A stretch of DNA of 64,000 nt from Octopus sinensis (GCF_006345805.1 NW_021825821.1:496001-560000); one strand, 5' to 3'. Shown: positions 1 through 64,000, counted from the stretch's first letter. Numbers and translations: made by a program. The notes: generated by a model not told the origin, from the letters alone.

Positions 1-68
1 CGGCATCCGCTCATGTTCCGACTTAGCGTTCCCTGCTTTTCTCTCGTCTCTCTCCTCGAGTCACACGC

Positions 69-990
69 TTGTATTGGAAATTCTACGCTCCTTTTCTGAA
101 TTTTCCTTGGACACAAATGTGGCTCATTTCTACGAAGTCTGGAGGGAACAAGGTCTTGACTTTCCAGAAGATCGAATGTCTCAACGAACCTGAGATCGAA
201 TATGATGTAAGCAAACTTTCAATCTGCTGCTCGAGTCGTCCAACCAACACCGCCGCGCTTGCCTTTTTTCGGCAGCATCCTCGGCTAGTGGAGCTCGGCT
301 TTGTGCATTCCCGAACGCCTCATCTGGGACTCTCCTCTACGATGAATCGTTAAGGATCGGAATCTTTCTGCGCCTCGAGCTAAGGCAATGTGACCCGCAT
401 GTGTGTCGTTGTGGTTGCACTGTTGACCCTTTCAGTCTGCATCCATTATCGTGCAAGAGGAGTGTCGAACGTTTTCCAAGGCACTCGGCTATGAATGACA
501 ACATATGGAGGGCCCTCGACTCGGAGGGATTTCCTTCGGTCCTAGAACCACCGGTTCTTGTACCGCGTTGACGGGAAACGTCCTGACGGGATGACTCTTT
601 TCCCTTTTGAGGGCGGAAAAGGTCTCGTATGGGACGCAACCTGTTGAGATACATTTTCTGCTTCACACCTAGCGTGGCTCTGGAAGCTAAATCTGCTGCT
701 AAGAAGGCTGAAGATTTAAAGCTAACCAAATATTCTGCCCTTTCGGATGAGTTTTTCATGATGCCGATAGCGGTGGAGACGTCGGGTGCTTTTGGTCCAA
801 AGACAGAAAAATTCCTCCGCAAGCTCGGGGCCAAAATCTCCATTTGCACTCACGATCCTCGGGCAGTGGACTGGCTTTTCCAGCGGTTCTCGATCGCCGT
901 TATCAGGGGGAACAGTTTGGCAATCCGTCAGACCGCTGGACCTCCCATCGATTAATCTATTAACACTTCCCTTTATTTTATATTTTATTT
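69..990 (+). mobile_element. CRE-like non-LTR retrotransposon, 3' part (RLE domain), decayed
   Basis: Frames give CRCGCTVDPFSLHPLSCKRS..RHSAMND..FPSVLEP..DGKRPDG..WDAT..AVETSG..RFSIAVIRGN (CCHC + PD-D/ExK RLE); frameshifts and stops present. Confidence 0.85.
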
Positions 991-2032
991 CTAGACTTAG
1001 AAGACTAAATTTTAACTTAGTTTTTAGACAAAATTAGCTACAATGTGTTCCTCTTTTGTCAAAATTAAATTAAAGGAGGCTCGACTGCAATCTTTGTTTT
1101 CATCTGTAGACATCGTAATTTGCTTGACTTTTTATACGAATCGGAGCATATTTTCTGATCGAATAATATTCTATAGTACACAAAGGCAATTGAAATTAAG
1201 GTTGAAATAGTTGATGAATATTTTTTAGCAAAAATTTTTCATGATATTTGAAAAAGAGCTTCCGGCTGAAGAGTTCATATAGACTGTGAAGTACGCCCGC
1301 CGTGGGTTCGATTCCAAAGGACCAACTTTCCAGCTGGCGTCAAGTCTTTTCAACGTTCCCACTTATGAGGCGACGATTCCTTTTGGCACAACACAGTTGG
1401 AGAAAAAGAATCTCCTACCACCTGGATTACTCAATTTACTGTGGCGTTAGGCGGTCTACCAAAGATTTATCAATTCAAATTGATTTAAGAACGGTCAAAG
1501 GCCACCTAATGCCCGCCAAAAATCATTAGAATCTTTCATTCGGGGACATTCTCGTCCCAGGATAATACACTTTGTGTAGGATCAAACTGCTTGGAAAAAA
1601 TTCCTTGGCTCATAGAAGTGCTGCAAAGTGATTAGCAGTCGGTGCGGTCATACGTGAGTTCGTAAAAAGATTACGGAATCAGGTCGCTTACTAAGTGTAT
1701 CGAGATTACGGGATTAATTTGTTTATCGTGGTCTTGATTAAATAAATAAAACAAGCTAAATTGTTCCAAACACTGTTTTCCTTATCTAAATATATTATTA
1801 AATAACTAGTAATGTCCCGATCTAGTCCTTTTCTAAATGTTATTAACGCGAGGCACTGAACTGCACCTCCTCGGAAATATACACAGCCCGAGAAAAGGAA
1901 CAAGAGAACCAAAGCGGTGTCAAGTATAGCGACTTGTTTACCCCAATAATTCAGTTAGATAATTAAGTAATTTGTTAATTAAAATGTAAAAATGATTTTT
2001 TCAAAAAATTACGAGTAATAAAATCTGCTAAT

Positions 2033-5000
2033 TTATTTGGCCCGACTTTTATTAAACACTTTCTTTCCTTTGACAACTTTGAGAGTTCGAAAAAACTCCT
2101 TTTTTAGTTGTTTAGTTCTCTTCGTATGCCGAATTTCATCAGCCAATTTTTCACTCTCAACCTTCTCTCGATAAGCCGCATATTTCGCCTGTTTAGCTTC
2201 AATCTTTTCTTTATAAAGAGCCTTAAGCATCTCAACGGCATTGGCTGCCTAAAGAACCATCAATAAAACCGAACACCTTCTTTTCTTTCTCGTCCATAAC
2301 AACAGCGATTCGCTCACTCTGCACAACATCCTTTGGCCGACGAATTACTTTCGGTTTGCTATCAAAAGGAAGTTGCCGTTGGAGACTCCGTGGTATCTTT
2401 AGAGGGGCAAAGGAGGGTTCGACTCTTTCAATAGTCTGCAATTATCACAATTAAATCACCTTATAAACAGAGTCTTCATTATAAGTACTCTTCTGACCAG
2501 ACAGCCACCGTAGTTCTCCCACTGTCCTCATTCCTTTCCATTTACTGCGTTCATCTGGGCTGAGAAGATTAGATCTGAGCGAGTTATATAGTTTGGGGAG
2601 AGTCACTGGATGCCATGTCCTCATAAAAACAATATCTTATATATTATTAGTACAAAATACCTGACTCGAGAATTCGGTCTTCAAATGTGGCACGGAATGC
2701 CCCTTCGGGTGATTTAACCGCCTTCTTGACTATACCGCGAATCCCACTGACCGTTCTGACAGCGACACCTTCAAAACGACATACTTCCATCTCGGAATGA
2801 AACATGTCCTGAAAATACATCCACTTGACTGTAAACTCTAATAAAAGCAGTTTTCTGGTATATTTGATATGGATGTCCAATAAGTTTCAACTTTTTGACT
2901 ACTTGATATGACTTGTCAGAGTTAATAACAGTTCCTGTGGCCGCTATTCGGAACCCAATCTAGTGTGAGGACAGGGAACACAACCCTCTCATTCGGTTCC
3001 AACGACTGGACAGCAATTACCCCAGTTCCATGTGCCGTCACAGGGGCTATAAAATAAATATTGTCCAATACCATAAACAGTAGCGATGCAGTGAAGATTC
3101 TTTGGAGTGTACTTCAGAGCCCGAAGTCGCATGTTGTGGTCTTGAGTTGCAAACACTGCCTGCGACTGGAACCTCCGCCACCCAATCGAAAATATTAGAG
3201 GATCCATAGTCTTCAAGACCTTTGAATACCATCTGTGGAGTTTGAACCGAATCTGCTAGTCAGTATATTTGGATACCTGCAAATATGCTATTTGTTCCTC
3301 AATGGGCTGGACAACTCCAATAAGAATGGGGTAAGACGGATCGAAATGTTTTATAAACTCGCACGGAATATTGGCGACCTCCACTCGGACATACACCCCC
3401 GGTCGGTATCCTTCATATACACTCCGCTCATCCACGTCCATTTTCTCAAAGGTCTCTCGATTTAACTACATTATTCACACAAATAACAAAACCGCCGACT
3501 GCTTCTCGTTCTCTTCTTTTAGATTTTGCCAATGTTGGTCATCGTCCGTGATTCGATTCGACTTTGCATCAAATATTTTACGAATTCTTTCCTCTCGAAC
3601 TTGTGGGCATTCCTTGTCCTGAGCACTTTCCTCCTCCATATTTAAGCCTTCCTGATTTCCGCCAGTTTCCGAGGCTTCAAGGTCTTCGAACTCCCCATAG
3701 ACGTCCTCTGCCACATTAATAAGCAAATCAACCAGTTTCATCCATCAAATGTTGAGCGTCTTCCGAAGCAGCCCACTTACCTGTCACAAAGCAATTTGAC
3801 AGAGCCTCGCTGGGTATGTCCTCAAATCCCATCTCCGTGATTTCTCCCAAGGAATCAACCACAAGTTCAGACAAAAAACCGAAATCTTGACCAATTTTCT
3901 TCCTCGTTGATAATTGTGCTACTTGATTCTTTAAGCTCATGTGTCCTACAAAAATGACTTCAAAAACCTGACCGGTAGCATTGTCGGAATATATTAAAGA
4001 GTTCCAACCAACGTGGTCTTTCTGGAAGGAGACAATTCCATGTTGAGTATTTGTTTCCCACGAAGACAATCCTCCAAAGCCATTTCCCAAGTTTGGCCTT
4101 TTGGACATGGAAGATGATTTATCTACGTAATAGTCAACTGATTTAATCACCTCCAACACCCAACGAATCTCGTTGATTTAAAATCTATTGAATTTGATAA
4201 AATAACAAACTTGGTTTGAATCTTCACTGCACTCATCGGAATCATCAGCGCTTAGAATGAGGAGTTAAAACAAACTTTAAAGCCACTCCTTGAATAAACT
4301 CATTGCCCGTCTCATTCACAGCCAAATCGAATTGCGTGTTCGCAGTGGCCAGGGATGGAAGCAGAGGATCAGTTTGTTTCTAATAATGGACAACACTCAA
4401 AAACAGATTGTATGTTCTCCACGTATATTGCATCCGCGTCGTATAAAAGTCCGCCTAATCCAGCCATTGGAGCATAGATTGTCCGCTCACTGTTAAGCAA
4501 CATTCTTCCCTTCACTTGCCCAGGTAGGGGACAGGGATCACTCAACGGACGCACAGACGAAATCGCGAAATCTCCACAGCCAGCAATATGCACTGAGGCT
4601 CCATTCCTCAACAAATTCCCCCCTCCGCGGACATAACCGAAAAAGGCCACTTTCCGGTCACATTTCCCATTAGAAGCAGAAATGACATTTTCATCAGTCA
4701 AGTCCTCGACACTTGGAATAACAAAATCAAAAAACCGGTCTCCAAGCACGTAGGAGTGAGAGGATCGAAATTCGACGGACTTGAAACTCGTAACTGACAA
4801 AGTACGGGCCATTTTCTGTATCTCAACCCGACTGTAATGAGAATTTTTGAATACTGTCAAATAAAATAATTTTGCTCCCTAAAAGTGAGAAAAAATAAAA
4901 ACTGGGTGGATCTCGGTCCAGAATCTGTGCTTGAGTAGTTTTTTGCGCTTTTTAAGGCGTTTACTGTCAGGGAAAGTGTCGAGATGGGTAAGGACTCCAA

Positions 5001-5579
5001 TAATCTTGGGCATTCCAAAGCTCTGACAAATGTTCATAAACTCGAATGTTTCCATCTCAAAGCCGAAGGACGCGTCCATCAACATGAGGACAACATCGGC
5101 CAATTTTGCAACATCAATCATCGAGTTGAGATCATTATTCGATTCGATGAGAGTAATTCTCCTCGTTTTGTCTGAAATGGCATATTTATACACAAACTGA
5201 CTACAACGGTGATCGGGCCAACTGGCTGAGAGCAGGTTTGATGGGTATAATATCGAACCAGTGCTTTAAGGAGGGTCGTTTTCCCTACTTTTGGGGGACC
5301 AACTATGGCCACCACCATTGGAGGGGGGTTGTCTGTATTTGATCGGTCCATGACTGGAATTTTGTGTTGTTTGACTTTTAAATCAAGAGCTCTGAGAATC
5401 AATAAATGAGACTACCTGTGTACGAATTTTTGAGTTTTTTGGACTGATCGGATTGCAAATGCTTTGGGGTTTCCTTTTGTTGAACCTGTTGAAGTTGGAT
5501 CCATATTTTTAGTTTTCTTTTTCCGAGCTTTGGGGCCAGCTTTCCTTTTATAATGAGGTTTCTTTGAATTATCCTCCAT
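2033..5579 (-). CDS. BMS1: Ribosome biogenesis GTPase BMS1, multi-exon
   Basis: MEDNSKK..NPKAFA..GPPKVGKTT..DASFGFEMETFEF..GVLTHLD..HRFWTEIHPGAKLFYL..CFVTGKW..GWRRFQ..RTVSGIRG..ATFEDRIL; ORF pieces join via about 15 GT-AG introns of 24-28 nt (e.g. 5392-5415, 5172-5197, 4879-4902); some central exons less certain. Confidence 0.96.
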
Positions 5580-5740
5580 TCAGAAAATTCAGCAATCTGA
5601 TTAACAACAAAAAAAACCACACGTGAATAATTTCAAAAATATCTTAAATTTATTAATTAGTCCAATCCAAAATCTGTATTTTTAAATACATTTTATATAA
5701 CTAATTTACTCTGGATCTCGTGAACCTCCTTTTATTTCAG

Positions 5741-5846
5741 TTTGGAACTTTTCTCGATAATGACTGTGTAAGGATCGGCGTACTAATGCGCTTGGGCCTT
5801 AATATCTGGTCGGGGGGCCAATGCCGATGTGGCAGTGAAGTTGATA
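5741..5846 (+). mobile_element. CRE-like element, left half of a copy split by a LINE
   Basis: FGTFLDNDCVRIGVLMRLGLNIWSGGQCRCGSEVD matches the pre-RLE zinc-knuckle region of other copies. Confidence 0.75.
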
Positions 5847-8800
5847 TTAGGAATATAGGAATAGGAAGTTTTATTGGAAACAGAGAAGGGTTAAAGGTTA
5901 GGGGGGAGTTTGTATAATGAAACAATAGGACTACCCTATCGACTTCTTCCCAGAAAAAAAGAGACCCCCTCAAGTAAATTTTTTTTTTTTTTTTTTTTTA
6001 TTTATTTTTTTTTTTTCTTTTCTACCTCTGCAGGTACGTCCCAGTGACAATTGAGTTGGATTTATAACCACTTATAGCTTTTTCGACAGTTTCACCGACC
6101 ATGGAGGATTTACTTTCAAGCCACAGGGGGATTGGATCTTCAACTTTTTGGTGGTAAGCAAGCTTCAAAGCGAGCCTGCGAGACTTTTCAAATTTAGTTA
6201 AGATGGTGTCCTTCTTTTTAGAGAAAGACCATCCCTCTTTTCCGTATAGTAGTCCCGGTAGGATCACCGTATTGAAAACGTAGAGGAAAGTATCAGGCTC
6301 CAAATTTAACTTCCTCAGGCAGAACAGAGCATTAGTTGCTTTCCTTTTACTTAATTTTGCGTTTTCGAGATAGTTTCCCTTTTCATCGATGAACAAGCCA
6401 AGATATTTAATTGAGTTTTGTCGAGGTATGTTCTTGATCAGGCACGGTAAATTTATTAAATTTCTGCTTTCTGTGATTCTCAGTAATGCGGACTTCTCAC
6501 GCGCAATAATGAACATATTTTCATCGCACCATTGCTCCACTGTATTCATATATGATATAATCCTTTGTTCGGATAAGGCAGGTTTCGATGAAATGTCAAG
6601 GATTACAACATCATCGGCGTATATCAAAATTTCCGTCCGTGTGTTGACAGGAGACGGCAGATTGCTCATCACAATGTTGAATAATAGAGGACTGAGGACT
6701 GATCCTTGAGGGACGCCTCTTTTAAGTTTCAGTTCATCCGAGTCATAGTTCAGAAAGCTTATCACAGAGCGCCTATCGCGGAGGAAGTCTTTTAGCCATA
6801 GGAATAGTCCTTTGTCTATGTGACACTTCGCCAGATGTCTAAGGAGACCGAGGTGCCAAACCATATCAAAGGCTTTTGAGATGTCTAGAGACACAATTGT
6901 CAGACACTCTTTGAAATCCAGAGCCTTTACAATCGACGAATTGAGTGTATAAAGACAGTCAGCACAGGAACGACCCCTCCGAAAGCCCCACTGCACGTCT
7001 TTGAGATAACCATTTCTCTCGACGTGTTCAGAGAGTCGTTCAAACATTACCCTTTCCATTATTCGACTGATGGTAGGAATTAGGCTTATAGGCCTATAAC
7101 TTGTCGCCAAGTAACCAGGTTTTCCAGGCTTCCGTATCATCCTTACCTCCGTCAGTTTCCATGAAGAAGGGACGTATCCCAAGCTCACACTGCGGGAGAA
7201 GACATCCCAAATATTCGTAAAGTTGTTTGGGAGCTTCTTTGAACATGCGCATGGTTATCTTGTCCTTTCCCGGAGCGTTATTTTTGGAGTATCTAACTGC
7301 ATTTTCCACGTCTTTGCACGTTATAGATTCCGAGCACATTGGTAATGAGCTAAGATTGTCTTCCAACTCTTTTTCCATATCAAACAAAGCTGAATCAGAT
7401 AGATTTGTATCCGGATTGACTTCTTGTATTCTTTTGAGACTATCAGCAAATATGTTCGGGATTTCTTCATGAGATGCAGGGGATCCATCTTGTTTTAGCA
7501 GTTTAGGTATAGTTTTCTCAGACGTCGAGGTTAATTTCGAGTAGACCTTCCAAAAATTTGGACTTCCTTTATGTAGCTTTTTGCACTCAGTATTCCATTT
7601 TTTATCCTTCGCCACCTTCGCCGATTTTCTTATTTCTTCCGTAATGGTGAAGATTTCACTTTCCAAAACGGACCGGTCACGAAAATCTGCGCAGCGCCGG
7701 AGTTTGTTCCTTAGACATTGTTTTTTCCTTAGTAGGATTTCAACATTCATGTTTGGCATGTGAGTTTTCCTATTGTTTGAGACGATTTTTGTAGAATATG
7801 TTTCCAGATAAGACTTTATGTATCCAATAGGGAATTGCTAGACTTCTCGAGGTCCTCAGATGAAGAATTTTCGTCAAGTTTAGGAGCGAAATTGCTCAGA
7901 TAAAGTGTAAAACATTTTCGGTAGTGTTCCCAGTTTATAGTCGAGAGGTTATATCGTATAAAAGTTGGTTTACCCTTTAAAGGTCCAAGGTTGAGTTTGT
8001 ATAAAATTGGTAGATGGTCACTTCCAATATCATTTAAGGTGTACGGTTGTTCCATAAATTGAAGAGTAGACATAGAGACCAATGCTACGCCCAAATAGTC
8101 CCACCCTCCTGGTGAGTATGATTTGGGGTTTTTGATGTGATGACCGAGAAACTGAGAGATTCTGAAAGCTTCTTAAGAATGATGCCATCCCTGTTGGTTC
8201 TCAGACAGCCAAAAGATGTGCATTTGGCATTTAGATCCCCGAGGAGTATTGACAAATGATTGTGTTTATCGGCAAAAAAGTCCTTGATAAGCGATGAATA
8301 ATTGGAAAGGGATTTTGAGTACATCCCTCCGATTGTTACCCACCCTTTTTCCAGAAGGACGTCGATTGTGAGGAATTCACACAATTCCTCGGACACAATT
8401 TTTAGATTTTTCACCCTTAGAGTTGATTTGTAGTAGATAGAAGTGCCTGTTCCAGCGATCGAGCCCGGCTTCCACTTAATATCAAGGGAACGATAGCCAT
8501 CCAAGTAGTAATCATCATGTTTTTTGATTTTTGTTTCGTTTACGATCAAAAGGTCCACGGGGTTATGGGATAACATATCCTCAATCTCTGAACGCCTTCT
8601 CTTTAGAGAACGTGCGTTCACAGCGATAATAGACAGAAAGGGGCTCACGCCTGATCAATCCTTTCCTTCCAAGAGAAAGGGACAACAGATTGTTGATATC
8701 GAGGCCTTTTTCATCGCATATAGCGATTATTTTGCGAATCATAGAGGTGAGCTCAACGTCGATAGTTGGTGCTTTCCTCTTAAAGCGGGTTGGAGGCTCT

Positions 8801-9830
8801 GTGTGTTGTGTATTGGGAGGCAAAGTTGCGTCTTCACTAACATCTGTTTGCGTTGAGGAGTCAAAACAGCGGGAAATTGTGGGTTTTCGCCATACAGATT
8901 CAACGGCCTCCGCTTTTGACCATACAGTTTTTGAGTGTTCTGCTTTGGCCAGTCTGTCCCTGGCACTGAGCTGCTTTTTTAGTTGTTCAGTGGCTGCCTT
9001 AGCTGAAGAGCAGCCACCGTAGCAAGCCAAATGCCCACTCAGACCGCAGTTTATATACATTTTTTCTCAGTTTTTCCTTTAATCGGGCACATTTTCATAT
9101 TATGATCACCACCACAGAAAAGACATCTTTCCACTTCTTTGCAGAAGTTAGCAATGTGACCAAATTGTTGGCAGCGAAAGCATCTTGTTGCTGGGTTTTT
9201 AAACCATTCGCATCGTATTTTTTGAAATCCCACTTCGATTCCCATCCTTACAAGCGAAGTGGCTTCTGCCCTCGAATTCAGACTCAACTTTCCAACAGGT
9301 ATACTCCGTCCATTTTTGTAGAACCGTTGGAAAGTAAAACCGGGGTTGAGAATTTCTTTGAGGTAAAGATCCAGGTCTTCCTCGGAGACCCAAGATGGTA
9401 TTCCCTTCAAGACTACGGTCGATGGTTGCAGACTGCACGCAGAAATATAATGGCCGTCCTGGCCAAATGGTTTGTTATACTCGAAGTCATTCACAAACGA
9501 GTCCCTATCACTAGAATTTGAGAATTCGAGGGTAAAGTCCCCAGACTTCCTGGCAGTAATTCGGGCCTTCTGTGCAGTCTCGGATTTGGTTAGAATATTA
9601 AAGGACTTTATTCGTCCAATCGCATAATTTTTTATCTGCAGCGAGAGGACAAGAGACTCAGTACAGTTTGGATTGTTCAAAGAGACTTGAGAGGAGTGTG
9701 ACCCCTCCTCATCTTTGATACGGATTTCATCTTTGCGTTCAAGCTCTTGAGACACAGAAGATTTTGAGTTTTTGATAGTTTTATTTTTTGCACCACGAGA
9801 AACGAAACGTGTCATGCCCGAAACCAATGC
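5846..9830 (-). mobile_element. Near full-length Jockey/I-group LINE (gag-like ORF1, APE, RT), frameshifted
   Basis: ORF1 from about 9815 with three CCHC-type knuckles (CFRCQQFGHIANFC, CLFCGGDHNMKMC, INCGLSGHLACYGGC); APE (VNETK, ILLGDLNAK, GSDHLPI); RT (QWGFRRGRS, LDISKAFD, GVPQGSVLSPLLF, YADD); 3' UTR with AATAAA then TTCCTA-like tail repeats at about 5846-5868. Confidence 0.9.
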
Positions 9831-9844
9831 AAAACACAAAAATC

Positions 9845-10250
9845 GATAAGGATTACACCCCTTTTCATGCAGAAGGAGTGTTGGCCTGCACCCAGACACT
9901 CGCCATCAACAAAACCATTTCGGCCGCGTTACAAGCCGCTGGATTCCCTACTGAACTGGAACCTGTGAGGCCTGATGTGTAGACGGGAAACGCCCCGATG
10001 GAGTCACTATTTTTCGTAGATTAATAAGAACCTAAAATTTCGAAATAATCTAATTTGAAAGACAACGTGATCTTTTCTCAGATCTGCTTTGAAATGTTCG
10101 TAGCAATGACCAACAAATCTCTGAATCTCGTTAGGAGAATCGTCCAACTGATTGCCAGAAGACGATGAGAGTCTCGAAGAAACAATGTCTGTTTCAAAGA
10201 ATCTTCATTGCGATCCTAAGAGGCAACGTCTTCTCGATCATTATCAATTT
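9845..10250 (+). mobile_element. CRE-like element, right half of the split copy
   Basis: [43 protein letters not shown], then a decayed 3' end (RISLAILRGN-like) at about 10190-10240. Confidence 0.75.
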
Positions 10251-10276
10251 TAGAACTAAACTGCCTTAGTCTAGTC

Positions 10277-12336
10277 CAGTGATTCTCAAGCTTTTTTGCT
10301 CAGGGGCCGCAAATTAAAAAAAAAATTTACAGGGGCCGCAAATAATTTTTAAGATTATTTATTAACCAAATAATCAAAATTAGGTTTAATTCTACTTGTT
10401 GAAGTACGTAACAAATCACTCAGATGAGTATCAGTCAATCTGCTGCGAAACTTTGTTTTAATTCGAACGAGTTTACTAAATGTCGATTCGCAGACATATC
10501 TTGATCCAAACATTGCTAAATTTTTCTTTGCATTATTGACTAAATTCGGAAATCGGTTCTCTGGAATTCTCGAATAAAAGTCAATTATTGAAATGTTGTT
10601 GAACAAACTTTTCAGTTCAACATCATTTTGCAAATCAATCAATTCCAGTTGGTAAATCCCGGAAACCTCCTCACTTTTCATAATTAATGGAGATGCAAAT
10701 AATCTCATTGAATTTGCACCTTCTTTAAAGCTCTGTCAGCTTAAATTAAATACTAAAAACATGAAATCTTGCATCAAATTGCAAATTTAAATCTTCAATT
10801 ATTTTTAAATATTTATCAGTTGAGCCACTTTCGGAATTTTCTGACAAATAAGGAAAATGTGTGTAATCATTATTTGATATCTGCGCTTTCCATAAAATTA
10901 ATTTCTTAACGAAGGCATTTATATATCCATAAATTTGATAATTTAGCTTATTTTCCCCTTGTAGTTCGACATTTAGGGCAGACAGATGCACCGATAGATC
11001 CACATAAAATGCTAAATCTGCTACCCATCTATTGTCTTTCAATAATGCATTGTCCACTTTATTTTCAGTGAATAAAATAATTTCAGGGAGAAGTTGATAA
11101 AATCTAAATATAAAAATAAAAGAAATTAACCTTTTGAGACAAGAGCTACGGCTTAACCATCTTACTACTGAGAAAAGAAGGACATCGCCATAATCCGAAT
11201 CGGTTTCAGTTAAAAATGTTTTAAATTTTCGGTGATTCAAGGCGTTCGCCCGAATCCAATTGACAATTTTTATCACTACTTCAGAAACATTTTCCATTTT
11301 AATATTTTTGGAAATTAGGTTTTCCTGATGAATAATGCAATGATGCCATAATACTGGAGTCCAGTTATTATCACACCTCCATTTATTCATACGTCCACGA
11401 AAACCAGTTTTACTGCCAATCATATAAGGGGCTCCATCAGTTGAAATTGAAACTAATTTTTTTGGATCCAGTTGATAATCTTCAATTAATTTCACAATTG
11501 GAGAAAAAATCTGTGTTCCTTTAGTTTCTCCGTGAAGTGAATTCAATGAAAAAAATTCTTCGTATACTCGAAAGTCAGATGTTACTCCCCTTATAAACAC
11601 TACTAATTGTTCGATATCTGAAATATCTTTGGAACAATCAAGCGCAAAAGAATAATATTGAAAATCTTTACAAATTCTAAAAATTACAAAACAATTTGCA
11701 TACTGTAAAAGTTCGTTAATCAGATTATCAGATATATCACTGACTCTTCTAGTAACAGTATCGTTACTTAGAGGTAACTTGTGTGCAATATCGAAAACAG
11801 CGGGCGAACAACATTCCGATGCAAATATTTCGATTGCCGTTTTATATAATTCGCCATCAGAATAAGGCTTCATATTTTTAGCCAATAGGTAACTAATTTT
11901 GTATGATGCCAGGTTAATATTAGACGAATATGTGCCACTTTTGAAAGTAAATGATCGTTTTAAATAATCTTCTTTCATTTGTTTTAGTTTTTTCGTCCGA
12001 GAAACACCAGTGAATTTGTCATAAAGAATAGAGTGGAAACGGTAGTGCCGTTCGATTGTATACGTTTTTAGAGTTGCAATAATAGAATGGCATATTAGGC
12101 AAAGAGCCTTTCCATTGATCTCAATAATGAAATATTTTTCTTCCCAGATGTGTTGAAAAATCCTATTTTCCTCGGAAAGTTTTCGACAACGTTTAGAATC
12201 AGACATCACAACAACAAATAAAAAACGTGACATTTTTTTATTCATAAAATTTAAAAATATTAAATTAAAAAATAAAACATTTATAAAACCTAGGGGCCGC
12301 AAATTAAATCCTAGGGGCCGCACTTGAGAATCACTG
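10277..12336 (-). mobile_element. Intact Buster/SPIN-type hAT DNA transposon
   Basis: 14-bp TIR CAGTGATTCTCAAG at both ends; perfect 8-bp TSD GTCTAGTC (10269-10276, 12337-12344) with central TA; subterminal AGGGGCCGC repeats. Confidence 0.97.
10355..12206 (-). CDS. hAT transposase (SPIN/GTF2IRD2-like) with three tiny introns, about 589 aa spliced
   Basis: BED-like CLIC..H, YSFALD, ISTDGAPYM, HCIIHQE, VRWLSR, FGSRYVCESTFS; introns 11677-11703, 11104-11130 and 10733-10760 give a 1770-nt stop-free CDS. Confidence 0.9.
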
Positions 12337-12369
12337 GTCTAGTCCATTAGTTACTCTTTAATTTTTTTT

Positions 12370-13150
12370 ACTTAAATAACGATATCCAAAAGTAAAAAGA
12401 TAGCTAAGCTAATTAAAGGCCTCACGAGACACCCGGCCAGCCTCGCGAATCGCGAAGCCGTTCCCTCGGATCACAGCAATCGACAGACGTTCCAGGAGCC
12501 AACAAAACTCTCTTGGATCGTGGCTAGTCCTTGAAATCCGTCGACCGAGCGAGCGAAGGAAGCGGAGTGTCTTGGGACCGAAGATCCCGGAGGACTCCAC
12601 GGCAATTGTTGTAAAGAACAGCGAGTTGGAGAGGTGCCCGTACTTGAGAATCTTTCGCTCCTCGGCCTGCCTGGAAGCGTGCCCAGGATTGGCGGCGGAC
12701 AGAGCGAGATTTCCCAGCGAGAACGTGTCCGAACAGGTAGAATCCCAAATAAGGGATTTCCCCTGCTCGTATGGGAAGGTGGACAACCCGTCTGGGCGTT
12801 TGCCATCCCCTCTATTCAGTCCAACAGGTTCAAGGATTGACGGGATGCCAGCTGAAGCGAGGGCTCTCTGTATGATCGAGTAGAGTTCACTGTGACGGGG
12901 GGCACGACCGGCACTCCGCCGGCAAGCGAGGGGATGCAAACCGTACTTGTCAACAGTTCCTCCACAACGGCATATGTGCGTCTGGCAGATTTTCAGCCCG
13001 AGAGGAGGGAGATTGCAATTCTTAGGCATTCCTTGTCCACCAGGTTCCCGATGGAAGGGAGAGCCTTTAATCAGACACCGCTGCCTTCGCAGCGACCTGC
13101 ACGGAGGCAAGCGACACGGTGTTGATTGGAGACAGGAAGGAGGCCTTGTC
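12370..13150 (-). mobile_element. CRE-like element, 5'-truncated 3' part
   Basis: HICRCGGTVDKYGLHPLACRRSAGRAPRH..GDGKRPDG..IWDSTCSD..AVESSG..RLSIAVIRGN; short 3' UTR and A-rich tail. Confidence 0.9.
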
Positions 13151-13245
13151 TTCAATTTTATACATGAAAATCAGATTTTATATAACAATCACTCCAGATA
13201 TGAAAAATAAATATTAAACACAAGAACATTTATTAAGAAAAACAT

Positions 13246-14909
13246 TCAAAAATATGTCTTTGGCTCAACGACAGTGCCTCCTCTAACAATCTTTCCCCAT
13301 CCAATCAGTCTTAACTAACAAATATCCACCAAACCTCCAGTGACTTTCAATCCTACGACTGAGAGCAACCCTTTGCCCCACAGATGTGCTCACAGGGTTG
13401 GTTAGTTGAATTTCACTCTTCGAGTCCACCACACTCATGACCTTCCCGCCTGTAGAAAGTGACCCAATGTTCAAAAAAAGCAACTCCCCAGGCTTCAAAT
13501 CAGCCACCTACCACCCTCATTACACAGACAAACACGAGCCGGCCTTCTGTTTCCTTCAGTCTTCACTCCCACGAGACGTCTCAACAGGAAAAATGAAATT
13601 CGGAGGGCGATGTGAATCGGTGGAAGGGTCCCCACCGCTCCAAGCAAATTACCAACAAGATTATCCCCAATGCACAACGAGGGGTCAATACTCAGTCCCA
13701 CTCCTTCCAAAAATAAGAAATACGACAGAAACCGATAAGTCCTCCGGGAATTGACATTTCTAATGAATTTTGTTCTGCAAAAAGGGAGATTATTGTGGAA
13801 ATGACAGGAATGACCATTTTCTGTCCGTTCTCGTTGGTCACGACCCGTCCAGGACTGATCTCCACTTTCTGTCCAATCTGGAATACACTCACAACATCCC
13901 CACTCGTAGAATCCCATGAGTCAGACTCCCCCCGACCACTCCTCCCTTAAGTTTCTCGATCGGACAACCCGGCTTGTTTATGTCAAATGACCGAATAACT
14001 AAACCAAATTGAGACACCACGACTTATCATTTGAGGCGGGGATATAAAATCTCGTTCGGGAATTTTAATGTCTTCCACAATGTGTTGAAGAATCAAATCA
14101 ATGTTGTATCGAAGTTGTGCAGACACGGGGACTACTGGAGCATTTTCTGCACGTGTCCCTGTTAAGTAGTGACCAGAATCCGACCCTGTACAAAATTCTT
14201 GATATCTCTGTGCATTTCTTTGGCCTGTTCCCTTCCCACCAAGTCGATTTTATTCTGGACGATGAGTATTTCACTTAATTGCATAATGTCAATGGCAGCT
14301 ACGTGCTCATTTGTTTGAGGCTGTGGACATGACTCGTTGGCCGCTAATCATTTGATCAGACTTTCCAACCGCAGAGGAGAAACGCAGCGTCCATCACAGC
14401 TGCACCGTTAAGCATAGTGGCCATCAGAATGTCGTGTCCGGGACAGTCGACAAAGGAAACATGACGTTTCAAGACAAAAGTGCCATCACATCCCTCCCGG
14501 TCGCATTTAAACGATTCCGGTCCGTCACTGCCCGTTGATTTATAACATTCTGGTCGAGGGTGAGAGGCTGAATTGCACTTGTAGACCTACAATGGTATTT
14601 TATCCTCGGACCTTGGCATTTGCATATCCCAGCTTAATGGTCGTATCTCTCACACATTCTGATCGAAATCGAATAGTCTGAATTGGTTAATATTCGTTGT
14701 TTCACCTGTACTCCTGAAATAGATTTCACCAGGGTGGTCTTTCCGTGTGCCACATGACCGATCGTCCCTAAAAATTCATACCTTATTGGTACCAATGTTG
14801 ATGGTCGCTTGAGACTTGATTATATTGTGTGACAATGGTGATATAGTGCTCTATAAATTCAAATAATCCGTTCATTAAATACTAAATTTTCAGGGCAACC
14901 AGAACTCAT
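13246..14909 (-). CDS. EIF2S3: Translation initiation factor eIF2 gamma, divergent
   Basis: [80 protein letters not shown]; 11 introns of 25-32 nt yield an open frame. Confidence 0.96.
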
Positions 14910-15212
14910 CGTGGAGTAGTATTAAATATTTTTAGAAAAATTAATATTAAAACAACAAGTTATTTTTAGTTTATGTTTTCGGACTAGGGAGGAGCACCGG
15001 GCAAAGATGAAGACCCTTCTCTGAGAAGCCGCGATCATCTGATTGATTAGTTCTATGTTTTGGACGGTGATCTTGGTTTTAATAATAACTTTTTGAACGA
15101 GTTGAAGAATTTGAACCACATGCTTCTCCTTTCCCTTCTTTGAAAGCTGTCAGTGTAAACTTCCACTTTGCTTTAACCAGGACTCATCGTGAAGTAGTAT
15201 TAAATATATTTA
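14897..15212 (-). repeat. 38-bp duplication of the eIF2-gamma start context, 278 bp upstream
   Basis: aaccagaactcatcgtggagtagtattaaatattttta (14897-14934) vs aaccaggactcatcgtgaagtagtattaaatatattta (15175-15212), 35/38 identical. Confidence 0.85.
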
Positions 15213-15638
15213 AATAAATAGTATGGAACAGATTTGGGTTGTTTATACAATTTGGTTGCACATTTTCTCATCAATAACAGTTTCTGCAGATTTAAAAGGT
15301 GCCATACTTCCCTTACAAACTTAAGTCTGCAGGTCTTGATAGTGATTATTGCAAATACAGGACGGAAACGAGACTCTCCTATTCAGCTCTAGTTTTTTTG
15401 AACTGATATGGGGCGTGTTTTGATTTTTAAAGTTTGTCCAATTCGCGTGTAGGGATGACAGCTACAAGCTAAATTTGAGCACAATTTAATGTTTTGTTTA
15501 TGCTTAAAGTTCATAGTCATAACATTTGTTTGATCAAAAAACACTAATTCTAATTTTTGAATTTTTTTTATTTTTGAATATTTTGGAAAATATAATAGGC
15601 AAGGATATTATTTCCATGGGAATAATATAATTCATAAA

Positions 15639-18164
15639 ATGAATCATTCCAGCTATACTCTTAAACTCAATGAAACTTCACTAAAGAAAGAACGATGTTA
15701 TGATTTTATATATGGCTGGATATTGTCATTAAGTATTAATAGATCCCATTTCCACTTTTTCTTCCAAAAGAGACTATGATCGTAAACTTTATCGAAGCAG
15801 AGTTGAAAAACAGACAATTGTAATTACTTTGTTATGGAATTACTAGTATCCGGCGCCAATATTTACCAATATGTTTAGCGAATTGGTTCATTATCCAAAA
15901 ATGGAATATCTAACAAACGAAAAAAACACTTTTCCTGTACAAAAAGCCAAGGCCATCGACGGACACAATCAGTTGAAATTTTTGTATAATTTTCATAGGA
16001 AAATCACTGATCAAATTGTTTTTGATAATACTGTCCCTGAGGGCAAAGATAGATCCAAATTTTTCAAAAGGTCTCAAAAATGTTGATAAAATAGGCCGCT
16101 GGTTCCCGCCTATCCCTCCGCTCCTATGATAATCGATTCTATGTATTCTTCCATAGCCAGAGACAAGTAAAAAATTACAAGATATATGTGTTAGTGAAAA
16201 AATATCAACCCAGGAACAAAATTATAATGTTTTTGTGCAAACAGATTACCGCGAAAATGATGCTCAAACAGATCCTTACACTCCTGATTTTATTTTCAAC
16301 GATTCAGGAACTAAACCAGAAATAATAAGTCTTATCCATCTAAAACACGGTTTGACAATCTATTTGTTACGACAGGACATGGCCTTCCAGCCGGATTGAT
16401 GGAAATCGAAGCAATTGAAAGAGCCCGAGAAAGAAAAGAGTGGGAAAACTCACTGCCTCCACTGAGTAACGTCAAACTTCACAAAAAGCGCATGAAAATA
16501 ATGGAGGAAATGGAAGAAAATGATTATCAATATAGAGACACAGAAATAGAAAAGTAATTAATTTTGTAACATTTTAGATTTCATAAGAGAAAGTTTGAGG
16601 CATTTGTAGACTGTTTAAATAAACGAGTGTTGAGAAGAGAGGAGCAGAAAAAAGAAATGATTAATAAAATTTGGTTTATATTTAACATTCATGTTATAAA
16701 AAGGTTGGACAAACAAACCCAAAAGAAAAGAATTGTCGAAAAATTAAACATTAAATATTTGAGAGGTTGTCCTATTCGTTAATTCGAAAGATGTCCGAAA
16801 GATTCAAAATGTCCAATTTGACGATCAGAAAGCAGACATAATCGAGAAATATGCCAACCTCGGATCTACAGTATTCGCCCCGTTGACAAGATTGGGAGTA
16901 TTCCCTGATGCGAATAATAATAAACATCTTGAAATGGATGAATATTATAAATCCATAAAAAGTATAGTTTTATTAGATGTAGATCTAAATGAACTGGAAC
17001 AAAAATTGACTGAATATAAAATGAAACAATTTTCACAAAGTGACATGTTTACGTCAAAAGGATTCCTCAAACGTAAATACAGAGAAAGGCAAGAATTGGA
17101 TGACATATATAACGTAACAACTGACTACTTAGTAACAGGCTTTGAAAAATACATCCAGAAAAAAGAGCCGTCAATCCGAACTGAGGATGCTAATTAAAAT
17201 TCAAAAAGAACCAGAAAGACCTGTCACTCCAGTTGCTGAAAGTAAAGAAGAGGTTTTTTAGTGAGCTTACTAAGAAAAAGGTTGAGGAATTGACAGACGA
17301 GTTGTCACTTATTATTACAAAGACACTAAGAGGAAAGTTATATCAGAATGAGGTGCAATTTATATTTGAAACTACAGTTTTTGAATGACAAGTGTTCACA
17401 CTGGGAACTCCTTAAAGAAATAAAAAGCACCACTGGAATATCTAAAGAGGCTATCCAAGAGAATAATAACAATTTGAAGAAAACATTAGAACTTCAAAGA
17501 AACAGAGATACAGAAACTGTCACAGTACCTTAAATATAAGCTATTATAAGGAAAACAAATCAACTGGAATTGTCAAAGAACTTGAAGGAACAATAATTGG
17601 AGAAACTGCAGACTACTTGGGCAAAGAGCTAATAAGACTCCAGGATGAACAAAGAATTAAGGAATATGTCAACATTGCGGAAGACGAGAGACTAAAAAGA
17701 GAAGCAGAAGAGGCAGGAAATCGGCAGATCGAGGAACGACGAAGAGTTGAAGAGGAAGATATCTTTAAGCAGGCTTTTAAGCGTCAAATTGATGAAATTT
17801 AGATTATTTACGTTCATCAGCAAACTGCTTCACAATATTTAGATGATATTTTGGAAGAGACCATCGACAAACTCTCGAATCAAAAATCTGTTGAATATGT
17901 CGAAAATTTGTCTCAAATAATTGACAGGAAAGCCCACAGTTCTGAAATAACGTATATTTATAGAAACGTTATTTACTAGGAGAGATGAGGAAATTAGTCA
18001 AGAAATTGTTGCAAAAATGGTTCATGAGTTCCTTTTCCCGGAAGTCCAAAAATTCTGCGTGAGAATAGACAGTAAAAATAGCTCATTATTTAATAGACGA
18101 AAATAATGAAAATAAATATTTAAATACTTCGAAAAATACGATAGAAGACTTTGACCAACATTAA
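15639..18164 (+). CDS. CFAP91: Cilia- and flagella-associated protein 91 (MAATS1), multi-exon
   Basis: RCYDFIYDPIS..MFSELVHYP..QTDYRENDAQTDPYTPD..GLPAGLMEIE..APLTRLGVFPD..KELIRLQDEQRI..EIVAKMVHEFLFPEVQK; many 25-30 nt introns; not every junction resolved. Confidence 0.88.
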
Positions 18165-19499
18165 TCAGCAGTTAAGAAAATAAGAAAAAACTAATCTAAC
18201 TAACTAATTTTGATAAAATCTTGAATAATATTTCTATTGAAATTAAAATTATTTATAAATTTTTAAAAAGCTCAGTTCTATTAAAAGTTTGTAAGATATT
18301 CGTATTTCCCGTCTTTTCTCCAGTCTAAAATGAGTCCAAACATAAAAAAAGAATTGATATAAAATGAAGTCATAAATTTCGACAAAAATCAGTCTTTGTC
18401 TGTTAAAAATTCAGAATAGTTGTAAGTTATGTGTCTGTTAGACTCTATATTTTTGGTATTAATTTGTAAAATCCACAACTACGAATACTAGAATTTTTTG
18501 TTATCATATTTTTCATCTTTTATCTTCAAACTCTAAAGACCTTAGAACAAGAAATTAATAACAAGAGACACATAGAACCCAATGGATTCAATCACAAAAT
18601 TTAAATCACTACCCAAATCGGTTATCCTAAAAAATTTTATTTCTTGGATCGAAATGAACGAGCTCAGAAAATGCGTGGAAGAAAAAGTTGGAAAGGTATT
18701 CTTAGATTTGAACTAGTCATTTGATAAAAACAGAAGTAATTAAAATAACTTTGATAAATGACCGCTCTATGAGATGACGGGTTCTAGAGTTGGTTGCTTT
18801 GACCAGGATAATTCAGATGGATGTTTTAATAATGAAGAAGGGGCAATTCAAACTCGATAAATATAATTCCGTTGACGCTTATTGGAAGTTTGGTTCAATT
18901 ACTGGTAGAAGAGGCAATTCAAACTCAATGGATATAATTCAGTTGATACTTATTAAAAGCTTGGTTCAATTACTGGCACTTTAATATACTAAAAAATAAA
19001 TTTGAATACGAAAATGACTTGTGATTTATCCAAGGCGGCAATTGGAAAAAAGTTGTGGTTTAAAAACTTTTTTTTGTAGAGAGTTCTTTATTCGTGTTGG
19101 GACTTTATTCTCGAAGAAGGTGCAAATTAAAAAATGAGTCCAAAAAGGCTCGTTTTCAACTTTCTCTTCTTTAACTGTATAGTGAGCGAGGTACCAAAAG
19201 CGGTCTACCTTAACACTCAAATACAAAATGTTGATTCGGTATTCCAACATAGATGAATCAATGCAATGGATAAAAGTAAAAGTTCATATTTTGAGAATTA
19301 AAGAATAGTGACAGAATAATGCCCTGACTCTGTCAAGAAAAAATGCACTAGGAGTTTTAAATACATTTTTTAAAGACATTTTAAATCGCAAAAAACATAA
19401 AAAATTGAATAAATATGCATATACACGTGAAATTATGTTCTCCGAGAATTGTATCTTGAAGTCTCTATTAATAGAAATGGGTTTTCAAAAATCAAACCA

Positions 19500-19870
19500 A
19501 ATCCCAAAGAAAGCTGCATCAGTTTTTAATTCCATGCTTTGTTTTCATTTGTCACCAGAGACATATTTTTTTATTTAACAAACATTAAACCATTTTTGAT
19601 ATATGGCTATCAAAAATGGTCGGCAACACCGGAAGAGACAAACCTTATATCACAGTTAGAAAAGTCGAGGGAATATGCAATCAAACTTGCATATGGATTT
19701 AATAAAAAATCTAAAACTGACGACAAATATGCAAGAAACACAAAAGCAATCAGTAGCGTGCATATAATCGAGGCTTAAAAAAGAGGCATCGTGTGTCTTA
19801 TAATGTCTCATAAGAACGGAACCCTCTTTGTTTTTTTGTTTTTGATTTTCGGATTTTTGCAAATAAAATA
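19500..19870 (+). mobile_element. LINE 3' remnant (post-RT C-terminus and 3' UTR)
   Basis: IKPFLIYGYQKW..LEKSREYAIKLAYG resembles the C-termini of the LINEs at 6022 and 35002; T-rich UTR and AATAAA follow. Confidence 0.6.
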
Positions 19871-20388
19871 TATCTATGAACATATTTCTTTAAAACAAGT
19901 AATTTGAGTTTAAAAGAAATCTTAAAAATTTTAATATTATCAGTGTTTTGATTATCAGTGTTCGACTCTACATATCACTAAAAACCAACTTCAAAAAGTT
20001 TGGTTGATTTAAAATCAACTTACGTGATATATCTAGAATTTTCGAATCTCGCTTTCATTCAAATTAAAATTCTTTTGAACGTAAGCGAGCTTATAATCCC
20101 TTTATTATGCTTCTCTGTTTCTTACTTTTTTGAAGATCATTGAAGCTTATTTAAATTCCGATAAGTCATAATTTAAGGTTATTGCAAGCATCTTTTAATT
20201 TTTTGATAATGCGTAGAGAAGCTAATCTTTTTTTGTACTTATAGGTCTCGTCACTTTGCAAAATATTCTTCCTTATAAATTGTAAGTGTGTATGAGATGC
20301 TAATATTTATAAATTACTTGTCAAATATTTATTTTCTGAATTGAGCTGTTTAAGATGAATTAATTATGTAAATTCTATCTTAAATTAT

Positions 20389-21110
20389 TTAAGAATCCAG
20401 ATCGTCAGTGATTTCTCTTCTTCGCTTGGAAGAAGAGTTTGCAACAAAATTCTTATCATTTTTCATTTTTGCGTCAAAGTAATTGTTTAGCTGAGTGTCC
20501 TCACGACATGCCAGCTCCGCAAGTTGATTGACGGCAGAGGCGTACTCCTCGTTTTCTACCTTCATCCCATGTCTGTGCTCGATAAGCATACTCTCCAGCG
20601 TCCTTCAGCATAACCGACTGGATGTTTGTACAAGTTTTATCTTCAATGGATAACTTGTCCATATGACTTTTAAAGAACTTTGAGACAACTCCATCTCATG
20701 TCAAGACAATTGGAATAATCTTCACTTTTGCTTCATAGAGAACCAACAGTTCGTTTGCAAGGAGGTCGTATTTGTGAAATTTCTCCACTTCAACTTGCTT
20801 TAAACGGTCTTGCGAGGTAACTCCCACTTCGATTAAATGAATTTCTCTTAATTATCTGTCAAATATACATTTAAATAAATAATATAAAAGAAAATGAGTG
20901 TTTCAGTAAATGTGGTTCCCATAAATGGCGTCTGACACTGCCATGCTTGTGAATAGATTTATTTTTGCTAATTTATAATGTCCATGAAGACTTGGAAAAA
21001 CATCAAACTTTACTCACTCTTGGTGCAGCGGTGATTAATCTTACCCCAGAAAGTTTTTAGCAATAAGGTTAGGCTAAAATATAATAGATCAATGAAAAAA
21101 GATATTCTTG
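20389..21110 (-). mobile_element. R4/Dong-like RLE retrotransposon, 3' fragment
   Basis: HLIEVGVTSQDRLKQVEVEKFHKYDLLANEL..IIPIVLT, homologous to 43100-43400. Confidence 0.8.
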
Positions 21111-21315
21111 CGTCACTTCATTAATGGTTTTTATTAGGCTCTGGTCCGCTGACTTTAGAAATATAAAGCTCCAAAAAATAAAATTTTTTAATGCTTAAAA
21201 ATAATTAATTTACGACTAATGTTTCAGAGCATCGACCAATGTTTAGATAATAAGATAAAAAAATAAAAAGATTCAAAAACATAAAAAAACCACATCTGAG
21301 ATAATAAAAATAAAA

Positions 21316-22115
21316 TTAGAGGCATAAACTATCGAGGACAGAATTGAAACGATCGATCGAAAAGAACGAATATAAGAGCATAACCTCTTTTCTCGTATCA
21401 GTACATTTATACTCGCACATCTAAGTAATCAACGCGCATAAATTACCTTAATAAAGCACTTTTCACCATCAAATACTTCAAAATCGTCATCTAAATATAC
21501 TAATACTACAAACCTGCTATTTTACTGATAAACACAACAACATCAAAATTGTTGTCTCCCATCAAATCCGTCTTTAAACTCTCAAAAGCCTGGCCTGTAA
21601 GGGCTTTGGGCATTCTCATAAGACCAGAAGTAAAAAACAAGGCGACTTTTTTGCCCGAAATAAAGTCAAAATGTTTTTCCTGACTTATAACTGATTCAAG
21701 TGAGTCCTTTAAGGATTGTGCTCTTAAATCCTTAAAATAATGTATATATATTTACATTGTAATCTAACATGCACATAAAACAAAATATAATCTGGTCCTC
21801 TCCTTCAGACCCTTCTTCCTGAAATCATTATTTAAAATTCGGAGACTTTGAGACAAAATCCATAAGGAGACTGGGAGACGAGAGAGGACAGTTGCGGTAA
21901 GTCGAATACATTTGGGTTGTACATCTTGGATTATATTCAGTGGGTTACTTCTGCAAGGAGAACCTCGATGAGTGGCTGGTCCGATTCACTGAAGGGAAAT
22001 GCTTCAAAATCCATGTCAATCACCTCTTCATAATTTATAATGAAAAATCAACTTCTGAAGTCGTAGATATACTTATGGGATCAATTACACGCTGACGTTT
22101 TCTGTCGCTCGACAT
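21316..22115 (-). CDS. BCCIP: BCCIP/Bcp1-like protein
   Basis: Spliced EVIDMDFEAFPFSESDQPLIEVLLAE..GFCLKEEGSEGEDQIIFCFMCMLDYN..VALFFTSGLMRMPKAL..FDVVVFISK follows the BCCIP motif order; 24-29 nt introns; recognised by eye. Confidence 0.7.
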
Positions 22116-22572
22116 GAAACAACTGTAAAATAACGTGCCTAAATATTTAAAAAATTATAATTGTTTCAACATTAGTTAAAGTAATTCAAATAAAATACCA
22201 AATAATTTGAGATCTAAAATTCTTATTTTTCATAAAATAAGATTTAAGGATCTCCCTCGGTTTAATCAGGGATCACGAGAATTATAATTAACTGGCTTAC
22301 CCTGGTCCTTTGGTCAATAAAGTATTTTAGACTATAAAAAGCTTTATATATTTATTGATTTTCTTAATTGTTAGTATATAATGAGTTTGCACGTGTATTA
22401 TAAATAATCCAATTTTCATTATCGATGTAGTGACTAAACACCAAAATGATAGGCAGTAAAAACACCAAAATGCTAAAATATAAAAATAAACCAAAATTAA
22501 ATTAATTTTAAAATTACATCAAGAAATTATATTATCACTTTGTAAAACTTGCTAAATTAACAAGCACTTGAA

Positions 22573-23242
22573 TTACATGATATAGGAAAGCTGGGAACTC
22601 AAATCTTGAATCACAAAAATAACCCAAAAGCAATCTAAATAACCAACCCAACCAAACCAGATATCGATACTCCATTTCTCAAACAAATCCTCACTCGACT
22701 GCAGAAATTTCCTATCACAGGCATAAACTTAAAGACGAATTTCCCCTCCAATGAACACCCCACTTGAATGACTGGAATACTCACGTCAGACACAATCTCG
22801 ATCTTGGCTCCATCCACGAACTCAAACCGTGTCCCTTCCGGCAAAGGATTGTTTCCTTAACTATCAGATCTGGCCGACTTACCAATGTTTTTGATGACCA
22901 AATATTTTTCGAAGGAGAGAAGACTGGTCGGGGGCCATGTAGCGAAATCAACAGTGGAGACGATAGGCTGGTCAGGGAATGGGTCAACCACCTCTAAACG
23001 AGGGATCCTCAGGGAATCGGACCAAAAATCGTAGTAAATTCCAATGGCATTTTGAACAGAACTGGGTAGGTAGAGAGGGGGGTGTACCCGTCGGACATTT
23101 CCAGCAGGGAGAGTGACTGTTCGATGGATATGGCATGATTGGTTAGTTCTTTCAGTTGTTCTGCCTTGGTCTCTGGTCTAACCACGTCCAGTTCTCTCAT
23201 TTTCTTTATTAAAAGTTCGTCTATGTCATCTTGATCCATCAC
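22573..23242 (-). CDS. ILRUN: ILRUN (C6orf106)-like, UBA-like plus FW domain
   Basis: Three introns (26, 27, 23 nt) give MMDQDDIDELLIKK..LEMSDGSVQNAIGIYYDF..FEKYLVIKNIGNNPLPEGTRFEFVDG..SISDCFWVIFVI..SQLS, parallel to LDMTNWNLQAAIGAYYDF..KTWRIQNSG..GDVIWVILSV. Confidence 0.8.
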
Positions 23243-23581
23243 AAATTCAACAAGGCAGTTTGTTATTAAATTATTTATTTAAATAAATAGTAGTGAATTA
23301 AGTTTTAAATAAATAATATTATTAACAAAAAATATCGACAGGATATCTCCCAGTTCGGAAGTCGTTTAGACTCTGAGCCTTAAGGAATAAAATTAAATTT
23401 ATTTATTAAATAGTTTAAGAATATAAAAAGTGATGTGGTGGCATTTTCGGATCAAATTTAGTCACGTGTTTATGACTTTTGCTAGAACGTGTTAGTCTAC
23501 AAGAAATCAAATGGCCACGTCGCATAGTTAAGTTTAATAGTTTTTTAATTCAAAAAATTTTATTGCTAATTAATTAATATA

Positions 23582-24951
23582 TTAATACCATTTTCTTAAA
23601 TGACTCTAAAAATAATTCTAATATATTTACCCTATGTTTACTAGAACGAACAAAATCAATCTTATCCTCTTTAAATTTATCATCCTCGCAGGGATTCCTA
23701 ACATAAAAAAATGTTGTAACCTCAAACTATTTGCTTGAGAGTCATTCGATAGAGGAAAGAAACTTTTTATGGCCATCTCCCAGACTTCACTATTATTAGC
23801 AGCAGTCAATGCAGACATATGCTTCTCGGGAATTATTGGACCACCTATTTCAATATTTAGAAAAATTATATAAAAATAGACTATTTATGAAAAAATATTA
23901 ATTACTAAATTAATAAAATTACCTATTTCTTCAAAACTATCGCCGCCGAAATCAATCATAATTGACGAGTTTGGATCCTTACACATTTCTCCACTAAAAA
24001 TTAAAAGAATATAAAACCAAAAATGTCCATAAAAAATTAAATTTTTGAGTTGCAATCTCACATTTGAAGACATTTTTTCTGATGTGTTGTCGTTATACTA
24101 TTGAAATACATATAAATATATACAATAAGTGCAAGTCCGTGGGAATGAGCGAGATACCGAAGGGTTTTTCCAATTATTTTTGAAGTCATCGTATCATTCG
24201 ACTACAAAAAAGCAACTCAAAAAACCTTAAAAACGTCATATTTATTAGCAACAATAACTCCTGGTAAATATAATAAATTCATTTGGTCGATATCCTAAAG
24301 TTTTATACATTTAATATTTCTTTACTTTATTTTTGGTCCCCACTCTTGTTTTGGCCTTTTCGAGAAGATTGGATTTAAGTTTGGGATTATTTTTGACGGA
24401 TTCTTCAATCATTAAATTAATTTTTTCAATTGAACTTTTCAAAGTTTCCCAAATCTCTCCAAGTTTGCTCAAATCAACCAAAAATACAAAAATCGACGAA
24501 CTTTAATATTAAAAACATGCCAACTTTAGTCGACTCAAAGTAAGCATGGATTCAAGGAGAGACAACAATTTCAATCCACTTCCAACCTCCCAAATATGAA
24601 GAGTCCACTCTTCCTGTAAGTTTTATCGTTTTTTGACGATTACCAGGGAATCGGGTTTCCTTGATTTTATGTAGTTGTAGTCGAGCACGATAGATGATTT
24701 TGTGGTGATTTCTCTATTTTTAAGTTAAGAAAAGTACTTTCCAAATATTTTTTGGATTATTGTGCTTTTTCCCTAAAATATGTTAAATCTGATTTTACTG
24801 ATTCGACTGAACCTGTCACAAATAGTGAACATTCCTTCGGGTTTGGAACTGGGGTTTAAAATTAGACACTAACCGTCAGTTTTTGAATTATTTTGGGATA
24901 GTAAATTCCATACTGTTTGAACCCTTAACACATATAAATTATTTAATACAT
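23582..24951 (-). CDS. DYNC2LI1: Cytoplasmic dynein-2 light intermediate chain 1
   Basis: TGSVESGKST P-loop, HIWEVGSG, FLVDLSK, VIVANKYDVFK, GKTLRYLAH, DSFEEIG, NPCEDDKF; about 11 introns, one about 78 nt; last exon uncertain. Confidence 0.87.
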
Positions 24952-24994
24952 CTTTATCGTTGCTTAGGAATAATAATTATTTTTTGGGACGGTA

Positions 24995-25240
24995 TTGTGT
25001 CTTTTATTGGCTAAAGTAGTGACGTCCTTTTTTACACAAATTTGTTTCTCACACTCACTATTTTATGACCTAGGACTTAATTCCATGTATAAAAAACTTC
25101 AACTCGCAAAAGATCTGAAACCTCACAAGATTTCCATTTGTTGCTTGCAAGAGACGAAAATAACAGAACGTGGAAGCTCTAAAATAGCAAATTACACGCT
25201 TATTATCCCCTCACTACAGCCTAGAATTTATAATTTATAA
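24995..25240 (+). mobile_element. APE endonuclease fragment of a LINE
   Basis: LAKDLKPHKISICCLQETK motif, no continuation. Confidence 0.6.
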
Positions 25241-25346
25241 TCGAATTTTTCAAAAGAATCCACTGTGTCATATTCTTATATGTTTACAGAGAATGGAATA
25301 GTTTTTTATAATCCTAAATTTTTATTATTAAGATAAGCGAAAAGAG

Positions 25347-25742
25347 TTAAAATGCGCAGCGGATCGACTGGTAATTTCCGCGCATGATGGCCAATGAGAT
25401 CCTTTGAAAGAGTCTGATCGACTCGTTGGGATCTTTCGTGGCAACCACGAGCTTAGATCCAAGGCGGCGGAGAAACGATAGCGTCTGCGGGCCGATGACT
25501 CCAGAGGTTTCCACCGCGACTGCAGTGAATTGGTGATCCTTTGCCAGGACCCGGTACTTCTTATGTTTTGTTAGTTCCGCCTGCTTTGCAACTGAGCCCG
25601 GTTCCGCAGCGGAGGCAATTAGATTCTTGGCGGAGAAAGTGTCGGAACAGGTGGCGTCCCAGATAAGGCATTTCCCCTTTTCAAACGGGAAGATTGACAT
25701 GCCATCCGGGCGCTTACCGTCGCCTCTGTCGAATTTTTTATT
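25347..25742 (-). mobile_element. CRE-like element, 3' fragment
   Basis: DRGDGKRPDG..IWDATCSD..AVETSG..FQRISLAIMRGN. Confidence 0.9.
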
Positions 25743-25930
25743 GTTCAAGAAAAACCAAAATCCAAAAAACAAGGAAAGATCATTAACGTGAAGATAAAAA
25801 ACGAGGCATCGAAGTGTCTCTTTCTATGCTAACTCAATTTATAATTACTTAACATAACTTTTCTACAAGACTATTCAGATCGTGGCGATTTTTTAATTAT
25901 TTTCTTACGAAAACGTGAAAAATTTTTTGT

Positions 25931-25971
25931 GGCGGATTCGAGAGGTAGTAGATTCGAGAGAGTTTACAGTA
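25931..25971. mobile_element. Orphan right end related to the pogo element at 48722-50659
   Basis: GGCGGATTCGAGAGG and GATTCGAGAGAGTTTACAG followed by TA resemble its TIR/subterminal units; no partner end found. Confidence 0.5.
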
Positions 25972-26034
25972 TTCACGAAATTAAAAAACAATAAGAAAAT
26001 AATATTTAAAAGTCAGTCAAAAATAAATAATTAA

Positions 26035-26738
26035 TCAATGAACATATTTTTTATAATTGAATTTTCTGCCTGCAATAAAACAAAGAATTTGTTCTTTTAA
26101 TTCAAATAAACTTTGTTTTTCTTCAGAAATTAGCGCGCTATTAAAAAATATAAACATTTTATACTCAATTGATTTTACAATAAAATCACGTTTCTTCACA
26201 ATTTCCAAAAGTTTTAATATTAGTTGTGACTCTGCCTTTTCAAATGTCTGATCTAAAAACAGCATATATTAAATACTTTACTTACTATTATTTTCATTCT
26301 GTTGTAAATTTTCAAGACAGTACAAGAGATTTTGTTGATTGAGAGTGAGCAATTTATATTGATATCTAAATATATACAAATATATATAACTCCATTTCAT
26401 ATTTTTTCTCCGTGTATTCAATTGATATAAGTTGATTTAATGTAGCTACCCATTTTTCTAATTCCTCTTTTTGTTGATATGGAAAATTAAGTTTGGTTTC
26501 GATATCTTTTAATTTTATGTACAAATATATTTTTTGACTTTCAGTAACGTCGATTAGTCTGTCTAAATTCTTAATTTCTTCCTGACAAGCAATCTATTTG
26601 TGTCCAACAAGTACAGTTTACCACAGTTCGGCGACGCGGGCTGAGGTTCCTATATGTATTTCGATTGGTTTTTCTAGGAGGTTTTGGGGCAATTCGATTT
26701 TTTAAACTAACACTCGGATAAAGCCCCAACTGATACAT
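26035..26738 (-). CDS. Possible bMERB-domain (MICAL/EHBP1 C-terminal type) protein
   Basis: EELEKWVATLNQL..QTFEKAESQLILKLLEIVKKRDFIVKSIE resembles bMERB helices; tiny GT-AG introns; 5' exons unresolved. Confidence 0.45.
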
Positions 26739-27149
26739 TATTTGATTACAATTAGTCGCGATATATACTCAATGTAATACATATGACGTCATTTTTGTCA
26801 TAAAGAGTTTACAATATTTATGAAATATAATATTTCTCTTAATTAAACCACTTAATTAACAAAATAATAATTTCACTCGGTAACAATTAATTGGTCTCGA
26901 GTAAAAACGCGACACAAACAGCCAGTGGAAATCGATGAAACTCAGCAAAAATATTATTATTTACAATAAAAATAAAAAGTAATCATTAAGTAGGAGATTA
27001 AAAACTGGTTTTTTAATGAGACCTTTGTTCACACTAACTCTTCACAGTTTTTACCATTTTCGCTTCTCAATTAAATTATTTAACCAATCCACCAAAATTT
27101 TCTTTGACTCATTCCATGATATGTTGGCAATCCTTTTGAAAGCTAGCTT

Positions 27150-27700
27150 AATGCGTATCTCCATGATATCTATTTTTTAAACAAGTTGATGATGCTTTCA
27201 CATCCATATAATAATTTTGATTCTTCTATAGACTTGCAGACAAAAATAAAAGTTTTGCATCCATCAATGTTGAAATGAATTAAGCACTTTAGAATTTTGG
27301 TCGCCTTTTTCTTCCTAATTGTAAATCTTTTAAGTAGCTTTCCATTATTTCGAAATACCACTCCAAAGAAAATAATTTCTAAATTTTGTTTGAATTCAAA
27401 TAGTAGACTTATAGAATGTCTATTATTATTTTTCCTTGATTTATGTGTAACTGTGCGTTTGTCCGGGCTAGAGATAGGCCTTTTGCTGAGCACCATCATT
27501 TTATTTCATAGACTAATTTGACCAATTTGTGCTGTGGATCGCCAAAATGCAACGATCTATCCGTTATTAGGATATCATCAGCGTAGATAATTAAACAGCG
27601 GCCATGATGCACTGGTTTTGGAATATCTACTACGCAAATGTTGATAGCAGTGGACTCAGTAGCGATTTCTATGAGACCCCTCTCTTCCGTGGCAAAAATT
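27150..27700 (-). mobile_element. Decayed LINE RT fragment
   Basis: RGV..SLLSPLL..IIYADDIL and C-terminal KLLYG remnants. Confidence 0.65.
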
Positions 27701-29354
27701 TCAAGACATTGTTTGCTGCTGATTTAAGCTAACAAAATAAGAAAATCCAATTCTGGTTTGTATAGAAATTAAATTAAAATAAATTTATTAAAAATGAACT
27801 AAAGACGGTGTATTTTACAATGAATTGTGCAGAAAAAGTCATCACAGTGTCTGAGCATGCTACGGAAAAATGATTGATTTGCAGTAATGTGGCCAACAGC
27901 ATGATCCGTGTTATGTGAAGGTCAATAACGTAAAATTCCATTAAATTAAAGACTACAATGAGTTGGAAAGTCGAAGGCGGAGAGAAACCACAATGACAAA
28001 CTTAAACGTCTCAAAATCATATTTTAGCAATGTATTTAAAAATGAAAAAATTAAAACGTGAGGATAACAGATTCAGGTCAAAAACAAAAACTTAAAATTA
28101 TTAATTAATTTAAATTTTAAAATTACAATTATACATAAGCGGTTTTCTAAAATATTTCGTTTAAATTTAATTAATTATAATAAATTTGTATTTACAGTTT
28201 TGTTGTACGCAATGAAGATTAAAGTCAAAGGTTAGGAAATTATTTCAAATTAAAATAAAAAAGAATGGAAAGTATATGGAACTTGGAGATGGAACATCGA
28301 AGACGACTGTTGTGGTATATGTCGCATGCCTTTTGAATCATGTTGCTTAAATTGTTTATTTCCCGGTGACCAGTGTCCTATCGGTCTTTAATTTTTATAT
28401 TTTGATTAGCTTGGAGTGTTTGCCAACATTACTTTCACCGCCATTGCATTAAAAAATGGCTCTCTTCTCAAACCAGCCAAACATGTCCTCTCTGCAGACA
28501 GGAGTGGCTTACCTCATCCTAATAACTTTTTCTTGCTTAATTTTTTTACGTTTTTTGACGTTCACATCAGTTTTGACTTTTTAACGTTATTCGATCGTTT
28601 TTCTTTTATGGAGAAAGTCATTGATATTTGTGTTTTAAAGACATCCAATACTTTAAACTTTTTTAAGGTTCGAATATTTCTGTGAAAGGATTCAAAGGCA
28701 TACAATAAAACTTTTTTGACTAGTGGGGGTCCATTGAATATAAAACTTATCGGAATTTATTTTTGGTTTGATTAGTCAAAAAGAGTTATCAAACTCTGTT
28801 TTTGATTTTTGCCTGTCTGACTAGCGTATTCTGGGATTCTGAAGTATTTTCAGAAATACCAATTCCCTTCAAACGTGACTTTTTTATTTAGTTCTTTGTT
28901 ATCTGTTTTTTTCGACTTTATTTTTGCCCGCGGAAAATGTTGAGAGCAATTCTTTTTTAATTAAAATAGTTGGGTTGTTTTTGATCGAATATCTTTTTAT
29001 AATGGGATGTAGCAAAAAACAAAAACTTTGGTTATTTATTGTTATTTCACAAACTGATGCAATATTACTTTTTCAATAGAACGAAATAAATTAAATAAAC
29101 TAAAAGAAAACGCCGTCGAGGAAAGGTTTGCTTGATAATTACACCGGAAGAGAGAAAAATAAATTTTTCGAATAGGCAGCATTGTAGTGCAAGAAATTGT
29201 GACATGGTAGTGCTAAAACACACTTTCCTGTCTTTGAAGTCAGTCGGTTGTTGAGTAGGCATAGGTCCTAAAAACCGCGCAAAAAAGACAATTTGAGAAT
29301 AATAGAATTAATTACTTAACAAATATTTCGTGGTTTTAGGGTTAAGTAAAAAAA

Positions 29355-29930
29355 GATGGTTCGAGCCATCCGCGAATCGAGATGGTTTTTCGAGCCATCC
29401 CGCGTCATGCCGCTCTTAACGACCTTATCAGGAGAGCCCTGGAAGTCGCCGGAATCCCCTCCCTGCTTGAACCCACTGGGATCGATCGGGGGGACGGAAA
29501 AAGGCCTGACGGGATAATTGTGTTTCCTTTCAACAGGGGGAAGCCTCTCACCTGGGATGCCACGTGTGTGGACTCTTTCTCGCCTCAGAACCTGCTGATG
29601 TCGGCCTCCGCTCCTGGATCTATTGTCACAACCGCGGAATGCAAAAAGATGCGGAAGTACTCCTCACTTACGGAGAAGTTCCAATTCCTTCCATTCGCGA
29701 TTGAGACTTCCGGTTCCTTAGGCAGTAAGGCAATCAGCTTCGTTCAGGAGATCGGGTCCCGCATGTCTGCCATCACAGGCGACGCCCGCGAATCGAGATG
29801 GTTTTTCGAGCGGATATCCCTTGCGATAGTACGCTCTAACTCTTTCTCGATCGCGTCGGCTTCCCGGCCTTGAAGCTTTTAATTAATTAACTTGTAGTTA
29901 TTGGTTGGTTTGTCAAAAAAAAAAGTAAAA
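29355..29930 (+). mobile_element. CRE-like element, 5'-truncated, with rearranged 5' junction and A-tail
   Basis: PRHAALNDLIRRAL..IDRGDGKRPDG..WDATCVD..FERISLAIVRSN; A-run at about 29916-29933. Confidence 0.92.
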
Positions 29931-30029
29931 AAATAAATTGATATTCTTATGATCTTTAAAAAATTTTATTCTTAAAATATTGCCAAAAAAATTATTGAGA
30001 AATCCAAAAAATCAATAACCGACAAAATT

Positions 30030-32131
30030 CTAAAGAAGTTCAGCTGCCAAATCTTTCAATTGGTTGAGTTTTTCTGAGTCAAATCGCAACCTGTCCATCG
30101 CTTTTCGATTGATGAGTTTTAAGACTTCACGTTTATCTCCAAGCATATTCTCCATCAGCACTAAACAAAAAACAGTGAAAAATTCTATATCACTGACTCC
30201 AGAAGCCTAGAATAAAACGCTTAGAGAAACCTCTAATTTTATATTATAAGATTCTTTGTTCACATACTTCTTAGTTTCAAAAAAGTCATTCGTCGGAACA
30301 AAAAGTCCGTCTGATCGTTGCATTTTTATTATTTTTATTAATTCGTTCTCAGACTGTCCTTTATTGCTATCAACTTGAGGCGCTGAATCCGTTTCTGACC
30401 AGCCTTCCGAAATTTGTAATAAGCCTTTTTGTGCTTTATATAAAGTTGGCTGAGAACTACCGAGTGAGCGAGAAGCATTGGAAGCACACATAGATCCACT
30501 TGCCATACCAAAACCGCCTTTTGAACGTTTTAATGAGCCTTTTTGTGCAAGACACAATGACTCAGAAGTATCGGAATCGCACATAGATGTCTGTCCTAAA
30601 CTATCATCATCAAATTCCTCAAGATCATCATTTTCCTGGTACAGTCTAACCCCGGGGTGGGGCACCAAAGTGCCCCAAAAAGCGGGGGTGCCCTTCCAAA
30701 CAGGGGTCTGGTTCAAACTATTGAATTATAGTTTATTTAACTTAAATTTTGGTTTACTTTGCGAACAAAGAACTCTTTCACATCTCTCAAAGTGTCCTGC
30801 AGACGCCATATTCTCAATCAATGCAGAGGAAACTCCACTTTCAATACCAATTGTGAACACTCTAAGAAGATGACAGAATAAGACTACTGGTTGTACTCGG
30901 AAAAAGTTCTTACAGCATTAATCACTTCCCGGTCGTTGTCAACGGAGCGGTGGCTGCTGCCACCAGATATGAGTATGATCTATAATGACATATTTGAACG
31001 ACCTTTCGCTCGTAGTGTGGCACAGTCAGCTGATCATATAGGCTAAGCAGAGGTTCAAAGATTTCTGTCCCGCCCATGTCTGCATTCAAATTATCGATAT
31101 AACTCAACTCCTTCTTTTAGGCATTTTCGGTGGCAAATGGCAAAAAACAAAATTATTAAAAACCGCTTACTTTTCGAACAAATATTCAAATTGACTCCCA
31201 AATCTTACAATATTGAAGTAAGACCGGCGGGAGACTCAGAACCCCAATCTTTAGAGCTTCTCCCGCTAGTTTAATACTGTTTCTAACCATGCTCCCTGAT
31301 CTGTCGACCAAAAATACAAATTCTAGTTCCATTTCTGTAATTTTTTTTTCTTCAAAATGTGGGACGTGAGTCAACATGAGAACATTCGTCTCCCCCTCTT
31401 CCAGAATTGCTCTTCCAAGCTCATTATCAGCATATTTAATGTAAATATGTATGTCTTGATGTTTGAGAGGAAGTTGAATAAGTTTGAATGTACGTGGTTG
31501 GTGTTCGAATGCCAATTCTTTGACATTCGAATAAATTCTTTTGATATTTCCAGCCATACATTCAATATTTCCAGTAAAGTTCATCAAGTTCAATATTTTC
31601 TTATCTTTTAAATATATTTCTTGTGGTTCAGTCCTGTGTTTAGGCAAATAACGAGGGATCAGTTCGAGAGGAAGAACAAAGGAGGAAATAAAGTCCTCGT
31701 GGTTATATGATAGAAGAACTAAATAACGAATTTTGACTTTAACGGTTTGATTTGGCATTACGTTGCCCACTTTGAGGGATATTATGTCATCGGCTTTGTG
31801 GAAACCCAAAAAGGCAATTTTTTTCTTTGAAATTGCTTCGTCGTATCTTTTTGGGCCTCTTTTTTTCGATGCATTTTTCTTCGACTGTCCTATCTCCTAT
31901 TTCTGCCACGAATCGGTAAACTGAGGCTGAATTTTTTTATAGGAAATGAGATTGCGCTGTTCATTGTATTTTTGAAGTTGTTGTTATAGGTTACCCACAT
32001 CTGCAAACATGTCCATAATGTTTGCTTCACGATCAATATACGTAGGTTCAAACTCATCTGGTGAGTTATATAAATTATTTACTTAAATTTCCAGAATTTA
32101 TGTCAATAATAATGACATTCGTAACCGACAT
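30030..32131 (-). pseudogene. VWA5A-like (VIT + VWA) gene, disrupted or mis-assembled
   Basis: VIT (YRFVAEIGDR..VGNVMPNQTVKVKIRY..LIPRY), VWA (FVFLVDRSGSM, ADMGGTEI, RVFTIGI), C-terminal KMQRSDG; several frameshifts and an apparent internal deletion. Confidence 0.7.
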
Positions 32132-32499
32132 AGAGAAAAAATTTCAGACCTATTTTTTAATAATTCCTTTAATACACCAAGCTAACAATTTCACGAAAAC
32201 CAAAACACCTTCCTAAATTCATAATAATCAAAATCAAGTTTTTATTTTCTTGTTGCTATGAGCATGTTGGTTTTTGACGATATGAACAGAAACCTCTTTG
32301 ACGACCAATCTACAGAGACAATTAAAAAAAACACCAAAATACCGTAATGCACCAAAATACCACAATAATGCTCATATGGCTTTAAAAATCAAAAAAAAGA
32401 TATCTAAAGGATTGCTTTTTTACTTCGCCATAAGATCAAGATAATGGAAGATAAAATGAGGTTTTACGACTCAAGGAAGGAATTCAGAAAACGAATTGG

Positions 32500-33865
32500 T
32501 GTTATGAACTAAATAGAAGACGTTTCTATAGATCAGGGGAATAATAAGAAGGCTGTAATTAATTTTAACCAAGAATGCCGGAATGTCTTCCGTTCTGGAC
32601 CAACATCTGGAATAAACATGAACAGATGAAAAGCATTTTTCCGGTGATGAAAAGAGTCACTGGTTCTGAGAAAACTAGTTCCCAAACAAAGGAATTATTG
32701 ATATTATAAAAGCTCTTCCAAATTGGAAAGAAAGCGGCTGTGATGATGTTTACAACTTTTTTGATAAAGAGCTTGACCCCTATGCGAAGAAATACGGAAA
32801 ATAATAAAAAATGAATATACGCCAGAAGATTGGTTTTACATCGAAATTGCGTACTTCATACCAAAAATGGATGTATGTGATTCGCTCAAGGATCTGAAAC
32901 CAGTTACGTGTATGCCCAACCTGTATTAACCGATGACAAAGTGTGTGAAAGACAAATTATCAGAATATATCGAAGCATATGGTCTTGTTAGCGACAATCC
33001 ACTTGGAACACGAAGAATGTGTCAGGGAACGAAGGAACAGGCATTTGTAAATCAGTGTATCAACCAGCAAAATAAGAATAAGCTATCTTGTATGTGGATT
33101 GATGTGAGGAAAGAATTTGACTGATTTGACCACGAATTCTTAATCCGAACTCTGCAAAACTCTGGCCTCCCGTGTTGGATAATAATGTTTATCAAAAAAC
33201 TCACTACCAAATGGAAAATCAGTATAAATTTTAAAAACAGAACACTGGGAGAAGTTAAATCAATAGAGGTTTACTGCAAATAGATTCTCTCTCACCTCTG
33301 ATCTTTGTGCTGTTGATAGATTCTCTAAGCCGAATGCTCAACGGAAAATTCCCGAAAGTAATGATGGGAAACTCAGGAAGGGGGGAACCCGCATATGCTA
33401 CTAACCACCTTCTTTTTATGGACGATATAAATCTGTTTTCGCGTCACAATTACGTAATGGAAATGATGGCAGAAGTTGAATTGTTTTTTGACCTAGCTGG
33501 ATTGGAAAAAAATGAAAAATCTGCGACTAATGTCAAGTCTTTGTTTATGAAAGCTTGCTTACTCGATTGCCTGGATGGATATCGATATCTGGGGATTCTT
33601 GAAGATAAAAATAGCAACGTTCTGAAAAATAAAGTTATGGAGAAAATCTATGAAGAAGAATCAAAGAGAATTAAAAACCTGACCCAAACTTAATTAAATT
33701 CTGTAAACTTGTTCAAGGCTATAAACGAACACTCACTCTCTATAACTATTATATTGGATTGATATTGAGCCCGGAGAGTTCGATCAGATCGATAAGAATA
33801 TTCGTCGAATTCTTATGGACAATCATATTCTCTTTAAACCCGCAAACAAGTTTGAGCCATTTTTT
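32500..33865 (+). mobile_element. R4/Dong-like RT fragment, decayed
   Basis: LPNWK..GCDDVYNF, PVTCMPNLY, LGTRRMCQGTKEQA, WIDVRKEFD, DSLSPL, NHLLFMDD, YRYLGILED, NLFKAINEH. Confidence 0.85.
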
Positions 33866-33879
33866 CCTACTGCCTGGTT

Positions 33880-34500
33880 TGAATTTCAGTTTTCTTTTCT
33901 TAACACTAATTTATTTAATTGTCAAATATACAATTTGTGACAAATTCCAAGAATATTATTCGAATTTATTAATAAGTTCTGCATAGAATGACTATATGGG
34001 TTTCATGTTATTTTTCACTTGTTTAATTCTGACAAAGAGTGTAATTGACTATCAGAAAACTTTCCAACCGGACTGTGACAACTTTAACTTCCAACTGAAC
34101 TATAATCAGAAGTGTCCAATTCTTCAATCTGCCAGTTCTCGTTATGAAGATATTGTTTTGAACACCCAACTCAAATGCAGACCAAGCGACCTACGAGAGC
34201 ACAGTAAATCAGTCTCCTACAAAAGCACAGTGCACTCAAACATGAGCAAAATATATATTTGGTGGATATAAGGGAACCTATAGCGAAGAATTGGTTTATT
34301 CTACGGGGAGTTGAAGTGAGGAATGAGACGAGGAGTATTCAGGAAGGGGACTCTACGGAGGTGTACAAGTCTATATTTAGTACGAGTGAGAAGGCAACCA
34401 ATCAACTCAAACCTAATTGGATAACCCAGAAATTGCTTCGCGAAACTTCAGTGAATACGTTTTTTTCATATCCATCATTTTTCATGTCGATAAATTCTTC
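33880..34500 (+). other. Possible beta-hexosaminidase (GH20) N-terminal gene fragment
   Basis: NFNFQLNYNQKCPILQSASSRYEDIV and REPIA..LRGVE recall the HEXA/HEXB N-domain; no catalytic domain seen. Confidence 0.35.
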
Positions 34501-34825
34501 CTGAATTATACAATTTTCAGAAGGAAGATTTTCAACTGAAATTGAAAATAGGTTGTTTAAAAACAATAATATTTATTAAGATCCAAAATATCAAGAAAAT
34601 ATCTAAAAATTGAGATGCGAATTGAGTGCTTTGGCTTTAAAATAGTTTATCGTTTTTATTACTACATTCATGAAAATTTTCAAATTATCATGTATCGTTT
34701 TCATCATCAATGCATGACGGTGGACCATGCAATATGTCACATGCCTCAGCGATTACTATGCCCCACTCGTTACCTCTGAGAAATATGATTTTTAATTTTT
34801 AAGAAAAATTAAAAAATCAATCATA

Positions 34826-36200
34826 ATGAATTGAATTGAAATGTTTATTTTCTATGTAACAAACTCGTCACTAGATTAAAAGGGGAGAGAAGAGCCAAAC
34901 GAAACCAAGGAGACGGAAGAAACAAGTTTGTTTGCTGATTGGGGTCAATTCTAATGGGACACCAGATGTCCCTTCGATAAAAATAACGACCCCTTGCACC
35001 ACTATTTATTTAAGTGATGCAACAGTTTTTCAATGGATCGTACCGATCCCTCCAGCTCTGGGGTTAGTTTGGATTTTAAGTCCAAGCCATGTGCCAGTTT
35101 AATGGCATATCTCCGCGTTTTCTCCAAAAGATCAATATGTTTCTTTCCTTCGCAGCTTCCGAACCATCCTTGAGATCCATAGATCAGGAAGGGTTCTATA
35201 CACGCAGAGTATACGTATAAGAACGTTTCCGGTTTCAGCTGGAATCGCATCAGAGCTTTCAACATTTGGGTAGCCTTGTTCTTTCTCTTCCTTATATACA
35301 TCTTGAATGAACCAGTTGCATCCACAACTATTCCGAGGTATTTAAGATCATCCACGGGTTTTATCGCTCCGGTGTTAATACAAACATCAGGTTTCCTTCT
35401 CCTTTTACCAATCCAGCAAACAGTGCTTTTTTCAAAAGATAAAGACAAGCCTTTATCCTGGCACCATTTGCCAATTTTTTCGATATGACTGTGGGTTCTT
35501 TTCCACGATATTGACTTGCTCATAGAGAAATCCATAATTAAAATATCATCTGCGTAGATGACCATCTCCATGCTAGGGAGATCCACTTGAGGGATGTCGC
35601 ACATCACACAGTTAAATAAAAGTGGACTGATGACAGATCCCTGCGGAACTCCTCTCTTAAGCAAAATTCTCTTCGATAATTGGTTACCGACCCGTACAAA
35701 CGATTCTCTTTCCGAGAGGAAACTCTTCATCCAAACTAGGGCTGTCTTTCCAACGCTAAAATTGTATAAAGTTCGTAATAGCCCGGCATGCCAGACGCTA
35801 TCAAATGCTTTTGATATGTCTAGACATGCAGCCGTAAGATACTCTTTTTTCCTTTGTGCTGTAGATATGCCTCCTTTAACAGTGAAAAGCAATTTCCAGT
35901 GCCCTTGTTCCGCCGAAAACCCCATTGCTCTTTCAAGAGATACTGTTTATCTTCAATAAAGTTGATAGTCTTTTAAAGACAATTTTTTCCATGATTTTTG
36001 AGATAGAACATATGAGGCTGATTGGTCTGTAATTTGCAGGATCCGAACTCGGTTTTCCTTTCTTCGGGATCATGCAAACAATTGTCCTCTTCCATGCTTG
36101 GGAACATGTCCAATACTCCACGAAGAGTTAAATAGCTTCCATAGTTCATATAACAAAGGCATTCCCGCCTTTTTGAAGATAATCATCGGTATGTAGTCCC
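34826..36200 (-). mobile_element. 5'-truncated Jockey/I-group LINE (RT)
   Basis: YRPISLI, LDISKAFD, GVPQGSVISPLLF, YADD, LKYLG; AATAAA followed by TTCAA tail repeats at 34826-34843. Confidence 0.88.
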
Positions 36201-36414
36201 AATCAATCATAATGCAATAAAATTCAAATTATATATAAAGTTAATTAGAGTACAATTTAATGATATACTAAAAGATGCTTTAAAATAAATAAATTAAAAT
36301 AATATTTTTAATACAACAAAACATTATGACTGCTACGGACATTAAAACATATTTTAAATGATGTGAATTGTGTGAAAAGCTTAAAGCAACATAATTTGAT
36401 AGTTTATAGGGCGA

Positions 36415-36575
36415 GGAACGACCCCCGTGAACTGATGTGGCTTTTTGAGCGCATCTCTCTCGCAGTTCTAAGGGGGAACTGTTCCTCGATCCTCCTCTCG
36501 GCTGCGGTTCCGCCTCTTAATTAGTGATTTCTTTACCTTATAAACTTCACAAATTGAAAAAAAAAAAAAAAAAAA
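36415..36575 (+). mobile_element. CRE-like extreme 3' end with poly(A)
   Basis: DPRELMWLFERISLAVLRGN then short UTR and an A-run. Confidence 0.8.
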
Positions 36576-36713
36576 TTATTTTGTCCTTTATTTGATTCTT
36601 TTCATGTAAACTATCTTTGTATCTCCATTCGAAAATTCTACATTAACGCGGTTATAAGAAAGATTGATTTGATCGTGACAGTATCACAACAAGCACTTTC
36701 AAATTTTTTCAAA

Positions 36714-36849
36714 CCCTAACCCCAACCTTTGCCCTAACCTTTACCCTAACCTTAACCCCAACCTTTACCCTAACCTTTACCCTAACCCTAACCCCAACCT
36801 TTACCCTAACCTTTACCCTAACCCTAATCTTTACCTTAGCCCTAACCCC
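36714..36849 (+). repeat. Interstitial telomere-like hexamer array
   Basis: About 22-23 in-phase hexamers: CCCTAA mixed with CCTTTA, CCCCAA and CCTTAA. Confidence 0.9.
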
Positions 36850-37225
36850 GACAATAAACAGCATGCTTAATTTATTGTTTTTTAATTTTAATGGTTAAGC
36901 ATTGAAAAAATAAAAATCCATAATATTATTAATTTTTAAATTAATAAGTAAATATATTTCAATCGTCTAAATATTTTTAATTGAAATTTTAGAAATTTAG
37001 AGCAATGGTAACGCGTGGGGCATGGTAACGCGTGGGGCATGTGACACAATATAACGAACATTGACCAATAATTCTACTCATGAGGCATGTTTTATTCCAA
37101 CAATTGTTGATCGTCTTACAAGAAATGTCATTCAAGAATATGATTTAAAAATTACGCCAAGAATGATTTAAAAATTATAACGGGAGAATAAGATTAAATA
37201 ATGAGTTTGTCCTATTAAATTAACA

Positions 37226-37740
37226 TTAATGCCAGGGAATTAACATAATTTCCCTAGTTAATGACTTTTCCCGAACATCTATATCCATCAACCATAAATT
37301 GAATTCTTTTGAAGTCATCCACGAAGTTTGGTTGTATAAATATCTACAAAAATCTGAAATTCCCATATAAATATTGTGACGTTTTTTAAATTTCGACACC
37401 CAGCCATTAGTTTTTTTAAATACTTTAGTTTCATTTGAATTAGAACACCCATTTCCATTTCCATATAATAACTTTGTTTTTTCCTGGAAGTTTGCATCAT
37501 TATAAGAGTCATCGCCGGCTTTAACCATATTAACGCATTCCTTTAACTCAAATCAATATTTGTGAATTTTAAATTTCGTGGTGTAGAATTCAAATTTCGA
37601 TGTTTGATTTTCTTCTTGATTAGAAAGGAAAATATTTCGAAAACTTTACTGTGTTCTACATGTTAGTATTTTTGCAGTTTTCAATAATAGCCATTTGTTC
37701 TTTTAAATTCAGAGATTTGGAGCGATTTTTAATTATCAGC
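37226..37740 (-). mobile_element. pogo/Tigger transposase remnant
   Basis: FKKTNGWVSKFKKRHNI (CENP-B HTH) and SWMTSKEFNLWL (DDE_1 region) with internal deletion. Confidence 0.7.
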
Positions 37741-38017
37741 AATATTTTGATTAAGTTACATATAAAGAACATCATGATTTACCAAAACACGAGACAAAAA
37801 CAAGTAATTAATTTCTTAATCAAATAATTAAGCATCTAACTAATTTAATAAATAAAAATTTAAAATTAATTTTAAAAAGTGGTAGAAAATAAAAAATGGT
37901 AAGATATAGAAAAACATAAAGGAAAAACAGAACTTCATTTTTTAAGAAAAAAAGAGAGTGAAAATCATAGAGGTGATAAATTAGAGAAATTTGACTGTAT
38001 TTATTATAGGAAATGTA

Positions 38018-39322
38018 CTAAACCTTAGGCTTTTGGTCAAAAAATGCGTATTTCATAACCAGTGATGAATGGTAGTAATCGAGTTTCGAGATACATGCTT
38101 CAAAAGCTTTCGGATAATCCATTTTCATCTAAAAAATCAACAAATTAGAACAACCGTTGAAACCAGTGCCTGCTTTTCTTGTTTCTCTTGTGCTGACAAC
38201 TGATCCCATAGCATCTTGGCATTCTGCATACCTTCAGATGCATTTTCCGTGAAAAACAAATCAAAAGAGGAACTATAATATTTTATTATGTCTTTAGAAT
38301 TAATTACACTGGAGGTTTATTAGGGACATTTAAATATTTGAAAATAATATCCCTCTCTATTTTGAGATTACGGGTTAATATTTTCTCAAATTTTGCGCCT
38401 GGATTTGAGGCCGCATATTCCTCACATTTTCTCTATAATGTAAAAAATCAATCTATTACTTCGTATTGTTCCCTTAGTTTTTCATATTTTAGGACATAGT
38501 GAAACTGTTGTTTAATAGGTAAGTTCTTAAATTTTTCAGCAAAACGTTTTTCTAATGCATCCTTCGGAATCTATCATAATCAAATATTTCACAGACATTT
38601 GGGTTTTTCTTCAGATACTTCTTGACTTTTTTCGATATAAACAACTCCCAAGCACGTTTGGGAAGTTTCAGGGGTGAATTTGGTCTAAATTTAGATACTA
38701 ATTACAAAACTTGTCGTCGCTTTGGTAGTTTGCATAATTATTATCATTTTCTTGCACTTGATCGATATATTTTTGCTATTATAGAATTAGATTAACAAAT
38801 ACTTTTTGTTCTGAAGGTAGTGTTTTGAAATGATGAGACATTAGTTTAGTCAAATCAACCATATGCATATCAGGATGCTCACTATGAAATCGGTCATAAT
38901 TTTCCTTCGTGTATAAAATGTAAGCATTTAAAGCAGGCCCCTCATTCTATTTATGCTATAAAGATAATTTACAATTCTGTTGACTACATTCTTCAAATTT
39001 GAACTGACTTCTGTCAAAAGACTTTTTAAGGTCCGGACTTTTCTTGTCTAAAAAAATAATAGGCAGTTATTAACTCTAGAAATTAGGAGTTCGACTTTTT
39101 GTCGACATTCAGCAGCAGAGTACCCATCAAAAACAATTTCGTCCCAGTTTATTTGTTTAAAAGACTTTTTATAGGAAAAAGGAAAATTTTTAGGTAATTT
39201 AGATTTAACCCGATCAATTAGTATAGAATAGGTATTTAAGTTCCATTCTAAATAAAAAATAATGATTAAATACAACCTGAATCATTTTCTTGTGCTTCTA
39301 TCTTAATGTTATTCTTCGACAT
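38018..39322 (-). CDS. UBTF: UBF/UBTF-like multi-HMG-box protein
   Basis: N-domain W..LIDRVKSKLP..INWDEIVFDGYSAAEC; HMG1 PALNAYILYTKE..HPDMHMVDLTKLMSHHFKTLP; HMG2 LPKRAWELF; HMG3 PNKPPVSSFDLFF; 25-33 nt introns; 3' end uncertain. Confidence 0.75.
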
Positions 39323-39814
39323 AACAACAGCAGAAACAAATAATTCAAATTTTAGTTATATTAATTTTATAATATTTATTAAATATTCTTTCTTATTAGT
39401 AAATAAAAAAAAAACAGAACTACAGAAATAAGACGAATGAATAAAAAAAAATTTCAACTTTATTCAGCGTGGAAATTAAGGATGGGCCTGCAACGTTTCA
39501 GCAAGAACTCAATAATTCTTTAATTCTTATTTTTTTCGTAAAAAATCGTAAATAGCCCTGACGCAAATGTAAACGACATGTTGACATACCGCCCATCTCG
39601 CTCAGGCCGGCCACAGTTTTTTTATAGAAAGAACAAGACAGAAAGAGAACATGTTACTAAGGAATTAACTAATCCAAACGAAGTCATGTGTCTCTTTTGC
39701 TCTGTCTCTGTAGCTCCTCATGTTTAACAACAATATGAGTTACAATAAAAATTAAATCAATTATTGAAAAAAATCAATTTATATTTCGGCGATCCTGAAG
39801 TGGCACTTGCTAGG

Positions 39815-39995
39815 ATTGGTTGAGACTTCCGGTTCCTTGGGCGGTAAGGCAATCAGTTCGTTCAGGAGATCGGGTCCTGCATGTCTGCTCTCACAGACGA
39901 CGCCTGCGAATCAAGATGGTTTTTCGAGCGGATATCCTTTGCGATAGTACGCTATAACTCTTTCTCGATCGCGTCGGCTTCCCGTCCGCTTAATT
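39815..39995 (+). mobile_element. CRE-like 3' fragment, close relative of the 29355 copy
   Basis: Roughly 90% nucleotide match by eye to 29700-29870. Confidence 0.85.
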
Positions 39996-40018
39996 AATCA
40001 ACATTAATTTTGGCAATT

Positions 40019-41345
40019 ATTAGTTAGTTAGTTAGTTAATTAATGCACGTTCGCGTTGCCAGTAAACAAAGTTTATGGTTTCGCTTGTGCCATGTTTTTA
40101 ACTATTCTTGTCGTTAGTTCCTTCCATCCCTTCCTTCGTCTTGCCCTCTTTCTGATTTCGTCCAGATTGTTTGCATCCATCAATCGGCCTCCGATCATAG
40201 CATATTCCTTCGTGAGTATTCCCGGGAGACAGTCTCTTGGGCGTCCTCTATATTTAGAGTATTCAGTATGGTCGAAAAATTCTTCCATGACCATATTGCA
40301 AGGTGTTTCTTTTTTCATTCGTAAAATATGTCCAAACAAGCGCCAGCGGGTTTCAAGTACATTTAGACTTATAGGCCCACAGTTAGCTGACCTGTATAAT
40401 TTATCATTTGATATTTTCTTCGGCCACGAATAGCCGAGGAGTTTTCTCAGTTGACCCCTGTGGAAAGTGTCAAGTTGCTCCATGTTTTTCTTTGATGTTC
40501 CCCAAGTACCTGCGTTGTACATGAGGACAGGTCGGACAAATGCATCATATAATCGTAGACGCATCTTAGTCAAAATTTGTTTTTTTCTCATCCATATAGA
40601 TTGGAGTTTTTTAAGTGCAATTGTTGATAGTATTTTTCGTCTGGTGATATCTTCAGAATCGCCAAGAAGAGATCCGAGTTTTCGGACGTTTCGCCACTTC
40701 TCATCTATGCGAGTTGGCATACGTTCGACGGTGGTTATTTCGGTTTTCTCTTCGTTGACTTTGAGTGACCATTTATCGAGAATTGTTTTTGCTTTCTCCA
40801 TAATAATTTCTATTAATTTCGGATTCTCCGTAATAAAATCAAGATCGTCCGCGTATATGAGTTCCACAACTTGGTTGTCCATATATCCAATTTCTGCTCT
40901 TAAGTTTCTCAGAGCTGCCTCCAGATAGATGATAAATAATATAGGCGATAGTGTGTCCCCTTGTGGGGTTCCAACATTTGTAGGAAATAGTCTAGATTCT
41001 TTAGGGCCAATTCTGACAAGAAGTTGAGTTTCCGATAATAGCATATGTATCATCCGTAGACTGTCTTCATCTATAATGTTCTTTAACACGATAAGTAGTT
41101 TGCTCCTGTTGATGCTATCAAAAGCTTTGCTCATGTCGATTCCCAGGACATGAAAGGATCGTTTATACTTCTGACATATTGCATTGATCCAGCGATGGGT
41201 CCAAACAATATCGGCCGTGGATCTTCCAGGTCTGAAGCCACTCTGACTGCAAGAGAGATAACGATCGACTGATCTTGATATTCGGCTTCGAACAATAGTC
41301 GATAATATTTGTAGATCACTTCTATTGACAACATTAAGTCTTTTT
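40019..41345 (-). mobile_element. RTE-like LINE, 5'-truncated, RT frame open
   Basis: QSGFRPGRSTAD..GIDMSKAFD..GTPQGDTLSP..YADD..LGSLLG..RWRLFGHILR..RGRP; (AACT)n tail at 40019-40037. Confidence 0.88.
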
Positions 41346-41499
41346 CTTGTTTTTAAGTGATACTACTTGCTGAAGTATATTCAAGCAAAAAGGTTGATGG
41401 AAAAGCAATTTAAAAATTGACCTCTTGTCTACAGATTAGGGAATTTATTTTTGTAAATCAGTTTATACCCAAAAATTTCTTAGATGCTTTTCGAAAGCT

Positions 41500-42420
41500 T
41501 GAATTGCCATGATGTCAGATTGCAAATCGATTATGTCTTCTATCTTAATCTCGACTGTGGAAGTTTTATAATAATTTATGGCGGGATAACTACTTACTAG
41601 AACGCGATGAGCTATTAAGACGCTTGGAATTGTCTGAAACCCAAATTGGTATTGTTTTACCTTAATTAACGTTTCTAGTCAATTTAAATAAAGAATTAAG
41701 CCTCGAAACTCAAAAGGCCCACAAAATGAAGAACGTTGTTGTTAAAAAAACTAAAGAGGTTATTGATGCAAGACAACAGGTTATATATTACTTTTTTGTT
41801 CTTTTTGTATATATAATTTGTGGTTTATTTTTAATATTTTTAGAACTCAGAGAGTAACCTTGCAATATCGAAACTGAAAATTTGCAAAACTTGAAAGCAC
41901 AGCTTGAAGAGACTAAAATAGAATTAAGTGTCAGTCTGAGCGAAGGCGCCAAACGAACTGAAATTTTAAATTCAGAGAAAGTAGAAGCATTGCGATCTTT
42001 GGAAAATGTTCAGAAACTATATTCAACCACTTTGGCTGACTTACATCATCAACAAGAAATATCTCAGTCTCTCCAAAGTGAATATGAAGAATACAAAGTT
42101 ACTTATATTCTTGCGCTGAATATAACAGACACGTTCAAGTCTGATCCTAGAACAGCAACTGGAAGCAATTGTTAAAGAACGGAAGATGACTGAGGAGAGT
42201 AAAAAATGTAATTTTTTAGTATAATGTGGTTTAAAGAAAATCGTTGGAATCTGTTATTGATGATTTGAATAGTACTATTGAATGTCTAAAGTAAAAAAAT
42301 TTATTTTTTGTTTAGATTAAATTTAAAAGCAGCAAAAAACTCTTATGCAGCATTGGGTAGACGATTCATTCTTATTAGACAGCAAATTTCAAAAATTCTA
42401 CTATTTCCAAATTGCTCATT
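41500..42420 (+). CDS. Unidentified coiled-coil protein, multi-exon, partial
   Basis: Heptad-rich exons (LKAQLEETKIELS..QSEYEEYK) flanked by GT..AG; golgin-like but not assignable. Confidence 0.4.
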
Positions 42421-42459
42421 GCTTTCTGAAAAGTTTCTGAAAATTTGGGAGAGGCCTGA

Positions 42460-43515
42460 AGTCAGTTAGTAATAAGTCGGAGAGAATGCTTCTTCAAATT
42501 TATTGTGATTTGAAACATAAGGCAAATTACTGCCTAAGAAGAGCAGGAATCCTGCGCGTCATCAATTCAAAGAAAACGCATATGGCCACTATTGCAGAAT
42601 TCATGTCTCGAAAATACAATGAAAATGTAAATGAACTGAAAATATCGGACCTGGTGAAACTTCAACGTTAATATCTATGGAAAAATTGAAAAGAAGCCCT
42701 TGCACTCTACATTGTTAGAATGTATAAAGAATACTTAAGTTGATGTGAATGAGGCTTGCGTGTGGTTAATTAATAAAAACAATTCTTCCCAGACTGAAGC
42801 AAATCTGTGCCTGTTGCAAGACCGGAACTTATTTTTCAGCAACGGAGAAAATAAATGCAGCCACTGCAATTCATCCAAGAAGACCGTCGATCACCTTACT
42901 ACCAGATGTGGGCAAATGCTTAATGGTCCATACCTTAGACGCCATAACGAAGTGGTCAAATGCTTGCATTTATATCTAGGTCGGCAATATAGAATTAAAA
43001 AGTCGAAAAAAATAAAAACCCATTCAGTCCAATTTGTTACTACCAATGAATTTGTGAAAATCCGAGTCGAGACAAACCTCCCGACTGATAATGCTATCCC
43101 GAATAATAAGCCAGACATATTTGTTCATGACAAATCGAGCAACACAATTACTCTTATCGAGGTGGGAATCACTTCACAAAATTGTCTCAAGTAGGTCGAA
43201 GTGGAAAAGTTCCACAAATACGACTTGCTGGCAAATGAACTGGGAGCGATCATCCCTGTCGTCATGACCTGCGACGGAATTCTGTCAAAATTCTTCAAAA
43301 ATCATCTGGCTGTGCTTGGCATGGAGGACATGGTGAAGGCATACATCCAGACACTGGTGTTGCAGAAGACCTTAGAAAGCATGCAAGCCGAGACAAGGCA
43401 CGGGTTATCAATGCCTGCTGAAGATGTAGTCTCTGAATCTAGACTGCGCGTTGACATGAATCTGCCTATCCGTGCACTGAACGTGGGCCCTAAGAGGGTG
43501 AGGTTGATGGAATAA
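42460..43515 (+). mobile_element. R4/Dong-like element, zinc finger + RLE part
   Basis: LCLLQDRNLF..CSHC..TVDHLTTRC..RHNEVVKCLH..NKPDIFV..LIEVGITSQ..EKFHKYDLLANEL. Confidence 0.9.
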
Positions 43516-43593
43516 AACACTACAAATAACGGAAACTGAATAATTATTAATTATAATTTGGATCTCTATTGTCATCAAAATCAAGAATAAATT

Positions 43594-44391
43594 TTAACCG
43601 AGAAAAAAAGTTGTGTTTTTGAAGTACTTTAAAGTCTCGCTGTTGGCTGTGTATGACTGATTATAGTTCAAGACAATGTCCTGATCACACGGACACGCAT
43701 TCCTCACCACAGGGGACTCGTACATACACGCCATGTACTTAATCAACCTCGGACAGTCGGAAGGCAGGGAATGCTCCAAGTAGAACTATCGCTGTTAGTC
43801 AAATAAAACCTTCATTGCTACAGTAATGTGGTGTACTCTCACAAACAGGTGACAATCAGAGTACGTGATGCTGTCCCCTTTGATGAAATCAGTTTTTAGA
43901 CTGCACAACAATTTATCCAATTCTTTGAATTTTTGATCCAATTTTTCTGGCGATTTTTTGATTTTTATACACCGACAGAAAGTCTAAACTAGTAGACCCA
44001 CAACCAACAGTAAATAGACTAAATGCTATATCTTCGTAGGAGTCTACTTTGGACATGAATTGAGGGAAATGAATTGAAAGCTGTTCTATTATTGGGTTGT
44101 ACGAATCGACTGTGATTTGTTCCGAGTTGTTCGTAAACGTTAAAACGGGGGTTGACTCTCTGTTTAGCTCGAGGAATTCATTGCTCGGATTGGACAAATC
44201 GACTCCGATTATTACAAGATTTAGTTTGTAGAGACCGTTGAGGACTCCTAAGACAGTGACTATTTCGTGACTGAACATGTGAGATCCCTGACGTGATTTG
44301 TCAATAGAAGATACCTACGATTATTTAAAATAGTTTTAACAGTTATGTAAAGTTTAAAATCTGATAAACACGAGGGTCTGAATTGGTCCAT
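43594..44391 (-). CDS. CLIC: Chloride intracellular channel, EXC-4/insect-Clic type
   Basis: Three introns (26, 25, 24 nt) give FKLYITVSSIDKSRQGSHMFSHE..VDLSNPSNEF..FIKGDSITYSDCHLFVRVHHI..YMACMYESPVVRNACPCDQDIVLNY. Confidence 0.82.
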
Positions 44392-44519
44392 CAATATATT
44401 TTAATATACTATTATTTTTAGAAAATATAATTAAACAAACAAAAAATTTCTATTAATTAATTTTTACGATGTTAATCCGCTCGTTTTTCGCTGGAGATTA
44501 ATCACCTTCTTTTAGAGGA

Positions 44520-44830
44520 ACACTCTGTCTTTAAGATTACTGACTGAAGTTATCTCTTCATCAATGATTTTGATCCCGTGCTTGTGCTCATACTCTCCAG
44601 TGTTTCTTTCAACGCGTCTGACTGTATACAAGTTCCGTCTTCGACACCCAACTTTTCAACGTAGTTTTTGCAAACTTGGGAACGATCCTGTCCCATGTCA
44701 ATAAAAAAATCATAACTTGTGGAACTATTTTGACTTGAGGTTGGACAACTCTTTGGCCATAAGATCGTATTTATAGAATTTATAAACTTCGGCCTGCTTC
44801 AAACGGTCTTGGGAAGTGATTATTATTTTT
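44520..44830 (-). mobile_element. R4/Dong-like RLE 3' remnant
   Basis: ITSQDRLKQAEVYKFYKYDLMAKEL-like frame, decayed. Confidence 0.7.
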
Positions 44831-44989
44831 AATAATTAAATGTCAATTTTTTGTTTAAAACTTACATTTCTCGAAAAAGCACGGAAGAAATCTATTTAAC
44901 AAATTATTTTAAGAAATAATCACTTTGCAGAAGGAGATTTTTCGTAATCAAGCAAAATATTATTCGTGAGTGCAATATATATAAGTTTG

Positions 44990-45450
44990 CTGTGCCACTG
45001 AAACGGTATGGCTATTTGAGTCATATTGGCGTTGACTTAAATAACAAAAGCTTTCAAATCGATTTGATTTGTTATTAGGGTACACAATTAGTTTCTTTTC
45101 TAAATTTAAAAAATAAAACAGACATTTTTCTTGGTTAATGTCTGTAATAGACGTCTATTCCAAATATGAGTTTACGAGGAATCTAAAAAACCAAAAAGTA
45201 GTAGAGGTGGCAACAAATTTAAATGAAATTTTTATGAATTTTGTTCTTTCCAAGTTTTTAAAATCAGACAGTGGACCCAAATTCAAAAACTCTCATGTGA
45301 CAAAAGTCTATAATGGGTTCTGTATTCGTCAAATACTGGCAGACTAAACAATCCCCGATTCATTGAGTTGTTGAAAGATCTAATCAGACCACCACAATGA
45401 ATTTATTAAAAGCATAAGTTTGGATAACAAAAAAAGACAAGTTACATAAG
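44990..45450 (+). mobile_element. Integrase (rve) remnant, Ginger/KRBA2-like or LTR-derived
   Basis: FQIDLI..VIDVYSKY..LKSDSGPKFKN. Confidence 0.6.
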
Positions 45451-45657
45451 AAAATCGGGTTTTTTATACAATCAAACGTTTCACTTATCCACAGGAGAAT
45501 TGTTTTAATTTTTTACAGGCGTTAGCTTGTTCGAGAGATATAAAATTAAATACTGTTGCCGAAAATATAGAATCATAGTTCGATACAATCCAGAACATGC
45601 AGTAATTTTTTTAATTCAACTAATGATGAATTCCAATTTATTTTTACGAAAGTACAT

Positions 45658-48640
45658 TTGGATTCTTCTTATTATAGAAGAATGAAAGAAGAAGACTCCA
45701 AGACGATGGAAACTCTTCGGATAGTTGGGAGGGATCCCTCTATCTGTTATGGGTGTAATAAGATCAACACCAGGAAATGTGGCGTTTACTGTTCAATATG
45801 TAATAAATTCTGGCATATTAGCTGCGCGCACCTTACCAAAGCCGCAGTGAAATTACTCCGGCGCTGGAGCTGCCACTGTTGTATGGCTTTACTCGGAACC
45901 GCGGCTTCGCAGCATCAGTCTCCTTCGCTTCATGAACCCAAATCAGAACACTATATTCTAAAAATTTCCAACTTACGGAAATCTAAGAAGATACCATTAC
46001 GTATCCCTAAACAGGCTCGGATCTCAGCGGCAAACTGCTTGTGCGATCTTATCACTGATGCGCTAAGCTCCGGGGGGGACCATTCTTGGATCCGTCTCCT
46101 CTCTTTTGCACCTTGTGTGTTTGGACAAGCAATTGATGGTTCAGTACAAAAGAAGAGTCTCTCGGCTGCCATTAAGTCGAACTCTGCGAGATTGGATGTC
46201 TCATGGATTGATTTCGATTGTGAAGCGACCAATTTCCAAACGTGCATCACGGAAAAATCCCCCAGTGGTTCAAAACCCAAGTTAGTCGTAAACTCATGGA
46301 TGGCGACATCCGTGCGGCAGTTCGGGTCCTTTCGTCCGCTGATTCACTTGCTGAATCTACTGCCGAGACTTTGGAACACCTCAAAAACAAACATCCGATG
46401 CCCCCAGATGACTTACGGGAGTTTCCCACACGAGACAATGCAATTATACTGTCAATTTCTGATGATGAAATTTTGGAAGGGATTAAATCTTTCAGACCGA
46501 GTAGCAGTGGGGGATTTGATGGTCTCCGGCCGAGTCATATAAAGGACATGATTTCCCGATTGACTATGGAGACTGGAATCCGCCTGATCAAGTGTATTAC
46601 CAAGCTTGTCGAACGGATTGTCAATGCTGAGATTTCAGGCTTTGCAAGGGATCTACTTTTCTGTTCACACCTTATTGCTTTCCGAAAGAACGATGGAGGA
46701 GTCCGCCCCATTGCAGTCGGTAATGTCTTCCGGAGGCTGGCATGCAAAATTGCAGCTCGAAGAGTCTGTCCCCGTGTTGCCGCTGAATTATCTCCAGTCC
46801 AACTGGGAGTTGGTGTTTCCAACGGATGTGAAGCTGCTGTCCACGCGACAAGAGCTTTTTTTTCACCTGACACAAGACATTCCCCAAATTCCTTTGCGGT
46901 GAAGCTGGATATCTCAAACGCGTTCAACAGTCTGAGAAGGGACTGTATGCTGGAATCGTGCTCGCAGCGTACCCCAGAGATCATGAGTCTGGCTCACCTT
47001 GCTTACGGGTCCGAAAGTTCGCTTGTCTTTGACAAACACATTGTCCGTTCACGGACTGGAGTCCAACAAGGTGACCCTCTTGGGCCCTTACTATTCGCTC
47101 TGTCAATCGACGAGGTGGCTCGTAATGTAAAGACACCTCTCAACCTTTGGTACCTTGACGATGCCACTATTGGTGGCCCTGTTGATGTCGTCTTGGATGA
47201 GTTATATAAAATTGTTCCTGCCCTGGCAAAAATGGGGCTGATAATCAACACCAAAAAAACTGAGATCATAAATATCTCAGTCCCAATTCAAGACTTTGGC
47301 TTAGTAATGGAAAAGATTTCAGAAATCTTGCCAGACACAAAACAAACACGCCTCAACGATGTTTATTTTCTTGGGTGTCTTTCGGAGAGTCCGAAGTGCA
47401 AAACCACCTCAGAGCTAAGACTGTCGAAATGTCCCGTTTTACTGAACGCCTCTCTCTACTCGACTCCCACACGGCCTTTTTCCTCCTCAAAAATTGCATC
47501 CACGTGCCCAAACTGTTATATTTATTAAGATGCTCGCCCTGTTTTATACAAGATGAAATATTGCATTCTATCGATGATACGTTAAGATTGTGTGCCGAGT
47601 GGATCCTAAATGTCCGTTTCGATAATGATGGGTGGACCCAGTGTAAACTACCTCTTAATTCTGGCGGAGCTGGCCTAAGATCCGCCCTGGATCTTGCCCT
47701 CCCAGCTTTCCTGTCCTCTCACTCATCCTGCCGAAGGCTATCCTTGGAGATTCTACATAAATCCCCCGAATCTTCTTTGGACAGGCCTTTTGAAGATGGA
47801 TGTATGCTGTGGAAGGAATCAGGATTAAATTCCCGATCCAAACATCACTCCAACAGAGCTGGGACAAATTACGCTGCGAATTCACCGCAGACAACCTGGC
47901 AATGAGGCTCGACCAGCACCGCCTCGCCTGCTTACGCTCTGCAGCTGTGCCACACAGTGGGTCATGGCTGAATGCTATGCCAATTGCTGGCCTCGGAACA
48001 TTATTAGAGGATGACTGCATGCGTATCGGTACTGCACTGAGACTCGGACTTAACATCTGCGAACAACATCGTTGTAAATGTGGAAAAATGGTTGACGTCA
48101 AAGGGGTACACCCACTCTCTTGCAAACGAAGTGCTGGCCGAGCTCCTCGGCACTCCGCTATTAACAATGTTATCTTAAGAGCTCTTGAGTCGGCGGGCTT
48201 CCCCTCGATCCTAGAGCCAGTAGGCTTAGATCGTGGAGATGGGAAAAGACCCGATGGAATGACCACTTTTCCCTACTCCTGTGGAAAATCGTTGGTTGGG
48301 ATTCAACGTGTGTTGACACCCATTCCAAAACTAATATGATCTCTTCTGCTGTTTCTCCAGGTTCTGCATCAGATGCTGCAGAGCAAAGAAAAATTGCCAA
48401 ATACGCAAATCTTGGACAACGGTACCGCTTCGTACCTATCGCTGTGGAGACTTCTGGGGTAACCGGCCCTCTTACGACTTCTTTCATCAGAGAAGTCGGA
48501 GGAAAAGTTGCTAGGCGACGTGGGGAGCCTCGAGAAGTGTCATGGTTATTCCAACAAATTGGAATAGCTGTCGTTCGCGGCAATGCACACTCCATCATGC
48601 GTGCAACCGCAAGTGCCTTTTAATTATAGAAGAATAAACA
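45658..48640 (+). mobile_element. Near full-length CRE-like element: PHD finger, RT, RLE; several frameshifts
   Basis: C4HC3 finger CYGC..CSIC..H..C..WSCHCC; RT RPIAVGNVFRR, KLDISNAFN, GVQQGDPLGP, WYLDD; RLE CKCG..H..SC..RH..GKRPDG..AVETSG. Confidence 0.93.
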
Positions 48641-48721
48641 GTAAAATGGGAGTCCATAATCAAAATGTTAAATTAAAATAGAGATATGGTTTTTATTTTA
48701 TAATTAACTAGAAGGTTCATA

Positions 48722-50659
48722 CAGTAAAACCTCTCGAATCCGCCGATTTTGGGACCGACCAAAAAATCGGCGGATTCGAGAAATCGGCGGATTCGAGAGG
48801 CAATTTAAATAATATTTTATAGTGTGAAACATGAACTCACAATATAGATTAAGTATTTCTTTTCATATACAAATGACTGAATACATAAAATATTTATATT
48901 CAAAAAAAATCAGAAATTTTATTTTTTTAATTGATTTCTTAGCATTCCCCAATTCGCATAATATTTTCATGATCATCTATATCTGCATTTACCTAAGAAG
49001 CATAAGTTTTAATAATCTCTAGAGCTCTGAAGGCTTCTGAGAGATCAACTTTTTTCTCATTTGATTCCTCTTCAATCATTGTTTCCTAAGTATAATTATT
49101 AAATAAAATCACTAACTGATTGAACTTTTTTTGACTGTAATGTACTAGCTTGTTCAGATTTGTCTAAAAATTCGATTAGCTCTTCATTTTCAGTATATCC
49201 GTAATCAACAAATTCACTATAAGATATTGGATCGTCAATTTGAAATTTCTTAATTATTTCTTCATAATTATTTTCTTAGTTCTTAGATTCACTGTTGATT
49301 GTGATTGTTTCACATTTATCCATTGTGCATGACGGAAACAATTTTTGATGGTCGTAGGAGTAACTTTATTCCAAGCGAAGAATGTTAATGTCGCAGCAGT
49401 TTTAAGGGTGATTCCATTAATTGCATTCTGACAATTTTCCCCTGCCTCAACCTTTTCGATTATATCATTTATTTTCAAATTGGTAAATTCGGCTTTAAAG
49501 CATTTTATAATTCCTTGATCCATTGGTTGTAAGAGCGAAGATGTTCTAGAAGGCAAAAAAAGAATTTCAATTGAGTTTAACGTGACAATAATTTGATGAG
49601 ATGGACATTGATCTATTACAAGTAGAATTTTTCTTTTTTCTTCGCAAGTTCACAATCAAAATCATGAGCCACTTGTTAAAAATTTCACGGTTCATCCATG
49701 CCTTATTGGAATGGGTGTAGGTAACATATTTTCCAATGTTGAAATTTTTAAAACACCTTGGACTTTTGAATCTTCCTATCATTACAGGCCTTCTTTTATC
49801 GGAACCAGAACAATTTGCACATAATAGTAACGAAAATCGATCCTTCGACAACTTTATTCCAGGCCGTGATTTAGTGCACACACTTTTGGAAGGAATCGCC
49901 TTGTAAAAAACACCAGTTTCATCTGCATTATAAACATTGTCCAATCCATATTGTTCAATTTTTAAACTCATTGTTTCATTAAAATCAGTAATAGATTTTT
50001 CATCATGATTTACTGATCCACTGTCTCCGTGAAATTTTCTTAACTTGATACCATTTCGTAATTTAAACTTTTCTAGCCACCCACGACTTGCTTTAAATTC
50101 TGGAAAATTTTTTCAAAATTTAAGGGCTTTTGCAATTAACATCGAATCTAATAGAATTGCTCCACTAGATTCCATTAAGTTAATCCATGTTATCATCGCT
50201 ACATCAATTTCATTAAATTTGAGTTTTGGAATTCTCGTTATGTTTAATTTTTTGATGTCAGTCCTATTCAAAAGGTCCGATTTTTATTTAAGGTCGTTTA
50301 TAGTTCTCGGAGAAAGATTTCTTTTTTAACCGTGAAGAAAAAATCCTGGAAATTTGAGGTGCAGAAACGAATGGGTTGTCAGAAATATAACGTAGTATAG
50401 AAATTTTTTCGTTGATAGAAAGTCTAACACAACGACGCATCACAAAAATACAATTTAACGTGTAATGAGAATTTTAAAATGTTAATTAATTTAACTTACA
50501 ATAGAGATAAAAAAATTATTTTTCATAATACTTGAGGAGCGGATTCGAGAAACAAGCGGATTCAAGAATCATTCATAGGAAATTTCAAATTTTTGATTAA
50601 AACAAGCGGATTCGAGAAGCGGCGGATTCGAGAAGCAGCGGATTCGAGAGGTTTCACTG
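48722..50659 (-). mobile_element. pogo/Tigger DNA transposon, full length, transposase frameshifted
   Basis: 22-bp TIR CAGT(A/G)AAACCTCTCGAATCCGC, TA TSD both sides, many subterminal CGGATTCGAG; KASRGWLEKFK, VYNADETG, KAWM, LLQPMDQGII. Confidence 0.95.
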
Positions 50660-51499
50660 TATTTAGAAAGATTATGGGACAAATGTATTTCTTCGTTTGC
50701 AGTAATTTCAACATCTATACGGAAAAAATTTAACTATAGTTCGAAATTGTCTAACAATTTTTTCAAAATTGAAGATAGTAAAGGATCTGTCAAAAATTTG
50801 AGTGAGACAGATTGGAGATAACGGGGGATTTACTGGAACTGACAATACATTACTTGGTGAGCATGTGAAGGGAAGTTTTAATGCGGGGTTTATTGTTAAA
50901 GTGGATGAATTAATAGAGATAGTTTTAAAATTGGAGATGTTTTAAAAGCCAGATTGTTTGTTTTGTATAATACTAGACATTTAGTGATAAAGCATGCTTT
51001 TAGTACTGCTAGTACTATATTGAGGATTGATAAGGTGAGACATGTTTTCTATTTGTAAGTCATCATTTCGAAGCCCGAGAACGAATTAAAGAGATGCAGT
51101 GAATGACAGAAAACCCGCCAAAAATAGAATTGGAGACATTTTACAACAAAATCGAAACCAGATTAAAATTGGTGGAAGGTTTTATGCTTTCTGCCAACTC
51201 AGGAGAAGCTCATTTCAGTAGTTATGATTGTGTTTATTTAAGGACATTAAAAGGGATTGGGGAAACCTGGACGAGGCAGAACTGGAATTTGAGGATTGGA
51301 TATTCCAGTTGATAAAAACGTGTAAATTCTGTCGACATGGTTTATGACAAAAAAGAAGAAATGTCAAAATTCAAGCCACGGAATATCACCAGGAAAAGTA
51401 TTAAGGTATTCTGTGTCGTTCTGTCCTCTCAACTAATGCTATAATGGCAAAGGCAGTCAACGAGGCACTCATAAGGGAGGACCAGGAAAATGACCTTTT

Positions 51500-52150
51500 T
51501 AGAGCTGCCGGTTAAAAATAGTCACGATCTTGAAGGAACCAAAAGTGATTTTTTAACGTTTTCCATAATTGCCTCTGTGAATCCTTCAATCGTCACGTCA
51601 TCTGAGTGCCATAAATTAACGTAGAATATAGTCAATAAAAGGGGAAAACTGCAATGAGCCCAGTGGGTCACCCTGCTGAATGCCGCATTCAGACATAATA
51701 ATTTTTTCATTAATTCAAAGACAGCTTTGAGAGGAATACGCCAATTTAAAATTAGTAAGAGTTTCTGACTTTGGTCAGAGACCACTTCCAGCAAATGATC
51801 AAATCGAACATAGTTGAAAGCATTTCTGACATCCAGTTTAACGATGACCTTTCAGTCTTTGGTTTTTGAGTGGACAGGTTGGCGAGTGCCGTGCATAAGA
51901 TCTTTGCTGACACATTTGTCACCGACACTGTACTGAAAAGGAAGTAACTCTGAAATCAAAGTTGAAACCACCAAGACGTTACTGACATCAATAGGCTTCA
52001 CACCACCCTTAGCTTTTGTCAGATTAATAACCCTTGCAGAGAAAAAAAGCTCTCCGGAGACGATTGGAGTTGCGCCCGACACAATATGCAAACTCAATCC
52101 CGCAAAAACTGCTATTCCAATAGAATAACGACTGATCGGGGCAAGTGTTT
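51500..52150 (-). mobile_element. Decayed CRE-like RT fragment
   Basis: GGVKPIDVSNV, DVRNAFN, QQGDPLG, DDVTI remnants. Confidence 0.7.
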
Positions 52151-52559
52151 TCGTATAAGTAAGTCAGAGCTTTACAACGATAATTAGTAGAATTGGTGTA
52201 TAAATATACCCTGTGTAATTTAACGCTGTATAAACGTCAATGAAAAAATGAATTCGAGAAAATTGCTATAAATGTAAAAATTGTAAGAAACACAAACCAA
52301 AATAAATAAAATAAATGGAAATAAACTAACCTAGTAAACCAAAATTAAATATCAAGAAAGCACTTTAAGTAAGATTAGAGTTAATTTTAAGAATTATTGA
52401 GCAGAAATTCTTCTTTTGCAAAAAAGTGAAATCATGATAAATCCAAGCCAAGTTAACTAGTAAAAAATATCCAAAAAATTTAACTTGTGAAATGTATGTG
52501 GCTGCCCACACAAATTCAAAAAAATTAAGCGGTCCTTGATAAAAACGTACAAAAATAAG

Positions 52560-52760
52560 TCAATACAAAAGCCATCCAAAACCAGGGACTTGCCCTCCCT
52601 AAAGGAAAGGTAGTCATCCCGTCTTAATGCTTTCCGTCATTTTGACAGAGACCGACTGGTTCTAGATTAGAAGGGAAACCTGCCGACTCTGGGGCATTTT
52701 GACTAGTCGTTAAGTGAGTGTGGCGAGAAATTTTACCATCAATCTCTTGCTCCAGTACGG
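52560..52760 (-). mobile_element. Decayed CRE-like RLE fragment
   Basis: ESAGFPSNLEPVGL..DGK..DGMTTFP. Confidence 0.7.
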
Positions 52761-52973
52761 AGAAATTGAAAAAAATTCCTCATTTTAATGTTAACAATAA
52801 TCACAAAATCAATTTTGAGGAGTTACAAAACTGCCTTATTTTAGTCGGATATGACCCTGCCTGATGGTTGCATTTTACCTTTACCAATTATTCTAATAAT
52901 TAATTAACCTCAATTATTTTTTAAAACTGAAACAAAGACAAAAATGTTAGAAAAAATTAGTTAATTACAACGA

Positions 52974-55900
52974 TTACTTTCTTCTATTACCCACTCCGCC
53001 CATAATAGAAAGGATTCGAACAAAAATATTAAAAACGTCAATATAGATCAGAGGTTTCCAAGCTTTTTTTTACGCGCCTCCCTTAGAGAAAAAGTACAAT
53101 CTTGCGCCTCCCTTTATATTCCATAATATAATACAATTATTATTTTATCAAAAACAATTTTTTAAAACAAAAGTTAATGAGATAATTTTTTTTCCATCTT
53201 GGCGCAAAGTTTTTCAAATTGGTGTCATCGCAGAGAGTGCTACTTTAGCTCATTAGTCACTACTAAACGAGTTCGATATTTAGATTTAATTGCAGCTAGT
53301 GCAGAAAATCCAGTTTCGCATAAATATGAAGTAGCAAATGGCAACAAAACTTTCATTGCTTTATTCGACAAAATTTCATATTCCGTTCTTACATTCAACC
53401 AAAAAGAAATTAGCGGTTCTCTCTCAAATTTTTGTTTCAATAATGTATCGCATGACAATTCTATCAATTTTTCTTTTTCAAAAGTTGTCAATGCAAATTG
53501 ATTATCTTCTTCATCATAAATGGATTCTGTATCCATTCGAACATTTTACAGTCGAGATCTTTAAAATAGTGAGCAAAATGCTTCAACAAACAATCCAAAT
53601 GTTCAGCAAATATGTCTTTGTTGCTTCAATGTTCACTATGGCGCAAAAGGTGTTTAAAAGTGGAAACATGTCATAGATATTTTTTGTGTATATTTGATTT
53701 CCATAATATCATTTTTTCATAAATGCTTTTATTTTGTCTTTTTGAGCGAATAAATATAGTTGTGATCCCTGCATTGATTTATTCAATATACTCAATTTCC
53801 CAAAAATGTTAACCAAATAGGCAAATTTGACAATAAAATCATCATCCCTGAACAAATTTGCATCTTCATCAAGAAAATCTGCAACTTGATCTTTGAGTTC
53901 AAACACCCTTCAAATCATTTTTGCATGAAACACCCAGCGCACCTCACAATAGTATAAAAGCGATGTATATTTTGAATCCATATCTTCACACAGCTTTGCA
54001 AAAGCTTAGCTTTTAAAGGACTGTGTTTTATGTAGTTTATAACTTTTGTAATTTGCGCAAAAATATCGTTCAGTTCTGGACTCATATTCTTTGAGACAAG
54101 TGCTGATCTGTGCAGCATGCAGTGCGTCCAGATAATTTCTGGTGCTCTGTTTTTTACAAGAGCTTGAAGACCAGATTTATTTCCTGACATTGACTGTGCT
54201 CCGTCTGTACAAAGTCCAACACAATTGATCCATTCTATGTTATTTTCTTCAAAAAAAGTATCAATTATATTAAAAATTTCATTGGCCGTGCTCCTTCCAG
54301 AAATGGTTTGCAGAATAATAGATCTTCTATTATTGTACTTTCTTCAGCATATCTGACATATGCAATTAAATGTGCATTTTTATTTATGTCAGCTCCCTCA
54401 TCAACTTGTATAGCAAATTTACAGTTACGTAGTCGAGAAACCAACTGATCACAAAGATCTTCAGATATGTCATCAATTCTTCTAGCGACTGTGTTATCAG
54501 CAAGCGGTATTTGCTGTAATTGTTTTGCATAGGATTCGCCAAACATTGCTTCAACCATATCGATAGCTGCTGGCAAAACTAGAGTTTCTCCGATATTGTG
54601 CGGTTTCTTGCATTTTGCAATCCTGTAAGAAACTTTGTACGATGCTAGTAAAGCATTTGAAGAGACAGAAACAGTTTTTTTAACGATTTCGTTTGGTTAT
54701 CAAACTCTTCTAATTTTCTTTTAAAAATTCTTCAGACTTATGGACATGTTCAGAATGCATCGTTTCAAAATGTCTTCTTAATTTGCATGGCCTCATACTA
54801 TCTGCTGCAAGTGTTTTGAGGCAAAGCAAACAGAGGGGTTTTTCCATAGAATCAACAAAGATACGTGTGAATCCTAACAATAAGTAAGATGGAAAGTATT
54901 TTCTTGTCTTTGGAGTGGTATTGATTATATCCCATCATTTTGATTTTTTGAACCATCGTCAAAATCTTTATTATTCGTGAATTTTCTTTTGCAACCACTC
55001 AAGAATTTATTCATGTGTTAAAATTATTTAATTGTCTAATAAATTAAATAAATTTTTGAAAAAATATAATTTTTAAATTAATAACTCTTATTATCGGAAT
55101 ATAGTCACGTTTTTTACATAGATATAATTTTCTAAAAAATGTTTCTGAAATACTTTTCGCGCCTCCCTTGACACGAGTCAACGCCTCCCTAGGGAGGCGC
55201 GCCTCCCCATTTGGAAACCTCTGATATAGATAGAAAGCGACCTAAAACACCCACTATAAAATTACATATTAATAGGATCGAAAGGCATATATGGATTCTC
55301 TGCATATTTCACTACACGTTGAGTGTCGTAAAGCAGAAATAACGAAAACAAAACCAATCCACCATAAACCGACATTGAATACAACCACGACCCAGCCACA
55401 GTCCCCACAGGAACAAATATGGAAGCTACCACTCAAAATAACACCCAACCAAGAGAAGAGGCAGCCACAACTCCAAGTCCGATCCCCAAAACCCCTCCAT
55501 ATTGCAAGAATCTTTCATTGGGGGCACACAAAGCAATGGTGGACAACGACAATGCCACTCCACCTGTCATAAGAGCTGCCCTCAAGGCCAATTGTGACCC
55601 CAATACGAATATCATTGGACTCACCATTGCCCCTAACAAAGCCAAATGTGCACCCAAAAATAATTTTTTAGGGGAAATGAAGTCATTTGTGTAAGGAATC
55701 GATCTAAGAATAGCACCCGACCCCACAACACTCAGGAATAGCCCGATTGAGGACTAAATAGAACAGTTTTAGGTACAAGAAGAGGACGGGTCACAAGGAA
55801 CTGGCGAAACCAGGCCACTTTGGATAGATTGTAGGCAGAAAGAGCAGAAACAACGACACTCCCAAAAAAATAGGAATATGTGCTCTGTAGACGATCCCTG

Positions 55901-56184
55901 ACATAGGAGGGCCACATTACTGATCTCTCTAATATTCCTGGACGAGAAGACAGTCGGGCTCCGTAGAAGCAAAGAGCTCCAAACCCGAACACAGAGGCAC
56001 CGAGGAGTAGTCCCTGGCCAGCGACAAATGCAGAATCCCCGGCAGGTGATTTCAAATAGGATAATATCCCTGGCTTTTTTGCTTTTTCTCGTACGAATGG
56101 TCTTGCTTTGTTTGATATGTTTTCAAATCTTGTTTTAGTGAAGATTAATCGTCCATATAAATTTATTTGTCGAGAAAAGAGCAT
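52974..56184 (-). CDS. GHITM: GHITM/MICS1 (TMBIM5); last exon interrupted by a hAT
   Basis: WPSYVRDRLQSTYSYF, LSTIALCAPNERFLQYGGVLG, YGGLVLFSLFLLYDTQRV, DPINMSLSIY, then after the transposon IDVFNIFVRILSIMGGVGNRRK-stop (53048-52974). Confidence 0.93.
53049..55223 (-). mobile_element. Buster/Charlie-type hAT (ZBED5/SCAND3-like), transposase frameshifted
   Basis: 13-bp TIR CAGAGGTTTCCAA; perfect TSD ATATAGAT (53041-53048, 55224-55231); GCGCCTCCC subterminal repeats; DNTVARRID, FAIQVDE, CTDGAQSM, HCMLH, FATSYLCETGFS. Confidence 0.97.
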
Positions 56185-56407
56185 TACCAAAACACAACAA
56201 GAAATAAATTGATTTATATATTATTTAAATAAAATAATTAAAGAAAAAATATTAATTAAATAATTTGACCCACTAATATTTGAAATAACCTTATATATAA
56301 AAATATAAATTGAACACCGAACATTACCTAAAATCAAATATTATTTGAAAATTTGTTAATTATTTTTGTTTTACATTAAATATGTTAAAAGATATTAATT
56401 AATAAAT

Positions 56408-57547
56408 TTAAGCGGGAGAATTATGATCGTTAATAAGTTTAGTCAGTTCCGGCACAATCTACAAATAAAATAAGAAAAACACCTCAAATAAATCCCCAAC
56501 CACTCCATAGTCACAAAAATCAAAAATCGGAGCATCCTCATTCTTGTCAATTGCCACAATAATTTTACTGTCCTTTATTCCCGCCAAATGTTGAATGGCG
56601 CCAGATATTCCCACAGAAATATACAGTTCAGGTGACACCACCTTGCCTGTCTGTCCCACCTGCAAATCATTCGACACCAATCCAGCATCCACCGCAGCCC
56701 TCGTCGCCCCAACTGCCCCACCCAGACTGTCCGCCAGTTTATATACCAACTCAAAGTGCTCAACCGTCTTCAACCCTCTCCCTACCACATCACACAACCC
56801 TCAACCCCCAGAAACAACAACACGTGCAGTACTCAGACTCGGTCTATCCGATTTGACCTCATCTTTGCTAATAATCCTCACAGCATTGGAATCAGTTGGA
56901 GGCACAGAGACTGATTCTATAGCAGTAGGGCACTCTCTCTGGGTCACATCCCCCTTGAAGCCCCTCACAGTCATCACTTTTATACTGTCCTTCCATTTGA
57001 AGTAACTCACCACATTCCCTACCTTTCTAACTAACATTACTACCAGCATATAATCGCCTCTCAAAAATATCTCCTACAATCCCTGTGACGTCACTGGCCA
57101 TTGATACATTCAATTTGGCGGCAACTCTGGCCAGTGAGTCCTTAAGGTGGGTTAATGATACTACCCTCATAGTAGAACTACTTCCCCCTATTACGTGCGA
57201 GTAGTCCCCCGATGATAGGACTTTTAATATGAGGGGGACTAGTCCTATGTAGATAGTACAGTATGGACAGACCAGAGCCACTGTCCTGTGCTTGTAGAAC
57301 GTGGTCTATTCCGTCTATGAGGGAGATTTGGTCAGATAACTAATATAGTCAGTATTCTAGATACAGTTTGTGTGTGTAGGTCAGATGTCACCAAACATGT
57401 TACTTTGTTGTTTAGTAGAGATGAAGCTGAAATTGCACTTCTTGTTGCTTCACTTAGAACAGCCCCGTTTGGTTCTGCAATGACGAGGGTACCAATTTTT
57501 CGAAAGGGTGAAAATGGTATTAGTCTTCTAATACTGGCACACCTCAT
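56408..57547 (-). CDS. ETFA: Electron transfer flavoprotein alpha subunit
   Basis: [65 protein letters not shown]; six introns of 24-28 nt. Confidence 0.96.
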
Positions 57548-57688
57548 ACGATCTATTTAATAGTTATTTTATTTATTAAAATTATTAGAGCATTTTTTAC
57601 TTTAGTTAATTTATTAATATTTTATTAAATATGTGATAAAATAAATCGACTTGGTTTTTTCTAAATTATCTTTAATTAATTATTGGAT

Positions 57689-58036
57689 GATTTTTTTAGT
57701 TTTTTGGAGATTATATAATCTGTAACATATAGTGATCACACTGCTTGCCATAAAATTCCATTTCGTTGAGCGACAACTCGTCTACAGGCGAGTTGTCGCC
57801 TAACTCGCCTAAATTTATTTGGCGACAACTCGTCTACGAAGAAAAATATTTTAAGGGTAAATAAAATAAAATTTTAAAACAATTACTTTTTATTCTGAAC
57901 TTTTAAAACAAATCAAACCATCAATTAGCTTAAAATATAGGCGAGCTGTCGCATAGCCGATTTTTTTGGTTTTTTGGAGATTATATAATCTGTAACATAT
58001 AGTGATCAGGACAACTGCTTTCCATAAAATTCCATT
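57689..58036. repeat. About 75-bp direct repeats 270 bp apart enclosing a perfect 11-bp hairpin
   Basis: gatttttttRgttttttggagattatataatctgtaacatatagtgatca..ccataaaattccattt at 57689 and 57959; GCGACAACTCG-8nt-CGAGTTGTCGC at 57770-57799. Confidence 0.85.
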
Positions 58037-58083
58037 TATTTAATTTAAATAATATCTTAAGGGTATTTGTCGTTTGTTTAGAA

Positions 58084-59360
58084 CAGTGGTTCTCAACGGT
58101 GGGCGATTCGCCCCCTAGGGGCGATTTTTTTTGGTAGGGGGGCGATGGCTGATTGCTAATATTTGAAAAATTAAAATCTTATGTTAGAAGTCGATAATCT
58201 TTGAAAAAATAAAGATATATAATCGAGTCTAATAATATTTATTAATAATATGATATTTTTATTATATTTTATTTAAATTTCTAAGCGTGATTTCTAGTTA
58301 TCTTTATGGGTCGTGTTCAAAAAAAAGTCAGAATGTATAAAGATGAATATATTTCTCTTGAATTTATTAAAGATCCTCAAGATCCTAATAAACCACTTTG
58401 TCTTCAATGTGGTACAATTTTTTCGAATGAGGCAATGAAACCGTTTCGTTTGATTGAACATTTAAAGCGAAAACATCATAATTCAATTGGAAAAAAGCCA
58501 GACTTTTTTCTAGAATTAAAAAAGAATTTTGAAAATAAAAACACCTTACCGTCAATCTTTAATAAAAATGTCTCTGGATTATCTTATTCATATAAAGTTG
58601 CAGAGATAATCGCAAAAACTGGTTGCATTATTATTTTAATTTATAGGTAATGGCCATTCGATTGCAGAAAATGTCATCCGTCCTTGTTTAAATGTATTTA
58701 TAAACGATATCTTACAAAAAGATTCTTCAAATATTATGAAGACTATTCCATTAAGCAACGACACTATACGAAGAAGAATTGATGAAATTCCTGAAAATTT
58801 ATGAATTTCATTTAGAATCTTTGGAACAAGATTTGAAAAAAAGATTTGAAGATTTAATTAATTTAAACTTTTCTGATTGGATGATTAATCCTTGGTTGCC
58901 CATTCATTATGATTCTGATGATGAATGTCAAGAAGAATTAATAGAACTAAAAAACGACGAAGAACTGAAAATAAAATTTAAAAATGAAAACCTGACACAA
59001 TTCTGGGGAGAAAAATCTATAAAAATGAAATTCCCGAAATTATGGGAAAAAATGATGCCAATAATATTATGTTTCCTACGTCATACTGCGTAGAGAGAGG
59101 ATTCAGCACTCTGAATAGTATGATCGGAAAAAAAGAAACAAACTAAATATAGAAGAAAGAGGCGACATTAGAATTACACTTACGAAAAGAAGTACAAATT
59201 TTGAAAAACTTGTCAATCTTCATCAACCACAAGGATCTCATTAAAACTCTTATTTTTTAAATAAAAATTTTTACTAATAAAATAAGGGGGCGATATAAAA
59301 ATTGGAGGGGCGAAAAAAATTCCAAGGGGGCGATACAAAAATAAAGGTTGAGAACCACTG
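58084..59360 (+). mobile_element. Internally deleted Buster-type hAT with an intron
   Basis: 14-bp TIR CAGTGGTTCTCAAC; TSD GTTTAGAA (58076-58083, 59361-59368); BED finger CLQC..H..RKH; DTIRRRIDEI fused to the C-terminal part; 25-nt intron 58622-58646. Confidence 0.95.
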
Positions 59361-59649
59361 GTTTAGAAGACGATAAAATTGTTTAAGTAAGTAAAAATTT
59401 TTTATTTATTTGTCGAAATAAGTATTCGATAAAGACTTATCAAGTCTAAAAGGATTCTTAAGAAAAAGCCTGAAAAACAAGTAAAATTTTGAATTTTTCA
59501 AATAAAAAATATTTTCGTGCTATTTTGAGGATGCTCAGCAAGTTTGGTGGCCGTGGTAAAAACAATTTTTTTACTTTCAAAAATAATCAATACAGTAAAA
59601 ACTTTAAATTTGATAATGAAGAAAAATTAAATTAAAAATCTTTGTAGTA

Positions 59650-60000
59650 ATGTCACAAGATTAGACTCTCTAAAATCGTGTCTTATCCTTGATATCCGTC
59701 GACCGAGCGAAGCGTCTTGGGACCAAAAATCCCTGAAGACTCCAAAGCAATTAAAGTAAAAAAGAAGCGAATTTGAAAGGTGACCGTACCAACGATATAA
59801 ACTGGCTACTAAAATTTCTAAAATCTTTGCATTGTCTAGCTAACTGACGAAAAAATTATTTAAATAAAAAACCATGAGCAAATTCAGAATTATTTCGGCT
59901 TTATTTAATTCAAAATGGAGTGGTTATTTGGTTCTTTTAGCCAGGGAGATTCCCTCAGCCAAATACCGCTGCTCGGACGGGTCGCCGGTAACCCTCTCAT
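59650..60000 (-). mobile_element. Two decayed CRE-like 3' scraps (about 59650-59790 and 59920-60000)
   Basis: First matches 12530-12610 at nucleotide level; second reads RVTGDPSEQRYLAEGISLA. Confidence 0.55.
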
Positions 60001-60110
60001 AGGTGACTCAATTAAGATTAAAAAATGGAATTACAATTAATTAATTGATTAATTTCTTGAATAAAGTGATAATTAATTAATTTCTTGAATAAAGTGATTA
60101 TCGCGAGATA

Positions 60111-60997
60111 TTATATTGGATGAGTGCAGTTAATAAGCAGACATAGGTCTTTGGCATCCCTTAGTTTGTCGATACTAAATAAATCAAAGTAATTGTAAGG
60201 CTTATAGTCGTCATATGATACCTCAAACATCGTCAACAAAAATGTACTTTAAAATCACTGGCCGGTTTATATCCCTCTGGATTGACATTTTTAATAGCAA
60301 AAATGACCGAATATTCCAAATCAAAAGTGGCCAAAATTTTGTAACTATGAGAAGGCACCCACACTTTCCCGGGACCAATTTCCTATAAATTAATGGCCCA
60401 ATAAAACGTCGATAGGTTTAGAGTCAACGAAGAGAGCTCCTGTAATGACATAAAGTCCATCCACATATCCGTCCAAAACCGAATATCTAACAATCCTCTC
60501 TAAATTTGCCCATCGCTGTCTGTTGAATTCGCCAACTTGTGGCATTATATTTGAAAGCAAGAAAGTAGAACACTGTATTGTCTGAATTGATAATTTTTGG
60601 AATATTCTGACCTGATTTCCGTCGCTATCTCCAGCAGGGAAAGCATGTCCTCGATCATACCCGGAGTGGTGGTAGTCTTCTAACATCGAACGGTATTCCG
60701 CTGGAATTCGATCGTCGGAATGGAAATGGCAATTAGATCGAGAGGCATTTCCTTTGAGTTATTTGTGGGTTTCAGACCAGTGAGAAGTTCCTTAGTGAGG
60801 TTGTAGACTGACCACATTGGGACCTTGGCCTTGTAGCTGTAGCCTACGGAATAATTTGAATTTTTAAATGTATGAATCTGATAATCAAATTTCCTGTGAG
60901 AATTTTCTAGAATGTTTATTAACAAACATATACTGTTGAAATTAAATAAATCCGTGAAATACCCAAATATTCCGAAAATACCCAATAACCAGCTCAT
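60111..60997 (-). CDS. DNA/RNA nonspecific endonuclease (EndoG/NucA fold), possibly secreted
   Basis: YSVGYS..PMWSVY, SGYDRGHAFPAGD, TFLLSNIMPQ..FNRQRWANLE, VITGALF, GPGKVWVPSHSYKI; hydrophobic N-terminus; tiny introns; start uncertain. Confidence 0.85.
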
Positions 60998-61362
60998 ACC
61001 GACAGAAAAAATTATCAATTATTATTTATAATTTTATTACAATATAATAAAATTAAAGCGCAATATAATAAAATTGAGAAATAAATAATAAACTATAGTT
61101 TCTTCTTTAAAGATATCTAATAAATTTGCTATAAAAAACCAAATTATCGCATCCATTTACAAAATTAATTAAAAATAGATAAATTAAATTAATTTTTTGA
61201 TTTAATTTGTTGAACTGCAATGTTTGACAGATTTTGTAGAATTAGTAAAAATTTTGTCTTGTTTTTCAAAAGTATGAAAATTGTACAAAGTATAATTTTC
61301 AAAAAACCATTAAAAAGAATATAGAATTAAATTATTTAAGTTATCCAAGCTTCTCCAGTATA

Positions 61363-62830
61363 ATGAACTCCAAACAGAAATTCACAGACCAAAATGATCA
61401 ATTTCTCCTTAAAATTGATGTCAAAAACGCGTTCAACTCGATTCGGCGCGATTATATCCTTGAAACTGTCCGAAGTCGTTTCCCTGCCTTATATCCGATC
61501 GTCCATCTGTCTTACGCCTCCCCCAGCTGTCTCTTGTTTGCCGACAATGTTATTATGTCCGAAACTGGTATTCAACAAGGCGACCCTCTTGGGCCTCTTT
61601 TATTCTCACTCGGTGTTGATCACATTACCCGCCAATTGTCCTCTGAGGTCAACATTTGGTACCTCGATGATGTTACTCTCGGTGGGGCTTTGGAGATCGT
61701 CAATAATGATGTAGAAAAAATCATTTCTGGTTTTGCTTCCATTGGGCTCGCTTTGAATGGATTAAAATCCGAGCTGATATGTTTGTCTGCGAGCCCTTCA
61801 GAATTCAAACTTATTTTTTCCACCTTATCTCACCATTTTGAAGACCTGTGCATCACCCAGCTTGATGACCGTATCATTCTGGGTTCCTCAATCAATAGCA
61901 AGGCTACTAAGAAGGCTTTATGTAACAGGCTCGAAGAATTGGAAACTCTAATCTCCCGCATTTCCAAACTTGAATCCCATTTAGGCCTTTTCTTGCTCAA
62001 GAACAATCTATACCGAAGCTAACTTATCTCATCTCAGTTCAAAAGAACTGGGATAATATACATTGTTTGCATGTACTCGAAGATATCCGCCTACGTGCTG
62101 ACTAGTTTCAGTTGGCAAGCATTAATTGTGCCTGTCAACCCCACTCGGCCGATTGGCTTAACGCTTTGCCGATTTCCTCTGCTGGAATGTTCCTGGACGA
62201 CGAATCTGTCCGCATCGGAATCTGTTTACGGCTTGGCATAGAGATTTGCTAGCCACATCAGTGCAGATGCGGAAAGGTCATTGACAGGAGAGGGCTACAT
62301 CCCTTCTCTTGTCGCCTCAGTGCGGCCGAATATCCAGACATGCCGCCTTGAATGATATTGTCAAGCACGCGCTCTACGCCGCTGGATTACCTACGGTCCT
62401 GGAGCCGGTTGGGTTAGACCGTGGTGACGGAAAACGTCCCGATGGGTCCACGCTATTCCCGTTCAAAGGGGGACTCGCTCTCGTTTGGGACGTCACCTGT
62501 GTCGACTCGCTTTCCTCGTCATCTCCCATTGACTCTGCCTCCCGCCCTGGCTTAGCCTCCGCACATGCCGAAACAAAAAAAATCACAAAGTACGCCTCAT
62601 TGGAGAGCACCTGCTTTTTCGTCCCTCTGGCTTTCGAGACGAGTGGGATAATCGGCCCAAAACCCCTGGAGTGCCTTTCGGAGATCGGCTTGATGATCTC
62701 AAGGAAGAGTCACAAAAGACGTGAGTCTAGCTGGCTTTTCAGCGAATTTCGCTCGCGATATTACGCGGAAACTGCCTGTTTATTCGCTCGTCCTCTCAAT
62801 CAAAGAATTAACGTGGATCATTGAATTATT
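61363..62830 (+). mobile_element. CRE-like element, RT + RLE, 5'-truncated with internal deletion
   Basis: KIDVKNAFN, GIQQGDPLGP, WYLDD; CRCG..H..SC..RHAALN..GKRPDG..WDVTCVD. Confidence 0.92.
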
Positions 62831-64000
62831 ATTATTTTATGGAAACTTTTCATAAAAAAAATGATCAATCAATTAATCAATCAATATTCAGAAACAATGA
62901 ATTTTTTAATAATCAATCATCAAATTTCCCTGTTTTATTCCATTTTCTAAATTTCTTTTAATTCTGTTAATGACGGTTGTTGATTCAACTTCTAAAGTTT
63001 TTTCCTGATAAAAATAATTTTGTTAATTTTCAAACTATAAGTCACTTCCATGGATTCAACTCATTCTGATTAGAAATATTTTGAAAAGAATTTGCAACTG
63101 GAACCAAAGATTCGTCAACTTCTTGTCTATCATCGTCGTCAAGGTTTTCTGTTAAAATATTATTTTTATTATAACAGTCGTCTAAAATTATTTTTTATTC
63201 ATAGATCTGAAATTCCGTGGAGCAATTTATTGAATACGTTCTAAACTCTTTATCTAAAACAATTATTTCAATTGGAATTCCCTTCCAATTTGAATGTAAC
63301 TAACAATTTTGGATTGTAACTTGACTAACCTTAAACCAAATGTGCACCGATAAACGCATTTTTTACAATTAACATTTATAAACATTAAATATTTTGACTT
63401 CCGATTTAATTTTATTCAAAATATTCTAAGACTTTTCATTCAAAAACGTGAGATTTAAAACTTTTAATCAAGCTTTCAAACATTAAATGCCTACAATATT
63501 CAGTCCACCGAACGATGGTAAATATAATGTGAATATACTATTTACGTCATTTTTTAAAAGGCAACTTTGCATTTTTTGACTTCTGCTGAAAATCATCTAC
63601 TTCTAAAATCAAACTATAATAAAGTCAGCCCTAATACGTTGTTTTCTGCTCGTCGATCACAGATTTATAAAATTTATTTGATTTAAGAGATGAGAACTGT
63701 TACTTTGTATGGATTCATATAGTCATATTATTAGTTTAAATAAATACCTTTAATTATTATTATTATTTTTTGTCACCGGCCGTAGGATAGACGGCGCCGT
63801 TGAGTGGACACTAAGCAATATTTTTAATTAAAAATATTTTTACAATAATAATCTCCATTAAAAAATCAAAATTATTTAAATAATTTATTACATATTCCTA
63901 ATTTTTGTTTAAATTAAGAATCGCGTGAGAATGGTTTTGTTGTATCTATTGCAATCCTTTGTTGAAAAATTAATTAATTATATTGAAACTGGCTTGATAG

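What the first reader, a model, noticed from the sequence alone, without database searches (positions are those of the whole stretch)
52974..55260. hAT transposon inside the last coding exon of GHITM, with terminal GT/AG sites able to restore the frame
Seen: the GHITM frame ..DPINMSLSIY is broken by a 2175-bp hAT with perfect TIRs and an 8-bp TSD, and the missing tail (IDVFNIFVRILSIMGGVGNRRK-stop) resumes at the other side. Unspliced, the protein would end IRGFQMGRRASLGRR-stop and lose most of its last TM helix. On the GHITM strand the TIR reads CAGAG|GTTTCC (GT at 55218-55217), and the far end reads AAAAAAAG|CTTGGAAACCTCTG (AG at 53064-53063). Joining them leaves exactly 27 extra nt (5+14+8 TSD), giving SIYI-RAWKPLIYI-DVF in frame. 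Inference: the element may act as a newborn 2156-nt intron in a genome whose introns are about 26 nt, or this is a recent null or polymorphic allele. The acceptor lacks a pyrimidine tract, so splicing is only a hypothesis.
Basis: partly seen in the sequence, partly recalled or inferred. Interest (0 to 1): 0.8.

Follow-up and report, generated by a model that had tools for sequence, protein, structure and literature searches.

The report
Dead hAT transposon splitting parasite GHITM
A decayed cut-and-paste (hAT/Buster) transposon sits in the last exon of the mitochondrial channel gene GHITM, most likely knocking that copy out rather than acting as a new intron, and the DNA appears to come from a dicyemid parasite whose sequence was assembled into an octopus genome.

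Summary
GHITM lies on the minus strand (56184-52974) with three introns of 23-24 nt. A 2175-bp element (55223-53049) with 13/13 TIRs and an 8-bp TSD (ATCTATAT) splits the last exon. The GT/AG pair 55218/53063 would leave 27 nt in frame.

New facts change the reading:
- The window is contig VCDQ01004311.1 of the Octopus sinensis assembly. Its conserved genes have 23-28 nt introns (11 of 11), so it is most likely dicyemid parasite DNA.
- The element is a Buster/ZBED5-type hAT. Its transposase gene has at least 7 frame changes and at least 3 stops.
- It is inserted one codon before the pore aspartate (human D325), in the middle of the last helix.
- The frame-restoring pair is unremarkable: 2 of 56 nearby pairs restore the frame. 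The proposed intron would be about 90 times the local intron length and ends in AAG.
- A TAG lies 30 nt after the same donor, and seven AATAAA signals lie inside the element.
- Even the spliced product would carry R, K and P in mid-helix.

Most likely this is an ordinary disruptive insertion allele. Splicing could not be tested, because no RNA or reads from this organism are reachable with these tools.

The parts
52974..56184 (-). GHITM/TMBIM5 gene. ATG at 56184 and stop ending at 52974, with four coding exons. The empty-site product is 318 aa.
   Evidence: Pfam Bax1-I 5e-35. 44-49% identity to animal GHITM.
55754..55776 (-). GHITM intron 1, 23 nt, GT..TAG.
55426..55449 (-). GHITM intron 2, 24 nt, GT..TAG.
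55242..55265 (-). GHITM intron 3, 24 nt, GT..TAG.
55224..55241 (-). First part of the last coding exon (..M SLSIYI). Its last 8 nt (55231-55224) are TSD copy 1, ATCTATAT.
53049..55223 (-). Buster/ZBED5-type hAT element, 2175 bp, in the same orientation as GHITM.
55211..55223 (-). 5' TIR on the gene strand, CAGAGGTTTCCAA.
53049..53061 (+). 3' TIR (TTGGAAACCTCTG on the gene strand).
53177..55014 (-). Transposase pseudogene. The ATG is kept at 55014. There are at least 7 frame changes and at least 3 in-frame stops relative to the intact 624-aa relative P0110.
55158..55201 (.). Subterminal repeats (A/T)AGGGAGGCGCG at the 5' end (55158-55169 and 55190-55201).
53073..53114 (.). Subterminal repeats AAGGGAGGCGC(G/A) at the 3' end (53073-53084 and 53103-53114).
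53063..53064 (-).
55189..55191 (-). TAG 30 nt downstream of the candidate donor. It is a competing acceptor of the size normal for this genome. Using it gives ...SIYIRGRR*.
52974..53048 (-). Orphaned end of the last exon. It comprises TSD copy 2 (53048-53041), then DVFNIFVRILSIMGGVGNRRK and the stop. It holds the pore Asp D298 and the invariant residues N301, I302, F303 and R305.
56408..57547 (-). Upstream neighbour ETFA, 329 aa, with six introns of 24-28 nt.

Best explanation
A non-autonomous, already decayed copy of a Buster/ZBED5-type hAT transposon was pasted into the last coding exon of GHITM (TMBIM5), in a genome whose features are those of a dicyemid, a kidney parasite of octopuses. This genome was co-assembled into the Octopus sinensis reference.

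The transposase cut at ATCTATAT and duplicated it. The break falls between codons I297 and D298, in the middle of the last helix and one residue before the pore aspartate of the di-aspartyl motif.

Transcripts of this allele most likely do one of three things:
- read into the element and stop after 15 foreign codons;
- end at one of the AATAAA signals inside the element;
- lose a 30-nt cryptic intron and stop after 4 foreign codons.

Each outcome gives a protein without D298 or the invariant NIF.R segment, so this is a loss-of-function allele. The perfect TSD and TIRs and the undamaged orphan tail suggest the insertion is young. It is probably polymorphic or heterozygous in the parasite population that was sequenced.

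Shown: the insertion, its family, its exact position in the protein, the local intron model and the source contig. Inferred: the fate of the RNA, the loss of function, the young age and the dicyemid origin.
For: - Anatomy and TSD/TIR.
- Family: homology to ZBED5-like proteins. ZBED5 is Buster1. The TSD fits the Buster consensus nnnTAnnn. A 69%-identical relative has the TIR CAGCGGTTTTCAAACT.
- Dead copy: at least 7 frame changes and at least 3 stops.
- Position: an alignment of 17 GHITMs puts the break before near-invariant D298 and invariant N301, I302, F303 and R305. The mouse sequence ..IYMD.. places D326 (human D325) at this column. D326R destabilises the protein and causes myopathy and perinatal loss.
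- Structure: an AlphaFold model of the Elysia homologue shows one continuous last helix, 309-331, with the Asp (319) at its centre. The fold matches BsYetJ.
- Local introns: 11 of 11 are 23-28 nt.
- Competing signals: a TAG at +30 and seven AATAAA signals.
- Source: the window is identical to O. sinensis contig VCDQ01004311.1. Among animals, introns under 30 nt are known only in Dicyema and myxobolids. D. japonicum lives in O. sinensis and has GC 36.7% and 49% repeats. The window has GC 36.2% and is rich in LINE and DNA-transposon remnants.
Against: - No RNA or read data were available, so read-through, premature polyadenylation and loss of function are all inferred.
- The rest of GHITM (957 nt of coding sequence) has no frameshift or stop, and the 23-codon tail keeps every invariant residue. 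If the element decayed in place, this would argue that the gene is still under selection and is therefore rescued in some way.
- Dicyema has a tail of longer predicted introns (mean 38 nt against a median of about 27), so long introns are not impossible.
- Splice motifs in Dicyema are reduced, so a weak-looking site cannot be dismissed.
- Only one copy of the element was seen in 64 kb, so decay before insertion is not shown.
Confidence: 0.6

Rival explanations
1. The spliceosome removes 2156 nt of the element, using GT 55218 in the TIR and AG 53063 just inside the other TIR. This leaves 27 nt and gives a 327-aa GHITM with RAWKPLIYI inserted. The element would then behave as a new intron, as Ds or Tc1 insertions in exons sometimes do.
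For: The GT and AG exist and restore the frame without a stop. Because of the TSD, the Asp keeps its local context IYID. One local intron (ETFA intron 3) also ends in AAG, and local introns have no pyrimidine tract either. GHITM upstream and the tail are intact. Transposons that supply splice sites and become introns are well documented.
Against: The interval is about 90 times the length of all 11 local introns. The acceptor is AAG after A8, against TAG in 9 of 11. A TAG lies 30 nt after the same donor, and seven AATAAA signals lie inside the element. Two in-frame pairs out of 56 is what chance gives. The GT belongs to a TIR motif shared by the family. The nine inserted residues include R, K and P, and they would lie in the middle of the pore-lining last helix, so function is doubtful even if splicing occurs. 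Only one copy was found, so there is no introner-like family.
Confidence: 0.1
2. The insertion is old or fixed and is tolerated. Either the truncated protein (311 aa, ending in 15 foreign residues) still serves, or a second GHITM copy exists, or GHITM is being lost as part of the gene loss typical of this parasite.
For: The transposase gene is heavily decayed, which would fit an old insertion. Dicyemids have lost many genes, with only 5,012 predicted. Mouse D326R animals are partly viable.
Against: The TSD (8/8), the TIRs (13/13) and the 23-codon tail show no change at all, and the upstream 957 nt have no lesion. With the indel load seen in the element, about 3-4 frameshifts would be expected in a GHITM pseudogene of the same age (my estimate). 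The missing part holds the pore Asp and four invariant residues.
Confidence: 0.15
3. Removal at the DNA level. The element is present in the germline and is excised from somatic nuclei, in the manner of ciliate internal eliminated sequences, so somatic cells carry an intact GHITM.
For: Somatic genome rearrangement, chromatin elimination and extrachromosomal circular DNA have been reported in dicyemids. hAT ends with an intact TSD are a substrate for cut-and-paste excision.
Against: There is no evidence here. hAT excision usually leaves footprints rather than restoring the site (established knowledge, not tested here). The reported circles are mostly 600-800 bp and related to mitochondrial DNA. 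The local copy encodes no active transposase.
Confidence: 0.03
4. An assembly artefact: a transposon copy wrongly joined into GHITM.
For: The contig is a low-abundance contaminant in another species' assembly, so read support may be thin.
Against: An exact 8-bp duplication of the target flanks complete TIRs, and the exon resumes in frame to the base. That is the signature of transposition, not of a mis-join.
Confidence: 0.02

Closest known systems
Buster family of hAT DNA transposons (TcBuster, AeBuster, Mar; domesticated ZBED5/Buster1, FAM200, SCAND3)
   Same: 8-bp TSD fitting nnnTAnnn. Short TIR beginning CAGAGG. A transposase of about 620 aa, 69-72% identical to intact ZBED5-like proteins and carrying the DUF4371 and FAM200-ZBED5 domains in those relatives.
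   Different: This copy is a pseudogene. It is the only copy in 64 kb. Its host appears to be a dicyemid, and I found no description of hAT elements in dicyemids in the papers read.
Transposons removed from exons by cryptic splicing (maize Ds/dSpm alleles, C. elegans Tc1, Drosophila 412 in vermilion)
   Same: A candidate donor in the terminal repeat and a candidate acceptor near the other end. Removal would be imprecise and would leave a small in-frame insertion.
   Different: Those cases rest on RNA evidence, and there is none here.
Introners (intron-generating transposons of Micromonas, fungi, dinoflagellates and others)
   Same: A DNA transposon with TIR and TSD inside a coding exon, with GT and AG near its ends.
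   Different: Introners are multi-copy, mostly short non-autonomous families. Their splice sites, often completed by the TSD, remove them cleanly, and RNA evidence supports this. Here there is a single 2.2-kb copy, 27 nt would remain, and no RNA data exist.
TMBIM5/GHITM channel-pore mutants (mouse D326R, human D294R/D325R)
   Same: The lesion hits the same aspartate. In the read-through product Asp298 is replaced by Arg and the rest of the helix is lost.
   Different: This is a natural transposon allele in a parasite, not an engineered point mutation. Its phenotype is unknown.

Membership tests
hAT superfamily, Buster family | 8-bp target site duplication fitting nnnTAnnn | tested here: met
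   ATCTATAT on both sides.
hAT superfamily, Buster family | Short terminal inverted repeats of the CAG... type | tested here: met
   CAGAGGTTTCCAA, 13/13. The relative L005 has CAGCGGTTTTCAAACT.
hAT superfamily, Buster family | Transposase homologous to Buster/ZBED5 proteins | tested here: met
   E = 7e-255, 69% identity over 100% of the query to P0110. Named hits are ZBED5-like, FAM200A-like and SCAN domain 3-like. ZBED5 is Buster1.
hAT superfamily, Buster family | Intact reading frame (an autonomous element) | tested here: not met
   At least 7 frame changes and at least 3 in-frame stops. This copy cannot make transposase.
Introner (intron-generating transposon) | Many near-identical copies occupying intron positions in different genes | tested here: inconclusive
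   Only one copy in the 64-kb window. The rest of the genome could not be searched.
Introner (intron-generating transposon) | Splice sites that remove the element and leave the reading frame intact | tested here: inconclusive
   A GT/AG pair restores the frame but leaves 27 nt. Clean removal is not possible with GT..AG.
Introner (intron-generating transposon) | RNA evidence of splicing | not testable with these tools
   No transcripts of this organism are in the collections searched.
Spliceosomal intron of this genome (dicyemid type) | Length in the local range | tested here: not met
   2156 nt against 23-28 nt in 11 of 11 introns. The published median is 27 nt.
Spliceosomal intron of this genome (dicyemid type) | GT..AG boundaries with the usual TAG acceptor | tested here: inconclusive
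   GT and AG are present. The acceptor is AAG, seen in 1 of 11 local introns, against TAG in 9 of 11.
GHITM/TMBIM5 (TMBIM family) | Bax1-I domain and orthology-level similarity to GHITM | tested here: met
   Pfam PF01027 at 5e-35. The best hits are all GHITM. The homologue's predicted structure matches BsYetJ with TM-score up to 0.80.
GHITM/TMBIM5 (TMBIM family) | Di-aspartyl pore motif | tested here: met
   D271 (LLYDTQ) and D298 (IYID) are present in the empty-site product and correspond to human D294 and D325. D298 lies downstream of the insertion.
Dicyemid genome (source assignment) | Introns mostly under 30 nt, spiralian affinity, cephalopod host | tested here: met
   11 of 11 introns are 23-28 nt. 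The top GHITM hits are molluscs and annelids. The contig comes from the O. sinensis assembly. The trait is restricted to Dicyema and myxobolids. No dicyemid reference sequence was compared directly.

The most novel reading that the evidence does not exclude
The element is tolerated because it is removed. One route is at the RNA level, as a 2.1-kb intron spliced by machinery otherwise tuned to 23-28 nt introns; that would be a newborn intron caught in the animal lineage with the shortest introns. The other route is at the DNA level, in the somatic nuclei of a dicyemid, an animal reported to eliminate chromatin and form circular DNA; that would make transposons inside exons behave like ciliate eliminated sequences.
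Probability: 0.1. Interest if true: 0.75.

Novelty: new member of a known kind. Interest (0 to 1): 0.3.

Why it matters
As it stands, this is an ordinary transposon knockout allele of a conserved mitochondrial channel gene. Its value is mostly practical, in two ways.
- It flags a 688-kb contig of the Octopus sinensis reference as probable dicyemid DNA. Proteins annotated from that contig carry the wrong species label.
- It documents a Buster-type hAT in a dicyemid.

If the allele proved to be fixed and rescued by splicing or by DNA excision, it would bear on how new introns arise in a genome under extreme pressure for short introns. It would also bear on the poorly understood somatic genome rearrangements of dicyemids.

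Tried and rejected
1. Transcript or alternative-allele evidence.
- The full GHITM search found nothing above 49% identity.
- Exact look-up of nine window ORFs found none of them.
- A control search with the neighbouring ETFA also found no same-species protein.
- The collection therefore lacks this organism, and the absence of a GHITM transcript means nothing.
- An exact 39-mer from exon 3 was absent from the JGI metagenome contigs.

2. Other copies of the element.
- TIR and subterminal-motif searches in the window found only this copy. The hit at 25502 is a chance match.
- The second hAT, at 12323-10746, is only 29% identical to the Buster relative.

3. Tiny introns in place of frameshifts in the transposase gene. 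Rejected, because the alignment to P0110 is continuous across each frame change.

4. Structure of the window's own protein. I used the Elysia homologue instead.

5. Sequence search of PDB. No hit. The fold search did find BsYetJ.

6. Octopus origin of the element. None of the listed hits that carry a species name is from Octopus.

7. A chimeric contig. Rejected for this window, because BMS1 at 2-5.6 kb has the same tiny introns as GHITM and ETFA at 53-57.5 kb.

Full report
**Observation.** On the minus strand, a GHITM gene starts at 56184 and ends with its stop at 52974. I rebuilt it by script. It has three GT..AG introns of 23, 24 and 24 nt (55776-55754, 55449-55426, 55265-55242). Its last exon is split by a 2175-bp element (55223-53049).

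The element has perfect 13-bp terminal inverted repeats (CAGAGGTTTCCAA). It is flanked on both sides by ATCTATAT. A motif AAGGGAGGCGCG occurs four times in the window, twice inside each end, where 0.09 would be expected by chance.

With the element and one ATCTATAT removed, the gene encodes 318 aa. This product matches Pfam Bax1-I at 5e-35, and its best database hits are animal GHITM proteins at 44-49% identity, with molluscs and an annelid at the top. Read through, the protein ends ...SIYIRGFQMGRRASLGRR*.

**Where the DNA comes from.** Only one ORF of the window is present in the protein collection, a reverse transcriptase at 41134-40073. It lies on contig VCDQ01004311.1 (688,008 bp) of GCA_006345805.1, which is the Octopus sinensis assembly. 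The fetched 21 kb is identical to window 30073-51134, so the window corresponds to positions 496,001-560,000 of that contig.

The conserved genes in the window are not built like octopus genes.
- ETFA (57547-56408) gives a clean 329-aa product after removal of six introns of 24-28 nt.
- BMS1, at the far end of the window (about 5579-2036), has the same kind of intron; two were checked, of 26 and 24 nt.
- In total, 11 of 11 introns are 23-28 nt.

Among animals, introns under 30 nt are known only in Dicyema and in myxobolid myxozoans. The published median is 27 nt in Dicyema sp.. Dicyema japonicum lives in the renal sac of O. sinensis and has 36.7% GC and 49% repeats rich in LINEs. The window has 36.2% GC and is full of LINE, pogo and hAT remnants.

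The most economical reading is that this contig is dicyemid DNA co-assembled with the host. I found no paper reporting this, and I compared no dicyemid reference sequence directly.

**What the element is.** A conceptual translation matches about 620-aa proteins at E down to 7e-255, with 69-72% identity. The named hits are ZBED5-like, FAM200A-like and SCAN-domain-3-like. [quoted passage not shown] The Buster target consensus nnnTAnnn fits ATCTATAT. A 69%-identical relative on a Logan contig has the TIR CAGCGGTTTTCAAACT.

The copy is dead. Aligned to the intact relative P0110, its coding region (55014-53177) changes frame at least seven times and has at least three in-frame stops. The alignment stays continuous across each change, so these are indels and not tiny introns. 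No other copy lies in the window.

**Where it hits the protein.** In an alignment of 17 GHITMs, the break falls between I297 and D298. Downstream lie near-invariant D298 and invariant N301, I302, F303 and R305. The mouse exon 9 sequence ..IYMD.. identifies this Asp as mouse D326 (human D325), the pore aspartate of the di-aspartyl motif. The D326R mutation destabilises TMBIM5 and causes myopathy and perinatal loss.

Its last helix runs 309-331, with the Asp (319) at the centre. The model's best structural matches are BsYetJ crystal structures.

The element therefore cuts the last helix in half. In the read-through product Asp298 becomes Arg and the rest of the helix is lost.

**Is it spliced?** Nothing here can show RNA, so I weighed the sequence evidence.
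- *Chance.* Within 150 nt of the ends there are 8 GT and 7 AG, giving 56 pairs. Two of them restore the frame, both through the same AG. A frame-restoring pair is what chance would give.
- *Length.* 2156 nt is about 90 times the local intron length.
- *Acceptor.* Local acceptors are TAG in 9 of 11, CAG in 1 and AAG in 1. The candidate is AAG after eight A's.
- *Competition.* The same donor has a TAG exactly 30 nt downstream (55191-55189). That interval fits the local intron model. Using it gives ...SIYIRGRR*.
- *Termination.* Seven AATAAA signals lie on the sense strand inside the element.
- *Product.* Even if the splice occurs, nine residues including Arg, Lys and Pro would sit in the middle of the pore-lining helix, directly before the Asp.

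Some points favour rescue. GHITM upstream of the insertion has no lesion, and the 23-codon tail keeps every invariant residue, while the element has many lesions. If the element decayed in place, that contrast would imply continued selection on GHITM. The alternative is that the copy was already dead when it was mobilised in trans, which is common for DNA transposons. That alternative fits the flawless TSD and TIRs, and I prefer it, but only other copies of the family can settle the matter.

**Verdict.** I put 0.6 on a real, probably young and polymorphic, disruptive insertion of a dead Buster-type hAT in a dicyemid GHITM gene. The rivals are:
- an old or fixed insertion that is tolerated (0.15);
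- somatic DNA excision (0.03), given the reported chromatin elimination and circular DNA in dicyemids;
- an assembly artefact (0.02), which the exact TSD argues against.

**Comparison with known systems.** The element is a member of the Buster hAT family on TSD, TIR and transposase homology, but it is not autonomous.

It resembles the classical cases of transposons spliced out of exons (Ds, Tc1, 412; from my own knowledge) and the introners only in having GT and AG near its ends. The defining features of introners could not be shown here: multi-copy families, clean removal and RNA support. Copy number and frame restoration were inconclusive, and RNA support could not be tested.

**What could not be done.** The decisive data exist publicly for D. 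japonicum (PRJNA496385, RDEW00000000, GHAB00000000).

Noticed in passing
whole window (contig VCDQ01004311.1, positions 496,001-560,000, of GCA_006345805.1): The window belongs to the Octopus sinensis reference assembly, yet BMS1, GHITM and ETFA all have 23-28 nt introns (11 of 11). This trait is known in animals only from Dicyema and myxobolids. The 688-kb contig is probably dicyemid parasite DNA, and proteins annotated from it (for example the RT at 41134-40073) would then carry the wrong species label. No paper in the library reports this.
   Followed up: partly
55189-55218 (minus strand): The candidate donor GT in the TIR is followed 30 nt later by TAG. This forms a cryptic intron of the size normal for this genome, lying entirely inside the transposon end. 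It would compete with any long-range splice.
   Followed up: yes
10746-12323 (minus strand): A second hAT-like gene with a 525-aa open frame (Spin-doc zinc finger, weak DUF4371). It is only 29% identical to the Buster relative P0110, so it belongs to a different family and is better preserved than the copy in GHITM. Its ends were not mapped.
   Followed up: partly
58306-59093 (plus strand): Two ORFs resembling the N- and C-terminal parts of a hAT transposase, with no Pfam hit, between ETFA and the nuclease gene. They look like an internally deleted hAT remnant.
   Followed up: no
12409-13155 (-), 29382-29873 (+), 47800-48623 (+), 62309-62824 (+): Four ORFs share a conserved block LEPxG(L/I)DRGDGKRPDG. 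Two of them lie just downstream of reverse-transcriptase ORFs, and the two submitted to Pfam had no hit. They may be the C-terminal endonuclease-like domain of one LINE family that is abundant in this genome.
   Followed up: no
49254-50443 (minus strand): A pogo/Tigger-type DDE_1 transposase remnant split over several frames, about 2.5 kb downstream of the GHITM stop.
   Followed up: partly
60390-61018 (minus strand): A DNA/RNA non-specific endonuclease (Endonuclease_NS) gene in two overlapping ORFs. They are probably joined by another tiny intron, which I did not model.
   Followed up: no
L005 (Logan SRR19201356 contig, 2648 bp): An apparently complete, intact relative of the element: a 624-aa transposase, 69% identical, with TIRs CAGCGGTTTTCAAACT at 60-75 and 2633-2648. 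Its host organism was not identified.
   Followed up: no
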